DNA of 64,000 nucleotides from Nitrososphaerales archaeon. Its GTDB lineage: Archaea > Thermoproteota > Nitrososphaeria > Nitrososphaerales > UBA213. The position numbers and the translations under genes are program-made. Of this stretch, positions 1 through 64,000 are shown one piece after another (the stretch's first letter is position 1; every line of letters starts with the position of its first letter). The stretch is from positions 9,953-73,952 of the forward strand of contig JBHICH010000001.1 in assembly GCA_046759465.1 (NCBI GenBank), in the 5' to 3' direction. The notes beneath the pieces are model-generated. The model saw only the letters and a list, made by a program, of their open reading frames with translations. It was not told the DNA's origin and did not search any database.

Positions 1-185
1 CAAGGGGTGGTTTGATCGGTGCCGGTCATCCAATCGGTACTACTGGTGTTGCACAAGCTGTAGAAGTTGCAATGCAGTTAAAGGGTAAAGCTGGGAAAAG
101 ACAGGTTAGCGATTGTAAGACCGGACTTGTTCATAACATGTCAGCAGCTGCAACATCGTCAACTATTATGATAATGGGTGTTTAG
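1..185 (+). CDS. Thiolase (acetyl-CoA C-acetyltransferase family), C-terminal fragment; 5' end lies outside the window
   Basis: Frame 3 reads ...RGGLIGAGHPIGTTGVAQAVEVAMQLKGKAGKRQVSDCKTGLVHNMSAAATSSTIMIMGV*. This is the conserved C-terminal GHPxGxTG catalytic-His region of thiolases. Stop TAG is at 183-185 and overlaps the next gene's GTG start by 8 nt. Confidence 0.8.
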   Translation, partial: RGGLIGAGHPIGTTGVAQAVEVAMQLKGKAGKRQVSDCKTGLVHNMSAAATSSTIMIMGV

Positions 186-528
186 TTTGCAGGAGTTTAT
201 CGAATCATTAAATGCTGGAAGATTAGTTACAAGTAAGTGCCTGGAATGTAAAAATATAATATGGCCACCGAGCAATGTGTGTCCAACATGCGTTTCTGAC
301 CGTATAGAATGGGTTGGAATAGATGCCAATGGAAAACTTGTAGAACTTTCAGAATCATTTCTTACAAATGAACCTTCAGTATTTGGACTAGTAGAGCTCG
401 ACAATGGTATAAGACTTATGGCAAAAATAGTTGGTAGCAATGCTAAACTTAAAAAAGGCAATAATGTCAAAATGACAAAGTGCGGATTAGAAAAAAACGA
501 AGTTTATTTTGAATTTCAGTTGATATAA
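178..528 (+). CDS. DUF35-type zinc-ribbon/OB-fold protein (thiolase-associated scaffold protein)
   Basis: 116-aa ORF with a GTG start. CLECKNIIWPPSNVCPTC is a C-x2-C...C-x2-C zinc ribbon, followed by an OB-like C-terminus. Sitting directly after a thiolase is the conserved archaeal arrangement. Confidence 0.8.
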   Translation: MFSLQEFIESLNAGRLVTSKCLECKNIIWPPSNVCPTCVSDRIEWVGIDANGKLVELSESFLTNEPSVFGLVELDNGIRLMAKIVGSNAKLKKGNNVKMTKCGLEKNEVYFEFQLI

Positions 529-700
529 TCTGGAAAAGTAGAACTGAATGCATAAAGCAGCCAGTCGAGCATTACATCCGGATAGACAAACCACTTGCTC
601 AATGCTACCATTATCTAAGAGAATTTAGTTCCAAATTCTTCGTTATTTATGTCCTTAATCTAGAGGAAAATCATTAATCAATGCAGAGCTAATTATTAGT

Positions 701-1240
701 GTGGGAAAGGTAAGTGCAGTAAAATCTGCAAGAACCAGGCGGCAGCGTGGATACAGGTGGGAAGATGTTCTGGTTAAGAGACTAAACTCTTGCGTTGGCT
801 GGCATGCATTCAGATTAGGTTCTCCAAGTATAGGACTCCCTGATGTTATTGCCACAAACACAAACCATGACATGATACTTGCGATAGAAGCAAAGTCTGG
901 AACATCAGACATAATTCCAGTGCCAAAGGATCAGATCGAGCGGTGTTTACGATGGTTGAGTGCATTTGACAAGTATTCAAATAGACGTGCAGTAATGGCT
1001 TTCAAGTTCATGTCAAAGAAATGGAAGAAGGCTGGGACGTACGAGAAAAGAGAGAGAAGGGAATACTTCAAGTTATGGCATCCAAGAAGAATCCCGTGCA
1101 ATTTTGTATGCAAGTATGATGGTTCTACTTATGCATTTTCAGGTGGCAAGCGAAAGAAAATGAAACTTTTGAATTTTACCATGCCATTTCAAGTAATCGG
1201 AAAACCGAAGGCTTTTAACAGGCTGCCTCAAATAAGATAA
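701..1240 (+). CDS. hjc: Holliday junction resolvase Hjc (PD-(D/E)xK nuclease) with a basic C-terminal extension
   Basis: RWEDVLVKRL...GSPSIGLPDVIATNTNHDMILAIEAKSG...AVMAFKF reproduces the E / D / E-x-K catalytic pattern and spacing of archaeal Hjc. GTG start. About 50 aa longer than typical Hjc. Confidence 0.7.
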   Translation: MGKVSAVKSARTRRQRGYRWEDVLVKRLNSCVGWHAFRLGSPSIGLPDVIATNTNHDMILAIEAKSGTSDIIPVPKDQIERCLRWLSAFDKYSNRRAVMAFKFMSKKWKKAGTYEKRERREYFKLWHPRRIPCNFVCKYDGSTYAFSGGKRKKMKLLNFTMPFQVIGKPKAFNRLPQIR

Positions 1241-1243
1241 AAT

Positions 1244-1606
1244 ATGAGTTTCAAGAGCTATATTGATGAGCGCCTTATTACAAGCAAAGATGCATTGAAC
1301 AGGTTAGAAATTAAATTGAAACTTCTTGAAATTGAAGAAGGAGCGATAGATCAAGCTTCTTTCAAATACGGTAGCAGGGTTCTTGTAAAGAAGGTTCTCG
1401 CAACGATAAAAAATACACGAACGAACGAGGTTGAAGAAAAAGAACTAGATCTTTCTGCCATAGAGGAGGAGATCAAAGCAAAAAGGACATACAGCACTGC
1501 TAACAGGTGGATAATGGCCACAGACATAAAGAAGGGATATGTTGCATCATACAGACACCATGAGCTTCTTGCTAATGCCATCGCTCTAGATTACGTTATC
1601 ATTTAA
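1244..1606 (+). CDS. Hypothetical protein, 120 aa, predicted coiled-coil N-terminus
   Basis: ATG ORF starting 4 nt after the hjc stop on the same strand. No motif recognised. Confidence 0.5.
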   Translation: MSFKSYIDERLITSKDALNRLEIKLKLLEIEEGAIDQASFKYGSRVLVKKVLATIKNTRTNEVEEKELDLSAIEEEIKAKRTYSTANRWIMATDIKKGYVASYRHHELLANAIALDYVII

Positions 1607-1647
1607 AGCTTAACAGACCTTTCAGTACCAGATTTTTTGGAATCCTT

Positions 1648-1797
1648 CTATGCCACTTTGCATTTACATGCTAAATTACACTTGAACATAACGCGATCTA
1701 TGCCTGCTATCTCTCCTACCTTGACATCCAAGTCTATTTCTTTAAGGTGCCTTTTAAATCTCTTCTCATAATTGCTGCCCTTTTTAGTGCAAACCAC
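1648..1797 (-). CDS. Possible small ORF (49 aa, GTG start), Cys-containing
   Basis: Hand translation gives VVCTKKGSNYEKRFKRHLKEIDLDVKVGEIAGIDRVMFKCNLACKCKVA*. It is below the track cutoff and fills an otherwise empty 240-bp gap. No homology recognised. Confidence 0.2.
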   Translation of the reverse strand: MVCTKKGSNYEKRFKRHLKEIDLDVKVGEIAGIDRVMFKCNLACKCKVA

Positions 1798-1847
1798 TGA
1801 AAAGTGTCAACAGTAAAATTTATGGGCAATCGTTTAGCATCAATGAT

Positions 1848-2108
1848 ATGGTAACACAAAGCGTCAAGGTCAATGGACGTGGTTATACAATAACGCTTAG
1901 CGAACAGACCACTATGTTGGTTACACGCCTAAAGAAGCTTTATTCTGCCAGCTACGGTGATGTGGAAAGTTTCGACCAGATAAGTCTGGCCATATCAAAC
2001 ACAATAAATGAGTTAAGAAAGCAATCCATCAGTCCTGAACCACTTGATGAAGACCTTGATGGTGTTATCCAGGCACTGTTGAAGTTATTTGAGAAGAAGG
2101 AACAATAG
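1848..2108 (+). CDS. Hypothetical protein, 86 aa
   Basis: ATG ORF in the track. No motif recognised. Confidence 0.45.
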   Translation: MVTQSVKVNGRGYTITLSEQTTMLVTRLKKLYSASYGDVESFDQISLAISNTINELRKQSISPEPLDEDLDGVIQALLKLFEKKEQ

Positions 2109-2180
2109 GTAGTAAAAATTGAGTATTTGATCATGTTCTCAAGCGAGTAACTTTAAATGTATGTGAAATGAATATTCGGC

Positions 2181-2318
2181 ATGATCCACTGCGAATGTGG
2201 CATTTGTGACCACTCTTCAGAAAAGGAATGTATTGAAAAGGAATGTGTGTGCTGCTTAAACTTCCATCTCAGGTCAGGCCCTAAAATTCTGAAGGCAAGC
2301 AGCAACCAGAACGACTAA
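2181..2318 (+). CDS. Possible Cys-rich micro-protein (45 aa, 7 Cys)
   Basis: Hand translation gives MIHCECGICDHSSEKECIEKECVCCLNFHLRSGPKILKASSNQND*. The Cys clusters (CxCxxC, CxxxxCxCC) suggest metal binding. Below the track cutoff. Confidence 0.3.
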   Translation: MIHCECGICDHSSEKECIEKECVCCLNFHLRSGPKILKASSNQND

Positions 2319-2385
2319 TTTATGATATCTTATAAAAATTAGAATTTAGGTTTAAATAACTATCAACTCTGTCTCATATTAATAA

Positions 2386-3726
2386 ATGAAAGCTGAGGCG
2401 TATCAGCAGTGCATAGTTCCTTCCTGCGGACTCAAATATCCTGTCGGTGAAGCAAGGGTATACTGTGCAAGGGGGCATTTATTGGATGTCAGATACAAAA
2501 ACAGCTTTCCTAAGTACCTAAAGGAGGTTTTCTACGGAAGGCGAAACCATGGAGGCAATATATACAATGAAAGTGGGGTATGGCGCTTCAGGGAATTGAT
2601 CAACTTTTCACAAATAAACAGTGAAAATCTGTCACAGTGCGCCAAGGTTCTTGTTTCGTTAGATGGAGCTGAAGGAAGGTTATCAAGACCCTACAAAATG
2701 ACGAAGGTTTCAGAATTTGTTGGTATGAAGCCTAGTAAGTTGTTTTTGCAACCAGAGGGATACAATCCAAGTGGCTCATTCAAGGATAATGGAATGTCTA
2801 CAGCATTGACACATGCAAAGATGCTTGGTATAAAGAAGGTAATCTGTGCATCCACTGGAAATACATCTGCATCAGCTGCAATGTACGCTTCCAATGAAGG
2901 TATTGAATGTGATGTCTTGATACCGAAGGGAGAAGTAGCTCCAGGCAAGCTGGGTCAGGCATTTCAGTTCGGAGCGCAGGTTATCGAGATAGAAGGTAAT
3001 TTTGATGATGCTCTTTCGGCATCTTTAAACGAAGTGAAGAAATCTGGTGCATACACAGTAAATTCGATCAATCCGTTTAGGTTGGAGGGACAGAAGACCA
3101 TAGTTTACAGAGTTATGGAGCATCTAAAGTGGGAACCGCCTGACTGGATCTTCTATCCTGGCGGTGCACTTGGCAATGTCTCAAGCGCAGGAAAGTGTCT
3201 TATCGAGTTGCATGAATGGGGTTGGATGAAGAAGGTGCCAAGACTTGCAGTTGTTAATTCAGAAGGGGCAAATACCCTCTACAATCTATACAATGGAAAA
3301 TATGGTGCAAAATTGCGATGGAACGATGGTGATGTTGATGAGGAACTTATAGATGATTATTACCAGTACGTGGACAAGAACAAAATTAAACCGAAGACCG
3401 AGGCAACAGCAATACAGATAGGGAAGCCAGCAAATATGCTAAAGGCACTAAGAGCGCTGGAGTTCACAAAGGGCGTAGTTACGCAGGTTAGTGATAAGGA
3501 GATGTATGATGGCATGTCAATAGTAGGCCTTAACGGATTTGACTGCGAACTAGCATCCGGGTCTGTACCTGCTGGTATCAAAAAGTTAAGAGCTGAAGGT
3601 GTTATAGCAAACGATGATCTTGTTGTAGCCATATTAACGGGTAGACAGAAAGATCCTAACGTCCCCGTAAGGTATCATTTAGATCCCAACAATAGATTTG
3701 CAAATCCTCCAAAGGGGTATAACTGA
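2386..3726 (+). CDS. thrC: Threonine synthase (PLP-dependent), archaeal type with N-terminal zinc-ribbon-like segment
   Basis: 446 aa. NPSGSFKDNGM carries the PLP lysine motif. The remaining layout matches ThrC. N-terminus is CIVPSCG...YCARGH. Confidence 0.9.
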   Translation: MKAEAYQQCIVPSCGLKYPVGEARVYCARGHLLDVRYKNSFPKYLKEVFYGRRNHGGNIYNESGVWRFRELINFSQINSENLSQCAKVLVSLDGAEGRLSRPYKMTKVSEFVGMKPSKLFLQPEGYNPSGSFKDNGMSTALTHAKMLGIKKVICASTGNTSASAAMYASNEGIECDVLIPKGEVAPGKLGQAFQFGAQVIEIEGNFDDALSASLNEVKKSGAYTVNSINPFRLEGQKTIVYRVMEHLKWEPPDWIFYPGGALGNVSSAGKCLIELHEWGWMKKVPRLAVVNSEGANTLYNLYNGKYGAKLRWNDGDVDEELIDDYYQYVDKNKIKPKTEATAIQIGKPANMLKALRALEFTKGVVTQVSDKEMYDGMSIVGLNGFDCELASGSVPAGIKKLRAEGVIANDDLVVAILTGRQKDPNVPVRYHLDPNNRFANPPKGYN

Positions 3727-3741
3727 ATGCAGTGAAATATT

Positions 3742-3784
3742 ATTACAACCAAATATTTCGTAACATTATGAGATTGGTTGTAAT
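3742..3784. repeat. Perfect 11-bp inverted repeat (hairpin) just after the thrC stop
   Basis: ATTACAACCAA (3742-3752) and TTGGTTGTAAT (3774-3784) with a 21-nt spacer. No T-run follows, so a terminator role is uncertain. Confidence 0.4.
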
Positions 3785-3930
3785 GAATTCAAATTGCTGC
3801 TTATAATATCAGCTACATAGTGCCAAAGATGCCTATGGTGAAAGCTGATCCTTCATGACGCCTAAAACGATCCAAACCAAGTCTGTCAGGCGATTTTTGG
3901 TAAAGAATGAAATTGAGTTTTGGTGATCCA

Positions 3931-3960
3931 TTATTCGTAAAAGTTATTCTTTACGAATAA
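3931..3960. repeat. Perfect 11-bp hairpin in the long thrC-tuf spacer
   Basis: TTATTCGTAAA (3931-3941) and TTTACGAATAA (3950-3960) with an 8-nt loop. Confidence 0.4.
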
Positions 3961-4219
3961 ACATGTAGCAGCATATGTTTATAGCAAAAGGCTATCTACT
4001 AAAATTGCTAATGGTACGCATGACTTCTTTACGAAGGGACAGGTAAAGCTTACAGAGAAATATGCGAAATCGCAGTGAATGCTTAACCTGAGCCAAGCCG
4101 TAGAAGACATAATCAAGAATGGTAAGGACTAGACTGTAGCAGTTTTTCTCTATTTGTATATGTCCAGTCTATTAGCGAATAGAAATGCAAATAAAGCCCT
4201 TGCACAGATGTATTGCGAT

Positions 4220-5548
4220 ATGAGTAGCAAAAAACCACACCTAAATCTCATAATAACAGGTCATGTAGATCACGGTAAATCAACATTGGTTGGGCATTTA
4301 ATGTATGATCTGGGCATGATCGACCAAAGGAAGATAGAGGAGTTTGCAAAAGAGTCGGAGAAGACAGGAAAGGGAGACACCTTCAAGTTCGCATGGGTTC
4401 TTGACAAACTAAAGGATGAGAGAGAAAGAGGTCTGACGATAGATCTTGCGTTCCAGAAGTTTGAAACGAAGAAATTCTTCTTTACATTAATAGATGCCCC
4501 AGGTCATAGAGACTTTGTTAAGAACATGATTACAGGCGCATCTGAAGCAGACTGTGCTGTGTTGGTTGTATCGGCAGCAAAAGGAGAAACGCAAGTTGCT
4601 GTAGACCCCGGTGGACAGGCAAGGGAGCACGCGTTCCTGCTAAGAACATTGGGAGTGAATCAACTTGTGGTTGCAATAAACAAGATGGATGAACAGCTCG
4701 TAAATTATGCAAAGGATAGATACGACGAAGTCAAAGCTATAGTTGAACACTTGTTAAAAGGTGTAGGATACGATACAACGAAGGTAAGATTCATTCCTAC
4801 ATCTGGATGGAAAGGTGATGACTTGATCAAGAAGTCAGAGAACATGAAGTGGTATGATGGTCCAACATTGGTGGACGCTTTAGATGAGTTTGTAGAACCA
4901 GAGAAGCCATTAAACAAGCCACTGCGAATCCCATTGCAAGATGTTTACTCCATAACTGGTGTTGGTACCGTGCCAGTGGGTAGAGTAGAAACAGGGAGGA
5001 TGAAACCAAACGATAAGATAGTCGTGATGCCAGAGGGCGTGGTTGGGGAGATAAAGTCAATAGAAACCCATCACACACAAATAGCAGAAGCCGTTGCAGG
5101 TGACAATGTAGGATTTAATGTAAGAGGTATAGACAAAAAGCAGATCAAGCGTGGTGATGTTGTTGGTATACCAGGGAATCCTCCATCAGTAGTTAGAGAG
5201 TTCAAAGCACAGATAATCGTGATCTTCCATCCAACAGCAATAGCACCTGGATACACTCCAGTTTTGCATGCACACACGGCCCAGGTAGCTGCAACCCTAA
5301 ATGAGTTTGTAGCAAAGATAGATCCGAGAAGTGGACAGGTAGTCGAGGAAAAACCGAAGTTCCTTAAGAATGGCGATTCGGCCATTGTGAAGATCAGACC
5401 TGTAAGGCCACTTTGCATCGAGACATTTAAGGAATTTCCAGAGCTGGGCAGGTTTGCGTTAAGGGACATGGGCACCACAATAGCTGCCGGTGTTGTGCAG
5501 GAAATAACAGAAAGGTTCACAGCAGAAAAGATTGCTGCGAAGGCGTAA
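4220..5548 (+). CDS. tuf: Translation elongation factor aEF-1alpha
   Basis: MSSKKPHLNLIITGHVDHGKSTLVGHL..., DAPGHRDF and NKMD GTPase motifs. The track ORF starts at TTG 4154, but ATG 4220 gives the canonical N-terminus. Confidence 0.95.
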   Translation: MSSKKPHLNLIITGHVDHGKSTLVGHLMYDLGMIDQRKIEEFAKESEKTGKGDTFKFAWVLDKLKDERERGLTIDLAFQKFETKKFFFTLIDAPGHRDFVKNMITGASEADCAVLVVSAAKGETQVAVDPGGQAREHAFLLRTLGVNQLVVAINKMDEQLVNYAKDRYDEVKAIVEHLLKGVGYDTTKVRFIPTSGWKGDDLIKKSENMKWYDGPTLVDALDEFVEPEKPLNKPLRIPLQDVYSITGVGTVPVGRVETGRMKPNDKIVVMPEGVVGEIKSIETHHTQIAEAVAGDNVGFNVRGIDKKQIKRGDVVGIPGNPPSVVREFKAQIIVIFHPTAIAPGYTPVLHAHTAQVAATLNEFVAKIDPRSGQVVEEKPKFLKNGDSAIVKIRPVRPLCIETFKEFPELGRFALRDMGTTIAAGVVQEITERFTAEKIAAKA

Positions 5549-5559
5549 CGTGAATATCG

Positions 5560-5868
5560 ATGACACAGCAGGCAAGGATAAAACTGACCAGTATAAATCT
5601 ACCTAGACTGGAAGACGTGTGTACCGAAATACGAAGTATTGGCGAGAAAGCTGGAATCAAGATCAAGGGTCCCTTGCCTTTGCCAACTAAGAAAATGAAG
5701 GTAGTAACCAGGAAGGCGCCCAGTGGTCAGGGAACAAATACATACGACAAGTGGGAGATGCGGGTTCATAGAAGAGTCATAGATCTTGCTGCTGATGACA
5801 GAGCAATGAGGCAGTTAATGAGGTTGAAGATACCTGATGATGTATATATCGAAGTTTCTTTAACCTAA
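5560..5868 (+). CDS. rps10: 30S ribosomal protein S10
   Basis: 102 aa, immediately after tuf (the conserved tuf-rps10 pair). ARIKLTS...PLPTK...HRRVIDL is the typical uS10 pattern. Confidence 0.95.
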   Translation: MTQQARIKLTSINLPRLEDVCTEIRSIGEKAGIKIKGPLPLPTKKMKVVTRKAPSGQGTNTYDKWEMRVHRRVIDLAADDRAMRQLMRLKIPDDVYIEVSLT

Positions 5869-5925
5869 CTGCATCCTTTTGCTCTTTAACTTACGCTTAA
5901 ATGTGGGTTCTTAAAACTTTTTTAT

Positions 5926-6096
5926 ATGGAAAGTCAGAGTGAGGGATTGGGAAATGTTGTTTATGAATGCATGCGATGTGGCACTACCGTAAGTGTTGAA
6001 GAATTGAATAGATTGCCCGAAATAAAATGTATCTGTGGATTCAGGGTCTTCAGAAAGTGCAGACCACCAATAGTAAAGCAGGTAAAGGGCTTATAG
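5926..6096 (+). CDS. rpoP: DNA-directed RNA polymerase subunit P (Rpo12)
   Basis: Hand-found 56-aa ORF MESQSEGLGNVVYECMRCGTTVSVEELNRLPEIKCICGFRVFRKCRPPIVKQVKGL*. It has the YxCxxCG...CxCGxR(V/I)xxKxR zinc ribbon typical of RpoP. Below the track cutoff. Confidence 0.8.
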   Translation: MESQSEGLGNVVYECMRCGTTVSVEELNRLPEIKCICGFRVFRKCRPPIVKQVKGL

Positions 6097-6154
6097 GCAT
6101 CTTTCTTATTTTTAATCTGTAAGTATATTAATGCAAGAAAGTCAATAGCCGGCG

Positions 6155-7096
6155 TTGTCTGCTGCTAAAGATAAACATAGCTTAGAGCTAATAATTGATA
6201 AGGTAGTAACAAAGGATGGTAAAGAAAAGAAGGTGCAGTTCACTGTAAGACTGGATCCGAAAAGGTACGAGAAGAGAAGTGTTAATGGGGAAAAAGGGTT
6301 CTATGACAAGACAGAAAAGATCTTCATCCCTGAAGCAGTCTTCAAGATATTGATGGATGAGATCACTACGCAACCAATACGTTCGGCCGAATCAAAATTT
6401 GAAGAACTGTATACACATATCCTTGAAAGCCAGACTAGAGTAAAAAGAGCAGTTACTCAGGGATTAAAGTTTGAAACCGCAATAGTTCCTTCCGCACAAT
6501 ATCTAGAGAGGCACCTTAATACCAAACAGCACGTCGTAGTGCTCTATGTCGATATAGCTGGTTCTACGAGCATGGGCATGGTTCTACCTGCAGATAAACT
6601 TGCTACTATTATCAAGATCTTTGTGCAGGAGATGTCGTATCTTATAGCAGGCTATCATGGCTACGTTCTAAAGTATGCTGGTGATTGTGTTATAGCATAC
6701 TTTCCTGCAGAAACTAATCTTGCGGAGGTATGCGGTAATGTTGTTAACTGTGCTAGATCCATGATTAAGGTTGTGGAATATGCCGTAAATCCAGTTCTAG
6801 AAGAATATGGATATCCTGAACTCAAGATCAAGATTGGAATCGATCTAGGAGAAAATCAGATAGTTAGATTGGGTGATGATTTTGACATTTTGGGCTACAC
6901 GATGAGCATAGTTGGAAAGATAAGTGAGTTAGCTAAACCTAGTCAAATAGTCATTGGCCGTTGGGTATACGATGCCTTGCAAAACCCTCTAAGGAGTATG
7001 TTCGCTAAACTCCATTTGAGCCCTCACGCATGGAACTACAGGGACTCTAGGGAGGGCAAACTCTATACGCTTTACTCACTGAATACTGAGGCGTAA
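6155..7096 (+). CDS. Class III nucleotidyl-cyclase-like domain protein with an unknown ~120-aa N-terminal domain
   Basis: VVLYVDIAGSTSM...LKYAGDCVIAYF...KIGIDLGENQIVRLGDDFDILGYTMSIVGKISELA follows the two metal-binding Asp segments and beta-hairpin of the cyclase homology domain. The NxxxR transition-state pair is not evident. TTG start, so the N-terminus is uncertain. Confidence 0.6.
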   Translation: MSAAKDKHSLELIIDKVVTKDGKEKKVQFTVRLDPKRYEKRSVNGEKGFYDKTEKIFIPEAVFKILMDEITTQPIRSAESKFEELYTHILESQTRVKRAVTQGLKFETAIVPSAQYLERHLNTKQHVVVLYVDIAGSTSMGMVLPADKLATIIKIFVQEMSYLIAGYHGYVLKYAGDCVIAYFPAETNLAEVCGNVVNCARSMIKVVEYAVNPVLEEYGYPELKIKIGIDLGENQIVRLGDDFDILGYTMSIVGKISELAKPSQIVIGRWVYDALQNPLRSMFAKLHLSPHAWNYRDSREGKLYTLYSLNTEA

Positions 7097-7162
7097 GTGC
7101 AAAAAATCCCAAAGACCCTATATATTAAATAATATAAGGTAGCATTTCTATATTCTATCGAT

Positions 7163-7504
7163 ATGAAAAGAATTGAGGCAGTAGTTGCAACAGAGAGAAT
7201 TTACACATTGAATGATGCACTAAGAAAAGTTGGTGTTGGAGGCATGACGTGCTTTGACACAAGAGGTCGAGGTCAAATTCCTATTCCCCAACGAAGTGCT
7301 GGTCGGGCTGGACTCTTTACCCCTGAGTTCAATAGCAATTGCACAGTTGTAGTTGTTGTAAAGGATGGTGATGCGGATAAGGTTATTCAGGCAATTTTGC
7401 AGGGGGCAGGTACTGGTCTGGCGGGAGAGGGGAAGGTGTTTGTTAGCAAGGTTGATGATGCTGTGGACATAGGAAGTAAGAAAAGAGGAGAACAAGCACT
7501 CTAA
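7163..7504 (+). CDS. Nitrogen regulatory protein PII family (GlnB/GlnK-like)
   Basis: 113 aa. MKRIEAVV start, T-loop region RGRGQ..., and B-loop TGLAGEGKVFV (canonical TGxxGDGKIF). No adjacent amt gene. Confidence 0.8.
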   Translation: MKRIEAVVATERIYTLNDALRKVGVGGMTCFDTRGRGQIPIPQRSAGRAGLFTPEFNSNCTVVVVVKDGDADKVIQAILQGAGTGLAGEGKVFVSKVDDAVDIGSKKRGEQAL

Positions 7505-7577
7505 ACTTTTTTTGAATTGAATTTAACTGTCATAAAAAATAGCAAGACATTTAACCAACATTTTAGCAAAGTCAGTT

Positions 7578-8693
7578 GTGAAGATCACATTATCAACAAT
7601 AAAAGCAGACATCGGAGGTATAGGTGGTCACACGAAACCTAGCGATGAAGTTCTAAGAACAGTTGAAGGTGTGGTGCATAATGCAAAAGATAGCTTGTTG
7701 CTCGATCACTACATTGGACACTCTGGCGATGATATTCATATAATAATGAGTCACACAAAAGGTATTGAAAATAAAGAGATACATGGACTTGCCTGGGATG
7801 CGTTCAGGCAAGGAACAGAAGTTGCCAAAAAGCAAGGTTTGTATGGTGCTGGGCAAGATTTGCTAAAGGATTCATTTTCTGGAAATGTCAAGGGAATGGG
7901 TCCTGGTGTTGCAGAAATGGAGTTGGAAGAGAGACCTAATGAAGCATTCGTTGTTTTTGCCGCAGATAAAACTGAACCAGGGGCGTTTAACTTTCCATTT
8001 TATAGAATATTTATTGAAAGCAGAAGTAACACTGGACTAATAATAAATCCAGATCTTGCTGAAGGTGTCATCTTTAACATCATGGATGTTATTTCAGGTA
8101 AGGTTGCACAGCTTTATCTTTGGGAGGACAAGCCAGAGATAGAAGCTGGTTTGATGTATCCGGCTCGATATGTTGTTGAATCAGTAATGAGCAAGAAAGG
8201 AGAGCCTATAGTTAGCTCTTCAACAGACCGATTGCACAATATAGCTGGAACGTATGTTGGCAAGGATGATCCAATAGCAATTGTGAGGTGTCAGAAGTCA
8301 TTTCCAGCAACAGAGGAGGTTTGTAGTGCGTTTAACAACCCTCATTTTGTAGCAGGCAACACAAGGGGTAGCCATCACCTGCCGTTGATGCCAGTAAAGA
8401 TAAACACAGCAGCAAGTGTAAACTACGCAATACCAATTGTAATGGCTCTGGTTCTCAGTATGCGCAACGGCAAGTTTACTGGTCCGCACGATGGTTTTGA
8501 AAGCCCCGATTGGGACTACATAAGAGGTATTGCAACACAAAGAGCGCTGGATATGCGTAGTCAGGGTTTCATTCATCCAGCAACGTTGGTTCCCGATGAA
8601 CTCGAGTACAACAAGGGATACGAACTCAGGATGAAGAATCTAGAGAATAAGTTTAATAGCATAAAAAAATCACGTTCTAACTCGAAGCGATGA
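7578..8693 (+). CDS. fbp: Bifunctional fructose-1,6-bisphosphate aldolase/phosphatase (class V FBPase)
   Basis: GTG start. KITLSTIKADIGGIGGHTKP N-terminus and a length of ~370 aa are characteristic of archaeal FBPA/P. Confidence 0.95.
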   Translation: MKITLSTIKADIGGIGGHTKPSDEVLRTVEGVVHNAKDSLLLDHYIGHSGDDIHIIMSHTKGIENKEIHGLAWDAFRQGTEVAKKQGLYGAGQDLLKDSFSGNVKGMGPGVAEMELEERPNEAFVVFAADKTEPGAFNFPFYRIFIESRSNTGLIINPDLAEGVIFNIMDVISGKVAQLYLWEDKPEIEAGLMYPARYVVESVMSKKGEPIVSSSTDRLHNIAGTYVGKDDPIAIVRCQKSFPATEEVCSAFNNPHFVAGNTRGSHHLPLMPVKINTAASVNYAIPIVMALVLSMRNGKFTGPHDGFESPDWDYIRGIATQRALDMRSQGFIHPATLVPDELEYNKGYELRMKNLENKFNSIKKSRSNSKR

Positions 8694-9364
8694 GAAAGTT
8701 ACTGTTCATTGTTAATTTCAAGAACTACACAGAGATATCTGGTGAGAAGAGTGTAAAACTTGCTCAATCAGCAGCGTCCGTTGCAAAGGATACAAAAGTC
8801 AAGATCGCTGTTGCACCGCCACAGGCATCACTAGCGCTACTGGCAAGTCAGGTCAGAATTCCAGTCTTTGCGCAGCACCTTGACCATTCCAATACAGGAA
8901 GCACTACAGGCTTTATGGTTCCAGAGATGGCCAAATCTTATGGAGTTGGCGGTTCACTCATAAATCACAGCGAGCACAGAATACAGAGAGCAAAAATAAA
9001 GCAGTTGGTTAAGAAGTTGCGTAAGTTAAGGATGGTTTCGGTTGTTTGTGCAAGATCACCACATGAAGTAAAGAAACTAGCATCATTCAAGCCTGACTAC
9101 ATAGCAATTGAACCTCCTGAACTTATAGGGAGTGGAATCGCGGTATCAAAGGCAAAGCCAAGTGTTATAACTCGATCGATCAACGTGGCTAATCATGTAA
9201 ATGCAAAGGTAAATGTCATTTGCGGGGCTGGCATACTTGATGCAAGTGATGTTTCTGCTGCTATCAGACTGGGATCAAGGGGGATCCTTGTTGCCAGTGG
9301 TATAGTGAAGTCAAGAAACTGGAGAGCAAAGATCAGAGAACTTGCTAATGCCATGGTAATCTAG
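8690..9364 (+). CDS. tpiA: Triosephosphate isomerase, archaeal short type
   Basis: 224 aa. FIVNFKNY, INHSEHR and IAIEPPELIG motifs. Its ATG overlaps the fbp stop (ATGA). Confidence 0.9.
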   Translation: MRKLLFIVNFKNYTEISGEKSVKLAQSAASVAKDTKVKIAVAPPQASLALLASQVRIPVFAQHLDHSNTGSTTGFMVPEMAKSYGVGGSLINHSEHRIQRAKIKQLVKKLRKLRMVSVVCARSPHEVKKLASFKPDYIAIEPPELIGSGIAVSKAKPSVITRSINVANHVNAKVNVICGAGILDASDVSAAIRLGSRGILVASGIVKSRNWRAKIRELANAMVI

Positions 9365-9408
9365 CAATTCTAATTGTTTATATCACACTCTGGCGTATAA
9401 GCTGAGGC

Positions 9409-9642
9409 GTGACAGAAATTCGTCAACACATAAAAACACGAAAATATGTTATCGATTCCCTTGCATCAATCGCCTTCTGGGTGCCAATATATCTAGTCTT
9501 TAATACATTCATTCTGCATTTAGAAATATGGCAGGTTCTTGCTCTGGCAGCTTTCTCCGCAATGGTTAACTTCGCGTTTGGAGGTTTGTTCGGTCGCTTT
9601 CTGGACTGGTGGCGAAAAAAGCTAACGAATCATTATGTATAG
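9409..9642 (+). CDS. Small membrane protein (2 TM), C-terminus reminiscent of the AlaE exporter family
   Basis: 77 aa, GTG start, two hydrophobic helices. GGLFGRFLDWWRKKL resembles the AlaE C-terminal motif. Weak call. Confidence 0.45.
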   Translation: MTEIRQHIKTRKYVIDSLASIAFWVPIYLVFNTFILHLEIWQVLALAAFSAMVNFAFGGLFGRFLDWWRKKLTNHYV

Positions 9643-9711
9643 TTGCAAATTGTTTGGTTGAGTTCAATTTATGAAAAGGTTGATAATAGGCATGTTTTTT
9701 CACTATCTCGC

Positions 9712-12375
9712 ATGCATGAGAAAACTAAACTCATAGTTTTCTTCGATGAGGGTAATGGTAATGATAAGAAGTTACTGGGAGGTAAGGGCGCAGGTTTATG
9801 CGAAATGACAAGATTGGGTCTGCCTGTTCCTCCTGGATTCATAATCACTACTGAAGTTTGCAACAAATACTATGAAAATGGGAGAAAGTTGCCTAATGGG
9901 TTAATAGAGCAAATTAGAACCTCTATGAAGAAGCTCGAGCAGATAACTGGCAAGAGGTTTGGCGATAAAGATAATCCGTTATTAGTTTCAGTAAGATCTG
10001 GAGCGCCTATATCGATGCCTGGTATGATGGATACTATTCTGAATTTGGGTCTGAATGATGATACATTACAGGGATTGGCAAAGCAGAGCAAGAATCCTAG
10101 GTTTGCATTGGATGCCTATAGAAGGTTTGTTCAGATGTTTGGCAAGATAGTGCTTGGCGTTGAAGATGATGCATTCTCTAGACTACTCGAAGATAAGAAG
10201 AGGCAGAAGGATCCTAAATTCGACAGTGAGTTGGATGAGAACGACCTTCAAGAATTGACAGAAAAATTCAAAAAAGTTTGTGAAGAGCATGCCGGTGAAA
10301 GTTTTCCAAAGGATCCGTACAAGCAGCTAGAGTTGGCAATAGAGGCAGTATTTAGGAGCTGGATGGGCGAGCGAGCTGTCGAATACAGAAAATACTACAA
10401 AATTACTCCTCACATTGCACATGGAACGGCGGTCAATGTAGTAACTATGGTATTTGGTAATCTGGGCGAAGACAGCGCAACCGGTGTAGTATTTAGCAGA
10501 AATCCAGAAAACGGAGAAAAGAAGCCTTATGGTGATTTTTTGATCAATTCACAAGGTGAGGATGTGGTTGCCGGTGTAAGGACTCCAGAACCGATAGATA
10601 GACTTGAAGCTAAAATGCGTGAACAATACGAGCAATTGTTTAAAGTTTGCAGTAAGCTTGAGCAGCATTACAGAGAACCCCAAGATATAGAATTCACCAT
10701 AGAACATAACAAGTTGTACATGCTTCAGACCAGAGCAGCAAAGATGAATGCGTCTGCAATGGTGAAAACTTCTGTTGATATGGTAAGGGAAGGTCTGATC
10801 ACTAAAGAGCAGGCACTCCTACGGGTTGAGGCAGAAGAACTGGAGCAGATACTTCACAAAAGGGTGGATCCGAAGACAGATGCGACGCCAATTACAAAAG
10901 GTATCGCAGCATCACCAGGTGCAGCAAGCGGTAAGGTTGTATTTAATGTAGATAAAGCGGAGGAGTTGAAAAAGAGGGGTGAGAAACTCTTGCTTGTCAG
11001 AGAAGAAACAAAACCTGAAGATGTGCCAGCATTCTTCCAGTCAAACGGAATACTAACGAGTAGGGGTGGGAAGACCTCTCATGCAGCTGTCGTTGCTAGG
11101 GGAATGGGCAAGCCCTGCATTGTTGGCTGCTCTAAGATAACTATCGATTATGGTCATAACAAATTCACAGTAGACAATGTTAGTGTGAGGGAAGGCGATA
11201 TCATTACTATTGATGGTTCTACTGGCATGGTTTATGTCGGCGAGGTACCGACAATAGATCCTGAGATTACCGAAGAATTCATGCAATTATTGCAATGGGC
11301 AGATCAGATCAAGAGGCTGGGTGTTAGAGCAAATGCAGACACAGTAGAAGCTGCCACATTTGCTGGAAAGTTTGGTGCAAAAGGAATAGGTCTTTGCAGA
11401 ACTGAAAGGATGTTCAATGCCCGTGATCGTTTACCAATATTTGTAAAAATGATAATGACAACAAGCGATAGTGAAAGGCAAAATGTATTGAGCGAGTTGT
11501 TGCCCTTACAAAAATCTGATTTCAAGGTTATACTAAAAGCAATGGAAGGTTACCCAGTTACAATACGGCTGCTTGACCCTCCACTACACGAATTTTTACC
11601 AAGAATTGATGACTTGCTACAAGCATTTTACGAATCCAAGGATACAGATGCAAAACAACCTGTTGTTGTGGAGAAAGAAAGCTTGCTTAACAGAGCGAGG
11701 GAACTCGCTGAGATAAACCCAATGATGGGCCATAGAGGTGTTAGAATAGGAATAACGTATCCAGAGATATACGAGATGCAGATACGTGCAATTTGTGAAG
11801 CAACAGCGGAGCTGATCAAGGAAGGCGTTCATGCCGAACCACAGATAATGGTTCCGCAGGTAGGAAGTGCTGAAGAACTGACAGAAATTAGGCGCATCTA
11901 TGACAAGGTTAGAAGAGAAGTTGAAAAAAGGTATCACATGAAACTGCCGATCAAGTTTGGAACCATGATTGAAGTTGTTCGTTCGTGTTTAACTGCGGAC
12001 AGTATTGCCGAAGTAGCAGAATTCTTCAGTTTTGGAACGAACGATCTAACACAAGCCGTTTTCAGTTTCAGCAGAGAAGATGTCGAGGGCAAATTTCTGC
12101 CATTGTATATGGAGAAGGGAATCATTCAATTCAATCCATTCCAAAGTATTGATGTAGAAGGGGTAGGGGAAGTAATGAAGATAGCAGTAGAATTGGGCAG
12201 GGGCAGAAGAAGTGACTTGGAGATCGGAATATGTGGAGAGCATGGGGGAGATCCGCATTCAGTTGAGTTTTGCGATACTGCAAATCTAAATTATGTGAGC
12301 ACATCAGCCCATAGAATACCCATTGCTATAATAGCCGCTGCACAAAGCACGATACGGCATAAGACAAAGGCTTAG
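9712..12375 (+). CDS. ppdK: Pyruvate, phosphate dikinase
   Basis: LLGGKGAGLCEM, the phospho-His segment TSRGGKTSHAAVVARGMGKPC, and the C-terminal PEP-utilising TIM-barrel motifs. ATG 9712 gives the canonical start. The track extends to TTG 9643. Confidence 0.95.
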   Translation: MHEKTKLIVFFDEGNGNDKKLLGGKGAGLCEMTRLGLPVPPGFIITTEVCNKYYENGRKLPNGLIEQIRTSMKKLEQITGKRFGDKDNPLLVSVRSGAPISMPGMMDTILNLGLNDDTLQGLAKQSKNPRFALDAYRRFVQMFGKIVLGVEDDAFSRLLEDKKRQKDPKFDSELDENDLQELTEKFKKVCEEHAGESFPKDPYKQLELAIEAVFRSWMGERAVEYRKYYKITPHIAHGTAVNVVTMVFGNLGEDSATGVVFSRNPENGEKKPYGDFLINSQGEDVVAGVRTPEPIDRLEAKMREQYEQLFKVCSKLEQHYREPQDIEFTIEHNKLYMLQTRAAKMNASAMVKTSVDMVREGLITKEQALLRVEAEELEQILHKRVDPKTDATPITKGIAASPGAASGKVVFNVDKAEELKKRGEKLLLVREETKPEDVPAFFQSNGILTSRGGKTSHAAVVARGMGKPCIVGCSKITIDYGHNKFTVDNVSVREGDIITIDGSTGMVYVGEVPTIDPEITEEFMQLLQWADQIKRLGVRANADTVEAATFAGKFGAKGIGLCRTERMFNARDRLPIFVKMIMTTSDSERQNVLSELLPLQKSDFKVILKAMEGYPVTIRLLDPPLHEFLPRIDDLLQAFYESKDTDAKQPVVVEKESLLNRARELAEINPMMGHRGVRIGITYPEIYEMQIRAICEATAELIKEGVHAEPQIMVPQVGSAEELTEIRRIYDKVRREVEKRYHMKLPIKFGTMIEVVRSCLTADSIAEVAEFFSFGTNDLTQAVFSFSREDVEGKFLPLYMEKGIIQFNPFQSIDVEGVGEVMKIAVELGRGRRSDLEIGICGEHGGDPHSVEFCDTANLNYVSTSAHRIPIAIIAAAQSTIRHKTKA

Positions 12376-13289
12376 TAAACTTTTCCGAAAGAATCTTCAG
12401 GAACTTTTAGCATGCTAAACAGATCTGGATGAATTATCTTTGCAAGTATTTCAAGACCTGTAACTGTCCTTGGTCCAGGTCTGCTGAAGTAAGAACTGGC
12501 GTCTACAGCGTATATCATCTTGTTCCTAACAGCATTGAATTTCTTCCAATTCTCTGATTTCTCGATCCGCCACAACTCCTTCAGTGTTCGCATAAGGTCA
12601 AACCCGCATGGCATCAAGACAATTATCTCAGGATCGAATTCCAATGCTTCTTCCCACCCCATCCTTCTTGATGGCTCACCTCTCGTGCTTACACCATTTA
12701 CTGCTCCTCCAAGCTCCACCATTTGTGGAACCCAATGGCCAGATGTGAATAAAGGATCAAGCCATTCTATGCATAATACCTTTGGTCTATCTTTAGCATC
12801 TTTTGCTGTAGAACTTATTTTGTCAATTCTATTTTTTAACATTCTAACGACTTCTACTCCTCTTGCTTCCTTACCGATCTCTTTCGCAACCTGTGTTATG
12901 CTATCAAGTATCTCGTCAAGGTCGTGAGGATCTAAAACTATAACCCCTGGCTTTTTGTTTAGAATATTAATAGCTCTGTCCAACTCCTTTAGGTATGGCG
13001 AACATACCTCACAAAGACCTTGAGCAACGATTAGTTCTGGATCCGCATTCTTCAAGGCCTGATCGTCTATAATGTAAATGTCCTTAGCCTCGCGCACAAA
13101 CTTAACAACTATTTTATCGATTTCCTCACTTCCAATTTTTGAAGAATCAAACGAGCTTCTAACCACTACAGTCTTTTTGCTAGCATCGGGAGGGAAATCA
13201 CATTCGTGGGTTACACCAACGATATCCTGTCCAACACCCAATTCATACAGTATCTCTGTTGCGCTGGGTAAGAAAGAACAGATGCGCAT
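12372..13289 (-). CDS. BtuF/FhuD-like periplasmic-binding-protein-fold protein (cobalamin/Fe-siderophore type), no signal peptide
   Basis: MRICSFLPSATEILYELGVGQDIVGVTHECDFP is the typical class-III SBP N-terminus. Its stop overlaps the ppdK stop (convergent). Confidence 0.75.
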   Translation of the reverse strand: MRICSFLPSATEILYELGVGQDIVGVTHECDFPPDASKKTVVVRSSFDSSKIGSEEIDKIVVKFVREAKDIYIIDDQALKNADPELIVAQGLCEVCSPYLKELDRAINILNKKPGVIVLDPHDLDEILDSITQVAKEIGKEARGVEVVRMLKNRIDKISSTAKDAKDRPKVLCIEWLDPLFTSGHWVPQMVELGGAVNGVSTRGEPSRRMGWEEALEFDPEIIVLMPCGFDLMRTLKELWRIEKSENWKKFNAVRNKMIYAVDASSYFSRPGPRTVTGLEILAKIIHPDLFSMLKVPEDSFGKVY

Positions 13290-13446
13290 GAAAATATTTT
13301 ATTATACTGCGCTTTAAGTGCATCGTCAGATGTAATAGGTGTAATAACCTTCTAAAAAAATAGTGGGTGTTACCTGCTTTACCTACCTTCTACGACTCAC
13401 CATGTATCGTTAATATCAGAGCTAATGAAAGGCAGATGGATTGCCT

Positions 13447-13950
13447 TTATTCATAAGCTTTCTCACCATGCATCGTTATTGTTACAGTATAGCCCGCACT
13501 GCCATGGAACCTCACTCTTTCGTCAGAGGTGTTTGCAAGTGCAATATCTGTAATACCTTCGCCTATGTGACCATGGTAGACGCATGATATTGGTGGGTTG
13601 GACAAGGGAGCAACGTAATCCACTTCTAGAGGGGCAACATCTGGTGCCACACCGGCAAGTACAGTCAAAAGTTGCTCACCATCAGCTCCGCAGGGAACCT
13701 TCATAGCGATATGGCCCTCTTCAGATAGGTATGTTGTGATGTCAATCAAAAGTATGAAGTCTCCTGGATTTATCCAGCCACGAAGGTTTATTGTTTGTGT
13801 GTCGACTATCTGTCTACCAATCTCCTCTTCTATCATTTCTTCTATCGACACTTCCTGACTAACTGCCTGATTCTGTCCCAGAAAGGTGAAAGGCACTAGT
13901 ACACTTGCGACAACTGCTACGCCAATTGCTGTTAGGATACTTTTATTCAT
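13447..13950 (-). CDS. Secreted/membrane-anchored hypothetical protein
   Basis: Starting at ATG 13950 gives MNKSILTAIGVAVVASVLVPF, a signal/anchor helix. No catalytic motif recognised. Divergent from the next gene. Confidence 0.6.
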   Translation of the reverse strand: MNKSILTAIGVAVVASVLVPFTFLGQNQAVSQEVSIEEMIEEEIGRQIVDTQTINLRGWINPGDFILLIDITTYLSEEGHIAMKVPCGADGEQLLTVLAGVAPDVAPLEVDYVAPLSNPPISCVYHGHIGEGITDIALANTSDERVRFHGSAGYTVTITMHGEKAYE

Positions 13951-14126
13951 ACCGAGTAACAACTTGACCGAAATGATTGTTTAAAAACGTTTATGCAAGT
14001 ATCTTTGGATTTACCATCTTTACTGCTAGCAGATACAAAAGTTTATCTTATATGTGATAAACATAATTATCAATTTTGAAAATACGCTCAATATATTTAT
14101 AACACAACTGAACAAGCTCATAATTG

Positions 14127-15554
14127 ATGAACGGAAAGCAGCGAGCTGTTACTCTGACGACTATTTTTGCTCTTACCAGTTCATTACTGATTGGACCTGC
14201 AGCACAATTTGTTACACCTGCATACGGTCATGGGCTGAGTGGTGATGTAGCTATGCCCGCTTCAATAGGTGATCGAGTGGCAACGGTGAGAGTGGACATG
14301 AAGCCATCATTTCTCTTGGCAGAAGCACCGCAAGATGCAACCATTGAAATAAAATTCTTTGATACAAAGACTAACAGCTTAATAGAACACGTCACGTACT
14401 TCGTGACATTGAAGAAGGGCGAAAATGTGCTTATGCGCGAGTGGTTTCATGCGCATGACGGAGATCTATTCATAAAGATCAGACCAACTGAACAGCCCAA
14501 CGTAGTGGTGAATGCACCTAAAGAACCGATATTGGATGGTTGGATTGGGAGCAGGGATGTACCTGCGCTGGCGCAGGGACCAATATTTTTGGAGGGCGGG
14601 CTGTATCACTTCGCGATTGAAATATTTGCAATCGACTTCGATAAAACGATACTTGAGCCACCCATAAAGTATGATGCTTACATAAGCATTGGTGAAACAA
14701 CTACATATGCAATAACAAACGGAGTAGAAGAAGTAATATCGGTAAGGACGTATTATGATAAAATTCAGGACTTTAGCTTTGATGAAAAGAATAAGCATGT
14801 AAAATTCTCGATGCCTATGAACTGGGACGAAGAATTCTTGGCTCAAGTACCATTGCTGCACGAGGAAGTGGTAATTCCAAAATCTTTTACCGAATTGGTA
14901 GCAGAGAAGTATACAGGTTTAGTGAATGGCGTAAGACTGCCTAAAAGTGCGGTAATGGTGGATGACTCGAATCCCAATGAATTGGTTGTGCACTACATGA
15001 TACCTAATCAGCAGTTGTTGCAGATTAGGAAGCATGTCACTGCTATGGTAGACGGTGATGTGAAGACAGCCGAATTTACTCTAGCTCCTGGGACGATAGA
15101 TATAGGGGTGCCCCTTGAGAGCGAACAGATGATGGGTGGTCAGATGATGGCTATGAGCAGCAATGGAAGTATTAATGCAATGTTGTCGTGGAGCCCTACT
15201 GTGATAGAACCTGACAAAACAGCTGCATTTACGTTTAATTTTATGGATGCGCTGAGCAATCAACCAATACGTGATGCAACCTACGACTTTCTTCTTGTTA
15301 AAGATGGACAAGAGATAATAAAAAGACAGGGACAGACGCTTGCTGGTGTAGGATCCGAGCAGTTCACATTTACGCAATCGCAGACAGGTTCGGTAATGCT
15401 TCGGCTCGACAACGTTAATGATACGGGAGAATCAATTGAGTTCTCAATAAATGTGGTTCCAGAGTTCGCTCCAAGCGTTTTAGCAATAATGGCTGGAGTA
15501 ATAGCAACAATGCTGTTGATAACTAGATTTAAGCATACAAATTTCGGGCATTAA
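14127..15554 (+). CDS. Secreted protein with a PEF-CTERM-like C-terminal sorting signal
   Basis: N-terminal signal MNGKQRAVTLTTIFALTSSLLIGPAAQFVTPAYG. The C-terminus ...NVVPEFAPSVLAIMAGVIATMLLITRFKHTNFGH has a PEF motif, a TM helix and basic residues. Confidence 0.7.
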   Translation: MNGKQRAVTLTTIFALTSSLLIGPAAQFVTPAYGHGLSGDVAMPASIGDRVATVRVDMKPSFLLAEAPQDATIEIKFFDTKTNSLIEHVTYFVTLKKGENVLMREWFHAHDGDLFIKIRPTEQPNVVVNAPKEPILDGWIGSRDVPALAQGPIFLEGGLYHFAIEIFAIDFDKTILEPPIKYDAYISIGETTTYAITNGVEEVISVRTYYDKIQDFSFDEKNKHVKFSMPMNWDEEFLAQVPLLHEEVVIPKSFTELVAEKYTGLVNGVRLPKSAVMVDDSNPNELVVHYMIPNQQLLQIRKHVTAMVDGDVKTAEFTLAPGTIDIGVPLESEQMMGGQMMAMSSNGSINAMLSWSPTVIEPDKTAAFTFNFMDALSNQPIRDATYDFLLVKDGQEIIKRQGQTLAGVGSEQFTFTQSQTGSVMLRLDNVNDTGESIEFSINVVPEFAPSVLAIMAGVIATMLLITRFKHTNFGH

Positions 15555-15578
15555 AAAACTCTTTTATTTACGTGATCG

Positions 15579-16652
15579 TTATGTGATAACTTTGTCCAAA
15601 ATGTCTCGTGATTGAGCATCCTTTATTTCTCTTGCAATCCTTCTACCCATGCTCATAGGCTCATCGTATATGAAAGCAGAGTATGGAGAACCTTCAACAT
15701 AAAGATTCGTTCCAGCAACTATCCTGGCAGAAAATTCGAACGATGTGAACTTTCCGTCTTTGTCATAAACACCTTCGATACAAAACGGTCCAAGCATTCC
15801 TGGCTTTACAAGCCTTTTTGATGCTTGCACAAATCTTTCCCCCATGTTGTAGACTTTCTCTAGTAATGATTCTCTTAACACCAATGGTATGTTTCCTATA
15901 ACTGTGTATGATGGTTCTATCTCAACCTCTTGCTGGTGTTTAGATGGTACTCTTCCAAGAGCATCGACATCTGACTCGTACCTTCTATCTATGCCAAGAA
16001 ACTCCAGTTCATCATTAAGTGGAGAATAGAAGTATTGTAGATAGACAGGAACGCCAAACGAGTATTCCTGTATGTAAAGATCGTTCTCGCTCTTTATCAG
16101 CTCTTTTTTCTTTAGCTTCTCTGCTCTTTCTAAGAAACTCTTTTTGTCCCATGCCAGGAAGTATCCTTTACCACCAGCTGCACCGTGGAGCTTTACAATT
16201 ACCAAACGATCTATATCATTTGGACCATCAATGCTCTTGGGAGTTTCTAATCCAGCTTCTTTCATCAGTTTCTCCTTCAAGTTTCTATCAGCCTCCCACC
16301 TTAAGATCCATCTGTTACCAAAGAACGGTAGTTTGATGTTTTCTATTTGCTTACCATCCATGTTTGAGATCAATGTTCCATGCGGTATCAGTATTGATTC
16401 ATTTTTTTGTAAGAGATCTAGAGTTGATTGATCAAGTATTTCTGTGAAGCTGTTAACGAGTAAAAGTTCATCTATAAACCTGAATCTCTGATACAAGCTC
16501 TTCCTTTTGTTTTCGCATACAAGTAAGGTTTTGAAACCCTCGTCCTTTGCTCCTTTCAACACTTGTAGCGCACAGTGCGAACCGAGTGTTGCTATACTCG
16601 TCAATCTAAGCACTATGCTCTGTGACACCATTAAAAATGTAACACTCATCAT
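15579..16652 (-). CDS. purP: 5-formaminoimidazole-4-carboxamide ribonucleotide (FAICAR) synthetase PurP (ATP-grasp)
   Basis: IATLGSHCALQVLKGAKDEGFKTLLV N-terminus and ATP-grasp body are typical of archaeal PurP. The exact start (M1, M2 or M8) is uncertain. Confidence 0.85.
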   Translation of the reverse strand: MMSVTFLMVSQSIVLRLTSIATLGSHCALQVLKGAKDEGFKTLLVCENKRKSLYQRFRFIDELLLVNSFTEILDQSTLDLLQKNESILIPHGTLISNMDGKQIENIKLPFFGNRWILRWEADRNLKEKLMKEAGLETPKSIDGPNDIDRLVIVKLHGAAGGKGYFLAWDKKSFLERAEKLKKKELIKSENDLYIQEYSFGVPVYLQYFYSPLNDELEFLGIDRRYESDVDALGRVPSKHQQEVEIEPSYTVIGNIPLVLRESLLEKVYNMGERFVQASKRLVKPGMLGPFCIEGVYDKDGKFTSFEFSARIVAGTNLYVEGSPYSAFIYDEPMSMGRRIAREIKDAQSRDILDKVIT

Positions 16653-16743
16653 AGGTTAATGGTAACGGATAATAGGCAACTACATATCCGAAAGATATCT
16701 AAACTTTAATTTGGATTAGACTCTCTTCCTCGCAACTCACCTG

Positions 16744-17193
16744 TTAATTGCTTATCACAACTAAACCCTTCATTTGATCTGGATGCAAATTGCAAAGATA
16801 TTCGAACTCCCCTGCCATCATGGCCGCGAATTCTACTTCGCTATGTGCACCGGGTTCTACAATCTCAGTCCTTAGATTTAGGTCGGGCACAGCCAAATCG
16901 TGCTTCGTAATCTGGTCAGCATTCCTTAACTTGAACTTAACAAAATCTCCCACCTTTGCTTCTATTGTAGGGTTTTGTTCACCAGCAACTAAAAAGCTGT
17001 GGGTTGTATGCGTTTCATGATTGCCAGATTCAAGATGGACAGCAGTAAACTCGAACTCTTTCATAGCAAGCTCTGGTTCAGAGATGCTGGATTCTTTTTG
17101 AACAACTGCTATGGTTATACCTATTATGACGGCTACCACAACTGGTATGACAAATAATTTACCTCTTTTTGCCATTTCTTTTGCGGAAAACAT
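16744..17193 (-). CDS. Membrane-anchored blue (type 1) copper protein, plastocyanin-like cupredoxin
   Basis: N-terminal TM anchor. C-terminal YLCNLHPDQMKG supplies the Cys-His-Met copper ligand loop. Confidence 0.8.
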   Translation of the reverse strand: MFSAKEMAKRGKLFVIPVVVAVIIGITIAVVQKESSISEPELAMKEFEFTAVHLESGNHETHTTHSFLVAGEQNPTIEAKVGDFVKFKLRNADQITKHDLAVPDLNLRTEIVEPGAHSEVEFAAMMAGEFEYLCNLHPDQMKGLVVISN

Positions 17194-17259
17194 AAGATTA
17201 GCTATAAATTATAAATGTTTCTTAAACCAAATATGATAATTGCAGAGAGTGAAAGATAA

Positions 17260-18177
17260 TTGGATCCAAAAGAAGCTCATACGGCAGAGCACATCTTCGT
17301 AGGAAGTTTGCAAAGATCGGTTAGTAACATATTCGTTAGAAAGGTAGAGCATCGGGACTCTGTAAATAAGATTTACATAAAATGTCCAGAGTTGAGCCTT
17401 GATTCCATACACGAAGCTGAATTGATGGCAAACAAGATCATAGGAGAAGGTAGAAGAGTAAAGGAACACAACTTTCAATCACTAGAAGAAGCAAGAAAAA
17501 TGTTTCCGCAAATGCGCGCCTATGAAGAGCGCATATCTGGAAGTGTTAGGGTAATAGAAATCGATGGCTACGACTATGCAGCATGTGCCAGAGAGCACAC
17601 GCAAAATACGAGCGAATGTGGGCTTTTCATTGTTACCAGAGTTTCTAGAGAACAGAATGAGCATGAAATTGAATTCGTTGTTGGTGAAGCAGCAAAGCTT
17701 TCTGCGATAGATATGAGTATGCGATGCATTAAGGTTGCAAGAGAACTTGGAGCAAGCATGAACACGCTGGAAGCTACGGCAAAAAATCTTAGGGACGATC
17801 TAGATGGTTACAAAAAGAAACTAGTTCAGATCACAGAGCAACTTGTTGATAATGTCAATGCAAAGGACAGTCGTGGCAAATTGGTATATGCCAAGGTGTT
17901 TGATATGCTTGATGATTCTACACTGATGAAAAAGGCCGGAGAAATTATCAAGCAGCCAAACACTTTAGTTGCATTTGCAAACACCAATGACAAGGGAATT
18001 ATAATTTTAGCATGCAATGATAAACTACCAATAAACTGCAGTTCAGCTCTGAAATCCATTCTTGACAAATTTGAAGGCAAAGGTGGCGGAAAGACTAACT
18101 TTGCGACTGGTTCAGTTCCAAAAGACAAAATACACCAGGCCTTTAACGGCATGCTTAAAGACTTAAATTTAGAATGA
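17260..18177 (+). CDS. alaX: Alanyl-tRNA editing protein AlaX (long form with DHHA1-like C-terminus)
   Basis: HTAEH and CAREH zinc/editing motifs of the AlaRS second additional domain. C-terminal GKGGGKTNFATG. TTG start. Confidence 0.8.
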   Translation: MDPKEAHTAEHIFVGSLQRSVSNIFVRKVEHRDSVNKIYIKCPELSLDSIHEAELMANKIIGEGRRVKEHNFQSLEEARKMFPQMRAYEERISGSVRVIEIDGYDYAACAREHTQNTSECGLFIVTRVSREQNEHEIEFVVGEAAKLSAIDMSMRCIKVARELGASMNTLEATAKNLRDDLDGYKKKLVQITEQLVDNVNAKDSRGKLVYAKVFDMLDDSTLMKKAGEIIKQPNTLVAFANTNDKGIIILACNDKLPINCSSALKSILDKFEGKGGGKTNFATGSVPKDKIHQAFNGMLKDLNLE

Positions 18178-18189
18178 AAAGGTTTGGTC

Positions 18190-19512
18190 ATGTTGAGCGA
18201 AGAAGAACTAGGCTCTTGGAGGAGAACTCACTTCTCATCACAAATAAAACCGAAGTTGAATGGTAGTGAAGTTCTTGTTATGGGTTGGGTCTCGAGCATA
18301 AGAGACCATGGAAATATTATGTTTGTTATGCTTACCGATAAGGATGGAGAAATGCAAGTGACTGCGAAGTTAGATGAGTGTGGAAAAGAACGTTTTGAAA
18401 AGATCAGAGCATTGAAAGAACATTCCAGTATCGGTGTGAAGGGAAAAGTTAGAAGTATTGATAACGCACCCAATGGAGCAGAAGTTGTACCTGATGATAC
18501 GAAGATATTTTCGCTTGCAAAGAAGGTACCGCCATTTCCTACCTACAGCAGAAGTGTTGCAAATGTAGATACTAGACTGGATCTTAGGGCGATTGATCTA
18601 CGAAGAGGTGTTCTGCAAGCTGTCTTTAAGATTAGACGTGGAGTGCTAAACGCCATAAGAGAGTTTCTTAACAACGAAGGATTCATAGAAGTTAGCACAC
18701 CTAAGATGATTGCAACGGCTACCGAGGGTGGGGCAGCACTATTCCCAATATTTTACTATGATAGAGAAGCTTTCCTAGCACAGAGCCCGCAGTTATATAA
18801 AGAGCAGTTGACCATGGCATTTGAAAGAGTATTCGAAGTAGGGCCGATATTTAGAGCCGAACCATCAAGAACCATGAAACATCTATCCGAAGCCATATCG
18901 ATCGATATTGAGCAGGCATTTGCAAACTATGATGATGTTACGAACCTGCTTGAAAAAATTATTGCCTACGTAATAGAATCTGTTAGTAAGAATAATGTGG
19001 CAGAATTCCAAATTCTACAGACGAAAGTAGACAAACCATCTATGCCATTTGCTAGACACAAATACAGCGATCTTGTCGAGCTACTAAGAAAAGACGGAGA
19101 AAAGATAGAGTGGGGCGACGATTTCTCAACGAATAACTTAAAGAAACTCGGCTCTATCATGAATGAATTTTACTTCATTACGGATTGGCCTTCAGCATCA
19201 AAGCCCTTCTACGCTAAGCCAAAGATAGATGACGAAAAGTTATCTGAATCATTTGACTTGATGTTTGGTGATCTTGAGATCGCTTCTGGAAGTAGCAGAA
19301 TAAACAGGAAGGATCAACTCGTCGAAAGAATGAAGAAGCAAGGCCTTAATCCAGAAGCCTTTGACTACCATCTTAGAGTATTTGACTATGGTGTTCCTCC
19401 ACATGCTGGTTTCGGCTTGGGACTGGAGAGGTTCATGATGACACTTACTGGTGTAGAAAATATAAGGGATGTAACGCTCTATCCTAGAGATATCGATAGA
19501 CTCGCACCGTGA
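18190..19512 (+). CDS. aspS: Aspartyl-tRNA synthetase (archaeal type, probably non-discriminating)
   Basis: Class IIb motifs FRAEPS and GFGLGLERF, plus an N-terminal OB anticodon-binding domain. I prefer ATG 18190 over the track's TTG 18184. Confidence 0.9.
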   Translation: MLSEEELGSWRRTHFSSQIKPKLNGSEVLVMGWVSSIRDHGNIMFVMLTDKDGEMQVTAKLDECGKERFEKIRALKEHSSIGVKGKVRSIDNAPNGAEVVPDDTKIFSLAKKVPPFPTYSRSVANVDTRLDLRAIDLRRGVLQAVFKIRRGVLNAIREFLNNEGFIEVSTPKMIATATEGGAALFPIFYYDREAFLAQSPQLYKEQLTMAFERVFEVGPIFRAEPSRTMKHLSEAISIDIEQAFANYDDVTNLLEKIIAYVIESVSKNNVAEFQILQTKVDKPSMPFARHKYSDLVELLRKDGEKIEWGDDFSTNNLKKLGSIMNEFYFITDWPSASKPFYAKPKIDDEKLSESFDLMFGDLEIASGSSRINRKDQLVERMKKQGLNPEAFDYHLRVFDYGVPPHAGFGLGLERFMMTLTGVENIRDVTLYPRDIDRLAP

Positions 19513-19518
19513 GGTGGT

Positions 19519-19794
19519 ATGATGGTAAAGAAGGAGGAAGTTAAACACCTAGCCTGGTTAGCAAGGATAGAGTTGGATGATAAAGAGTTGGAAGTATACA
19601 CAAGGCAAGTAGATCAAATAATTGGCTACTTCAATTCACTCGATAAAATTTCTCTTGATAAAGTTAAACCATTACAAACCAGCACGCTATATACAAAGTT
19701 CAGAGAAGATAATGCGGTGAAGTCCAAGGAAAACACTTTGAGTGTTGTTAGGAATTCAAGAGATAAATTTGTAAAAGCGCCAAAGATGGTTTGA
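19519..19794 (+). CDS. gatC: Asp/Glu-tRNA amidotransferase subunit C
   Basis: 91 aa. VKHLAWLARIELDDKE is the typical GatC N-terminus. Sits directly upstream of gatA. Confidence 0.9.
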   Translation: MMVKKEEVKHLAWLARIELDDKELEVYTRQVDQIIGYFNSLDKISLDKVKPLQTSTLYTKFREDNAVKSKENTLSVVRNSRDKFVKAPKMV

Positions 19795-19795
19795 A

Positions 19796-21247
19796 ATGGA
19801 TCCTTTAGCTTTAAATGCAAAAGAAATTTTGGAGCAGATAAAAAATGGTTCTTTAAGTACTGAAGAGTATATTGCTAAAATACTCGAAGGAATAAAGAAG
19901 CTCGACACAGAAGTTCATGCATATATATCGCTTAACGATGGCGCTCTAGAAAAAGCTAAACGGATCGATAGAAAGGTGAAAAATGGAGAACGCTTGGGAA
20001 GGCTTGCAGGGGTTGCTGTCGCTGTAAAGGATAACATATGCACACGAGGATTACAAACAACATGTGCTTCCAAAATGCTTGAAGGTTATACTCCTCCATA
20101 TAGTGCCACAGTGATAGAAAGATTGGAACGAGAAGACGCTATAATAGTTGGAAAGACAAACCTTGATGAGTTTGCGATGGGTTCTACAACAGAATTTAGC
20201 AGATTTGGAACAACAAGAAACCCATGGGATACGAGCAGGGTGCCCGGAGGTTCCTCCGGAGGGAGTGCTGCCTCACTAGCTGCAAGGGAGGCCACTTTAG
20301 CCCTTGGTTCTGATACAGGAGGTTCCATACGATGTCCTGCAAGTTTCTGTGCCAATGTAGGTCTCAAGCCTACATATGGACTCGTTAGCAGATTTGGTCT
20401 GGTGTCATTTGCAAACAGTCTAGAGCTGATCGGACCAATGGCAAGGTCTGTTCATGATGTAGCCTTGATGCTAAGCTGTATTGTGGGGAAAGATGCGATG
20501 GATAACACAACACTGGATGTTGATAGCAAAGACTACACCGCGAACATAGAAAAGGGTGTAAATGGAATCAAGATTGGAATTGTAAAAGAAATGATCTCTG
20601 ACGGTGTGGATCAATTTGTTGCTAAAACCATTCATGATGCGGCAAGTAAGTTTGAAAGTTTAGGTGCTTCGATTGAAGAGGTTTCAATAAGTGCTTTGCA
20701 ATATGCACTTGCATCATACTACACAATTGCAATGGCAGAGGCAAGCAGTAACTTGGCAAGGTATGATGGCATAAGGTACGGCAATAGTATGAATCCGGAA
20801 GGATTTGAATGGAACTCATACTTCACAAAGGTAAGAAGCGATTTTGGAAATGAGGTCAAGCGAAGGATAATGATAGGAACTTATGTTCTATCATCCGGCT
20901 ATTATGGAAGGTATTATCTTAAAGCGCAAAAGGTTAGAACTTTGATCAAACAAGAGCTTACCGGCATATTCAAGAAACTGGATCTTTTAATTGCGCCAAC
21001 GATGCCCATCCTACCATTTAAGATAGGTGAAAAAGTGAGTGACCCGTTACAATTGTATTCGATCGATATTGATACTGTTGCCGCAAACCTGGCAGGTATA
21101 CCATCGATCTCTGTTCCTTGTGCATTCAGGGATGATTTGCCAATAGGTCTTCAGATAATGGGAGCGCACCTAAGTGAGGATTTATTGTTAAGAGCAGCAT
21201 ATGCATTTGAACAGACCAGCGATGTGAGGACGGTGGCAGGTATATGA
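19796..21247 (+). CDS. gatA: Asp/Glu-tRNA amidotransferase subunit A (amidase)
   Basis: Amidase signature GGSSGGSAA...GSDTGGSIR. Confidence 0.95.
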   Translation: MDPLALNAKEILEQIKNGSLSTEEYIAKILEGIKKLDTEVHAYISLNDGALEKAKRIDRKVKNGERLGRLAGVAVAVKDNICTRGLQTTCASKMLEGYTPPYSATVIERLEREDAIIVGKTNLDEFAMGSTTEFSRFGTTRNPWDTSRVPGGSSGGSAASLAAREATLALGSDTGGSIRCPASFCANVGLKPTYGLVSRFGLVSFANSLELIGPMARSVHDVALMLSCIVGKDAMDNTTLDVDSKDYTANIEKGVNGIKIGIVKEMISDGVDQFVAKTIHDAASKFESLGASIEEVSISALQYALASYYTIAMAEASSNLARYDGIRYGNSMNPEGFEWNSYFTKVRSDFGNEVKRRIMIGTYVLSSGYYGRYYLKAQKVRTLIKQELTGIFKKLDLLIAPTMPILPFKIGEKVSDPLQLYSIDIDTVAANLAGIPSISVPCAFRDDLPIGLQIMGAHLSEDLLLRAAYAFEQTSDVRTVAGI

Positions 21248-22668
21248 CAATCAAGATCGGTCTGGAAATTCACTTTCAGTTAACAAGTTTAAAGAGCAAG
21301 CTATTTTGTTCCTGTTCTACTGATTATAGAGGCAAGGAAGCCAATACAAACGTCTGCCCGATATGTTTAGGCCTACCAGGCACACTTCCATTGCTGAACA
21401 GAAAGGGCTTGGAATACGCTCTGATGATCTCTCTTGCACTTGATTGCAAGACACCAGAAATTGTATCATTTTACAGGAAGAATTACTTCTATCCTGACCT
21501 TCCAAAAAACTTCCAGATCTCGCAGTACAACAGTTATGAGGCTAGTAGCATAGGCATTGATGGTTATATGGAATTCGATCACAAGAAGGTTCGAATTAGA
21601 CGATTGCAACTGGAAGAAGATCCAGGAAGACTTGTTTACGAGGGTAGTATGGAAACATCGCTCTATACACTAGTTGATTATAACAGGGCAGGTGTGCCAT
21701 TGGTAGAAATAGTTACAGAACCAGACTTCACAGATCCAAAGCAGGTACGCCTATTTCTAAACAAACTAGCTTCTACGCTTGAGCATCTAGGCATTTGCGA
21801 TACAAAGTTGGATGGTGCAGTAAGATGCGACGCAAACGTTTCGTTGGATAAGGGAAAGAGGGTTGAGATAAAGAACGTATCATCATTCAGGGAGGTTGAA
21901 AAGGCATTACTCTTCGAGATATCAAGACAAAAAAGCCTTGGTACAAAAGGAATCGAGATCAGGGCAGAAACAAGGCATTGGGACGATGTAAGAAGGGTTA
22001 CTATTCAATCAAGAACCAAAGAAGAGGAACAGGATTATCGTTATTTCCCGGAACCAGATGTACCAGCAGTTAACTTTAGCAGTGATCTCATGCAGATATT
22101 AACCAAACAGATGCCTGAACTTCCAGACGCAAGAAAGGCAAGGTTTGTGAAAAAATTCGGATTGTCAAATCAGGTAGCACAAGTTCTCATTGATGACAAG
22201 AATCTTGCAGACTTTTTTGAGGAGGGATCTAAGATTTATAGAAATGCAAAAGAAATAGCTAACTGGATAGTCACCGATCTGAAAGGATATACTGATGAAT
22301 TTGACGGCATCAGATCATTGAAGATAAAACCGGTACATGTTGCAGAACTTGCGAAGATGGTTGATACAGCTGTTATTAGCAGAAGTACGGCAAAACAGAT
22401 TCTTCAAGAAATTGTAAAAAGTGGCGAAATGCCGTCACAAGTAGCTAAAAGGCTCAATGCCGGTAAAATAAGTGATGAAAGAGCCTTGGCGAATGTTATC
22501 GATGATGTCTTCGAGAAGGAAAGGGAAGCTGTGATGGATGCATTACAAAATGAAAAAGCATTAAACTTTCTCCTAGGCAAGGTTATGGAGTCTACTAGTG
22601 CTAGGGCAGACCCAACGCTTGCACGAGAATTGATAAAGAAGAAACTAGCATCTATTTCTAATGCTTAG
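21244..22668 (+). CDS. gatB: Asp/Glu-tRNA amidotransferase subunit B
   Basis: IGLEIHFQL start, C-terminal YqeY-like tail, and a 4-nt overlap with gatA. Confidence 0.95.
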   Translation: MTIKIGLEIHFQLTSLKSKLFCSCSTDYRGKEANTNVCPICLGLPGTLPLLNRKGLEYALMISLALDCKTPEIVSFYRKNYFYPDLPKNFQISQYNSYEASSIGIDGYMEFDHKKVRIRRLQLEEDPGRLVYEGSMETSLYTLVDYNRAGVPLVEIVTEPDFTDPKQVRLFLNKLASTLEHLGICDTKLDGAVRCDANVSLDKGKRVEIKNVSSFREVEKALLFEISRQKSLGTKGIEIRAETRHWDDVRRVTIQSRTKEEEQDYRYFPEPDVPAVNFSSDLMQILTKQMPELPDARKARFVKKFGLSNQVAQVLIDDKNLADFFEEGSKIYRNAKEIANWIVTDLKGYTDEFDGIRSLKIKPVHVAELAKMVDTAVISRSTAKQILQEIVKSGEMPSQVAKRLNAGKISDERALANVIDDVFEKEREAVMDALQNEKALNFLLGKVMESTSARADPTLARELIKKKLASISNA

Positions 22669-23908
22669 CTTTGCTCTCATGCTCTAGATGCTGAACTACC
22701 ATAGGCAAGAAGGCACCAACATCAGAAACAAGACCGATTGCCTGCCACGTGCCTCTGTCCAACAACTTTGTCACAGTTGGCTGGCTTATATCAACGATTA
22801 CAACTTTAACATTAGATTGTAGCATATTACCCACTGCAATAGAGTGCAGCATAGTACATAGCATCAGTACCATATCGGCATCACTCAACGCCTCCTTATG
22901 CTTTCTCTGTGCCTCCACAACATCTGTTATACAGCCAGGTATAGGACCATCGTCTCTTAATGAGCCAGCCAAAACATACTGTACCTTGTTCTTTACACAT
23001 TCGTAGAATATGCCGCTCTTCAAAATTCCTTTCTTCACCATATTTTCAATGGAACCTGCCTTGAAGACCTCATTTACAGCTTGCATATGGTTTCTATGAC
23101 CTGTAATTGCAAGTGTACCATCGCTAACATGCATTCCAAGCGACGTTCCCATCAATGCATACTCGATATCATGAACGGCCAGTGCATTGCCGGCAAGAAC
23201 AGCATCGATGTAGCCCATTCGAATCAGTTTTGCCAGTGCATCAGCAGCTCCTGTATGCACAATCGCTGGTCCCCCAACAACAACTATCTTGCCACCTTTA
23301 GCTTTTGTATTGTAGATACCTTGAGCAACCTTTCTTACTATGTGCTGCGTTGGCCTTTCACTTGAAGTGCTACTGCCCATAAACTGGAATACATCGATAC
23401 CTTCCCTGGGTCTCTCAGGAGGCATAACCCTGACACCTTTTTCACCAACTACAGTGAGATCGCCTTTCCTGATCTCTCTAATAGCTTTGCAGAATGCCTT
23501 CTTCGTAACAGGATCAAATACCATGCACTTGTCCATCATCATATCTTCTACTTCAATCCAGGCATCTTTGTAGATTAAAGTTGGATTGTTTGTTGTACTG
23601 TAGAAGTTGTCAGGCATAACCATATCTGCAGGTGCTTTTTCGAGCATTACCTCCTCGACAATAACGGAGACCGCGCCTTCGCGATAAACCTCCTCAAGCA
23701 GTTGTTCAAGATGCTCCTTGGTTTTGCCCTTTACTAGCAGCTTGGCATAACTTGGTGACTTTTTCTCCTTGCCTATCTTGAATTCGAGAACTTCAAACTC
23801 TCCGTCAAGGTCCATAACCTTGTCAAATATTCTGGATAGTATCATTGAATCTATAAGATGGCCTTTTACCTCGATCTCTCGTTCAAATTTGTTCTGGAAA
23901 TGGACCAC
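22658..23908 (-). CDS. LOR/SDH-domain protein (TIGR00300-like family; putative archaeal ornithine cyclodeaminase type)
   Basis: 416 aa. N-terminus EVKGHLIDSMILSRIFDKVMDLDGEFEVLEFKIG plus a Rossmann-like C-terminal half match my recollection of this family. Function not certain. Confidence 0.65.
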   Translation of the reverse strand: MVHFQNKFEREIEVKGHLIDSMILSRIFDKVMDLDGEFEVLEFKIGKEKKSPSYAKLLVKGKTKEHLEQLLEEVYREGAVSVIVEEVMLEKAPADMVMPDNFYSTTNNPTLIYKDAWIEVEDMMMDKCMVFDPVTKKAFCKAIREIRKGDLTVVGEKGVRVMPPERPREGIDVFQFMGSSTSSERPTQHIVRKVAQGIYNTKAKGGKIVVVGGPAIVHTGAADALAKLIRMGYIDAVLAGNALAVHDIEYALMGTSLGMHVSDGTLAITGHRNHMQAVNEVFKAGSIENMVKKGILKSGIFYECVKNKVQYVLAGSLRDDGPIPGCITDVVEAQRKHKEALSDADMVLMLCTMLHSIAVGNMLQSNVKVVIVDISQPTVTKLLDRGTWQAIGLVSDVGAFLPMVVQHLEHESKAKH

Positions 23909-23949
23909 CAGTCATCTTGAACCATATACCTTTTAGCGTTGCTTAAAAA

Positions 23950-24270
23950 TCATACTGGAAGCTTTATCTTCCCAACGTATTCGCCCATTCCGTCGCTTTT
24001 CATCTGTGCCACGATTTTCTCCTGATCTTCCTTCTTGAACCACGATGCAATCGCCTTCGCGTTACCATCATTATCACATATGCATATTATGTATCCGTGA
24101 GGACCTTCTGCTACTCCAGCTAGATTCTCTTCTCCAACAGGCTCCCAGATGTTGTTTTTGCTTTCCTTGAGAGCGATTGCCGGTAATGCATTGCCCGTGT
24201 ATTTCTTTAGAAGACCAGCTGCTTCTTTTATCCTTACTTGTCCAATCTTAAGCGCCGGGAAGTACTGCAT
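23950..24270 (-). CDS. Hypothetical protein, 106 aa
   Basis: I prefer ATG 24270 (MQYFPALKIG...) because a TTTAAAATA box lies ~25 nt upstream on the minus strand. The track extends to GTG 24309. Confidence 0.5.
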   Translation of the reverse strand: MQYFPALKIGQVRIKEAAGLLKKYTGNALPAIALKESKNNIWEPVGEENLAGVAEGPHGYIICICDNDGNAKAIASWFKKEDQEKIVAQMKSDGMGEYVGKIKLPV

Positions 24271-24370
24271 ATAGAATTGCAGAGTGCCAGTGTATTTTAA
24301 ACTATTCACCCGTAAAGAAATGAGTAGAAATAAGCTACCGTTTTTGTCTGGTAGGCTTTGATTAATATTT

Positions 24371-24916
24371 CTAAGATTTTCTGTTCTTCAAACTATTTAG
24401 CATGCCCAATAAACTTCGATCTTTGATACCATGACCAGCGGATTCAAAGAACTGCCTGAGCAGAGCCTTACTGTATCCCTTCTTCAGGTAATCATTTGCC
24501 TGTAGAGCCATCTCAAGTTTGTCGATTTGATGAACCAAAAGTGCCTCCTTGCTTGAATTCATTTTGTACTCTTGCCAAAGTTTTGCATAGTTTGTGCGTA
24601 ATTTAGCAGGCAACTTATTCAAAATAGATTTGATCGCTTTAGTCTCTCGCTCAACCTTCTCTTTCATAATTACATCATCTGGCATATAGTCCCCTGTTAG
24701 TGATTCTGCGATGTCATGCAACAATGCCATCTTTACTGCCTTGCTAGTGTTCAGGCCTTTCAGTTCTGCAAGGACCATGCACATAAGTGCCATCAAGTAG
24801 CAATGGTCTGCAACTGATTCTGGTTCTTTAATATTGACTTTGGCAACCCAGCCACTTCTTTCTGTCCATTTAAGATTATTTGCTAGTTTGAAAAACTCAA
24901 GTAACTTATCTACCAT
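24371..24916 (-). CDS. HD-domain phosphohydrolase (YfbR-like 5'-deoxynucleotidase family)
   Basis: SVADHCY...LLHDIAESLTGD provides the H...HD...D metal ligands. Confidence 0.8.
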   Translation of the reverse strand: MVDKLLEFFKLANNLKWTERSGWVAKVNIKEPESVADHCYLMALMCMVLAELKGLNTSKAVKMALLHDIAESLTGDYMPDDVIMKEKVERETKAIKSILNKLPAKLRTNYAKLWQEYKMNSSKEALLVHQIDKLEMALQANDYLKKGYSKALLRQFFESAGHGIKDRSLLGMLNSLKNRKS

Positions 24917-25031
24917 TTAGAGTATCACCTTCTAGAAGTCCTGAACCAAGATACACCTTGTTTGAGTGCTTTGAAAGTTGTGATTTGTCTTCAAATGTAG
25001 AATTGCAGTAATGCCACTCAATTTCGCTCAT
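24906..25031 (-). CDS. Micro-ORF (41 aa) translationally coupled on both sides
   Basis: MSEIEWHYCNSTFEDKSQLSKHSNKVYLGSGLLEGDTLNGR*. Its ATG overlaps the upstream ORF's TGA (ATGA at 25028-25031), and its 3' end overlaps the HD gene start by 11 nt. It has a half C2H2-like pattern, C-x3-F-x5-L-x2-H. Confidence 0.3.
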   Translation of the reverse strand: MSEIEWHYCNSTFEDKSQLSKHSNKVYLGSGLLEGDTLNGR

Positions 25032-25210
25032 GACAATAGTTTCGTAGAGCTGAATTTTAAACCTAATTGCTGGAACTGAGCAGTTATAGTGTGCAATGTA
25101 TTCTCTGATTTGAAGAAAAAGCTGTCGAAGGCAATAGCAAAGGCCGTTAGCGCAACTGCCATCACTACTGCCATTACAATGAGCAATGCAACATAGGAGC
25201 CTTGTTTCAT
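25028..25210 (-). CDS. Small single-TM protein (60 aa)
   Basis: MKQGSYVALLIVMAVVMAVALTAFAIAF... On the minus strand a TTTATCAA box (plus-strand coordinates 25231-25238) sits ~25 nt upstream of ATG 25210. Confidence 0.4.
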   Translation of the reverse strand: MKQGSYVALLIVMAVVMAVALTAFAIAFDSFFFKSENTLHTITAQFQQLGLKFSSTKLLS

Positions 25211-25438
25211 AACAAATCCACTTGTTGTGTTTGATAAACAGGTAATAGTACAATGTTAAAATCAACGATGTTTAAACCTTATGACTTGTTGATAAAACGG
25301 CGATGGTACGCAGCCCTTTATTATGGATATTTAGCAACAAAAAAGTGATTAGAAGACCATTAGCTGCTTTTCAAATTTAGAGTATTGCGCTATATAATTT
25401 GTTAAACGTTAATAAAAAGCACGCGAGTTCCTAACTCA

Positions 25439-25987
25439 TTGGTCAAGATATACACCAGAGGCGGAGATAAAGGTGAAACTTCGCTCATTGGAGGAAAGCG
25501 AACTTCGAAGTCAAGTGCACGTATTGATGCATACGGAAGTGTTGATGAAGTAAATTCTGCTTTAGGAGTAGCTGTGTCCATCATCGATGATAAGGAAATG
25601 CAAGAAGTTTTGCAAAGAGTGCAGAATGAATTGTTTATAGTAGGATCTGATTTGGCCGATCCGTCTTATCCTGACAATCCGAACAAGACACCGAGGATTT
25701 CTGATTCAATCGTAAAACAGATGGAGAATATTATCGATAAATATGAGAAAGAGATAGGCTCCATACAGTACTTCATCCTTCCAGGTGGAACGAAGGAAGC
25801 GTCGGTATTGCATTTGGCCAGGGGAATAGCAAGGAGAGCAGAAAGAGAAGCCGTGGAGTTATCCTTATCAGAAAGGATCAATCCCGCTGTAATTGCTTAC
25901 CTTAACAGATTGTCGTCGCTACTTTTTGTCTTTGCTAGAGTAATGAACAAAAGAAAAGGCGTAAAAGATGTTGCTTGGCGTGGGTAA
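25439..25987 (+). CDS. ATP:cob(I)alamin adenosyltransferase, PduO type
   Basis: KIYTRGGDKGETSLIGGKRTSKSSARIDAYGSVDEVNS is the hallmark N-terminus. TTG start. Confidence 0.85.
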   Translation: MVKIYTRGGDKGETSLIGGKRTSKSSARIDAYGSVDEVNSALGVAVSIIDDKEMQEVLQRVQNELFIVGSDLADPSYPDNPNKTPRISDSIVKQMENIIDKYEKEIGSIQYFILPGGTKEASVLHLARGIARRAEREAVELSLSERINPAVIAYLNRLSSLLFVFARVMNKRKGVKDVAWRG

Positions 25988-25990
25988 TGA

Positions 25991-26146
25991 CTAATTCTCC
26001 CTTTCATCATTAAGTAGTTTCATGGTTTCTGTATGTTCTTTCTCTTTAGTCCATTCTTTGTTAATTTCGATCACAACTTTGGTATTTATGAAGACCATTG
26101 CAATCCAAAAGGGCACCATAACAAGCAACGTGAAATTAAAGTCCAT
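25991..26146 (-). CDS. Possible small membrane protein (51 aa)
   Basis: Hand translation gives MDFNFTLLVMVPFWIAMVFINTKVVIEINKEWTKEKEHTETMKLLNDEREN*, one TM helix plus a charged tail. Below the track cutoff. Confidence 0.3.
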   Translation of the reverse strand: MDFNFTLLVMVPFWIAMVFINTKVVIEINKEWTKEKEHTETMKLLNDEREN

Positions 26147-26250
26147 CTATCTTATCACCACTGAAAATGGCTGAACTGTTAGTGAATATTTATGAGCGAT
26201 GTTTACACTGTAATAGTGTGCATTTTTGTGTGTTTGAAAGAACAAAACTG

Positions 26251-26258
26251 TTAAATTT
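26251..26258 (+). promoter_or_regulatory. TATA-like box for the tRNA-Phe gene
   Basis: TTAAATTT is centred ~27 nt upstream of tRNA position 1 (26282). Confidence 0.4.
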
Positions 26259-26281
26259 GTGCTATCAAGCTTAAGCGCTGT

Positions 26282-26400
26282 GCCGCCGTAGCTCAGCCTG
26301 GGAGTAATTCCTCTTAGTAGGAAGACCAAAAGCACTCGACCTTTGATAAGGGGTGATGCTGAAGACCGAGCTGTCGTGTGTTCAAGTCACACCGGCGGCA
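26282..26400 (+). tRNA. tRNA-Phe (anticodon GAA) with two non-canonical introns (26305-26330 and 26339-26357)
   Basis: Exons 26282-26304, 26331-26338 and 26358-26400 join to GCCGCCG TA GCTC AGCCTGGGA GAGC A CTCGG CTGAAGA CCGAG CTGTC GTGTG TTCAAGT CACAC CGGCGGC A. This is a 74-nt cloverleaf with all stems Watson-Crick, discriminator A and no encoded CCA. Intron 2 sits in a clean helix-bulge-helix motif (see findings). Confidence 0.8.
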
Positions 26401-26533
26401 CTCACAATGAAGTTTGAAGTCCTACACTGTATCTAAGACATTCAGATTCAAAGAATGGAGTTATTAGTTATGCTGCCTTTCTTGAAGCTTATATGTTGAT
26501 GTCCCGCTCTGGCCACTGCAACAGTCTTTATGC

Positions 26534-26571
26534 CTGATAATTTTTATACGCAGAAATTGTTACATTATCAG
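26534..26571. promoter_or_regulatory. 8-bp inverted repeat bracketing the TATA box of the Kelch-protein gene
   Basis: CTGATAAT (26534-26541) and ATTATCAG (26564-26571). TTTTTATAC lies between them, ~30 nt upstream of ATG 26577. Confidence 0.3.
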
Positions 26572-26576
26572 ATAAT

Positions 26577-28169
26577 ATGCGTAAAGTCTTGCCATTGATT
26601 CTAGTATTGATTGTAGTTTCATCATTATACAACTTTTCAGATGATAGCAAGGCAGCAGAAGAATGGTCTAAATTGCCACCAATGCCAACTGAACGTACGG
26701 AGGTTACAGCTTCAACTGTAGGGAGTAGCATCTACGTCATTGGAGGTTTTGACAAAGACGGTAACACAGCAGATAAAGTTGAACTGTTTGATGCTAGAAC
26801 CGGCACATGGTCACAAGCAAAAGAGTTGCCTGTTCCGTTACATCATGCCGCCTCAGCATCGCACGAGGGTAAACTGTATGTTGTAGGAGGTTACAGAGCA
26901 GGCTGGATACCATCAAACACCTTATTCATCTACGATCCATTCACGAACCAGTGGGATGAAGGGAGCAATATGCCCACACCCAGAGGTGCCCTAACTGCAC
27001 AGTTCATTGATGGCATTCTTTATGCAGTCGGAGGATGGAGCGGTTTGCCATTGTCGGTCAACGAAGCATACGATCCATCGACTGATAGTTGGACTGAAAA
27101 AGAAGTAATGCCAACTGCTCGAGAACATCTAGCATCCGGCTTTGTTGATGACAAGTTATACGTTATAGGAGGGAGACAGGGTAGTTTAGGAAGCAACTTG
27201 GACACAAACGAAGAGTACGACCCAAAAACTGACAAGTGGACTACAAAGGCTCCGATGCCATCAAAACGTGGGGGCATAGTTGGAGCTTCTTTATCTGATA
27301 GTGTTTACGTGTTCGGTGGTGAATCATCGGCAGGAACATTTGATAATAGTGAACAATATATAGCACCATTAGACAAGTGGGTCATTCGCAGTAAGATGCC
27401 AACAGCAAGACACGGATTGGCCGCAGCAGAAGCTGGTGGTAGCATCTATATCATTGGCGGAGGACTAAAACCGGGACTATCCGTAAGCGGTAAGAATGAA
27501 GCTTTTACTCCAGTGGACTGGAAGAAGACCTTTATGGTGCAGGTAGAACCCCACGTTAGCATAGAACCAAAGACCGCAACTACTGATGATAAAATGAAAG
27601 TTACAATAAGCTTCCAAACGAATACAGCAGGATACTTTGTCCAGTTTGGCAAGATAGATAGAATGGATAAAGCGTTTGCCGTTGATATTATAGTGATGCC
27701 TCCGCTGCCAGATATGGTTGTTGCACAGGTGATAACTACTCACAGCCAAACCTACACACTAGAAAAACTTCCCGTAGGGGAGTATCGCTTCGACGTTTCC
27801 ATCAACGGTCAAAAATCTTTTGAGAAGAGGTTCGTAATAATAGCAGTACCACTACTCATTGATGCATCTGAAGACAGGATAATAGAAGCAAGCAAAGGTC
27901 GGCAGGTCGTAATTGAGCGAGGGATAACAAACTCTGAAGATGTCACTCAACTATTCATCTACATCTTACAGGTAAAGAACTCAGATAGTGTTACTGTAGT
28001 ATTGTCATGGATTGAGGGAGAATTGCCACCAAAGAAGTCGGTAAGAATGTCACAAACGTGGATACCAAATGTCTCTGATCAACACTTGGTAGAATTATTT
28101 GTGTGGGAAAGCATGGAGAACCCAAAAATACTGGCACCTATGAGAACAGTTACAATAAATGTAGTCTGA
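26577..28169 (+). CDS. Secreted Kelch-repeat beta-propeller protein with an unknown ~200-aa C-terminal domain
   Basis: Signal peptide MRKVLPLILVLIVVSSL. Six blades with the (I/L)Y(V/I)xGG...W pattern (IYVIGGF, LYVVGGY, LYAVGGW, LYVIGGR, VYVFGGE, IYIIGGG). Confidence 0.85.
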   Translation: MRKVLPLILVLIVVSSLYNFSDDSKAAEEWSKLPPMPTERTEVTASTVGSSIYVIGGFDKDGNTADKVELFDARTGTWSQAKELPVPLHHAASASHEGKLYVVGGYRAGWIPSNTLFIYDPFTNQWDEGSNMPTPRGALTAQFIDGILYAVGGWSGLPLSVNEAYDPSTDSWTEKEVMPTAREHLASGFVDDKLYVIGGRQGSLGSNLDTNEEYDPKTDKWTTKAPMPSKRGGIVGASLSDSVYVFGGESSAGTFDNSEQYIAPLDKWVIRSKMPTARHGLAAAEAGGSIYIIGGGLKPGLSVSGKNEAFTPVDWKKTFMVQVEPHVSIEPKTATTDDKMKVTISFQTNTAGYFVQFGKIDRMDKAFAVDIIVMPPLPDMVVAQVITTHSQTYTLEKLPVGEYRFDVSINGQKSFEKRFVIIAVPLLIDASEDRIIEASKGRQVVIERGITNSEDVTQLFIYILQVKNSDSVTVVLSWIEGELPPKKSVRMSQTWIPNVSDQHLVELFVWESMENPKILAPMRTVTINVV

Positions 28170-28220
28170 CGATGATATCAAACAGAATAATTTATCTAAA
28201 ACATTTAACGATTTTAATCA

Positions 28221-28355
28221 ATGCAAAAGGCCGTATTAAGAAAATACGAAAGAAAAGTTAAAGCGTATAGATTTGAAAAAGTCGTATATTTCTCCATACT
28301 ATCTGGATTCCTTGGAATTGTAAGCTATCTGCTCATTAACTGCTATCATATGTAA
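28221..28355 (+). CDS. Possible small TM protein (44 aa)
   Basis: Hand translation gives MQKAVLRKYERKVKAYRFEKVVYFSILSGFLGIVSYLLINCYHM*. Below the track cutoff. Confidence 0.25.
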   Translation: MQKAVLRKYERKVKAYRFEKVVYFSILSGFLGIVSYLLINCYHM

Positions 28356-28402
28356 CGGAATCTATTTAAAATCCTTGCAGCCTCGCATACAAGAAGAATG
28401 CG

Positions 28403-28651
28403 ATGTCAGAAGATAGAAGTATATTGTATAAAACACGCTGGGAGATACTTGTAATTTCAGCTGCGTTAGTACTTTCTGCCGTGGTGGTACTAGCAATCCC
28501 AAACGACTTTTCTGCAAAGATTCTTGAACAGCAAAAAGAGCAAAGGGAAGCTAGTAAAAATCCATCAACCGTGATTGAAGAACAGAAGGGACTGAATGAG
28601 GGGATTGCCAAGAATATGACGGAATCTAATGCCGCAAGTATGAAACCTTGA
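28403..28651 (+). CDS. Small single-TM protein (82 aa)
   Basis: TM helix ILVISAALVLSAVVVLAI followed by a charged tail. I prefer it to the antisense 81-aa ORF (28366-28611), which looks low-complexity. Confidence 0.4.
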   Translation: MSEDRSILYKTRWEILVISAALVLSAVVVLAIPNDFSAKILEQQKEQREASKNPSTVIEEQKGLNEGIAKNMTESNAASMKP

Positions 28652-28654
28652 TTT

Positions 28655-29158
28655 CTAGTTAACCCTTATTTTGAACGCATAGCTTACATCACCCAGGTCC
28701 TCCCAACTCGCAAAAAAGTTCACTACATATACTCCCTTCTCTAGACTGACTTTATATTTGTCGTTGCCCTCGCTGACAAGTTCTCCGACCTGCATCGGGT
28801 TGCCAAGGTCATCAATGGTAAAAACCTGCGCACTTATTCCTGTAGGTCGAAGTAGGCTCTTGGTCATGAAACCTATGGAGGAACCCTTTGGAATATCGAT
28901 CAATCCTGGCGGATTTGGAAATGCCATGTCTACGCATCTGGTGGTCCAACAGTAACTTCCACGCATGCCAGTGTAGAGGTCTCCTTGGTACGTCAGCCAA
29001 ATAGTCGGAGGCTCTGCATCTTGTGCTGGCAGCGGTGATGTAAAGTAACCGTAGCCATAAATGAACCAAAGGATAATTATTATACCTGCAAGCACAGACA
29101 TTACTATCTTTGTAGGAAATCCTTCCTTCCTTGCGTAGGCATCTTCGGCCATTGCCAC
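28655..29158 (-). CDS. Membrane-anchored hypothetical protein, 167 aa
   Basis: N-terminal TM helix IVMSVLAGIIIILWFIYGYGYF and a beta-rich ectodomain. Starts 3 nt after the HMG-CoA synthase stop. Confidence 0.6.
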   Translation of the reverse strand: MAMAEDAYARKEGFPTKIVMSVLAGIIIILWFIYGYGYFTSPLPAQDAEPPTIWLTYQGDLYTGMRGSYCWTTRCVDMAFPNPPGLIDIPKGSSIGFMTKSLLRPTGISAQVFTIDDLGNPMQVGELVSEGNDKYKVSLEKGVYVVNFFASWEDLGDVSYAFKIRVN

Positions 29159-29161
29159 AGA

Positions 29162-30559
29162 CTAATTTACAAAAGCGTATTCTCTAAATCCTTCGGTGCC
29201 GCCTATGCCTATTTTAACAAGAATAAATTCTTTCGTCGCAGGCACAAAGTTATCCTCGATCTTCCTTTCTCCCCTGTGCAGTCGCTCATACTCCTCAATG
29301 GAAATCTTCTTTCTTGGATCTATCTCCTTCTCCAGATCCATATTCTTAACAACCTCGAGATATGAGGGTTGTATAACCCCGCTGAAGACCATTGCACTGC
29401 TACCACTTCCATATGATGCAAAACCAACTCTCTTTCCAGTAAGATCCTTGTGCTTCTTGTGCTCGAACTCAAGCTCACTTCTAAAGCCCATGTAAAGCGA
29501 ACCAGTGTATAGGTTGCCGATCACTTCAGAAGCTTTCAATGAACTCGCAAGCTTGTTTTCGAATACTTCCTTGTATTGAGGCGACTCCATGAACCTCTTT
29601 CTGAATGCTTCATCTCTCTCCATGAATTCCCTATCCAGCAATACGGATTCGATGGTTCCACGCGTATCCTTTGGCTCAGGTTCTTCCATTCCAACGAACT
29701 TAATAACCTCTGCCCATTTGGGAAGATTTCTCCATTCGTGACGAAGCAGAAAAGCCAGTGCGTTTTTGCCCATCTTTACATATGGAAGGTGCAAGGCAAT
29801 CAAATCTATATGATCAATAACTGACTCGTTTGCACCTAGTTTAATTAAACCTGTTTGTAATGCCCTTTCCTTGTATGCTTTCATGGCCTTCTTGACTTGT
29901 GTCAAGTAGGCCAGATTTGAGTAGGGACCATTAACCAGTGGTGTTTCACGCCCAAAGGGCCTGTAAAAGTCATGTTCGTTCTTTATCACAGTTGCAGTAA
30001 CCTTTTGGTCGAAATTCAAAATGCGTGGATCTTCCTTCACTAGCATTGCAACAGCACCAGCTCCTTGTGTGTATTCGCCAGTTGAGCCGATATCATACTT
30101 TGCAACGTCGCTAACAACAACTATCGCTGCCCTACCGTCGTTCTCGTCTGCCCTAATCCAGTTTGAGTTATCGTAAAGTGCGTATGAGCCGCTTACACAT
30201 GCAAACTTACATTCGATTCCCCCACAGTGCTCAAAACTACCTTCTCCATAAATCTGCTCAAGCATCCCAATGACATAGGAATTCATCGCCTTGGACTCAT
30301 CGAGCCCAGATTCTGTGGCGACATAAAGTCTGCCAATATCCTCGGGCGATAGGCTGTTCTTCTTCATAACACTCAAGCAGGCATTGGCTGCCATTGTGGC
30401 AGGGTCCTCATTAGTGTCGACCATAGCCATCTTCTTTACACCGATGCCGAACTCTAGCTTATCAGGGTTTATGCCGCGTGCCTCGGCAAAGTCCTTAAAA
30501 TCTACGTATAATTTTGGAACATAGATGGCGATATCATCTATGCCTACGAGCCTTGACAT
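29162..30559 (-). CDS. Hydroxymethylglutaryl-CoA synthase (long form, 465 aa)
   Basis: ATESGLDESKA, the catalytic-Cys region CKFACVSGSYAL, GNLYTGSLY and ASYGSGSS motifs. I prefer ATG 30559 over TTG 30565. Confidence 0.85.
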   Translation of the reverse strand: MSRLVGIDDIAIYVPKLYVDFKDFAEARGINPDKLEFGIGVKKMAMVDTNEDPATMAANACLSVMKKNSLSPEDIGRLYVATESGLDESKAMNSYVIGMLEQIYGEGSFEHCGGIECKFACVSGSYALYDNSNWIRADENDGRAAIVVVSDVAKYDIGSTGEYTQGAGAVAMLVKEDPRILNFDQKVTATVIKNEHDFYRPFGRETPLVNGPYSNLAYLTQVKKAMKAYKERALQTGLIKLGANESVIDHIDLIALHLPYVKMGKNALAFLLRHEWRNLPKWAEVIKFVGMEEPEPKDTRGTIESVLLDREFMERDEAFRKRFMESPQYKEVFENKLASSLKASEVIGNLYTGSLYMGFRSELEFEHKKHKDLTGKRVGFASYGSGSSAMVFSGVIQPSYLEVVKNMDLEKEIDPRKKISIEEYERLHRGERKIEDNFVPATKEFILVKIGIGGTEGFREYAFVN

Positions 30560-30566
30560 TAGCAAT

Positions 30567-30581
30567 CACTGAATTTCAGTG
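30567..30581. promoter_or_regulatory. Perfect 7+1+7 palindrome between the TATA box and the start codon of the HMG-CoA synthase gene
   Basis: CACTGAA T TTCAGTG lies 8 nt upstream of ATG 30559. The minus-strand box TATATAAGAC is at 30581-30590. Confidence 0.3.
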
Positions 30582-30720
30582 TCTTATATATCTATTTAGA
30601 CAATTTGTTTATGGATTTACATCAAGAATTGCATCTCTTTTACTACTCAACTTTCGTTTATTAAATCACAACAAATGAATGATTGAAAAATTTATAGCGG
30701 ACTGAAGGTGAGAGGCATTT

Positions 30721-32079
30721 GTGAATGGCCTTCGATCTCTAGCAATCTCATTAGCCACGATGTTACTTCTATCTGGAGTTCTAGTCACTGCAAATGCGCA
30801 GCCAAGAGTACTAACATTCTTAACACTTGATCCGATTCCATCTGAAGTTGCATCCGGTGATGAAGTTAGTTTCACTGGTACCCTTACAACAGGTAGTGGA
30901 GCAGGTTTGGCTGGCTTGACTATAAGGATAATAGAACAAAGAGCTACTGAATCGATAGTATTAGCTACAGCCGTCACTGATGAAAATGGTGCGTATGCAA
31001 CAACATGGATGGCTGAGCTTCAAGATCCTAAAAATGATCGTATAATGACCATCTCCGCTTCTTTTGCTGGTCAGGATAAATACTCCGCCTCGAAAACTAG
31101 TACAACTGGATTAAGGGTAGCACTACAGAAAATGAAGGTCGTATTTACTTTCGACAGACAGACATACTTCAGTGGTTACGCTGCGATATTCACAATAAAG
31201 TTTTCTAGTCCAAGTGGTCTACCTATCGATCCTGAAAGCATTAGAGGAATTTATGACGGCAGAACCGTCAATGTGACAAGACATAGGGAGGGCTTCTACA
31301 TGTACAAAACACCTGCTCTGACACCCCCAACCCATACCCTGCAAATAATTGCCCAAAAACATGGATACAAATTGTTCCACGACGCGAAGACGATAACAGT
31401 GTTTGTAGGACAGGTTCTTCCAATAATTCGTCTGGATTTTAGCTGGTCACCGAAGCCAGTCATGGAAGGAACGCCTGTATCATTTGTACTGGCTTTTGCT
31501 GACATCAATAACGTTGTAGCACCTTTCGTGAACTACGATTTTATGATAAAGAGTGGTAAGAAGGCTGTGCTTGACTTGAAGGGTGAGCAGACCCTTAAGG
31601 GTACAGCAATGCATACACAAACATTCACTGATGCAGGAAAGTACAAAGTGACGGTGAAGATAAATGGGATAGGCCAGGCCCCAGATATTACTCAAATAAC
31701 CCAGTCATTCAATTTCGACATCGATGTGATAAAGGCGGCAAAATTCAGTGTAAAGGTCAAGGCGATGCAAAAAGGTGATGCTATGCGAGTCACATTCAGA
31801 AATCATCGACTAGCTACAACCGATGTTTATACATTGCATCTGATATTTGAAGATCCAAGCAAGGTAAAAATTAGAGTGCCAACAGGATGGGAACTAGGCA
31901 CTGATACTGACACAATTGTGCTGACGACTTCGAATAGCCCGATTGAACCAGGAAAACATCTGCGTTTGCGAATGAAAGCTCAAGGTATGCTTGATTCGGT
32001 AGATTGGAATGCGATTGATAACTTTGGAAACGAGCTCAAGAGCGGAACTGCCAAGGTAAGACAGATCAAGTTCCGATAA
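30721..32079 (+). CDS. Secreted hypothetical protein with Ig-like/CarboxypepD_reg-like repeats
   Basis: GTG start, signal peptide LAISLATMLLLSGVLVTANA. The segment LAGLTIRIIE...TDENGAYATTW resembles carboxypeptidase-regulatory-like beta-sandwich domains. Confidence 0.6.
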   Translation: MNGLRSLAISLATMLLLSGVLVTANAQPRVLTFLTLDPIPSEVASGDEVSFTGTLTTGSGAGLAGLTIRIIEQRATESIVLATAVTDENGAYATTWMAELQDPKNDRIMTISASFAGQDKYSASKTSTTGLRVALQKMKVVFTFDRQTYFSGYAAIFTIKFSSPSGLPIDPESIRGIYDGRTVNVTRHREGFYMYKTPALTPPTHTLQIIAQKHGYKLFHDAKTITVFVGQVLPIIRLDFSWSPKPVMEGTPVSFVLAFADINNVVAPFVNYDFMIKSGKKAVLDLKGEQTLKGTAMHTQTFTDAGKYKVTVKINGIGQAPDITQITQSFNFDIDVIKAAKFSVKVKAMQKGDAMRVTFRNHRLATTDVYTLHLIFEDPSKVKIRVPTGWELGTDTDTIVLTTSNSPIEPGKHLRLRMKAQGMLDSVDWNAIDNFGNELKSGTAKVRQIKFR

Positions 32080-32154
32080 TTGATTTGCTACAATATATTC
32101 AAAAGATAGAGAATTAAACCTTATCTAAGATGGGCTACTTCCATTTGTAGTCTC

Positions 32155-33048
32155 ATGGCAGATAAATGCCCAAGGTGTGGAAAAGGTAGGATAATCATTG
32201 ATACTAAGACTGGTGAAAACGTTTGCAATAACTGTGGGTACGTTCTGCCGGTGAAGGCAATAGATACTGGTCCAGATTGGAGAGCATTCACCCAAGAGGA
32301 AAGAAAAGATAGAAAAAGAACAGGCCCACCAACGTCTCTAACAAAAGTCGGAAAAGGGCTTGCAACTGTAATAGGAAAAGACATTAAAGATGCTCATGGT
32401 AAAAAACTAACTGCGTTGGCCAGAAGCAGGTTCAGGCGCATGCGGACCTGGGACGTAAGGAGCAAGTTATACACTCCTAAGCAAAGAAATCTTTTGAAGG
32501 CAACAAATTTCTTGTCCAGACTTGCAGATAAACTTCAAGTACCAATTGCTGTTCAGGAAGAAGCTGCCTATATTTATCGAAAGGCATTGAATAATAAGCT
32601 TATCAAAGGAAGATCAATAACAGGAATGGTTGCTGCTTCACTGTATGCGGCCTGCAGAAATAATAGAGTGCCAAGAACATTGAAAGATATAACAAGAGCT
32701 AGTAATGTTAACAAGAACGAAATCACACGATCCTATAGGGTGTTGTTACAGATGCTGGGTATGAAGATGCCAGTAATGGATCCATCAAGACGTGTAGCTA
32801 GAATAGCGAAGAAGGTTGGAGTTAAGGAAAAGACACAGAGAGTGGCACTGAAGATTTTGGATCAGGCTAAAAAAGAAGGTATTACTGTTGGCAAGAATCC
32901 TATGGGCATTGCTGCTGCAGCACTTTACGTCGCATCTATCTTAGAAACTGAAGACGTAACTCAGGACCAACTGGCTGATGCTGCAGGAATTACTTCTGTT
33001 ACATTAAGGAAGCGCTATGCTGATCTAAAACGTCTAAAGATAAAATAG
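32155..33048 (+). CDS. tfb: Transcription initiation factor TFB (TFIIB homologue)
   Basis: N-terminal zinc ribbon CPRCGKG...CNNCG, a B-reader region, and two cyclin-fold repeats. Confidence 0.95.
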   Translation: MADKCPRCGKGRIIIDTKTGENVCNNCGYVLPVKAIDTGPDWRAFTQEERKDRKRTGPPTSLTKVGKGLATVIGKDIKDAHGKKLTALARSRFRRMRTWDVRSKLYTPKQRNLLKATNFLSRLADKLQVPIAVQEEAAYIYRKALNNKLIKGRSITGMVAASLYAACRNNRVPRTLKDITRASNVNKNEITRSYRVLLQMLGMKMPVMDPSRRVARIAKKVGVKEKTQRVALKILDQAKKEGITVGKNPMGIAAAALYVASILETEDVTQDQLADAAGITSVTLRKRYADLKRLKIK

Positions 33049-33117
33049 TTAATCAATTTCATGAGTGATTTATCGTAATTCTTATATCTCGTGTTAATAG
33101 ACGTTACAGTATAGAAA

Positions 33118-34161
33118 TTGGTTAAAATATTTATCAATGGTTTTGGCAATATTGGCGGAAGGCTTGCAAGTGCGTTATCTGCAGACAAAGAGTTTCAATT
33201 TGTAGGTGTTGCAAAATATACGCCTGACGAGAGAATTAAAGAGGCCCTTGATCAGAATTTCAATGTTTACGTTCCTGAAGAGAAACTGGGGGCATTCAAG
33301 GAAATGGACTACGATGTTTCTGGGACAGTTAAAGAGGCTGCACTGCAGAGTGATATTGTTATTGATGCGGCAAAAGATGGTCTGGGGTATGACAATAAAA
33401 TAAAGTATTACCTACCACTGTCTAAACGCGCAATATTTCAAGGGGGAGAGGATAGGTTTGGGCAGCAAAGTGTTGCCGATATAATTCATAATTCCAGAGT
33501 AAATTATGAGAAGACCTTTGGCAAGAAATACGTTATACAAGGAAGTTGCAATGTAACAGGTTTGGGAAGAATGATCCAACCTTTGGCAGAACAATATGGT
33601 GATAGGATCAAAAGATTTGATGCAACGCTGATCCGAAGGTGGGCTGATTTGGAAGACAAAAAAGAGGTCAAGGATTCTATTGAGTGGGACAGAAATCCGC
33701 ATCACCAAGACGATGTCGGTGATTTTATCAAGACGCATCCTTTGTATGTTGACGTGTATAAAGTGCCTTCTAGAATGATGCACGTACACCAGCTTTATGT
33801 AAGATTTGGCCATGAACGTCCAAGTAAAGATGACGTACTAGAATTATTTGAAAAAGAGTTTGGAGTTGCTATTTTGCACAGTGCAAAAGGTACTGCAGAT
33901 GTCAGAAAGAAGGCAATTGAACTAGGTTTTCCACATGGTGATACGTGCATGGTCCACGTACATGCTGATGTTGTAAAGGTACAGGATGATACATTAAAAA
34001 TAGCTTATTCTGATGACCAAACTGGTATGGTTATACCTGAGAACCATGTTTTGTTGCAGGCTATGGTATTCAAGCGAAATAAAACAGAAGCTATAGATAG
34101 AACAGACAAATTGTTTCGTATAAGTGAAAAAAAGAAAATCCTGATGAATGAGTTCAAATAA
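33118..34161 (+). CDS. gap: Glyceraldehyde-3-phosphate dehydrogenase, archaeal type II
   Basis: INGFGNIGGRLA Rossmann N-terminus and catalytic GSCNVTGL. Length is ~347 aa. TTG start. Confidence 0.85.
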   Translation: MVKIFINGFGNIGGRLASALSADKEFQFVGVAKYTPDERIKEALDQNFNVYVPEEKLGAFKEMDYDVSGTVKEAALQSDIVIDAAKDGLGYDNKIKYYLPLSKRAIFQGGEDRFGQQSVADIIHNSRVNYEKTFGKKYVIQGSCNVTGLGRMIQPLAEQYGDRIKRFDATLIRRWADLEDKKEVKDSIEWDRNPHHQDDVGDFIKTHPLYVDVYKVPSRMMHVHQLYVRFGHERPSKDDVLELFEKEFGVAILHSAKGTADVRKKAIELGFPHGDTCMVHVHADVVKVQDDTLKIAYSDDQTGMVIPENHVLLQAMVFKRNKTEAIDRTDKLFRISEKKKILMNEFK

Positions 34162-34245
34162 AGGAAAAACTCATTTTTGCAACATAAGTTGATGGACAAA
34201 TGCGTCACAATAATTATATATTGCTATGCCAAGGAGGAATACATC

Positions 34246-34668
34246 ATGGCCAAGGCTGCAAATGAGATTTTCGTAGGAAAGAAACCGTTGATGACGTATG
34301 TGACAGCAACTCTTGTACAATTAGCTAATGAAGATAGCGTTACTGTAAAAGCGAGGGGAAATAGCATCGTTAGAGCCGTTGACGTTGCTCAGATAATTGA
34401 GAAGAGGATGGGAAACATGGGATACAGGGTAGGTGACATAACGCTTGGAAGTGAGACGTTACAATCTATGGATGGTAGGCCTAGAAACGTATCTACGATA
34501 GAAATAGAAATCCTGAAGGGTGGTCAAGGAAGTCCAGATTCGTCCATTTCAGAAGCCAAGGAAGAAGCCAAGGAAGAAGCCAAGGAAGAAGCCAAGGAAG
34601 AAGCCAAGGAAGACGCCAAGGAAGACTCAAACGACAAGAGCAAAAAGAAGGCTAGAAAGAAAGAGTAG
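34246..34668 (+). CDS. albA: Chromatin/RNA-binding protein Alba with an acidic-basic repeat tail
   Basis: MAKAANEIFVGKKPLMTYVTATL...VKARGNSIVRAVDVAQII is the Alba fold signature. ATG 34246 is preceded by AAGGAGG 9 nt upstream. The track extends to 34177. Confidence 0.85.
   Translation: MAKAANEIFVGKKPLMTYVTATLVQLANEDSVTVKARGNSIVRAVDVAQIIEKRMGNMGYRVGDITLGSETLQSMDGRPRNVSTIEIEILKGGQGSPDSSISEAKEEAKEEAKEEAKEEAKEDAKEDSNDKSKKKARKKE
34552..34623 (+). repeat. Tandem 12-nt repeat inside the albA 3' end (5 perfect copies plus 1 variant)
   Basis: GAAGCCAAGGAA occurs 5 times (34552-34611), then GACGCCAAGGAA (34612-34623). This encodes (EAKE)5-DAKE. Confidence 0.95.
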
Positions 34669-34696
34669 ATTCTTCTTATAATACTCACAGCAAACA

Positions 34697-35326
34697 TTAT
34701 TTGTATTTCTGTAGTATCGCCACTACTTCTGCATCACTTACCGGAGAAAAATCCTCGTAAAATTCACCTACGGCACCAAACTCAAATGGTGACATTAAAA
34801 TAACCATTTTGTCGACTCGTTGTTCGAGCAACTTGGCAACATCCCTAGGTGCTACTGGGGTTGCCAATACGACCATTTTGGGTTTTTGTCTCTTGACCCA
34901 AGAGATTGCAACCATCATAGTAGCCCCAGTAGCTATGCCATCGTCTACTAAAATCACTACCATGTTCTCTAAATCGTAATCTTTGCTTTTTCGATACAGA
35001 ACTAATCTACGCTCTATTTCCCTTACCTGTTCACCTATCTCGTATTTGATGTACTCCTTGTCTATGTTTAATGCATTAATAACATAATTATTAAGATACG
35101 AACTACCATCATGCATAACAGCTCCAATTGCAAGTTCAGGATTGCTTGGTGCACCAAGCTTGCGTGGAACAACTACATCCAATCTTGCATCGAGTGATTT
35201 GGCAATAATTTCACCAATAACTAAACCGCCTCTTGGAATTGCTAAAACTATCGTATCCGTGTCCTTTAACCAAGTTAATTTTTGTGCAAGTTGTAGACTC
35301 GCATGCACTCTGTCCTTAAAACTCAT
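34697..35326 (-). CDS. Type I phosphoribosyltransferase-fold protein (COG1926-like)
   Basis: VVILVDDGIATGATM is the PRPP-binding loop. N-terminal IPRGGLVIG. Confidence 0.75.
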   Translation of the reverse strand: MSFKDRVHASLQLAQKLTWLKDTDTIVLAIPRGGLVIGEIIAKSLDARLDVVVPRKLGAPSNPELAIGAVMHDGSSYLNNYVINALNIDKEYIKYEIGEQVREIERRLVLYRKSKDYDLENMVVILVDDGIATGATMMVAISWVKRQKPKMVVLATPVAPRDVAKLLEQRVDKMVILMSPFEFGAVGEFYEDFSPVSDAEVVAILQKYK

Positions 35327-35505
35327 AACATGCCTATTAAGATAATTACTACGTTATAAGCTTCCATTAAACATGCTGTAGTACTAATTTAATTTCCTAT
35401 TACCACACCTAGCTCGTCATAGATGCGAATCAACTCTTTTTGATTCTGAATCGGTCCACAATATAATATGGAATTTAAAATTATCGGAGAAGAATTAGGA
35501 GTGTG

Positions 35506-35580
35506 AAAACGAGGGGATTAGGAGCCCTAGGAGCATGCTGGGCTGATAACACGCTGTATGCAGATGGCCCCAGATCCCCA
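35506..35580 (-). ncRNA. Candidate small structured RNA (~75 nt), class unknown
   Basis: A G+C-rich island in a 425-bp AT-rich spacer. On the minus strand, CTATTTTTTATC (plus-strand coordinates 35601-35612) lies ~25 nt upstream of GGGGAT. The terminal helix is GGGGAT/ATCCCC (35513-35518 with 35574-35579) and is followed by GTTTTC. Confidence 0.3.
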
Positions 35581-35754
35581 ATTATGATCTGCAGTTCCAC
35601 GATAAAAAATAGTCAGGATTTCTAATACATATTATGAACATGATATGGGCATAGCAAAATACTATCTGAGGCTCCAGGCTAATCAGAAACTAAGGTGAAA
35701 ATCGTTCAACTTCATCCAAAAGAAGCTGTCAGTTTTATCATGAAGAATGTATAG

Positions 35755-36900
35755 TTATTTTAATGCAAGTTTTATCAGAGTGGGATCTGGTTCATAAAAA
35801 CTGCCATAAGTTTTTGCGGCGTTTCTTAACTCACTTACAAGTGTGCTTAAACCGAATTTTTCTGCAATCGGAAACAGCCCTTCTTTCAGACCCATCCCAA
35901 ACTTCATTGCTTTGTCCACATCTCCTCTGTTGCTCACACCGTTGGTAATCAGCCAAGAAGCATTATTGACAACAACTGCAAGCAATCTAATTGGGTTGTA
36001 ACGCTCAGCATCCTCTTTTGATAGTTTCACCCTTTCATAGTTGTCGCTCTTGTATTCGTAAAATCCCTTGCCAGATTTCTGACCGTAGCTTTTGTTATTG
36101 AACAGTTCCTCAACTATAGGGCACGGATTTATAACACGTTTATCTCTAGAGTACATCTCAGCCGTTGCTTTATGTACAACATCTATGCCGGTGTAGTCTG
36201 CAAGCTCGAATATCCCCATTGGAAATCCTAGTTTGAACTTTACCGCAGCATCGATCTCTGTAATTTTTGCAGATTCACGCTGCAGTGACCAGGCAGCTTC
36301 GTGCACAAGTGGTATAAAGATGCGATTAACTATGAAACCTGCAACATCCTTACCACACAATACAGGTTCCTTGCCAACGTTTTTGACATATTGCATAGTA
36401 GCATCGATCAGATTACTTTCAGTCTTTGCTCCAGGTATTACTTCTACTAATGGCATCAATTGTGGGGGATTAAAGAAGTGTATACCGATGAATCTGTTTG
36501 GCCTGCTTGTTGTATTTGCAATTTCTGTAATTGGTAGTGTGCTGGTGTTGGAAGCAAACATAGTATTACTTGGAGCTAATGCATCAACTTCAGCAAAAAC
36601 TTTTTTCTTGACGTTCATATCTTCTGGAACTGCTTCTATCATGAGATCGCTGTTGTTCAAAGCTTCCTTTAGATCTACCGACGTGCTTATCCTTGCAAGT
36701 ATATTTTCAGAATCTTTGCTCGATATCTTGCCCTTTTCAACTAGCTTTTTTAAACTCCACCTTATCTTCTCCATAGCTTTATCCAGAAAAGACTGATCTA
36801 TGTCACGCATAGCAACAGTGTATCCTGCCATTGCAGATACTTGAGCAATCCCATGCCCCATGATTCCTGATCCCAAGACAGTTATTTTCTTGATGTTCAT
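35755..36900 (-). CDS. hbd: 3-hydroxyacyl-CoA (3-hydroxybutyryl-CoA) dehydrogenase
   Basis: ITVLGSGIMGHGIAQ NAD-binding N-terminus and 3HCDH C-terminal domains. I prefer ATG 36900 (MNIKKITVLG). Confidence 0.85.
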   Translation of the reverse strand: MNIKKITVLGSGIMGHGIAQVSAMAGYTVAMRDIDQSFLDKAMEKIRWSLKKLVEKGKISSKDSENILARISTSVDLKEALNNSDLMIEAVPEDMNVKKKVFAEVDALAPSNTMFASNTSTLPITEIANTTSRPNRFIGIHFFNPPQLMPLVEVIPGAKTESNLIDATMQYVKNVGKEPVLCGKDVAGFIVNRIFIPLVHEAAWSLQRESAKITEIDAAVKFKLGFPMGIFELADYTGIDVVHKATAEMYSRDKRVINPCPIVEELFNNKSYGQKSGKGFYEYKSDNYERVKLSKEDAERYNPIRLLAVVVNNASWLITNGVSNRGDVDKAMKFGMGLKEGLFPIAEKFGLSTLVSELRNAAKTYGSFYEPDPTLIKLALK

Positions 36901-36994
36901 GAGCAATACAAGCATAAGGAGCTATAGTTTTTAAAATTGTCTATAGTAATTCATTATAAAATTTAAATTACGAGTCAGAGTTGAATCAGCTAGA

Positions 36995-37654
36995 TTGGAT
37001 TTAGAGAAGTTCACACGAGATGTGAACGATGTTGCGTACAAGACTTGCGTGAACGAAGACCAGATCGTTCTGCAACGGGTTAACTTTGTGAAGCAGAAAC
37101 TGATCGACCTCTACAAGAGAAATTTGGTCAAGATAAACCATTCGGTAATGGAGATGGTGTGTGCAAAGCATCTGATAAAATATGGCTATGAAGTGGATGT
37201 TGAACGACAGTTACCAGACTCTCTTGTTTGCGACATTTATGCAACAAAAGGTGAAGGCAGTTTCATAGTGGAAATAGAAACTGGTTTTACCCCGCCAGAG
37301 CATGCTCTTGACCCTGTAGGATACTACGTTGCTAGAATTGAAAGCAAGATAGCAAGATACAGCCAGTTTGCAAGCAAGTTTGCACTGGCAACACCCCTAG
37401 TAAGCGTTCTTCCGATTCCTGAGATATTCCTGAAACCGCCTCGAACTAGAAAGACTAGCGAAATAAAGAAGGTCAAAGAATTGTGTGATAAATACTACAA
37501 AAACCCACCCATAAATGAAAGCGAAATTTTGAACGGAAGGCTTCATTCCATCTATATAATGAATATAGATGATGCAATTGTTAACGAACTTGACCCCGAA
37601 TCCTATCAAGAACTTATAAGAGACCTTAGCACTTCTTCAGGATTTGAGGTATAA
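36995..37654 (+). CDS. Hypothetical protein with a PD-(D/E)xK nuclease-like core
   Basis: 219 aa, TTG start. EMVCAKHLIKYGYEVDVERQLPDSLVCDIYATKGEGSFIVEIETG parallels the helix(E)-strand-strand(D)-strand(ExK) layout of Hjc-like nucleases, but reads E-I-E-T instead of E-x-K. Confidence 0.45.
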   Translation: MDLEKFTRDVNDVAYKTCVNEDQIVLQRVNFVKQKLIDLYKRNLVKINHSVMEMVCAKHLIKYGYEVDVERQLPDSLVCDIYATKGEGSFIVEIETGFTPPEHALDPVGYYVARIESKIARYSQFASKFALATPLVSVLPIPEIFLKPPRTRKTSEIKKVKELCDKYYKNPPINESEILNGRLHSIYIMNIDDAIVNELDPESYQELIRDLSTSSGFEV

Positions 37655-37679
37655 CCATTGAAAAGAATCGCATAAAGAC

Positions 37680-37690
37680 TTAAATCTAAT
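37680..37690 (+). promoter_or_regulatory. TATA-like box for the 229-nt RNA candidate
   Basis: TTAAATCTAAT is centred ~24 nt upstream of G37708. It resembles the box upstream of tRNA-Phe (TTAAATTT). Confidence 0.35.
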
Positions 37691-37707
37691 GTTGCCGGTA
37701 TTTCTCT

Positions 37708-37936
37708 GCCATCCAGTCGAAAAAGAAGATGGTTCATCGCTTGAGCTTGGAGATTGGGGGAAGCCTTGATCTTCTGTGCAGAACGATGGGCGGCTGTGCC
37801 TCATCGCGGAAACTGTGGGGCAACTCACAGGAGTCTCATGGAGCACTAACGCGGGCGAACTGATGCATCGCGTGAGACGAAAAACTACGGCAACGGTGTA
37901 GACAGAAAACCACATCGTCTTCGAGTCTTGGATGGC
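37708..37936 (+). ncRNA. Candidate structured RNA (~229 nt), class unknown
   Basis: G+C-rich island between convergent genes. The 5'/3' closing helix is GCCATCCAG/TTGGATGGC, several internal helices can be drawn, TTTATTT follows immediately downstream, and there is no credible ORF. Confidence 0.45.
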
Positions 37937-37941
37937 TTTAT

Positions 37942-38508
37942 TTACGTATAGTATCCCGCGTGGGATTCTCTTCTTTTCTTTAGATATAGCATTATTCTTC
38001 CAGCGGCAAAACCGAAAACGAAACCACCGATATGCGCAAAGTATGCTATGTTGGCCATTCCGAATAATGCGAAAGGTACTTGCGCAATCAGCCAAAATAT
38101 TGCAAGCCTATCTCCCAATGCAGCTGCGATACCTATAACCCCTGATATGGCGCCTGATGCGCCAACCAATGGTACGTCTATTCCATTTCCAGTTATCAAA
38201 GCAAAAGCTGTATGCATACCAGAACCGGCAAACCCAGAAAGGAAGTAAATTAAGGCGAATCTTTTCGAACCAATATGTGGTTCGAGTATTCTACCAAGTG
38301 TGGTAAGTGCGATCATATTGAAGGCTATGTGCGCGATGTTCGCATGCAGGAACATTGATGAAACTGAGGATACCACGAACAATGCTGGGTTGTTTATTAT
38401 CGATATGGGCACTAGAGCAAAACCATAGATTCGATCTTCAGATACATACGTTGCGATAAACACTAAAACATTGATAGTCAACAGTGCTATAGTTACCGGC
38501 GCCCACAT
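37942..38508 (-). CDS. Rhomboid family intramembrane serine protease
   Basis: Six TM helices. GASGAISGVIG is the catalytic GxSG, and AHIGGFVFG carries the catalytic His. Confidence 0.85.
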   Translation of the reverse strand: MWAPVTIALLTINVLVFIATYVSEDRIYGFALVPISIINNPALFVVSSVSSMFLHANIAHIAFNMIALTTLGRILEPHIGSKRFALIYFLSGFAGSGMHTAFALITGNGIDVPLVGASGAISGVIGIAAALGDRLAIFWLIAQVPFALFGMANIAYFAHIGGFVFGFAAGRIMLYLKKRRESHAGYYT

Positions 38509-38609
38509 CTGTTATGAACTCCTTTTTCTTGACAGCTATGCAAACATACTATTTGAAGACTGTGTATGCTAATTTACTAAAGATAGACTATTCGAATCAA
38601 AACTCAAAA

Positions 38610-40109
38610 TTAACCATTCATAAATCTATCAAGATTGTACTTTTCTTTGCCCATCATTCTGTTGATCTTCTTGATCATTCCTTTCGCCTCCTTCATCTTC
38701 CTCTTGCTTATCCAGTAATATGCTTCGTCCAAAGTGTCCTTTGTTATCAGCACAACGACCCTTCCTGGAGCCTTTCTACCTGTCCTTCCCTTTCTCTGCA
38801 GGAATCTGATCGCACTTGGCACATTGTCGTAAAACACAACCAAGTTACATTCCGATATATCAAGACCTTCCTCTCCAACCTGGGTTGCAACAAGTACTTT
38901 GTATTCGCCTTCCCTGAATTTATCCACAACATCTACCTGTGCCTTTTGTTTTAACCCTCTCTCGCCAGCTTTGCCAATAAGGTAAGCTGCATTGAAACCC
39001 ATCTCTTTGAGCTTATTGTATAGAACCTCTACAGAATCTCTATAGCTTGTAAATACCAGAATCTTGCTATCTATGCCTATTAATATCTCCTTTAACTTGT
39101 CCACCTTAGGATGTTCTATGCCACTTATTTCTGCCCCTCTGGCAAATTCGTAAGCAGTCTTGAAATTTGAATCTAGAAACAGGTCCCTGATGCCAATCCC
39201 TCTTTTATCCTTAAGACGATCGCAGAACTTCAAGAACGACGTTACGCCTTGAGTATCAAGTATATTCAACGCGTGGCTGATCCTTATCGCAGTGTATAGT
39301 GCCTTGCTAGCACTTCTGTTTACGTACAGATAATCCCTAGCTCTAATCAACTCGCTTGTGGAAACCTTACTGCTACGCAAGAGTCCCTTCTCTCTCAATT
39401 CGTTCGTCCTAACTTCAAGTGCAGACATTAATCTTGATCTAATCTGTTTTAGAACTACAGGCATCTCGACATGGATCCATTCTATATTGGTTTCATGAAT
39501 GTAGGGTTTTACATCATCACTTGTTTCATCCCTCATCTCGATCTTCTTTATTCCCAAGTTGTTCACCATCTCGCTTGCCCTGACACGGTCGCTTGGAACT
39601 GTAGCGGTCATTCCGACTATCCTTGGATTGTTTTGCTTGATCAGAGACGCAATACTACAGTAAGCGTAGTCTCCTATCGCTCGATGAGCTTCATCAAATA
39701 TTACTAGTGAAAAATCTTCATGTTTGATGACACGCCGATCAAGATCATTCAAAGTTATCTGCGGTGTGGCGCAAATCGCGCTATTATCCCACGCCTTTTT
39801 CCTCTCGCTCATAACATCCTCTCCAGTGACCATTGAAATGTCGAATATCTGTAGATGATTTTTCAAAAATTCGTAGTGCTGATTAACCAAAACTCTTGTA
39901 GGTGCTAAAAACAGGCATCTTTTCTTACTCTTCGCTAACGTTTCTGCAATCACAATCAAGGCAATCGTTGTCTTTCCCAATCCAGTAGGAAGCACGACGA
40001 GAGTGTTATTTTGCAATGCGATATTCGCCAGGGAAATCTGATAATCACGCCTTTCGATGCTTCTTGGCTTTATCATTTTGTGTTCGATCCACGCTTTTTC
40101 GTTGCTCAA
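38610..40109 (-). CDS. Hef/FANCM/Mph1-like SF2 helicase (helicase domains only, no XPF nuclease domain)
   Basis: RDYQ...VLPTGLGKT (motif I), FDEAH (II), MTAT (III), and a C-terminal RecA-like domain with QRKGRTGR (VI). The protein ends after ~499 aa. Confidence 0.85.
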   Translation of the reverse strand: MSNEKAWIEHKMIKPRSIERRDYQISLANIALQNNTLVVLPTGLGKTTIALIVIAETLAKSKKRCLFLAPTRVLVNQHYEFLKNHLQIFDISMVTGEDVMSERKKAWDNSAICATPQITLNDLDRRVIKHEDFSLVIFDEAHRAIGDYAYCSIASLIKQNNPRIVGMTATVPSDRVRASEMVNNLGIKKIEMRDETSDDVKPYIHETNIEWIHVEMPVVLKQIRSRLMSALEVRTNELREKGLLRSSKVSTSELIRARDYLYVNRSASKALYTAIRISHALNILDTQGVTSFLKFCDRLKDKRGIGIRDLFLDSNFKTAYEFARGAEISGIEHPKVDKLKEILIGIDSKILVFTSYRDSVEVLYNKLKEMGFNAAYLIGKAGERGLKQKAQVDVVDKFREGEYKVLVATQVGEEGLDISECNLVVFYDNVPSAIRFLQRKGRTGRKAPGRVVVLITKDTLDEAYYWISKRKMKEAKGMIKKINRMMGKEKYNLDRFMNG

Positions 40110-40152
40110 TTATATAATGTACTCTTAACAAAAGCACTGTAAAAAGTTTGCA

Positions 40153-40187
40153 TGATCGCAAAGTATTTAAGGTGAAAAATTTGCGAT
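40153..40187. promoter_or_regulatory. Perfect 9-bp inverted repeat bracketing a TATA-like box in the hef-polB divergent spacer
   Basis: GATCGCAAA (40153-40161) and TTTGCGATC (40179-40187). TATTTAAG (40163-40170) lies between them, ~50 nt upstream of the polB ATG at 40219. Confidence 0.35.
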
Positions 40188-40218
40188 CCGTTAATTAGCC
40201 TGGTAAGTTAAAAATAAG

Positions 40219-42813
40219 ATGCAAGGAATAGCTATGCAAATGTCAAGCAAGTCTGATCTTGCGCTAAGAATAAAGGAGCTTGCTCAAGATACTTCCAAGC
40301 TGGAGCCGTCGCTGCTGGTTTCTGCAACATATGATGGCGAAAAGAAGATTGTGATTCTAAAGTTTTACCACTCTACAAGTAGGAGGATCCATCTATGGTA
40401 CGATAATACAGGGCATAAACCATATTGCTATACAAAATTAAAGCCTGAAGAACTTTCGCTGTTAAAGGATAGGAGAGACATACGTGGTATAGAAACGGAA
40501 CGGAAGATGGCTCTGTTAAATGATCAGCAAGTTCTTTTAACTAAAATAGTGGCTGAAGACCCGCTAGCAATTGGAGGTACTACGACAGAAAAGAGTGTAA
40601 GAAATCTTTTCGAAGCTTGGGAGGCCGACATCAAGTACCATGAGAACTACCTTTATGATAGTGGTCTGATCGTTGGCACATATTACTCCATAAATGACGG
40701 TAAACTTCTGCCTCATAGTTACAAAGTGGCAGAACAGGTAGAACTTGCATTGAAGAGCTTGATGTGGGAAAAGATCACAGAAAGCATAAGTGGCGATGGT
40801 GACGGAGAATCGCGTAAATACATTACTGACTGGGCGAGGTTGCTAAACCAGCCTATACCAGAAATCAAGAGAGCTGCACTCGATATTGAGGTTGTTTCCG
40901 AAGAGGAGAGAATTCCAGACGCCAAGCACGCTGAAAATAAAGTTATTGCTGTATCATTTGTCGGAAGTGATGGAGTAAACGAAGTTTTTGTGCTGAGGCA
41001 TGGCAACGTTGAGACAGGAGATAACAAACTGAATGATAATGTGAAGTTGGAATTTTTTGATGATGAAGAAGAAATGCTACGAACAGTTTTTAGTAGGATG
41101 CTTGACTATCCATTTATAATAACATTTAACGGCGATGATTTTGATATGCCATATCTCTACTATAGGGCACAGAACATTGGCATATCAAAAGATGAAATAC
41201 CGATAGTGATGCAGAGAGATGCTGCCACACTGAAGCATGGAGTACATATCGATCTTTACAGAACGTTCTCAAATCGTTCAGTGCAGATCTATGCATTCGG
41301 CCACAAATATTCTGAATATACACTTGATGCTGTAAGTGAAGCATTGATTGGACAGTCAAAGATTCAGTTCGATGGAGGAATTGCGGAGATTCCATTGTAT
41401 GACTTGGCTAGGTATTGTCATAATGATTCAAAAATAACTTTCGAGCTAACAAACTTTAGCAACGATCTTTTGATGAAGCTGCTTGTCGTTGTCAGCAGAG
41501 TCGCGAGAATGCCAATTGATGATATCTCCAGACTAGGAGTTTCACAGTGGATAAGAAGCATGCTTTACTTTGAGCATAGAAAGCAAAATCTGCTGATACC
41601 TCGTAGAGAGGAACTGGATTCAAAGAGCCAAGCATCAACTACAGCAATAATCAAAGATAAAAAGTACAGAGGAGGATTAGTTGTTGAGCCAAAAGCGGGT
41701 GTTCACTTTAATGTTGTCGTGCTTGACTTTGCTAGCCTGTACCCTAGCATAATGAAAGTGCATAACTTGTCGTATGAGACAGTTAGGTGTGTGCATGACG
41801 GTTGCAAGTCAAATACCATACCAGAAACAGAACATTGGGTATGCAGGAAGAGAAGAGGAATGGAATCGCTATTGATTGGCTCGCTGAGGGACTTAAGGGT
41901 GAACTACTACAAGCATCTGGCAAGAGAAAGGTCACTGTCGAAGGAAGAGATCGAGTTGTATAACATCATCAGCCAAGCATTGAAGGTAATTTTGAATGCA
42001 AGTTACGGCGTCATGGGTGCGGAGATATTTCCTCTATACTGCCTGCCTGTTGCTGAAGCAACCGCATCTATTGGAAGGTACACCATTACCAAGACCATTG
42101 AAAAATGCAACAAATTAAGCATCCAGGTTGTGTATGGAGATACAGATTCTTTATTCCTGAAAGGACCCTCAAATAGACAGATAGAGGGCATTTCAGCATG
42201 GGCGAAGAAGGAGTTGGGCGTTGATTTAGACCTTGAGAAGCAGTACAGATATGTTGCATTTAGCGCAAGGAAGAAGAACTACCTTGCAGTCTTATCCGAT
42301 GGTACAGCTGATATCAAAGGCTTGACTGGGAAGAAAAGTCACACACCTCAGTTTATAAGAGATGCATTTTATGATGTTGTTGATATACTGGCCAAGGTTA
42401 ACACCGAAGCTGATTTTGAAGATGCTAGAGAAAAGATTAAGAAGATAGTTAAGGACAATGCAACCAGATTGAAATCAAAGGAAATTCCGTTCACAGAATT
42501 GGCATTCAATGTTATGGTAGGAAAATCTCCAAGGGAATACAAAAAAACAGTTCCACAACATATCAGAGCCGCAGAGCTGTTGGAAAAAGCTGGAAAAAGA
42601 GAGGTTAAGGCTGGAGATATCATAGCGTACATAAAGACAATAACACCGCCAGGCGTAAAACCGGTTGAACTTGCGAAATCAGATGAAATAGATACTGAAA
42701 AATATCTAGAACATATGGAGAGTACGTTTGATCAAATTTTATCCGCACTTGGTTACGAATTTGACGTTATACTTGGTGCATCAAAATTGGAAGATTTTTT
42801 CTTCGATAATTGA
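40219..42813 (+). CDS. polB: DNA polymerase, family B
   Basis: Exo motifs (LDIEV, FNGDDFDMPYL), polymerase motifs LDFASLYPSI, KVILNASYG and VYGDTDS. No intein. The exact start (40219, 40234 or 40240) is uncertain. Confidence 0.95.
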   Translation: MQGIAMQMSSKSDLALRIKELAQDTSKLEPSLLVSATYDGEKKIVILKFYHSTSRRIHLWYDNTGHKPYCYTKLKPEELSLLKDRRDIRGIETERKMALLNDQQVLLTKIVAEDPLAIGGTTTEKSVRNLFEAWEADIKYHENYLYDSGLIVGTYYSINDGKLLPHSYKVAEQVELALKSLMWEKITESISGDGDGESRKYITDWARLLNQPIPEIKRAALDIEVVSEEERIPDAKHAENKVIAVSFVGSDGVNEVFVLRHGNVETGDNKLNDNVKLEFFDDEEEMLRTVFSRMLDYPFIITFNGDDFDMPYLYYRAQNIGISKDEIPIVMQRDAATLKHGVHIDLYRTFSNRSVQIYAFGHKYSEYTLDAVSEALIGQSKIQFDGGIAEIPLYDLARYCHNDSKITFELTNFSNDLLMKLLVVVSRVARMPIDDISRLGVSQWIRSMLYFEHRKQNLLIPRREELDSKSQASTTAIIKDKKYRGGLVVEPKAGVHFNVVVLDFASLYPSIMKVHNLSYETVRCVHDGCKSNTIPETEHWVCRKRRGMESLLIGSLRDLRVNYYKHLARERSLSKEEIELYNIISQALKVILNASYGVMGAEIFPLYCLPVAEATASIGRYTITKTIEKCNKLSIQVVYGDTDSLFLKGPSNRQIEGISAWAKKELGVDLDLEKQYRYVAFSARKKNYLAVLSDGTADIKGLTGKKSHTPQFIRDAFYDVVDILAKVNTEADFEDAREKIKKIVKDNATRLKSKEIPFTELAFNVMVGKSPREYKKTVPQHIRAAELLEKAGKREVKAGDIIAYIKTITPPGVKPVELAKSDEIDTEKYLEHMESTFDQILSALGYEFDVILGASKLEDFFFDN

Positions 42814-42836
42814 CAAATTAAAAAGTCTTATATGTA

Positions 42837-42977
42837 ATGAATCTAGATAGTAATAGGGCGCGGATGGAGGTATTTCAAAAAAGCCCAGCTGGAATGACGA
42901 TTTACGATAAAGTTATAGACTTTGTTATCCAAGAAAAATTTTCTATTTATACAACAAAGAAGGGTGAAGAAAGATAG
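42837..42977 (+). CDS. Possible micro-ORF (46 aa)
   Basis: Hand translation gives MNLDSNRARMEVFQKSPAGMTIYDKVIDFVIQEKFSIYTTKKGEER*. It fills the polB-dys gap. No motif recognised. Confidence 0.2.
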   Translation: MNLDSNRARMEVFQKSPAGMTIYDKVIDFVIQEKFSIYTTKKGEER

Positions 42978-43042
42978 AGAACAGAGATTATAGACATTCA
43001 TTCACAGGGAAAAAAATACCTCATGCTAGAATTAGTCCAAAC

Positions 43043-44068
43043 ATGGACGTATCTGAACTAATTGAACTTTACGCTTCTGCTGGATACAACGCCAGAAAGC
43101 TTGGTGAGGCTGCTGAGTTGTTTTATAGAATGATTGATGATGATGCTACTATTTGTCTCACTATATCTGGAGCGATGACACCTATAGGCTATGGTGGTTT
43201 GGTAAAAGATCTCATAGAAAGAGGCTTTGTCGACTGGATAATCTCCACCGGCTCAAATATCTACCACGAGTCACACTTTGCTTGGGATCTGCCAATAAGG
43301 CAAGGCCATAACGAAGTTGACGATGATGTTCTTCACAAGAAGGACATAGTCAGGATATACGACGTCTACATAAAGGGAGAAGGAACGTTACTAGCACAGG
43401 ATAAGGTATTGCAGGAGGCGTTCGCTAACAATCTTGCGAACCATTATTTCACAACCGCGGAGTTCTGCCGCCTGATAGGAAGATGGGCGAAGAACTCCAA
43501 ATTTCCTGACAAGTCGTTCGTTGCATCAGCATACGACTACGATGTTCCGGTGTATATCTCAGCCCTCAAGGACTCGTCTCTAGCGCTGGACCTGATCCCG
43601 CTCAGGCTCGGGGGCAAGCGCTTCCTGCTGGACTTTGTCCGGGAGATAACAGAGCAAGCAGCAGTAGTCTACAATTCCAAGAAGTCTGGAGCTCTGGAGA
43701 TCGGTGGCGGTGTACCAAAGAATACCTTACAGCAGACCGCTCCTTCGCTTGACCAGATCCTGCATCTGAACCATGGCGGTCTGGACTACATAATACAGCT
43801 CACAGACGCTAGGCCCGATACTGGTGGCCTATCTGGAGCCACCCTGCAGGAGGGAAAAAGCTGGGGCAAGGTGAAGACGTCCCATGAAAATCTTATCACC
43901 GTGTATGGTGATGCATCGATATCATTTCCCTTGCTCTGCCTCTATGTCATCGCAAAGCACAAGCCAAGGCAACCCAAGCGACTCTACACCAAGCTTGACG
44001 AGTACTATGAAAGTTTGAAGTCGGTCTACAAATCAGAGAAGATTATGAGGAAGGTAAAGTCAAGGTAG
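43043..44068 (+). CDS. dys: Deoxyhypusine synthase
   Basis: ISGAMTPIGYGG...IISTGSNIYHE and the catalytic-Lys region EGKSWGK. Confidence 0.9.
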   Translation: MDVSELIELYASAGYNARKLGEAAELFYRMIDDDATICLTISGAMTPIGYGGLVKDLIERGFVDWIISTGSNIYHESHFAWDLPIRQGHNEVDDDVLHKKDIVRIYDVYIKGEGTLLAQDKVLQEAFANNLANHYFTTAEFCRLIGRWAKNSKFPDKSFVASAYDYDVPVYISALKDSSLALDLIPLRLGGKRFLLDFVREITEQAAVVYNSKKSGALEIGGGVPKNTLQQTAPSLDQILHLNHGGLDYIIQLTDARPDTGGLSGATLQEGKSWGKVKTSHENLITVYGDASISFPLLCLYVIAKHKPRQPKRLYTKLDEYYESLKSVYKSEKIMRKVKSR

Positions 44069-44162
44069 AGGCAGGTAACTAAAGTATACCTATCTTGAAC
44101 TTGAGAATAACCATCTAGAAACAGACTATTTTGTCCTCAATTTCGGAACAAATCTAGTTTAG

Positions 44163-46070
44163 TTATTTTGCAGCCGGTTGCTGTTGTGTAATGCAATGAA
44201 TGGTTCCGAATCCATATAACAAGTCAGCGCAATTAATACCAACGATCTTTCTAGTAGGAAATACCTCTTGAATAGCATTTAATGCTAATTGATCATTTGA
44301 ATCTCTAAAGATCGGAACCAAAACCACATTGTTTCCTACATAGAAGTTAAGATAACTCGCAGGTAGCCTCTCATTTCCATCTCCGACAAATACAGGCATT
44401 GGTAATTTAATGATATTTAATTTATTCCCGTCTTGATCCTTTGATTTAAGGAGTATCTCGTAATTCTCTGTTAAGATAGAATGGTTTTCATCTTTTTCAT
44501 CCTCCTCGTAAGCGCATACAACGGTTGTAGGATTTACGAAACGAGCAATATTATCAACATGACCGTCGGTATCATCCCCTGCAACACCTCCTTTCAGCCA
44601 GATGATATGACTCACGCCTAGATAATCTGTCAAGTATTTTTCGATTTCTCTTCTGGAAAGACAGTGGTTTCTATTCAATAAGCACCGTTCCGTCGTTAGG
44701 AGTGTTCCTCTACCATTTACATCTATAGCTCCACCTTCCAATACAATCCCTGGCGTAAAATAAGTCAGTTGCAATTTCTGATTTATGATAGAGGGAATTT
44801 GGGTATCCTTCATAAGCTCTTTATATTTTCCACCCCATGAATCAAAAATCCAATGTACCATAGCTGTCTGTTGTTTACTATTATTAGTTAAAAAAAAGGG
44901 ACCGTAATCCCTAATCCAGACATCTGCATAATCCATTAGATGGAAATTAATTCTTTTTAAATCAATATCTCTTTTCTTAAACAGTTCAGCTACCTTTACT
45001 TTCATAGCATCATCTTTGACTAAAAGATTCAATTCTTCACTTTTGCAGACAGCGCCAACAATTTGTACATATGATTCTTCGACCTTTTCAAGTCTATCAG
45101 GAAAGGTTCCAAGATCATGGGGCCATGCCAACCAGACCGCATCATGCTTTTCCCATTCTGCTGGCATGTGGTAGCCTGATGCGAGAGGTGTGGCATGCGA
45201 AAGAAGTAGACGATAAGTCTCCGGACGACGGTTTTTGATAAAGCCCCAATCTTCCTGAATTTTTTTATTTTGATGAAGGTCTAGTTCGACAACTAAAACT
45301 TCTTCATTCTCTTTACTTGCTCTCTTTAGTACCTTTCCGAATGAATCACAGGCGAATGATGACCCCCAGAATCTTATTTTCCCTTCCTTTCCTACCCGGT
45401 TAACTGCGGCAACATGGACACCGTTAGCTATAGCATGAGAACGCTGAATAGTCTCCCAAGCGTCGTACCAGTCTCCCTCTTGAGAATCGCTATCTTCAGG
45501 ATAACCAATTGCGGTAGGATAAAAGATGATATCTGCACCTTTTAATGTACTCACTCTTGCAGCCTCAGGAAACCACTGGTCATAGCAAATGAATACCGCA
45601 AACGAAGCGTAACGAGTTTTAAATACGCGATAGCCCAAGTCACCTACTTCAAAATAGTTTCTTTCATAAAAGTGCGGGTCATGGGGTAGATGCATCTTGC
45701 GGTAGGTGCCAATGATTTTCCCGTCTGTATCGATCACGACGGCTGAATTGTAATATTTGCCATTGCGAGCTCTTTCAAAGAGGGGTGCAATGATAACTAC
45801 ACCAAGTTCTCTAGCTAAACTTGATAACGTCAAAGTAGACTCTCCAGGAATCGTTTCAGCTAATTGTCTAACATCTCTTCTTTTATCATGTGGAAAATAC
45901 TTGGTTCGATACAATTCTTGAAGACAGATAACCTGTGCACCTTTCTTTGCTGCTTCCTTTATTTTCTCCATAGTTTTCTTCATGTTTGAGGTAGTATCAT
46001 CTGAGACAGTTGTCTGAATAAGTCCTATCATAACTTCATCTTTCTTCTGCGTAGCCACGATCTTAAACAC
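44163..46070 (-). CDS. Fusion protein: N-terminal carbon-nitrogen hydrolase (N-carbamoylputrescine amidase-like) plus C-terminal agmatine deiminase
   Basis: N-terminal half: IGLIQTTV...VICLQELY...FICYDQWFPE (E-K-C nitrilase-superfamily pattern). C-terminal half: YHMPAEWEKHDAVWLAWPH...GTIHCITQQQP (PAD_porph catalytic Cys). Start is GTG 46070 or ATG 46031. Confidence 0.85.
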   Translation of the reverse strand: MFKIVATQKKDEVMIGLIQTTVSDDTTSNMKKTMEKIKEAAKKGAQVICLQELYRTKYFPHDKRRDVRQLAETIPGESTLTLSSLARELGVVIIAPLFERARNGKYYNSAVVIDTDGKIIGTYRKMHLPHDPHFYERNYFEVGDLGYRVFKTRYASFAVFICYDQWFPEAARVSTLKGADIIFYPTAIGYPEDSDSQEGDWYDAWETIQRSHAIANGVHVAAVNRVGKEGKIRFWGSSFACDSFGKVLKRASKENEEVLVVELDLHQNKKIQEDWGFIKNRRPETYRLLLSHATPLASGYHMPAEWEKHDAVWLAWPHDLGTFPDRLEKVEESYVQIVGAVCKSEELNLLVKDDAMKVKVAELFKKRDIDLKRINFHLMDYADVWIRDYGPFFLTNNSKQQTAMVHWIFDSWGGKYKELMKDTQIPSIINQKLQLTYFTPGIVLEGGAIDVNGRGTLLTTERCLLNRNHCLSRREIEKYLTDYLGVSHIIWLKGGVAGDDTDGHVDNIARFVNPTTVVCAYEEDEKDENHSILTENYEILLKSKDQDGNKLNIIKLPMPVFVGDGNERLPASYLNFYVGNNVVLVPIFRDSNDQLALNAIQEVFPTRKIVGINCADLLYGFGTIHCITQQQPAAK

Positions 46071-46265
46071 CTTAGTGTGATTTTCGGATTTGCTATCTTT
46101 AAGCCTCTTTATTAATATTGGGAAATCCTCTAAAATTCTTTATCTATTCGTAAAATATCTGTAAACATTCGATCTAGTCGAGCTCTCGTCCGCTTACTAT
46201 AATGACACAACAGCAGCACTGGCAGCAAAGCTAATGGCAGAAATACTGATCATGAATTCTAGGCA

Positions 46266-48119
46266 TCAGACCATTATTTGTGGTCTTTTTGATACATGTG
46301 TAGGCATATTCAAAGGCATGAACGGTTTGTCCTTATTCTCATCGCTAATTTCTTTAATTAATTCTTGAACACTAACATCTCTTACCTTATTTTCTGATCT
46401 GTCTCTAACACTTAACTTGTCTCCTTTCACTTCCTTCTCTCCGATTACTATTATGTATGGTATCCATTCCATTTCCGCTTCTCTAATCCTTTTAGCCAAA
46501 GTTTCATCTCTGTCATCCAAATCAACCCTTATCTGATTTGCTTCGAACCGCTGAGCGAGTTTTTCACAATGTTGCAAATATTGCTGAGAAACTGGTAAAA
46601 TTCTGACCTGAGTTGGCGATAGCCATAAAGGAAATATTGGAACGCCATTAGCTTTCTGAACTTTTCCGGCTTTTTCAAGTAAAGCATAAATCACCCGCTC
46701 AACTGCACCGCTCGGAGAGTTGTGAAGTATAATTGGATTCTTTTTTGATCCATCTTCACTTACAAAGAATATGTTGTATCGAGTGCCGTTTTCAACATCG
46801 ATTTGATCCGTTGATAGTGCAGATGCCTTGCCCAAGTTATCTATAAAATTGAACTCCCACTTTAGTATAAAGTAGAAGAATCTTTCCTTCCACATTTCTA
46901 CGAGAGCAGGCTTGCCAAGCATTGCTGTCAGTTTATTCACGAAGTCTTTGTTCGAATTGTAGAAATCTTCCGTAAACCTCAGACCCATTTCAATATCATC
47001 TTTTGTTAATCCCAGACTATCTATAACATCTAAGGATAATTTGAACCTCTTCAATACTTCATCCTTTGCTTGCTCAATATCTTTGCATATTGCATGGCAG
47101 TCTGGCATCGTAAATGCTCTAAGCCTTCGTAGACCAACTAGCTCACCGCTCTTCTCTCTTCGGAAACTATACCGTGTCAATTCGTAAAGCTTCAATGGTA
47201 GGTGTCTGTAGGAAAGTTGGAAGTCTCTTATCATCAAGAATTGACCAAAACATGCAGCAAATCTCAAAAACAGTTCTCTACCTTCTGCGTTAATGTTATA
47301 CTGCCTTGCTGGAAATCTGTTAAAGTAGCTCTCCATGCTTGGATGTTTAGCGTCATACATTATTGGGGTTTCAACTTCGATGCCTCCATATTCCATTACT
47401 TTTCTGGTAACATATTGTTCAATCAGCGATTTAATTAGCCTGCCTTTTGGGTAGAAGCGCATATTTCCAACATCTGATGCTGGTTCATAGTCCGCAATTG
47501 CAAGTTTCTTCATCAGTCTAACATGTGGCGGTTGTTCCTCAACACCTCTCGTCTTTTTAGTTTCGTACTTTACTAGGATTTCCAAGCTATCCTTACCTGT
47601 AAAATCGTACTTTTCTACAGGTGTTAATTTTCCATCAGGCTCAATTATGTACCAGTATGATACAAGTTTCTCCTCTGCCGTCAATGCTTCTGAAACTTTT
47701 TCCTTTACAGTCTGTTTTGAAATTACACTTGAATGCTCTGCAAGCGGGTGACCTTTAACACTTATGTTGAATGATTTAGTCCATCCGAAGGGAGCTCTAT
47801 GTACCTCGATACCATCTTTTGCAAGAGATTCCATCGATTTTATGAGGCTTAATGCTGTGCTAGGCGATGCCAGATTGGAACTAAGATGAGCGTAAGGATA
47901 GATCAGCAACCTATTGCATTTTAAATTTGACAATGATTTTTTTATTTCATCAATTGCAGTTTTTACTATACTCTCGTCGTCCTGGCTTTCAACAGCAACA
48001 AATATTACAACAATATCCTCATATCTAACTTTCTTTTTCTCAGTTTCTTCGGCTGAAGTTATTTCCTTCTCAATAGGTTCATATTCTATGAAATTTGAGT
48101 GCAGCTGCAATATTCGCAT
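46266..48119 (-). CDS. thrS: Threonyl-tRNA synthetase with an archaea-type N-terminal editing domain
   Basis: 617 aa. Class II core (FRREKSGEL, GLRRLRAFTMPD), C-terminal anticodon-binding domain, and an N-terminal ~140-aa archaeal editing domain. Confidence 0.95.
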   Translation of the reverse strand: MRILQLHSNFIEYEPIEKEITSAEETEKKKVRYEDIVVIFVAVESQDDESIVKTAIDEIKKSLSNLKCNRLLIYPYAHLSSNLASPSTALSLIKSMESLAKDGIEVHRAPFGWTKSFNISVKGHPLAEHSSVISKQTVKEKVSEALTAEEKLVSYWYIIEPDGKLTPVEKYDFTGKDSLEILVKYETKKTRGVEEQPPHVRLMKKLAIADYEPASDVGNMRFYPKGRLIKSLIEQYVTRKVMEYGGIEVETPIMYDAKHPSMESYFNRFPARQYNINAEGRELFLRFAACFGQFLMIRDFQLSYRHLPLKLYELTRYSFRREKSGELVGLRRLRAFTMPDCHAICKDIEQAKDEVLKRFKLSLDVIDSLGLTKDDIEMGLRFTEDFYNSNKDFVNKLTAMLGKPALVEMWKERFFYFILKWEFNFIDNLGKASALSTDQIDVENGTRYNIFFVSEDGSKKNPIILHNSPSGAVERVIYALLEKAGKVQKANGVPIFPLWLSPTQVRILPVSQQYLQHCEKLAQRFEANQIRVDLDDRDETLAKRIREAEMEWIPYIIVIGEKEVKGDKLSVRDRSENKVRDVSVQELIKEISDENKDKPFMPLNMPTHVSKRPQIMV

Positions 48120-48169
48120 CTTTCGTAGAGAATCAACGGAGCTGAATTAAAGGTTTCTAAAACTCAACT

Positions 48170-48388
48170 TTAGAATCCACCACGATATCTTAATGCTACA
48201 TCGTCCTTTTTGCTTTGCTTGAACTCTTTCTTCCACTGCTTGTAGTGTTCATTGCAAAGATAAGCTCGCTTTGAGCCAGAACCAATGTCAAGACCAGAAT
48301 CTTTTACCCTGTCAGAATTTAATGATCTAACCGCATTGTTACTGCACCCATTTACGCTACAACTTATACCTTTACTGATCTTGCCCAT
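48170..48388 (-). CDS. Small basic Cys/His protein (72 aa), hypothetical
   Basis: MGKISKGISCSVNGCSNNAV...AYLCNEHYKQWKK has a C-x4-C ... C-x2-H spacing that suggests a zinc knuckle. Lys-rich tail. Confidence 0.5.
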   Translation of the reverse strand: MGKISKGISCSVNGCSNNAVRSLNSDRVKDSGLDIGSGSKRAYLCNEHYKQWKKEFKQSKKDDVALRYRGGF

Positions 48389-48444
48389 TTGCTTACAATA
48401 TTTAGTGTTATCCTATAAATACTTGCTAAACATATTCGATAATA

Positions 48445-49029
48445 TTGCTTAACCGCATAAGAGACAGGATCGAACCAGCTATGAATAGTCTCGGATTGAA
48501 ATTTGCCTCTAGCGGTTTCTCTCCAAATTTCTGGACTTCATTGGGCTTAGCATTCGCAATTGCCTCTGCAGTTGCTTATGCTAGTGCCGATACTGGAATA
48601 ATGTATGCGGCAATATATGGTGGTATACTGTTGCTAATATCTGGTTTCTTTGATATTGTTGATGGAAGCGTTGCCAGGGCAATAAAACAGATTTCTCGTA
48701 AGGGCGCGTTTTTGGATTCAACACTTGATAAAGTTGCAGAGGTTGTAGTATTTCTTGGTATACTGTATGGAGGATTGGCAGATGCTAAAATAGTGCTTAT
48801 TGCGTTGGCTCTATCACTTTTGGTTAGCTACGCGAGGGCAAGAGCGGAATCATTGGGTATTGAGCTAAAGGGTGTTGGTATAGGTGAAAGGGCTGAGCGT
48901 CTGCTGGTGATAGCGGCATTTAGCATAGCTGGCTTCACATATTATGGAATAATAATAGTTGCGATAATAGCTGGAATAACATTCATCCAAAGAATTGTCT
49001 GTGTGCTGTCACACATCAATCGAAGTTAA
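48445..49029 (+). CDS. CDP-alcohol phosphatidyltransferase (archaetidyl-headgroup synthase family)
   Basis: DIVDGSVARAIKQISRKGAFLDSTLDKVAE matches D-x2-DG-x2-AR...G-x3-D-x3-D. Multi-TM protein. TTG start. Confidence 0.8.
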   Translation: MLNRIRDRIEPAMNSLGLKFASSGFSPNFWTSLGLAFAIASAVAYASADTGIMYAAIYGGILLLISGFFDIVDGSVARAIKQISRKGAFLDSTLDKVAEVVVFLGILYGGLADAKIVLIALALSLLVSYARARAESLGIELKGVGIGERAERLLVIAAFSIAGFTYYGIIIVAIIAGITFIQRIVCVLSHINRS

Positions 49030-49313
49030 TGCAAAGGTCTTGATATTCTTCGTTCTTTCTCAGACCTTACCTTAACCACACCATAGTAGACCGCGCATGA
49101 TACACAATAATACTTCACTATCGTTGGAGCCGCGATGTATGTACCACCTGCCCTTAACTCCTTTGCGAGAGATGGATCTACCAAACCAAGCCTTGATGTA
49201 ACCTTCTTTGCCTTGTCTCTTGGAACCCAACGCGCACAATTGCTGCATTGAACCAAACTTGAACGGCCCTTGCCGCCTTTCGATCGGCCCCTGCTGGTTC
49301 TTTTCTTTGGCAT
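49026..49313 (-). CDS. rps26e: 30S ribosomal protein S26e
   Basis: MPKKRTSRGRSKGGKGRSSLVQCSNCARWVPRDKA...YYCVSCAVY matches the eS26 pattern. Confidence 0.9.
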   Translation of the reverse strand: MPKKRTSRGRSKGGKGRSSLVQCSNCARWVPRDKAKKVTSRLGLVDPSLAKELRAGGTYIAAPTIVKYYCVSCAVYYGVVKVRSEKERRISRPLH

Positions 49314-49359
49314 ACCATGTAAACCAGTGGTGTGTGTTTTAAGTGTTATGATATTTTGA

Positions 49360-50277
49360 GTGACAAGAAATAATTATAGTTCATCACAGGTAATCCATGT
49401 GCGAATTGCTGTGACTTCACATACACCTATTGATCAGATCGAAAGTCGAGGATCTAGTTTTGTTGGTATTGGTGGTCCGACTTGCTACAGTGGTATGACA
49501 ATAAAATCGCTAGGAGCAGATGTGCAGCTCGTGACGAAAGTAGGTCGCGACTTTGATTATAGAAACGTATTGAATGAAAAGGGTCTGCAAATATCAGATG
49601 CTTGTATTTCTGCAAGCGAACCTACAACAAGGTTTAGACTTGTTATTGACGGACGAAGACGTAATCTCTTCCTTTTAGCCAAGTGTGAAGATATCGCAGA
49701 TGATGAGATAAACATCAATGCTGATGCTTGCGTAGTTAGCCCAATTATAAATGAGATTAGTGGTGAGGTTGTTAGAGAAATATCAAAACAAGTTAATTTT
49801 GTATTTCTAGACCCGCAAGGATTCGTTAGAAAGTTTCGGAAAGACGGTAGTTGTTATATAGAAAAAATAGAAATGAACATTCATAAGTTCAAAATAAATG
49901 CAATAAAGGTCGATGATGAAGAAGCCTTCGCTTTAACGGGTGTAAATGGTGTTGATGCTCTCAAGAAACTTAAGATTGAAACTGCAATTCTAACAAGCAC
50001 CAACAGAACAACTATGCTATGTAACGAACGTATTTATGAAATTAGCACAGAGATGATCGACGTTCAAGATTCTACTGGAACAGGCGATATTCTTTCAGGA
50101 GCTTATACATACGCTTTCGTAAATAGTAAAGATGCAAGGTGGGCGTTGTGCCTGGGTGTAGCTGCTTCTTTTAGTGCATTGAAAAGCAATGCCACAGGAA
50201 TATCAAAAGTACCACTAAAAAATGATATTGAAAACTATGCAACAATACTTCATAACAACATCAAAAGTGTAACATAA
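49360..50277 (+). CDS. PfkB-family carbohydrate/nucleoside kinase
   Basis: C-terminal DSTGTGDILSGAY (the DTxGAGD ATP/anion-hole motif). The N-terminus is uncertain because of a GTG start. Confidence 0.75.
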   Translation: MTRNNYSSSQVIHVRIAVTSHTPIDQIESRGSSFVGIGGPTCYSGMTIKSLGADVQLVTKVGRDFDYRNVLNEKGLQISDACISASEPTTRFRLVIDGRRRNLFLLAKCEDIADDEININADACVVSPIINEISGEVVREISKQVNFVFLDPQGFVRKFRKDGSCYIEKIEMNIHKFKINAIKVDDEEAFALTGVNGVDALKKLKIETAILTSTNRTTMLCNERIYEISTEMIDVQDSTGTGDILSGAYTYAFVNSKDARWALCLGVAASFSALKSNATGISKVPLKNDIENYATILHNNIKSVT

Positions 50278-50309
50278 CTGAAAGAGTTCAATTTACATTG
50301 ATTTGGTCG

Positions 50310-50336
50310 TGATTCAGTTGCAATCAGACTTTTTTT
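50310..50336 (+). terminator. Short hairpin plus T7 run after the PfkB kinase gene
   Basis: TGATT cagttgc AATCA is followed by TTTTTTT (50330-50336). Confidence 0.5.
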
Positions 50337-50361
50337 ATTCTAGTATTATGCATATAATACT

Positions 50362-50595
50362 ATGTCGAAAGCACTGGTGCTGATTACAGTAGATTCCGGC
50401 ACTGATACAAAGGTAGTTGAAGAACTGAAGAAAGTTTCTAGCATTGAAGAAATTTACGAAGTTTACGGAGCATACGATATAATCGCAATGGTTGAAGGAG
50501 ATTCTAACAGCAAGATAAAAGAAACAGTATTCAATAATATAAGACGTTTGGAACATGTAAAATCAACGTTAACGATGATGATCGTTGAAGATTAA
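50362..50595 (+). CDS. Stand-alone Lrp/AsnC-type RAM (ligand-binding) domain protein
   Basis: 77 aa with a beta-alpha-beta-beta-alpha-beta pattern (ALVLITVDSG...EIYEVYGAYDIIAMVE...). Confidence 0.75.
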   Translation: MSKALVLITVDSGTDTKVVEELKKVSSIEEIYEVYGAYDIIAMVEGDSNSKIKETVFNNIRRLEHVKSTLTMMIVED

Positions 50596-50650
50596 ATTAT
50601 GTCTAAATAACCTTGCTAACTTTAAATTAAAGTGTTTATTCAATATTTTC

Positions 50651-51649
50651 GTGAAAGTAGCTGTCTCAAGCGCTGACCTGCAGGATGGTATGATTTCACA
50701 AGTAAAAAAGACACTTGACGGTATGGGAATACAATCACAAATAATGAAAAAGCAATATGTTATTGCAAAAGATGTTGATGCAGTTATAGTTACTGGTGGT
50801 GACAAAGGTATACTACATTTCTTCCATCAAATGGTCGGAGATTCTGCACCTGTCTTGGGAATTTATGAATCTGATTCTACGGGATTCCTTGCACAGGTAG
50901 AAACTAAAAACTTGGAAGTAGCTATGAACAGATTGAAGACTGGACACTTCAGCGTAGACGAAGTTACGCGCTTAGGTGTAAGAGTTGATAGCAAGGATGT
51001 TGATCCTGTTCTTAACGATGTTACATTATTTCCATCCAAAAGCGCTACATTGATGGAACATAAGCTCAAGATAAATGGCGAGGATGTTTGGCACGATAAC
51101 AGTGACGGTGTTATCATATCAACTCCTATTGGTTCAACTGCATATTCAATGTCAGCAGGTGGTCCGATGGTTCTACAAAAAGCAAGAGTGTTTCTCATAG
51201 TATCAGTTAATTCACTTGATGTGACAAGAAGACCGTTAGTAGTATCAGACGATACGCTTGTTGAAGTTGACGACGTTACCAGCAGGTATCACTGTGAAGT
51301 TATTCTTGATGGTGGTAAGCGATTAAGAATCAAAAAACAATTAGAATGCTCTAAACACCAATTTCCGGCAAGGCTTGTCAGGCTTGCTGAGGATTCTGCA
51401 GCAGTATCACTAATAGCGAAGAAGGTAAGATTGGCAGAGGATCTACTTGGAATGCCTCCAAGTGCTAAGCTGGTTCTAAAGACACTTGAGTATGAAGGCC
51501 CGTTGAGCCAGAAAGAGCTAGCGAGAAGAACAATATTACCTGAAAGAACCGTTAGGCTAGCGTTGACTCACCTGCTTAGTAAAGGATATGTGAAGAAAAA
51601 AGTCTCGCTTAGAGATGCGAGGCAGAGAATCTACGAGCTGAAACTTTAG
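50651..51649 (+). CDS. nadK: NAD kinase fused to a C-terminal winged-helix (MarR/TrmB-like) domain
   Basis: VTGGDKGILHF, LNDVTLF and DGVIISTPIGSTAYSMSAGGP NAD-kinase motifs. The last ~75 aa (PSAKLVLKTLEYEGPLSQKELARRTILPERTVRLALTHLLSKGYVKKK) are a wHTH. I prefer GTG 50651 (VKVAVSS), with CTTTAAATTAAAG ~25 nt upstream. Confidence 0.8.
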   Translation: MKVAVSSADLQDGMISQVKKTLDGMGIQSQIMKKQYVIAKDVDAVIVTGGDKGILHFFHQMVGDSAPVLGIYESDSTGFLAQVETKNLEVAMNRLKTGHFSVDEVTRLGVRVDSKDVDPVLNDVTLFPSKSATLMEHKLKINGEDVWHDNSDGVIISTPIGSTAYSMSAGGPMVLQKARVFLIVSVNSLDVTRRPLVVSDDTLVEVDDVTSRYHCEVILDGGKRLRIKKQLECSKHQFPARLVRLAEDSAAVSLIAKKVRLAEDLLGMPPSAKLVLKTLEYEGPLSQKELARRTILPERTVRLALTHLLSKGYVKKKVSLRDARQRIYELKL

Positions 51650-53271
51650 CTCTTCCTGTTCTTTACAGCAGCTTTTATGAACGATAGGAACGCCTTTTCT
51701 GGTTTGCCAGGTCTGCTTGTAAACTCAGCATGGTACTGCACTGCAAAGTAGAAGTTATGGTTTGGAACCTCAAGTATCTCCATCCTTTTGCCATTATCAC
51801 TTGAGCCAGAGAATATCATTCCCAATTTTTCAAACTGCTCTCTATACTCCTGATTGAACTCATATCTGTGTCTATGCCTCTTAATTGTTTTTGTAGAACC
51901 ATAAAGCTTGTTTGCAAATGTATTTGGAACAAGGTCGATCTCGTGAGCTCCTAGCCTCATTGTGCCTCCCATGTTGGCTATGCTCTTTTGCTCTGGTAAC
52001 AGATCTATAACAGGATCTTCGGTATCAGGATCAACTTCGGTGGAGTTGGCGTTTGCCAAATTACAAGCATGCCTTGCAAAGGCTACAGCAGCAAGCTGGA
52101 AACCAAAGCATATTCCCAGATATGCAATATTCTTCACTCTGGCATAATTTGTTGCGTTGATTATTCCGTCACTTCCGCGCTTCCCAAATCCTCCTGGCAC
52201 AAGAATTCCATCAAAACTGTCAAGCTTACCCAAACCGCCATTTTCAAGCTGCTCAGAATCGACCAATTCTACATTCACCTTGTATCCAACCTTTGCGCCC
52301 GCATGACTCAATGCATGGTTTATGCTTACATAACTGTCGGCCAACTTAACATACTTACCAACCATCGCAATCTTTACATCATCCTTAAAGTTCTTATAAG
52401 AATTCATAACACCGTCCCAGTCTCCCCAGTTGAATGCTCTTGTTTTTAAATCAAGTTTACTTGTCACAGTTTCAGCAAGTCCCTGCTGCTCAAGAACCTC
52501 CGGCACTGTATATATCGATGTTGCATCATGGCTTGAAATTACAGATTTCTCTTCAACATTTGCAAACAGTGATATCTTTTTCCTTGCATCAGTATCTAAA
52601 GGAATCTTGCATCTAACAGCAACTAGGTCAGGCTGAATACCTATCCTCCTCAACTCTTGAACGCTATGCTGTGTAGGCTTTGTCTTCACCTCTCCAACAA
52701 CATCTAGTATGGGGGCAAGTGTAACATGCACAAAAAACGTATTATTCCCACCGTCCTCAAGCCTAATCTGCCTCATTGCTTCCAAGAACGGTAAACTCTC
52801 AATGTCTCCGACAGTTCCTCCACATTCAATAACAACAACATCAAGGTTCTCCCTTCTGGCAGTGATTCTTATTCTATTCTTTATTTCATCTGTAATATGC
52901 GGAATTATCTGCACGCACTGCCCAAGGTATTCACCCTTGCGTTCTGATTCGATTACTTTTGCATATATCTGCGCTGTCGTAACGTTATGATCCTTGTTGA
53001 GATCAGCATCAAGGAATCGTTCGTAGGTTCCAATGTCCATATCGCACTCCCCACCATCATTAGTTACGAATACTTCCCCATGGATTAATGGATTCATTGT
53101 TCCTGCGTCAAAATTCAGATATGGATCGATCTTTACACAAGAAACCTTTAACCCGCATAACTGCAATAATTTTGCAAGGGAAGCTGTGGTAACACCCTTC
53201 CCTAAACCAGACATAACTCCACCTGTGACAAAGACATACTTCGGCGTAGAATTAGTGCGTTTTTCCAGCAT
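51646..53271 (-). CDS. pyrG: CTP synthase
   Basis: [17 protein letters not shown]-terminus and a C-terminal glutamine amidotransferase domain (GICFGFQ, HRHRYE). Confidence 0.95.
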
Positions 53272-53350
53272 ATCTGGCCATCGTGAATCACCCTTTTAAT
53301 TGTTATTCCAGCTGTACGGAATTGAGTAAAATGATCTATGCTGCAGGATG

Positions 53351-54151
53351 TTACCTTGTGGCATTCTTCAGACATCGTGTCAAGGATTCAATTTTATTCA
53401 TCATTTCCTGACCACCAGCCTGATCAATTAGATTGATAAAAGCACTACCGACGATTACCGCGTCTGCCCCTGTATTGAGCATGAATTTAACGTGTTCATC
53501 TCGGCTTACGCCAAAGCCTACGGCTAAAGGCACCTTGGATTTTGAAAATTTCTTAACACGTTTTATGGCCTTTAATGTATAATCCTCATATCCCTCTCGC
53601 TCTCCAGTTGTTCCGAAGACAGAGACTAGGTAAAGGAAACCAGATGTAACGTTCACTATTGCCTTGATCCTTTCATCACTTGTGTTTGGAGAAACTAGGA
53701 ATATTGTATCCAAACCACGTTTTGATGCCTGTTTTTTCAAGTCTAGTGATTCCTCTACAATTAGATCAGGTATGATCAAACCGTCAACGCCATTAGATCT
53801 TGCATTTCTAAGAAAATCATCAAAACCTGGTTTGTATAAAATATTGCAATAGGTCATTATAGCTAATGGTACATCTAAATTCTCATTGATCTTCTTTGCA
53901 ATCTGCAATGCTCGCGTTGGAGTTATCCCTCTTTCCAATGCTATGTAGGAGGCTTTTTGTATTGTCGAACCGTCTGCAATCGGATCAGAAAAAGGAATTC
54001 CAAGTTCTAAAATATCAACACCACCCTTGACCATTGCCTTGATCACATCTAAGCTGCTTTCCTGGTCAGGGTAACCAGCTATAGCATACCCTATCAATGC
54101 ATGTTCAGTTCTAGAATTCAGATCTACAAACCTTTCACTTATTCTGGTCAT
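53351..54151 (-). CDS. trpA: Tryptophan synthase alpha chain
   Basis: [15 protein letters not shown] motif. Last gene of the trp cluster. Confidence 0.9.
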
Positions 54152-55340
54152 TGCTCATCTTTAGATAGCGTTCGACAACTTCTACATCCTTGTCTCCCCT
54201 CCCGGACAAGCCTACAACGATAAAATGATGCTTGCTGTAGTTCTTGGCAATTTGCATTGAATAAGCCAACGCGTGTGCAGGCTCCAGTGCCGGGATTATT
54301 CCTTCATACTTTGATAGTGCCAAAAATGCGTTTACTGCCTCAGCATCACTAACATTTGTGTACTTTACCCTCTTCATGCTTTTGAGAAAAGAGTGTTCTG
54401 GACCCACACCTGGATAGTCCAAGCCTGCAGCTATGCTATGCGTATGGAGTATCTGACCATCGTCGTCTTGAAGCAAGCATGTTAGCATGCCGTGTAGGAT
54501 GCCTTCCGTTCCAGTGCACAGTGTTGCCGAATGTTTGTTGCTACTCAATCCCATACCTCCAGCCTCTACACCATATAGCACAACTTTGCTATCAAGGAAT
54601 TCGTGAAATATGCCGATTGCATTGCTACCACCACCTACGCAGGCAATTATAGTATTTGGAAGTCTCTTCTCCAGCTTGAATAACTGTCGCTTTATCTCCT
54701 TGCCAATAACACTTTGGAAGTCTCTGACCATCATCGGATACGGATGCGGACCGACAACTGATCCGAGTAAATAATAGGTTGTTCTAACGTTGGTTATCCA
54801 ATCCCTTAAGGCTTCGTTGATAGCATCCTTCAAAGTTTTTGAGCCTGAATCTACAGGATACACCTTTGCACCAAGAAGTTTCATCCTGAATACATTCAAC
54901 TTTTGTCGCTCAATGTCTTTTGATCCCATGTAAACTTCGCACTTTAAGCCTAATGCGGCACAAGCCATTGCTGTTGCTACTCCATGCTGACCCGCACCTG
55001 TTTCTGCGATGATTCGCTCCTTCCCCATCTTCTTTGCCAGTAGTGCCTGTCCCAAGGTGTTATTGATCTTGTGTGCGCCGCCATGCAGCAGATCTTCACG
55101 CTTAAGATAGATCCTTGCTCCTCTAACGGCTTTTGTTAGATTCCTAGCGAAGTATAATGGAGTTGGTCTTCCAGCATACTCTTTAAGATAATATTCTAAT
55201 TCTTGTTTAAACTTTCTATCATTTCTAAATTTTAGATACGCTCGCTCGAGCTCCTCCAGTGCTGGAATCAAAGTTTCTGGAACAAACCTTCCGCCAAACT
55301 TGCCAAACTTGCCCTTTATAGGATATTGTTTGAATTTCAT
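54135..55340 (-). CDS. trpB: Tryptophan synthase beta chain
   Basis: [16 protein letters not shown] (PLP lysine) and GGGSNAIG. Confidence 0.95.
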
Positions 55341-56113
55341 ATGATCATCACTAACTTCTTTACAGCATCTTTAATGTTATTGGACTGCATTATACTTGTT
55401 CCAATCAAGAATGCGTCTGCACCGACACTCTTGAGATACCTTATCTGATCTGGGTCTTTTATTCCACTCTCACTTATTACAGGTTTCTTCTTCTCACACC
55501 TTTTCAGTATGTATTCAGTGGTCTTGATATCGATCTGCATGGTGTCAAGGTTTCTGTTGTTTATTCCAATTAGATCAGCACTGCCTTTCATAGCCTCAGT
55601 GAACTCCTCTTCGGAATGTGTTTCCAGCAAAACCTCCATTCCAAGTCTATGTGCTTTGTCAGTAAAGTGTTCAATGCTACCTTCACAGAGATTTTCGTTA
55701 AAGAGCGACGCGATTAAGAGAATGCAATCAGCACCAATCTTGTCAGCAGCATCAATCTGCACATCGCTTATCATTATGTCCTTCATCAATAATGGAGCAT
55801 CAAGTGTCAGTCGTGCATTGGCCAAATAGTTTACTGAGCCATCGAACATGTTTGGCTGAGTCAGTATTGACAATGCGATAGCACCGGAGTCAATCATGTC
55901 CTTCGCAATGTGTGTTGGATCTGCATATTTTCGTATAGTGCCCAGCGATGGTGATGCAAATTTTATTTCTGTTATTATCGGAGTATGGTTGCAATTAGTG
56001 ATTCCATTCTTTATGCTGAATGTGGGATGGTAAATTGTAAAGTTGATCTCGTAAACTCCATCATTTATTGCTTTTTTAGCAGTATCTGCAAGAGTCTTCA
56101 AGAATTTTGCCAT
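55337..56113 (-). CDS. trpC: Indole-3-glycerol phosphate synthase
   Basis: [11 protein letters not shown] and IGINNRNL motifs. 258 aa, with no fused TrpF domain. Confidence 0.9.
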
Positions 56114-57156
56114 TTTTGTTCTAACCCCTCTAACTTTGATATGTTGCCACAGCTCTTGATGAGCGCCTGCAATTTCTTGTATGCGCTACCACTTTCAACA
56201 GCCTTTCTTGCCGACAGAATTGCATCCTCAAATGAAGCAGCTTTGTTTCCAACTATCAGTGCGGCAGCCGCATTAAGTAGAACCACCCCAAGTCTCTTCT
56301 CATCGGCAGTTCCAGTCAGCACTTTGAACATCTGCAATGCTGATTCATCCTTGCTACTAGCACTCAAATCAGCTGGTTCTGCTGAACTGATCTTAAAACT
56401 TCTAGGATTCAAATCAAATTCACTTATGTTACCATTTCTCAACCATGCTATGTGATTTGCACAAGTGTTTGAAAGTTCGTCTAGACCGTCTTTAGCATAA
56501 AAGACCATGGTTTCCTGCATTCCAGCATTCTTCAGCAATTGTGCTACCTTGTCTATCAAATTTAGGTCGTAAACACCAACTACCTGTGCATTAACCCCAG
56601 CTGGGTTGCTCAAAGGACCAAGAATATTAAACGCGGTTCTAACACCAAGCTCCTTTCTGGCATTTGCAACATTTTTCATTGCGGGATGAAATTTTGGGGC
56701 AAACATGAAACCTATTCCCAATTTTTCAATACACTCCTTGGCCCGATCTGGTTCAGTGTTCAAATCGTATCCAAAGTATTCTAGAACATCTGCACTACCA
56801 CACACTCCAGATACTGATCTGTTGCCATGCTTTGCAACATTCACTCCAGCTGCACTTGCAACAAAAGCAGCTGCTGTGCTTATGTTGAAGGTATTGATCT
56901 TGTCACCGCCAGTGCCGCACGTGTCAATGAGTCTTCCACTTACTGAAGGTTTTATCTTGATGCTAAATTCGTTCATGACATCAAGCATTGCCTTCAGCTC
57001 TTCAACCGATTCACCTTTCATCTTTAGCGCTAGCAAGAAACTAGCTATTGATGCATCATCGGCGTTTGCGCTCATTATTTCGTGCATGCACTGAAACATC
57101 TCGTTGTGATCTAAATTCTGAGATTCTTCCAGTTTCTTGATTGAATCTTTTATCAT
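56098..57156 (-). CDS. trpD: Anthranilate phosphoribosyltransferase
   Basis: DTCGTGGDKINTFNIST and KHGNRSVS motifs. Confidence 0.9.
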   Translation of the reverse strand: MIKDSIKKLEESQNLDHNEMFQCMHEIMSANADDASIASFLLALKMKGESVEELKAMLDVMNEFSIKIKPSVSGRLIDTCGTGGDKINTFNISTAAAFVASAAGVNVAKHGNRSVSGVCGSADVLEYFGYDLNTEPDRAKECIEKLGIGFMFAPKFHPAMKNVANARKELGVRTAFNILGPLSNPAGVNAQVVGVYDLNLIDKVAQLLKNAGMQETMVFYAKDGLDELSNTCANHIAWLRNGNISEFDLNPRSFKISSAEPADLSASSKDESALQMFKVLTGTADEKRLGVVLLNAAAALIVGNKAASFEDAILSARKAVESGSAYKKLQALIKSCGNISKLEGLEQKWQNS

Positions 57157-57740
57157 CTTTTCACGATCTTTAGAAAGTTGAGTAGGATCTTCCTGCCATC
57201 ATCAGTTAGAACAGATTCTGGATGGAACTGCACACCCTCGATCACGTATTCCTTATGCCTTATGCCCATTATCTCGCCGTCATCTAAGGAATTAGCAGTA
57301 ACTTCCAAACAAGGGGGTATTGAATCAGGTTCCGCAACCAAGGAGTGATATCTTGTGGCTTTGAAGGGATTGGTTACATGCTCAAACAAGGTTTTGTTGT
57401 TGTGCTTAATCGCGCTTGTCTTACCATGCCTGACCTTCTTCGCATTTACAACCTTGCCTCCGTATACGTGCACTATACCCTGATGGCCCAAACAAACACC
57501 TAGGATGGGTATCTTCGATCCAAGTTTAGTTATAACATCTGAGCATACTCCGAAGTCTCTTTTGTTTGCGGGATGTCCAGGTCCAGGTGATATCACTATT
57601 GCGTCTGGACTCATCTTCCATATTTCGTCAATTGTTATCTTGTCGTTTCTAATAACAGCTGGTTCTGTCTTTAACTCGCCAAGTAATTGTGCTAAGTTGT
57701 ATGTGAATGAATCGTAATTATCAATTATTAGGATCTTCAT
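57153..57740 (-). CDS. trpG: Anthranilate synthase component II (glutamine amidotransferase)
   Basis: MKILIIDNYDSFTYNL..., GVCLGHQ and FHPES motifs. ATG 57740 overlaps the trpE stop (ATGA) and is preceded by GAGGAGG. The track's 55-aa N-terminal extension lies inside trpE. Confidence 0.9.
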   Translation of the reverse strand: MKILIIDNYDSFTYNLAQLLGELKTEPAVIRNDKITIDEIWKMSPDAIVISPGPGHPANKRDFGVCSDVITKLGSKIPILGVCLGHQGIVHVYGGKVVNAKKVRHGKTSAIKHNNKTLFEHVTNPFKATRYHSLVAEPDSIPPCLEVTANSLDDGEIMGIRHKEYVIEGVQFHPESVLTDDGRKILLNFLKIVKR

Positions 57741-59137
57741 TTTGATGCCCTCCTCAGTGCCTCCGTCAAGGCGTTTGCCTTGTGCTCTGTCTCCATCCAT
57801 TCGTTGTCCGGTACAGAATCTGCGACTATACCCGCACCTGCTTGCAAATACGCCTTGTTTGAATTTACAAACATTGAGCGAATTGTGATTGCAAAGTCGC
57901 AGCAACCGTTAAACGAAAAGTATCCCAGAGCCCCAGCATATGGTCCTCTAACTTCTGGCTCGAGTTCATCAATGATCTCCATCGCTCTGACCTTTGGTGC
58001 TCCAGATACTGTGCCAGCAGGAAAGACGGCCTTGAACGCATCATAGCAATCTTGATTGCTCTGCAATTGCCCAGTGACATGCGAAACGATATGCTGTACA
58101 TGACTGAACTCTTTCACGGTCATCAAAGCATCAACCTCAACAGTGCCCCAGTTGCAGACTCTGCCAACATCATTTCTTGCCAAATCAACTAGCATGGTGT
58201 GTTCTGCAAGTTCCTTTTCATCATGAAGCATCTCTTCCTTCAACTGCACATTTTTGTTCTTGTCTTCCAAAATTGGCCTAGTGCCAGCGATGGGAAATGT
58301 TTCAACTACGCCGGAACTTACCCTTACTAGCATCTCTGGACTTGAACCGATGATCGCTTTGTCCTTCATCTTAAGGAAATACATGTATGGAGACGGATTT
58401 ATCTCTCTCAACTTGTCGTAAACCTTGATTAGATTACCCTTAACGCCAAAGCCTAACCGCTTTGAAAGCACGACTTGGTAGATGTCTCCATTGTAGATGT
58501 AATCCTTTGCCTTTTCTATCATCTTGACAAAGCTTTTTTGATCGATGCTGCTGGATGGTTCGGTATATTCAAAAGAGTCTGCTGATATATCATTAAGTTT
58601 GAGCTCATCGATTCTTGGCTTGTCAAGGTAGAAGTAGTGCACTTGGTTTTCTTTATGGTTGAATAGTATTCCATCCGTGTAAATGCCGAATTCCACCAGA
58701 GGATATCCTTTCAGTTTTTTGTTTGTTAGTGGTATATTCTCCCAGTATCTTATTGCATCGTAACTTGCATATCCGACTGCGCCTCCAATGTATCTGAACC
58801 TATCATCGCTTACTTTAGGCATTAGTTCGCGTAACTGCTGCATTGGTTCTGTAACATCATATGTTTCTGTTTGACCATCATGGTTTTTGACAATAAACCT
58901 TTTTGAATCACAATTGACAACCAGCACGGGGTCAAAGCCAATTACCGACATTTCAGACATTTCCCTTGGCCCCGCCAAAGATTCAAGTATGAAGGCGTGG
59001 TCGTATTTGGGGTAAATCTTCTTGAAGAATTCAAAAGGTGTTTCGTTTATACTCAAGCGTCGAAAATTCAAAGTACTACTGTGGGAAAGACGTCCAAACG
59101 TGTCCACCCATTTCTGCAGAGAGTCTGCTCCTTCCAT
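57737..59137 (-). CDS. trpE: Anthranilate synthase component I
   Basis: Chorismate-binding C-terminal motifs (GTVSGAPK, GPYAGALGYF, GAGIVADS). Confidence 0.95.
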   Translation of the reverse strand: MEGADSLQKWVDTFGRLSHSSTLNFRRLSINETPFEFFKKIYPKYDHAFILESLAGPREMSEMSVIGFDPVLVVNCDSKRFIVKNHDGQTETYDVTEPMQQLRELMPKVSDDRFRYIGGAVGYASYDAIRYWENIPLTNKKLKGYPLVEFGIYTDGILFNHKENQVHYFYLDKPRIDELKLNDISADSFEYTEPSSSIDQKSFVKMIEKAKDYIYNGDIYQVVLSKRLGFGVKGNLIKVYDKLREINPSPYMYFLKMKDKAIIGSSPEMLVRVSSGVVETFPIAGTRPILEDKNKNVQLKEEMLHDEKELAEHTMLVDLARNDVGRVCNWGTVEVDALMTVKEFSHVQHIVSHVTGQLQSNQDCYDAFKAVFPAGTVSGAPKVRAMEIIDELEPEVRGPYAGALGYFSFNGCCDFAITIRSMFVNSNKAYLQAGAGIVADSVPDNEWMETEHKANALTEALRRASK

Positions 59138-59211
59138 ATTTATAACTATCTAGGATGTTATTTCAAGTCGAACTTAATGTTTCAAATTGAGATTCTAAAT
59201 TCTACTTAATC

Positions 59212-59273
59212 CCAAGAAAACACACTTGCAAGGAGACGGGCTAGTCACATAAGGAGGTCAGTTCCTTAACAAG
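59212..59273 (-). terminator. Imperfect hairpin plus T-rich tract after ilvD
   Basis: Minus strand reads CTTGTTAAGGA...TCCTTGCAAG (plus-strand coordinates 59225-59234 and 59263-59273), followed by GTGTTTTCTT. Confidence 0.35.
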
Positions 59274-59291
59274 AAATTAACCACCTAAATC

Positions 59292-60989
59292 TTATCTGCC
59301 AAGAGTATTTGAATGCGTTACTGCGCCATCCGATGCAGATCCCACAAGAGAAGCATATTTTGCCATAGCACCACGAGTATATCTCGGCTTTATAGTTTTC
59401 CACTTCTCACGCCTACGTGCTAATTCTTTCTTGTTTAAGATGATATCTAATAAGCCCTTGTTTGCGTCAATAATTATTTCATCACCATTTTTAGCTAACG
59501 CTATCGGTCCCCCAACTGCAGCTTCTGGCGCAACATGTCCTATCATAAGGCCTCTAGTCGCCCCTGAAAATCTTCCATCTGTAACTAGAGCAACTTTCTC
59601 TCCTAGACCCTGACCAACTATAGCTGCGGTCACTGCAAGCATTTCTCTCATACCAGGACCTCCCTTTGGACCTTCGTATCTAATTATAACAACGTCTCCT
59701 TCAACTATTCCTCCTTTTGATAAAGCTTGAAATGCCTCCTCCTCAGAGTTGAAGACCCTTGCATTTCCTCGGATCTTACGGTTCTTGACCCCAGATATCT
59801 TTACAACTGCACCATCAGGAGCTAGCGATCCCCCTAGAATGGTAACTGTCCCATGCTTATCGATCGGATCCTTGGTAGGCCTTAGCACTTTCTGGTTCGC
59901 ATGTGGAGTAAACTTGATCCGTCTAAGATTTTCCTTAAGCGTCTTCCCGGTTACAGTAAGTACATCACCATTCAGCAGTCCTTTTTTAAGAAGACTATTC
60001 ATCAATAATGGAACGCCGCCAATTTTATCCAGGTCGAGCATGACATAAAACCCACCAGGTCGCATGTCGGCAATATGTGGTGTTTTGCGCCTGATTCGCT
60101 CGAAATCATTTAAGGTTAGCTTAACCCCAATTTCTTTTGCCAGCGCAAGAAGATGCAATACAGCATTTGTTGATCCACCAATTGCTTGCATCACTGCAAT
60201 TGCATTTTCAAAGGCCTCAAAAGTCAAAATGTCTTCAGGCCGTATATTGTTCTCCAAAAGATTCATGATCGCCTTTCCTGTCTCATAGCATACCTGGTAC
60301 CTCCTGCTATCTTCTGCTGGAGGCGATGCGCTTCCCGGCAGAGAGATACCAACTGCCTCACCTATAGATGCCATTGTATTAGCAGTATACATTCCTGCAC
60401 ATGAACCAGCGCCTGGACATGCATGATTCTCCATTTCTTTAAGTGACTGAAGACTCAGTTTGCCTGTAGCGTAAGAACCTACAGCTTCGAACATATCTTG
60501 TATGGTTATTTCTTTTCCCTCATAGACACCCGGCATTATAGTGCCACCATAAACAAAGACTGAAGGTCTGTTTAAACGCGCCATAGCCATCATTGTCCCA
60601 GGCAGGCTCTTGTCACAGCCTGAAATTCCAATCAAACCATCGTACTGATGAGCTCGAACCATGATCTCTATGGAATCTGCTATGATCTCCCTACTAACCA
60701 GTGAAGCTTTCATACCTTCGTGCCCCATTGCTATACCATCGCTTACTGCAATTGTTGCAAACTCTCTTGGGGTGCAGCCAGCATCCTTCACTCCTTGCTT
60801 GGCCCTTTCTGCCAACTTGTCCAGATGCATATTGCATGGAGTAGCTTCGTTACAGGTATGGGAGACACCTACGATGGGCTTGCTTAGATCCTCATCAGTA
60901 AGACCCATTGCCTTATACATAGCCCTATGCGGAGCCCTCTCAGGTCCTTCAACCACTTTTCTGCTTGAGAGATTTATTTGATGACGCAT
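59292..60989 (-). CDS. ilvD: Dihydroxy-acid dehydratase
   Basis: Typical IlvD motifs ([32 protein letters not shown]). Confidence 0.95.
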
Positions 60990-61100
60990 TAGAAGAGTTA
61001 GCGCCTATGATAATTTAAGTTATACTCATGATCTGCGATGTAAGTGCTGTTTTGCTTAACCTTAAAAATATAAGCATGAATCGTTTTATTTTGGTCGCAT

Positions 61101-61529
61101 ATGGACTGTGCATTTTGTTCGATAATCAATCACAAAAGTACAGCTGCTTATGTTTTTGAAAGCGATGGGTTTATCGCATTTATGGACAAATATCCAATTA
61201 ACAGTGGTCACACCCTTGTTCTGCCAAAAAAACATTACCACACAATATTGTATATGCCTGCCAAGGATATTAGCAAGTTATTTCATTTGTCATCGCATAT
61301 TGCAAAAGCAGTTGTGAAAGCTGTCAGTGCAGATGGCTTCACACTGGGACAGAACAACGGTGAAGCCGCGAATCAAATAGTCCCACATGTTCATGTTCAC
61401 ATAGTTCCAAGATTCAGTAATGATAGTGAAATAGGAAGATGGCCTAGTCGAAAAACAGCATCTATGGAGGAGTTAAGTGTAGTTGCAGAAAAGATCAAGA
61501 AACTAGTTGAACCAATAACAATTGATTGA
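61101..61529 (+). CDS. HIT-family nucleotide hydrolase/transferase
   Basis: Histidine triad HVHVHIVPR. N-terminal CAFCSII. Confidence 0.85.
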   Translation: MDCAFCSIINHKSTAAYVFESDGFIAFMDKYPINSGHTLVLPKKHYHTILYMPAKDISKLFHLSSHIAKAVVKAVSADGFTLGQNNGEAANQIVPHVHVHIVPRFSNDSEIGRWPSRKTASMEELSVVAEKIKKLVEPITID

Positions 61530-61562
61530 TATTACACATATTTGCACATGCGTATAAAATTA

Positions 61563-61886
61563 TTAGACAAGTTCCTTGACTATTGACTCCATATCTTCTT
61601 TTAATAAGCCAACCCCTCGTCTAGCATCTCTTCTAGTAACTATCTCTCCATTGTTAAAACAAATAATGGTTGGTATCGACTCTATCTTGAACATGTCCCA
61701 TAATGGGTTTTCGTCCTCATTCACCTTTGCACCAGCAATTTTGTATGACAACTTGCCATCGTAAGATTCGAAGATCGGCTTAAATTTGGCGCAAAAGGGG
61801 CACCAGTCAGCATAGAACAACACAAGATACTTGTCATCGCTCTCCATAACGGTTTGCACGAACTCTTCATGGTGAATGTTTTGCAT
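61563..61886 (-). CDS. trx: Thioredoxin
   Basis: Active site WCPFC in a ~107-aa thioredoxin fold. Confidence 0.85.
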   Translation of the reverse strand: MQNIHHEEFVQTVMESDDKYLVLFYADWCPFCAKFKPIFESYDGKLSYKIAGAKVNEDENPLWDMFKIESIPTIICFNNGEIVTRRDARRGVGLLKEDMESIVKELV

Positions 61887-61895
61887 ACTAACACC

Positions 61896-63143
61896 TTAGT
61901 GCATTCGATAACGCAGCAATGCCGCTATTTTGCCCAAACTTTCAAGCATCTTTCCATCCTCCGTTCTGGATGAAATAATCTCGATCCTCGCACCTGTCTT
62001 TGATGCAAGTTCTTCTAGGTGATCAACTATATCTCGCACATTGGTATGAATATCTGATGCAGAACAGCTAGAACACGGTGTGCTGATGATCTCTTGCTTA
62101 ACTTGTATCAGTTTATCCCTCTCTACGATCTTTTCACTTTTAACGTTACACCTCTTACATACCGACTCCAACCAAACCTTGTGCAAATTATCATTAACAA
62201 GAGCGAGTTCTGCTATACCATTCTTCAATGCACTGATAACATCGTTCAATCCATAGGTAGCCAAACCTTTCTCTTCGTGAACCGCTTCTAATAATTGTTG
62301 TACGAGCTTTCTTTCTTCAACAAGCCTGTATTCCTGCAGAATGTCTTGAGCCTTATCGATTGCTTCTCTTACTCCTTCCCTGCCGGCATATGAGGTATCA
62401 AGTACTGCCATAACATTGTTCTGCAACCTGTAGTCAAGGTATCCATTCTTTAGAAAATCATCTTTCGTAGGTCCAGGGCCTGCAACTATTATGCCCTCAA
62501 CATTATAAGAATCAATGAATACGGATTTTGAGTATGCTGCAACCCGATTAAAGTAATCGTTAAGCTCCATCTCTCGCAAACGCTGAAACCTTCTCGCTGA
62601 CTGTCCTCCAGCTCGATGTTTGCCCCCAACACCAGATGTTATATTTTCAACAGTTTCAACTCTATCGCCAAGTAAAAGACCAAGACCAGCTTCTGTGCTA
62701 TCGATAGCAAGTATTGCAATCACTTTTTCTTCCTTTAGCATACTCTTCAGTATATCCGTGTGAAAATGATCGTCGCATCTATACAGGAAAGTTTGCAGAG
62801 GCTTTGGAGGCACAACTTCATGCAAGGTTATTACTTCACTACCAACACCATTTGTTGGCAAAGCGCCACAAAATATTACCAAGCCGTTGTCAGGAGTTTC
62901 GCTGTAAAGCTTCAATCTTTGCATAGTTTTTGTAAGAGCGTCAAGAACATGATTCCTGGTTGTATCAGACTTTATGTTTGATGCGGTGCCAAACTCTTCC
63001 TTAAGTGTTGAAATAACCTCATGTACAGCTTTCCTTGGAGGAATGTAAAGAGAGACTAGTTCGGTGCCTCTCCCTGATTTGTTTGACAAATCTTCCAATG
63101 TACGCTTTAATCTGTAAAGCTTCACCGAGTTGTATTTACCCAT
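61896..63143 (-). CDS. prf1: Peptide chain release factor aRF1
   Basis: NIKS (TASNIKS) and GGQ (HRAGGQSARRF) motifs. I prefer ATG 63143 (MGKYNSVKLYRLK). Confidence 0.9.
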   Translation of the reverse strand: MGKYNSVKLYRLKRTLEDLSNKSGRGTELVSLYIPPRKAVHEVISTLKEEFGTASNIKSDTTRNHVLDALTKTMQRLKLYSETPDNGLVIFCGALPTNGVGSEVITLHEVVPPKPLQTFLYRCDDHFHTDILKSMLKEEKVIAILAIDSTEAGLGLLLGDRVETVENITSGVGGKHRAGGQSARRFQRLREMELNDYFNRVAAYSKSVFIDSYNVEGIIVAGPGPTKDDFLKNGYLDYRLQNNVMAVLDTSYAGREGVREAIDKAQDILQEYRLVEERKLVQQLLEAVHEEKGLATYGLNDVISALKNGIAELALVNDNLHKVWLESVCKRCNVKSEKIVERDKLIQVKQEIISTPCSSCSASDIHTNVRDIVDHLEELASKTGARIEIISSRTEDGKMLESLGKIAALLRYRMH

Positions 63144-63216
63144 GATATGAGCAACTACCAAAAATGTATAATATTAAGGTTATATGATGCATTGTTTAAT
63201 GGTGTAGTGTGGAAAG

Positions 63217-63762
63217 TTGTTACCGCGGTTAGAATACATCAAACAAGCGAGGATTAAACTTGGTATAACGCAGAGAAAGCTAGCATCGTTATCTGCTTTA
63301 AGCACATCGATGATCAATCAGATAGAATCTGGAAGATGCAAGCCGAGCTATGAAACTGCGAGAAAAATCTTTGAAGTCTTGAGCTCACTGGAAGGACACT
63401 CATCAACGCATGCTGGCGATATCTGCAGCAGGAATCTAGTTTATGTTGTAAAAGCTGATTCACTGCACAAGGCAATTGAGTTGATGCGCAAAAACTCCTT
63501 CAGTCAGGTTCCTGTCTTCGACACAACAACGCCAATTGGCCTGATAAGTGAGGATGGGTTGGTTAAGCATATGGTTGAAAAAGATCTCAAGAATATGAAC
63601 GTTGAAGACGCAATGGAGCCTTCCCCACCAGTAATCGACATTGCAACGCCAGCAAAGGCACTGATTCCATTGGTGCGATTTTCAAAATGCGCGTTGGTAA
63701 GTCAAAAAGGAAGTGTTGTTGGAATAATTACGGTATCTGATACGTTAAAGATGATTGAATAG
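63217..63762 (+). CDS. XRE-type HTH plus CBS-pair domain regulator
   Basis: N-terminal LGITQRKLASLSALSTSMINQIESGR HTH, followed by two CBS motifs. TTG start. Confidence 0.8.
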   Translation: MLPRLEYIKQARIKLGITQRKLASLSALSTSMINQIESGRCKPSYETARKIFEVLSSLEGHSSTHAGDICSRNLVYVVKADSLHKAIELMRKNSFSQVPVFDTTTPIGLISEDGLVKHMVEKDLKNMNVEDAMEPSPPVIDIATPAKALIPLVRFSKCALVSQKGSVVGIITVSDTLKMIE

Positions 63763-63842
63763 GATCATTAATCTGAATTATGAGAAGAATTTATTATTAC
63801 GGTAAGAGATCGAAAATATTTTCCTCTTCTCATTCTAATGAA

Positions 63843-64000
63843 TTACTTTATATCAAGCAGTTTGATCCGCTTTGCAACGTTTATCACTCTTGTATTTCCT
63901 ACGCGAGTTTCTTTGCCACCACTTTCATGTATATGTCCACAGAACTGAAGCTTTGGTTGTTTCTGTTCAACAAATTCTCTAATTACATCAGAACCAACAT
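63843..64000 (-). CDS. Calcineurin-like metallophosphoesterase, C-terminal fragment (5' end outside the window)
   Basis: Minus frame reads ...VGSDVIREFVEQKQPKLQFCGHIHESGGKETRVGNTRVINVAKRIKLLDIK*. It contains the GHxH metallophosphoesterase motif. Confidence 0.5.
   Translation of the reverse strand, partial: VGSDVIREFVEQKQPKLQFCGHIHESGGKETRVGNTRVINVAKRIKLLDIK

What the first reader, a model, noticed from the sequence alone, without database searches (positions are those of the whole stretch)
37708..37936. Unclassified ~229-nt G+C-rich structured RNA candidate with its own TATA box and T-rich stop
The 287-bp gap between two convergent genes (36995-37654 on plus, rhomboid 37942-38508 on minus) is visibly G+C-richer than its AT-rich flanks. 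I did not compute this. G+C enrichment is a classic ncRNA signature in AT-rich archaeal genomes. On the plus strand, TTAAATCTAAT (37680-37690) lies ~25 nt upstream of G37708. GCCATCCAG (37708-37716) pairs with TTGGATGGC (37928-37936), giving 8 Watson-Crick pairs plus 1 GU, and TTTATTT follows immediately. I can draw these further helices by hand. GAAGATGGT 37725-37733 with ATCGTCTTC 37914-37922. CTCATCGCG 37800-37808 with CGCGTGAG 37869-37876, with one bulged T. CTGTG 37813-37817 with CACAG 37826-37830. CTACG 37885-37889 with TGTAG 37897-37901. There is also a competing long-range helix, CGATGGG 37784-37790 with CCACATCG 37910-37917. The pentamer CATCG occurs four times (37735, 37802, 37866, 37913). 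Two of these extend to near-identical 11-mers, CATCGCTTGAG and CATCGCGTGAG. The minus-strand reading contains two internal T5 runs, so the plus strand is favoured. The longest plus-strand ORF is 26 codons. I could not fit the element to RNase P: there is no GAGGAAAGTCC-type CR-I, only an ACAGAAAA that resembles CR-V. It also does not fit SRP RNA (no GNAR-capped helix 8 with AGCA loop), a tRNA, or C/D or H/ACA boxes.
Basis: partly seen in the sequence, partly recalled or inferred. Interest (0 to 1): 0.6.

Follow-up and report, generated by a model that had tools for sequence, protein, structure and literature searches.

The report
New conserved structured RNA of Nitrososphaerota
The G+C-rich gap holds a real gene for a ~229-nucleotide folded non-coding RNA with its own archaeal promoter; it belongs to a family found across ammonia-oxidising archaea and their relatives, matches no catalogued RNA family, and has no known job.

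Summary
Window 37708-37936 (+) is G+C-rich (0.51-0.56, flanks 0.35-0.38) and folds better than all 200 shuffles (z = -3.5). Homologues of 208-288 nt occur in at least six lineages of Nitrososphaerota, including cultivated Ca. Nitrososphaera gargensis. Conservation starts and stops exactly at the paired 5' and 3' ends.

In 87 distinct sequences, 92% of cells in the 56 modelled pairs are canonical and 50 pairs show compensatory changes (slid controls: 30-41% and at most 26). The fold is a terminal stem P1, a purine-rich joiner, a long-range helix Hx and three hairpin domains. Near-invariant purine-rich strands surround the junction. A BRE/TATA element at about -36 to -24 and an A/T-rich element near -10 are conserved upstream.

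No Rfam 15 family matches, even at E <= 10. It is not RNase P RNA: six loci carry both this RNA and a canonical archaeal RNase P RNA about 4 kb apart. It lacks the SRP, C/D, H/ACA and tRNA hallmarks, is not a leader of any consistent gene, and shows no coding signal.

Function is unknown. My best inference is a stable, trans-acting, probably protein-bound RNA whose junction core is the working part.

The parts
37672..37687 (+). Promoter: A-rich BRE-like stretch (ATAAAG, 37672-37677) and TATA box TTAAATCT (37680-37687, about -28 to -21)
   Evidence: In 84 distinct upstream regions from all clades, A is 0.58-0.71 at -36..-33 and A+T is 0.85-0.95 at -29..-25.
37697..37704 (+). Proximal A/T-rich promoter element (about -11 to -4)
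   Evidence: A+T is 0.74-0.93 at -11..-4 across all clades.
37708..37936 (+). The RNA gene, 229 nt
   Evidence: R1 score 169 bits; covariation.
37708..37716 (+). P1, 5' strand. It pairs with 37928-37936.
   Evidence: All 10 model pairs show compensatory changes in 87 sequences; 95.9% of cells are paired.
37717..37724 (+). J1, a purine-rich joiner (UCGAAAAA). C37718 is near-invariant and is predicted to pair with G37923.
   Evidence: C12-G438 is CG in 83 of 87 sequences; conserved columns; hexamer analysis.
37725..37733 (+). Hx, 5' strand (GAAGAUGGU). It pairs with 37914-37922.
   Evidence: The helix keeps complementarity with different sequences in each clade (5.2 of 6 pairs, against 4.3 with random partners).
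37734..37789 (+). H1, a long hairpin with a large internal loop and apical loop GAAG (37760-37763). The AAG of the loop is near-invariant.
   Evidence: Helices 3-6 are 93-98% paired, except the weak 2-bp middle helix at 70%..
37791..37851 (+). H2, a long hairpin with internal loops and the GNRA loop GCAA (37820-37823)
   Evidence: Helices 7-12; per-clade folds. Clade D replaces the tip with a longer stem capped by UACG.
37853..37911 (+). H3 domain. GGGCGAAC (37853-37860) opens it and GAAAACC (37905-37911) closes it. The near-invariant GGC/GCC helix is flanked by an all-A internal loop.
   Evidence: G301-C425 and G302-C424 are GC in 86 of 87; C303-G423 is CG in 81 of 87. The window has A37909 at that position, a C.A mismatch.
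37905..37915 (+). Most conserved single-stranded motif, GAAA(G/A)CCACAU, which leads into the 3' strand of Hx
   Evidence: It is conserved in the 25 genome-derived members, which were not selected by this motif.
37914..37922 (+). Hx, 3' strand (AUCGUCUUC)
37923..37927 (+). GAGUC joiner; the G and A are near-invariant
   Evidence: Columns 438 and 439 are at least 95% conserved.
37928..37936 (+). P1, 3' strand
37937..37943 (+). T-rich stretch TTTATTT, a possible termination signal
   Evidence: Present in clade A relatives but not in clades B, C and F.

Best explanation
37708-37936 (+) is a stand-alone gene for a stable, highly structured non-coding RNA. It belongs to a family of 208-288-nt RNAs conserved across Nitrososphaerota and absent from Rfam 15.

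Shown:
- It is transcribable from its own BRE/TATA promoter, with the start at or next to the first base of P1.
- The 5' and 3' ends pair (P1). A purine-rich joiner and a second long-range helix (Hx) close a multi-helix junction, from which three hairpin domains (H1, H2, H3) radiate.
- The helices vary by compensatory change. About 25 nucleotides stay near-invariant. They lie in the strands around the junction (C-GAAA.., GAU, GGGCNAAC, GAAAGCCACAU, GA) and in the H1 loop (AAG).

Inferred: the RNA acts in trans as a folded molecule, most probably as the core of a ribonucleoprotein, and the junction strands form the binding or active site. It is not a leader, a terminator or an antisense regulator of a neighbouring gene. 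What it binds or does remains unknown.
For: - Composition and fold: G+C island; fold z = -3.5.
- Sharp boundaries: conservation starts and stops at the P1 ends.
- Homologues: directly downstream of the same 219-aa gene in Nitrosomirales-like, Nitrosocaldus and a third clade. Model R1 finds full-length copies in Nitrososphaera-type loci (44-60 bits, E 1e-11 to 1e-16) and Nitrosotalea-type loci. It also finds copies in 57 of the first 80 metagenome loci, including a high-G+C clade, and in N. gargensis CP002408.1 at 1090766-1091002 (61.8 bits).
- Covariation, 13 sequences aligned by MAFFT: 96% paired, 36 of 56 pairs compensatory, slid controls at most 14.
- Covariation, 87 distinct sequences: 92% paired, 50 of 56 compensatory, slid controls at most 26, 0 of 500 shuffles as high.
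- Independent check: most of the top-ranked mutual-information column pairs are the modelled pairs, including the top 14.
- Strand: G.U 10.4% against A.C 2.6%.
- Promoter: conserved in all clades.
- Not coding: no periodicity.
- Not a known family: no Rfam hit.
- Independent gene: its position and orientation relative to neighbours differ between clades.
Against: - No transcript data were available, so expression, the exact ends and stability are all inferred.
- No protein partner or activity is identified.
- The 62 metagenome members were fished with a pattern built from three conserved motifs. Conservation of those motifs in that subset is therefore circular. Only the 25 genome-derived members are unbiased for them.
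- Alignment A6 was fitted to the model, which favours its pairs. A3 was not fitted.
- Only 24 of 80 loci centred on the 219-aa gene carry the RNA within 3 kb. I could not show that it is present in every genome, for example in marine Nitrosopumilaceae.
- The held literature is incomplete, so an earlier description cannot be excluded.
Confidence: 0.85

Rival explanations
1. It is a reduced RNase P RNA, like the minimal type T of Pyrobaculum: a catalytic domain without the specificity domain.
For: - Its size is similar to type T.
- A-rich strands flank a long-range helix, as J3/4 and J2/4 flank P4. If P2 and P3 were deleted, P4 would become a nested helix in exactly the position of Hx.
- There is an ACAGAAA string near the 3' end.
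- Clade F has GAGGAAAGCC (12 of 87).
- Clades D and F share short strings with RNase P RNA.
- Canonical RNase P RNA lies in the same neighbourhood in Nitrososphaera.
Against: - Six loci carry both this RNA and a canonical RNaseP_arch hit of 178-183 bits: L008, L011, L014, L024, L079 and N. gargensis.
- No RNase P model matches at E <= 10.
- R1 does not align to RNase P RNA.
- Local similarity is marginal (z 2.4-2.9) and absent in clades A, B, C and E.
- The CR-I-like string sits at the 3' end, in a different structural context.
- There is no conserved bulged U in Hx.
- N. maritimus has a normal archaeal type A rnpB (PMC2996960).
Confidence: 0.03
2. It is the RNA partner or substrate of the neighbouring 219-aa PD-(D/E)XK-fold protein. 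The two would form a nuclease-RNA complex.
For: - The 219-aa gene is the only neighbour shared by all six clades.
- It keeps within about 1.3 kb of the RNA through at least four different arrangements (downstream same strand, upstream same strand, convergent, divergent), while other neighbours change.
- The protein is specific to the same phylum.
- Its best fold match is a tRNA-cleaving CdiA-CT toxin.
Against: - 56 of 80 loci centred on the protein lack the RNA within 3 kb.
- Most soil Nitrososphaeraceae contigs that carry the RNA lack the protein within 3 kb.
- 80 of the loci were chosen through the protein, which biases the count.
- The fold matches are weak (TM 0.3-0.45) and are mostly DNA nucleases, including Bax1.
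- The protein always sits beside an SF2 helicase, which suggests DNA repair.
- The 3HCDH gene is also syntenic in this region without any expected link.
Confidence: 0.1
3. It is a cis-acting element of a flanking mRNA: a structured 3' UTR or terminator of the 219-aa gene, or a riboswitch-like leader.
For: In the window it lies 54 nt downstream of the 219-aa gene on the same strand and is followed by a T-rich run.
Against: - It has its own conserved BRE/TATA and -10 element.
- In Nitrososphaera it follows the 3HCDH gene on the other strand. In Nitrosotalea-type loci it is convergent with the 219-aa gene. In clade F it lies upstream of a phosphoribosyltransferase gene.
- In the window and in clade D nothing lies downstream on its strand.
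- At 220-290 nt with about 56 conserved pairs, it is far more than a terminator needs.
Confidence: 0.03
4. It is a divergent SRP RNA, or a box C/D or H/ACA guide RNA.
For: The H1 loop GAAG fits GNAR and the H2 loop is GNRA, a loose echo of SRP helices 6 and 8. There is also a chance SNORD57 hit at E = 1.2.
Against: - No Archaea_SRP hit.
- The helix-8 core (GNAR followed by GRAGCA) occurs in 0 of 87 sequences.
- No terminal C/D boxes, and no ACA near the 3' end.
- The loops are not constant: AAAG, AAGG, and UACG in clade D.
Confidence: 0.01
5. It is protein-coding, for example the 152-aa minus-strand ORF 37637-38095 or a short plus-strand ORF.
For: A stop-free minus-strand frame spans the element in the window. 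The median antisense open stretch in the family is 72 codons.
Against: - Variation shows no three-base periodicity (0.79 / 0.81 / 0.81).
- Family members differ in length by amounts that are not multiples of three.
- Open stretches fall to 28 codons (sense) and 37 codons (antisense) in some members.
- Change is dominated by compensatory pair changes.
Confidence: 0.01

Closest known systems
RNase P RNA, especially the minimal type T of Thermoproteaceae (Rfam RNaseP-T) and archaeal type A (RF00373)
   Same: - A housekeeping-type, stand-alone, G+C-rich structured RNA of 200-300 nt.
- Its 5' and 3' ends pair.
- A long-range helix is flanked by A-rich joiners.
- The conserved nucleotides concentrate in junction strands.
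- It lies in the same gene neighbourhood as RNase P RNA in Nitrososphaera.
   Different: - No model match.
- No CR-I/CR-V P4 pseudoknot, and no P2 or P3.
- It coexists with a canonical RNase P RNA in the same genomes, so it cannot be that RNA.
RNase MRP RNA, the eukaryotic paralogue of RNase P RNA
   Same: A second structured RNA of similar size living beside RNase P RNA in the same cell. This is the only precedent for an 'RNase P-like but not RNase P' reading.
   Different: There is no statistical sequence or model similarity to the P/MRP core. MRP is known only in eukaryotes. This is an analogy only.
Orphan large structured RNAs of bacteria (OLE, raiA, ROOL, GOLLD, HEARO)
   Same: Found by conservation and covariation, with a complex multi-helix fold, conserved unpaired core nucleotides, a lineage-wide distribution and no known function at discovery.
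   Different: No homology (no Rfam hit). This one is archaeal and smaller than most of them. The link to a genomic partner protein is weak, unlike OLE with OapA or HEARO with IscB.
Archaeal SRP (7S) RNA
   Same: A universal, stand-alone, G+C-rich RNA with paired ends and tetraloop-capped hairpins.
   Different: It is 70-80 nt shorter, has a four-way junction instead of the long helix 5, has no helix-8 SRP54 motif and matches no SRP model.
Hgc-type RNAs found as G+C islands in A+T-rich archaeal genomes (Klein et al. 2002; cited from my own knowledge)
   Same: The same discovery signature: a G+C-rich island in an A+T-rich genome.
   Different: Different sequences, sizes and lineages. No Rfam match to HgcC, HgcE, HgcF or HgcG.

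Membership tests
Archaeal RNase P RNA (type A, M or T) | Significant match to the RNaseP_arch or RNaseP-T covariance models | tested here: not met
   No hit at gathering scores in the window. No hit at E <= 10 on 37600-38000 or on four clade representatives. The same tool finds RNaseP_arch at 174-183 bits in related loci.
Archaeal RNase P RNA (type A, M or T) | CR-I (GAGGAAAGUCC) pairing with CR-V to form the P4 pseudoknot, with P2 and P3 present | tested here: not met
   RGGAAA[GC]UCC occurs in 0 of 87 sequences. GAGGAAAGCC occurs only in clade F, at the 3' end, where GCC pairs with GGC of H3. The topology is fully nested and mutual information shows no pseudoknot signal.
Archaeal RNase P RNA (type A, M or T) | It is the cell's RNase P RNA, one per genome | tested here: not met
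   L008, L011, L014, L024, L079 and N. gargensis L201 each hold this RNA and a canonical RNase P RNA about 4 kb apart.
Archaeal RNase P RNA (type A, M or T) | Cleaves pre-tRNA 5' leaders with Pop5, Rpp30, Rpp21 and Rpp29 | not testable with these tools
   This needs a biochemical assay.
Archaeal SRP RNA | Match to Archaea_SRP, and a helix 8 with a GNAR loop followed by the GRAGCA SRP54 site | tested here: not met
   No Rfam hit. The motif occurs in 0 of 87 sequences.
Box C/D and H/ACA guide RNAs | Terminal C (RUGAUGA) and D (CUGA) boxes, or hairpin-ACA units with ACA near the 3' end | tested here: not met
   D box near the 3' end in 0 of 87; ACA three nt from the end in 0 of 87; an internal UGAUGA in only 11 of 87. 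The only Rfam near-hit is SNORD57 at 16.5 bits against a gathering score of 47.
tRNA / tmRNA | Cloverleaf recognised by ARAGORN or the Rfam tRNA model | tested here: not met
   No tRNA or tmRNA anywhere in the window.
Riboswitch or other cis-regulatory leader | Sits upstream of, and on the same strand as, a consistent class of regulated genes | tested here: not met
   The downstream context differs in every clade and is convergent in the window and in clade D. No riboswitch model matches.
New family proposed here (Nitrososphaerota four-way-junction RNA) | Conserved sequence and secondary structure supported by covariation | tested here: met
New family proposed here (Nitrososphaerota four-way-junction RNA) | Independent transcription unit with its own archaeal promoter | tested here: met
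   BRE/TATA at about -36 to -24 and an A/T-rich element at -11 to -4 are conserved in 84 distinct upstream regions. This is sequence evidence only.
New family proposed here (Nitrososphaerota four-way-junction RNA) | A discrete, stable transcript of the predicted size in cells | not testable with these tools

The most novel reading that the evidence does not exclude
The RNA is the core of a so far unknown ribonucleoprotein or ribozyme common to Nitrososphaerota. In the boldest form, it is an ancient paralogue of the RNase P catalytic domain that lost P2 and P3, so that P4 became the nested helix Hx. That would make it an archaeal counterpart of eukaryotic RNase MRP, working beside the canonical RNase P RNA that lies 4 kb away in Nitrososphaera.
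Probability: 0.06. Interest if true: 0.95.

Novelty: categorically new. Interest (0 to 1): 0.72.

Why it matters
Nitrososphaerota include the ammonia-oxidising archaea, among the most abundant microbes in soils and oceans. Their non-coding RNA repertoire is almost unexplored. Very few large structured RNAs without a known function are known from archaea.

This family is 208-288 nt long, has about 56 covarying base pairs, a near-invariant junction core and its own promoter, and is kept across lineages whose flanking protein is only 45% identical. An RNA conserved this way is almost certainly doing something basic. In the past, RNAs with this signature have turned out to be ribozymes, riboswitch-like sensors or cores of ribonucleoproteins.

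It also gives annotators a new model. The region is currently empty in protein gene calls and is prone to spurious ORF calls. Finally, there is a cultivated organism, N. gargensis, in which the RNA can be tested directly.

Tried and rejected
- RNase P RNA was my first hypothesis once RNaseP_arch appeared near the same protein gene. I rejected it because the two RNAs co-occur, there are no model hits and the sequence similarity is only marginal and confined to two clades.
- SRP, C/D, H/ACA and tRNA were rejected on hallmark motifs.
- A kink-turn at the P1/Hx internal loop was considered by reading the alignment. The position that should be the essential G varies (A, U, G, C) and extra nucleotides separate the GA from P1. 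Rejected.
- A cobalamin riboswitch was considered because of GCCAC and GGGAA strings. There is no model hit and the element is not in a leader position. Rejected.
- A register switch or triplex between the purine hexamer J1 and Hx: J1 pairs only slightly better than with random partners (3.8 against 3.3 of 6). Left open, not claimed.
- A pseudoknot search by mutual information found nothing beyond clade-level correlations.
- A viral copy: one pattern hit in IMG/VR was not a family member (7.8 bits).
- A broader covariance model could not be built. A family-wide HMM found no further copies near the 219-aa gene.
- Seven literature searches found no description.
- PDB sequence search for the 219-aa protein found nothing. 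The fold search gave only weak PD-(D/E)XK nuclease matches.

Full report
**What is in the window.** The 287-bp gap lies between a 219-aa gene (36995-37654, +) and a rhomboid protease gene (37942-38508, -; Pfam Rhomboid, E = 1e-24). It holds a G+C island: 0.51-0.56 in 100-nt windows, against 0.35-0.38 on either side. The plus strand of 37708-37936 folds at -84.2 kcal/mol. That is 3.5 standard deviations below dinucleotide shuffles, and none of 200 shuffles fold as well. The minus strand is less extreme (z = -2.55). ARAGORN finds no tRNA in the whole window. Rfam 15 finds no family at gathering scores in the whole window. With permissive filters and E <= 10 on 37600-38000, the only match is a chance SNORD57 hit (16.5 bits against a gathering score of 47).

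**Relatives.** The upstream 219-aa protein has no Pfam domain but has more than 4,000 homologues. All that carry an organism name are from Nitrososphaerota/Thaumarchaeota. I used an alignment of these to fetch 80 genome loci. The closest is a Ca. Nitrosomirales genome (83% protein identity).

- A single-sequence nhmmer search with the RNA found homologues directly downstream of that gene in the four closest loci. In the alignment, conservation starts exactly at GCCATCCAG and stops exactly at TTGGATGGC, and the flanks are unrelated.
- Reading the same intergenic gap in Nitrosocaldus and a third clade showed clearly homologous 219-222-nt RNAs.
- A covariance model built from these 13 sequences (R1) found full-length copies in Nitrososphaera-type loci (44-60 bits, E 1e-11 to 1e-16). 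It found weaker copies in Nitrosotalea-type loci (15-27 bits), which clade-specific HMMs confirmed.
- A pattern built from three conserved motifs pulled 120 metagenome stretches. R1 confirmed 57 of the first 80. These include a new high-G+C clade from peat soils, whose neighbouring proteins are labelled Nitrososphaerales. They also include a 288-nt variant on a contig whose antiporter is closest to 'Thermoprotei' and 'Nitrososphaerota' genome bins.
- The complete genome of cultivated Ca. Nitrososphaera gargensis Ga9.2 has a copy at CP002408.1 1090766-1091002, in a gap with no called protein gene (61.8 bits).
- No family member was found in viral contigs.

**Structure.** RNAalifold on the MAFFT alignment of 13 sequences predicts 56 pairs, 35 of them with compensatory changes.

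| Alignment | Cells paired | Slid controls | Pairs with change on both sides | Slid controls | Shuffles as high |
|---|---|---|---|---|---|
| 13 sequences, not fitted to a model | 96.0% | 32-43% | 36 | 6-14 | 0 of 500 on most measures |
| 87 distinct sequences, model-fitted | 92.1% | 30-41% | 50 of 56 | 19-26 | 0 of 500 |

Most of the top-ranked mutual-information column pairs are modelled pairs, including the top 14. Separate folds of each clade give the same architecture:
- P1 joins the two ends.
- A purine-rich joiner J1 follows.
- A second long-range helix, Hx, comes next.
- Three hairpin domains follow. H1 has the loop RAAG. H2 usually has a GNRA loop. H3 is closed by a near-invariant GGC/GCC helix next to an all-A internal loop.
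- Then come the motif GAAAGCCACAU, the 3' strand of Hx, a GA-containing joiner and the 3' strand of P1.

Hx is formed by different sequences in each clade: GAAGAUG/CGUCUUC, AGGAG/CUCCU, GGGAG/CUCCC, GAGGA-C/GUCUUC. G.U pairs (10.4%) far outnumber A.C (2.6%), so the plus strand is the RNA. The near-invariant nucleotides lie in the junction strands and the H1 loop. For the metagenome-derived members part of that conservation is circular, because they were selected by those motifs. The 25 genome-derived members show it independently.

**An independent gene.** Upstream of the first base of P1, 84 distinct sequences from all clades share three elements:
- an A-rich stretch at -36 to -33 (A = 0.58-0.71);
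- an A/T block at -29 to -25 (A+T = 0.85-0.95; TTTATAT, TTAAAT, TTTTTAT or TTTATAG);
- a second A/T-rich element at -11 to -4.

From general knowledge of archaeal promoters, this is the BRE/TATA plus proximal-element layout, with a start at about +1. In the window these are ATAAAG and TTAAATCT (37672-37687) and TATTT near -9. The 3' flank is T-rich in the window's clade but not in all clades.

The RNA's neighbours and orientation change between clades:
- downstream of the 219-aa gene on the same strand (window and clades B, C);
- just 3' of the 3-hydroxyacyl-CoA dehydrogenase gene on the opposite strand (Nitrososphaera);
- convergent with the 219-aa gene (Nitrosotalea type);
- upstream of a phosphoribosyltransferase gene (clade F).

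That excludes a leader, 3' UTR or terminator role. Variation shows no codon periodicity, so the 152-aa minus-strand ORF through the element is spurious.

**What it is not.** Rfam found canonical archaeal RNase P RNA about 1.9 kb downstream of the 219-aa gene in Nitrososphaera loci (174-183 bits). That made a reduced RNase P RNA the obvious hypothesis.

It fails. L008, L011, L014, L024, L079 and N. gargensis each carry both RNAs about 4 kb apart. R1 does not align to RNase P RNA. N. maritimus is reported to have a normal archaeal type A rnpB (PMC2996960).

Some short strings are shared: CGAAAGAGAGGAA and GCAAGGNCAAAC in clade D, and GAGGAAAGCC in clade F. Local alignment is only marginally above shuffles (z 2.4-2.9) in those two clades and not above them in clades A, B, C and E. 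I therefore treat this as composition or coincidence.

The SRP helix-8 motif, terminal C/D boxes and a 3' ACA box are all absent. Representatives of four clades have no Rfam match at E <= 10. Seven full-text literature searches found no description.

**The neighbouring protein.** The 219-aa protein gives a confident AlphaFold model (pLDDT 89.7). Its best PDB fold matches are PD-(D/E)XK nucleases: the CdiA-CT tRNase, XisH, SfsA and Bax1, all weak, with TM 0.3-0.45. It always sits next to an SF2 helicase. In the window that helicase is Hef/FANCM-like (1wp9, E = 4e-104). In N. gargensis it is ERCC3/XPB-like.

This gene is the only neighbour of the RNA shared by all six clades, and it stays within about 1.3 kb through four different arrangements. 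That is mild evidence for a link. Against it, 56 of 80 protein-centred loci lack the RNA within 3 kb, and most soil Nitrososphaeraceae contigs with the RNA lack the protein nearby. I rate a functional partnership at about 0.1.

**Mechanism.**
- Shown: a conserved gene with its own promoter elements; a multi-helix junction fold maintained by compensatory change; a near-invariant purine-rich junction core; independence from any particular neighbouring gene; distinctness from all Rfam families and from RNase P RNA.
- Inferred: the RNA is made as a discrete stable molecule and acts in trans through its fold. It is most likely the core of a ribonucleoprotein, and the junction strands form the binding or active site. 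This is the conservation pattern of RNase P RNA, SRP RNA and the bacterial orphan RNAs.
- Not known: its partners, substrates or chemistry.

**Verdict.** The element is one member of a phylum-wide, apparently undescribed class of structured RNA. I give confidence 0.85 that it is a genuine, independently transcribed structured non-coding RNA gene of a new family, and interest 0.72. The boldest reading still allowed is an RNase P-derived, MRP-like paralogue or a new ribozyme, at about 0.06.

Noticed in passing
window 36995-37654 (+): A 219-aa protein with no Pfam domain, specific to Nitrososphaerota (more than 4,000 homologues). It has a confident PD-(D/E)XK nuclease-like fold. It always lies beside an SF2 helicase: Hef/FANCM-like in the window (38610-40109) and ERCC3/XPB-like in N. 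gargensis. It may be an uncharacterised nuclease partner of these helicases, analogous to Bax1.
   Followed up: partly
L008 5556-5845; L011, L014, L024, L079; L201 12580-12860 (N. gargensis CP002408.1 1086602-1086882): In Nitrososphaera, canonical archaeal RNase P RNA lies about 1.9 kb downstream of the 219-aa gene, right after a Ribo_biogen_C (Tsr3-like) gene, and about 4 kb from the new RNA. The window has neither that gene nor an RNase P RNA at the matching place; DNA polymerase B follows the helicase there.
   Followed up: partly
window 37719-37730: The purine hexamer of joiner J1 (GAAAAA) is a near-repeat of the first six bases of the Hx 5' strand (GAAGAU). The two change together across clades (AGGAGA|AGGAGC, GGGAGA|GGGAGU, AGGAAA|AGGAUG). 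J1 could pair with the same 3' strand in an alternative register, but only weakly (3.8 of 6, against 3.3 with random partners). A conformational switch is possible but not shown.
   Followed up: partly
window 37909: The window's copy has A where 81 of 87 family members have G. This gives a C.A mismatch in the otherwise near-invariant GGC/GCC helix that closes H3.
   Followed up: no
L158 11090-11105 and other clade F loci; L012 228-241 (clade D): Clade F copies carry GAGGAAAGCC, one base short of the RNase P CR-I string, but at the 3' end. Clade D copies share CGAAAGAGAGGAA and GCAAGGNCAAAC with the RNase P RNA of the same genomes. The similarity is statistically marginal (z 2.4-2.9) and absent from the other clades.
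   Followed up: yes
window 37637-38095 (-): A 152-aa open frame runs antisense through the whole RNA and into the 3' end of the rhomboid gene. Gene callers could mistake it for a gene, but there is no coding signal in the family alignment.
   Followed up: yes
window 1-64000: No tRNA gene and no Rfam family at gathering score anywhere in 64 kb.
   Followed up: no
L158 10420-10851 (+) and L132 11594-12289 (-): In the high-G+C clade F, a small conserved ORF of 143-232 aa lies immediately upstream of the RNA on the same strand in 6 loci. Its sequence contains a D...ECE stretch that looks like a nuclease motif. I did not analyse it.
   Followed up: no
L147 980-1267: A 288-nt family variant with enlarged H2 and H3, on a hot-environment-type contig. 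Its antiporter is 86% identical to a 'Thermoprotei archaeon' protein and 57% to Nitrososphaerota proteins. This suggests the family reaches deep-branching relatives.
   Followed up: partly
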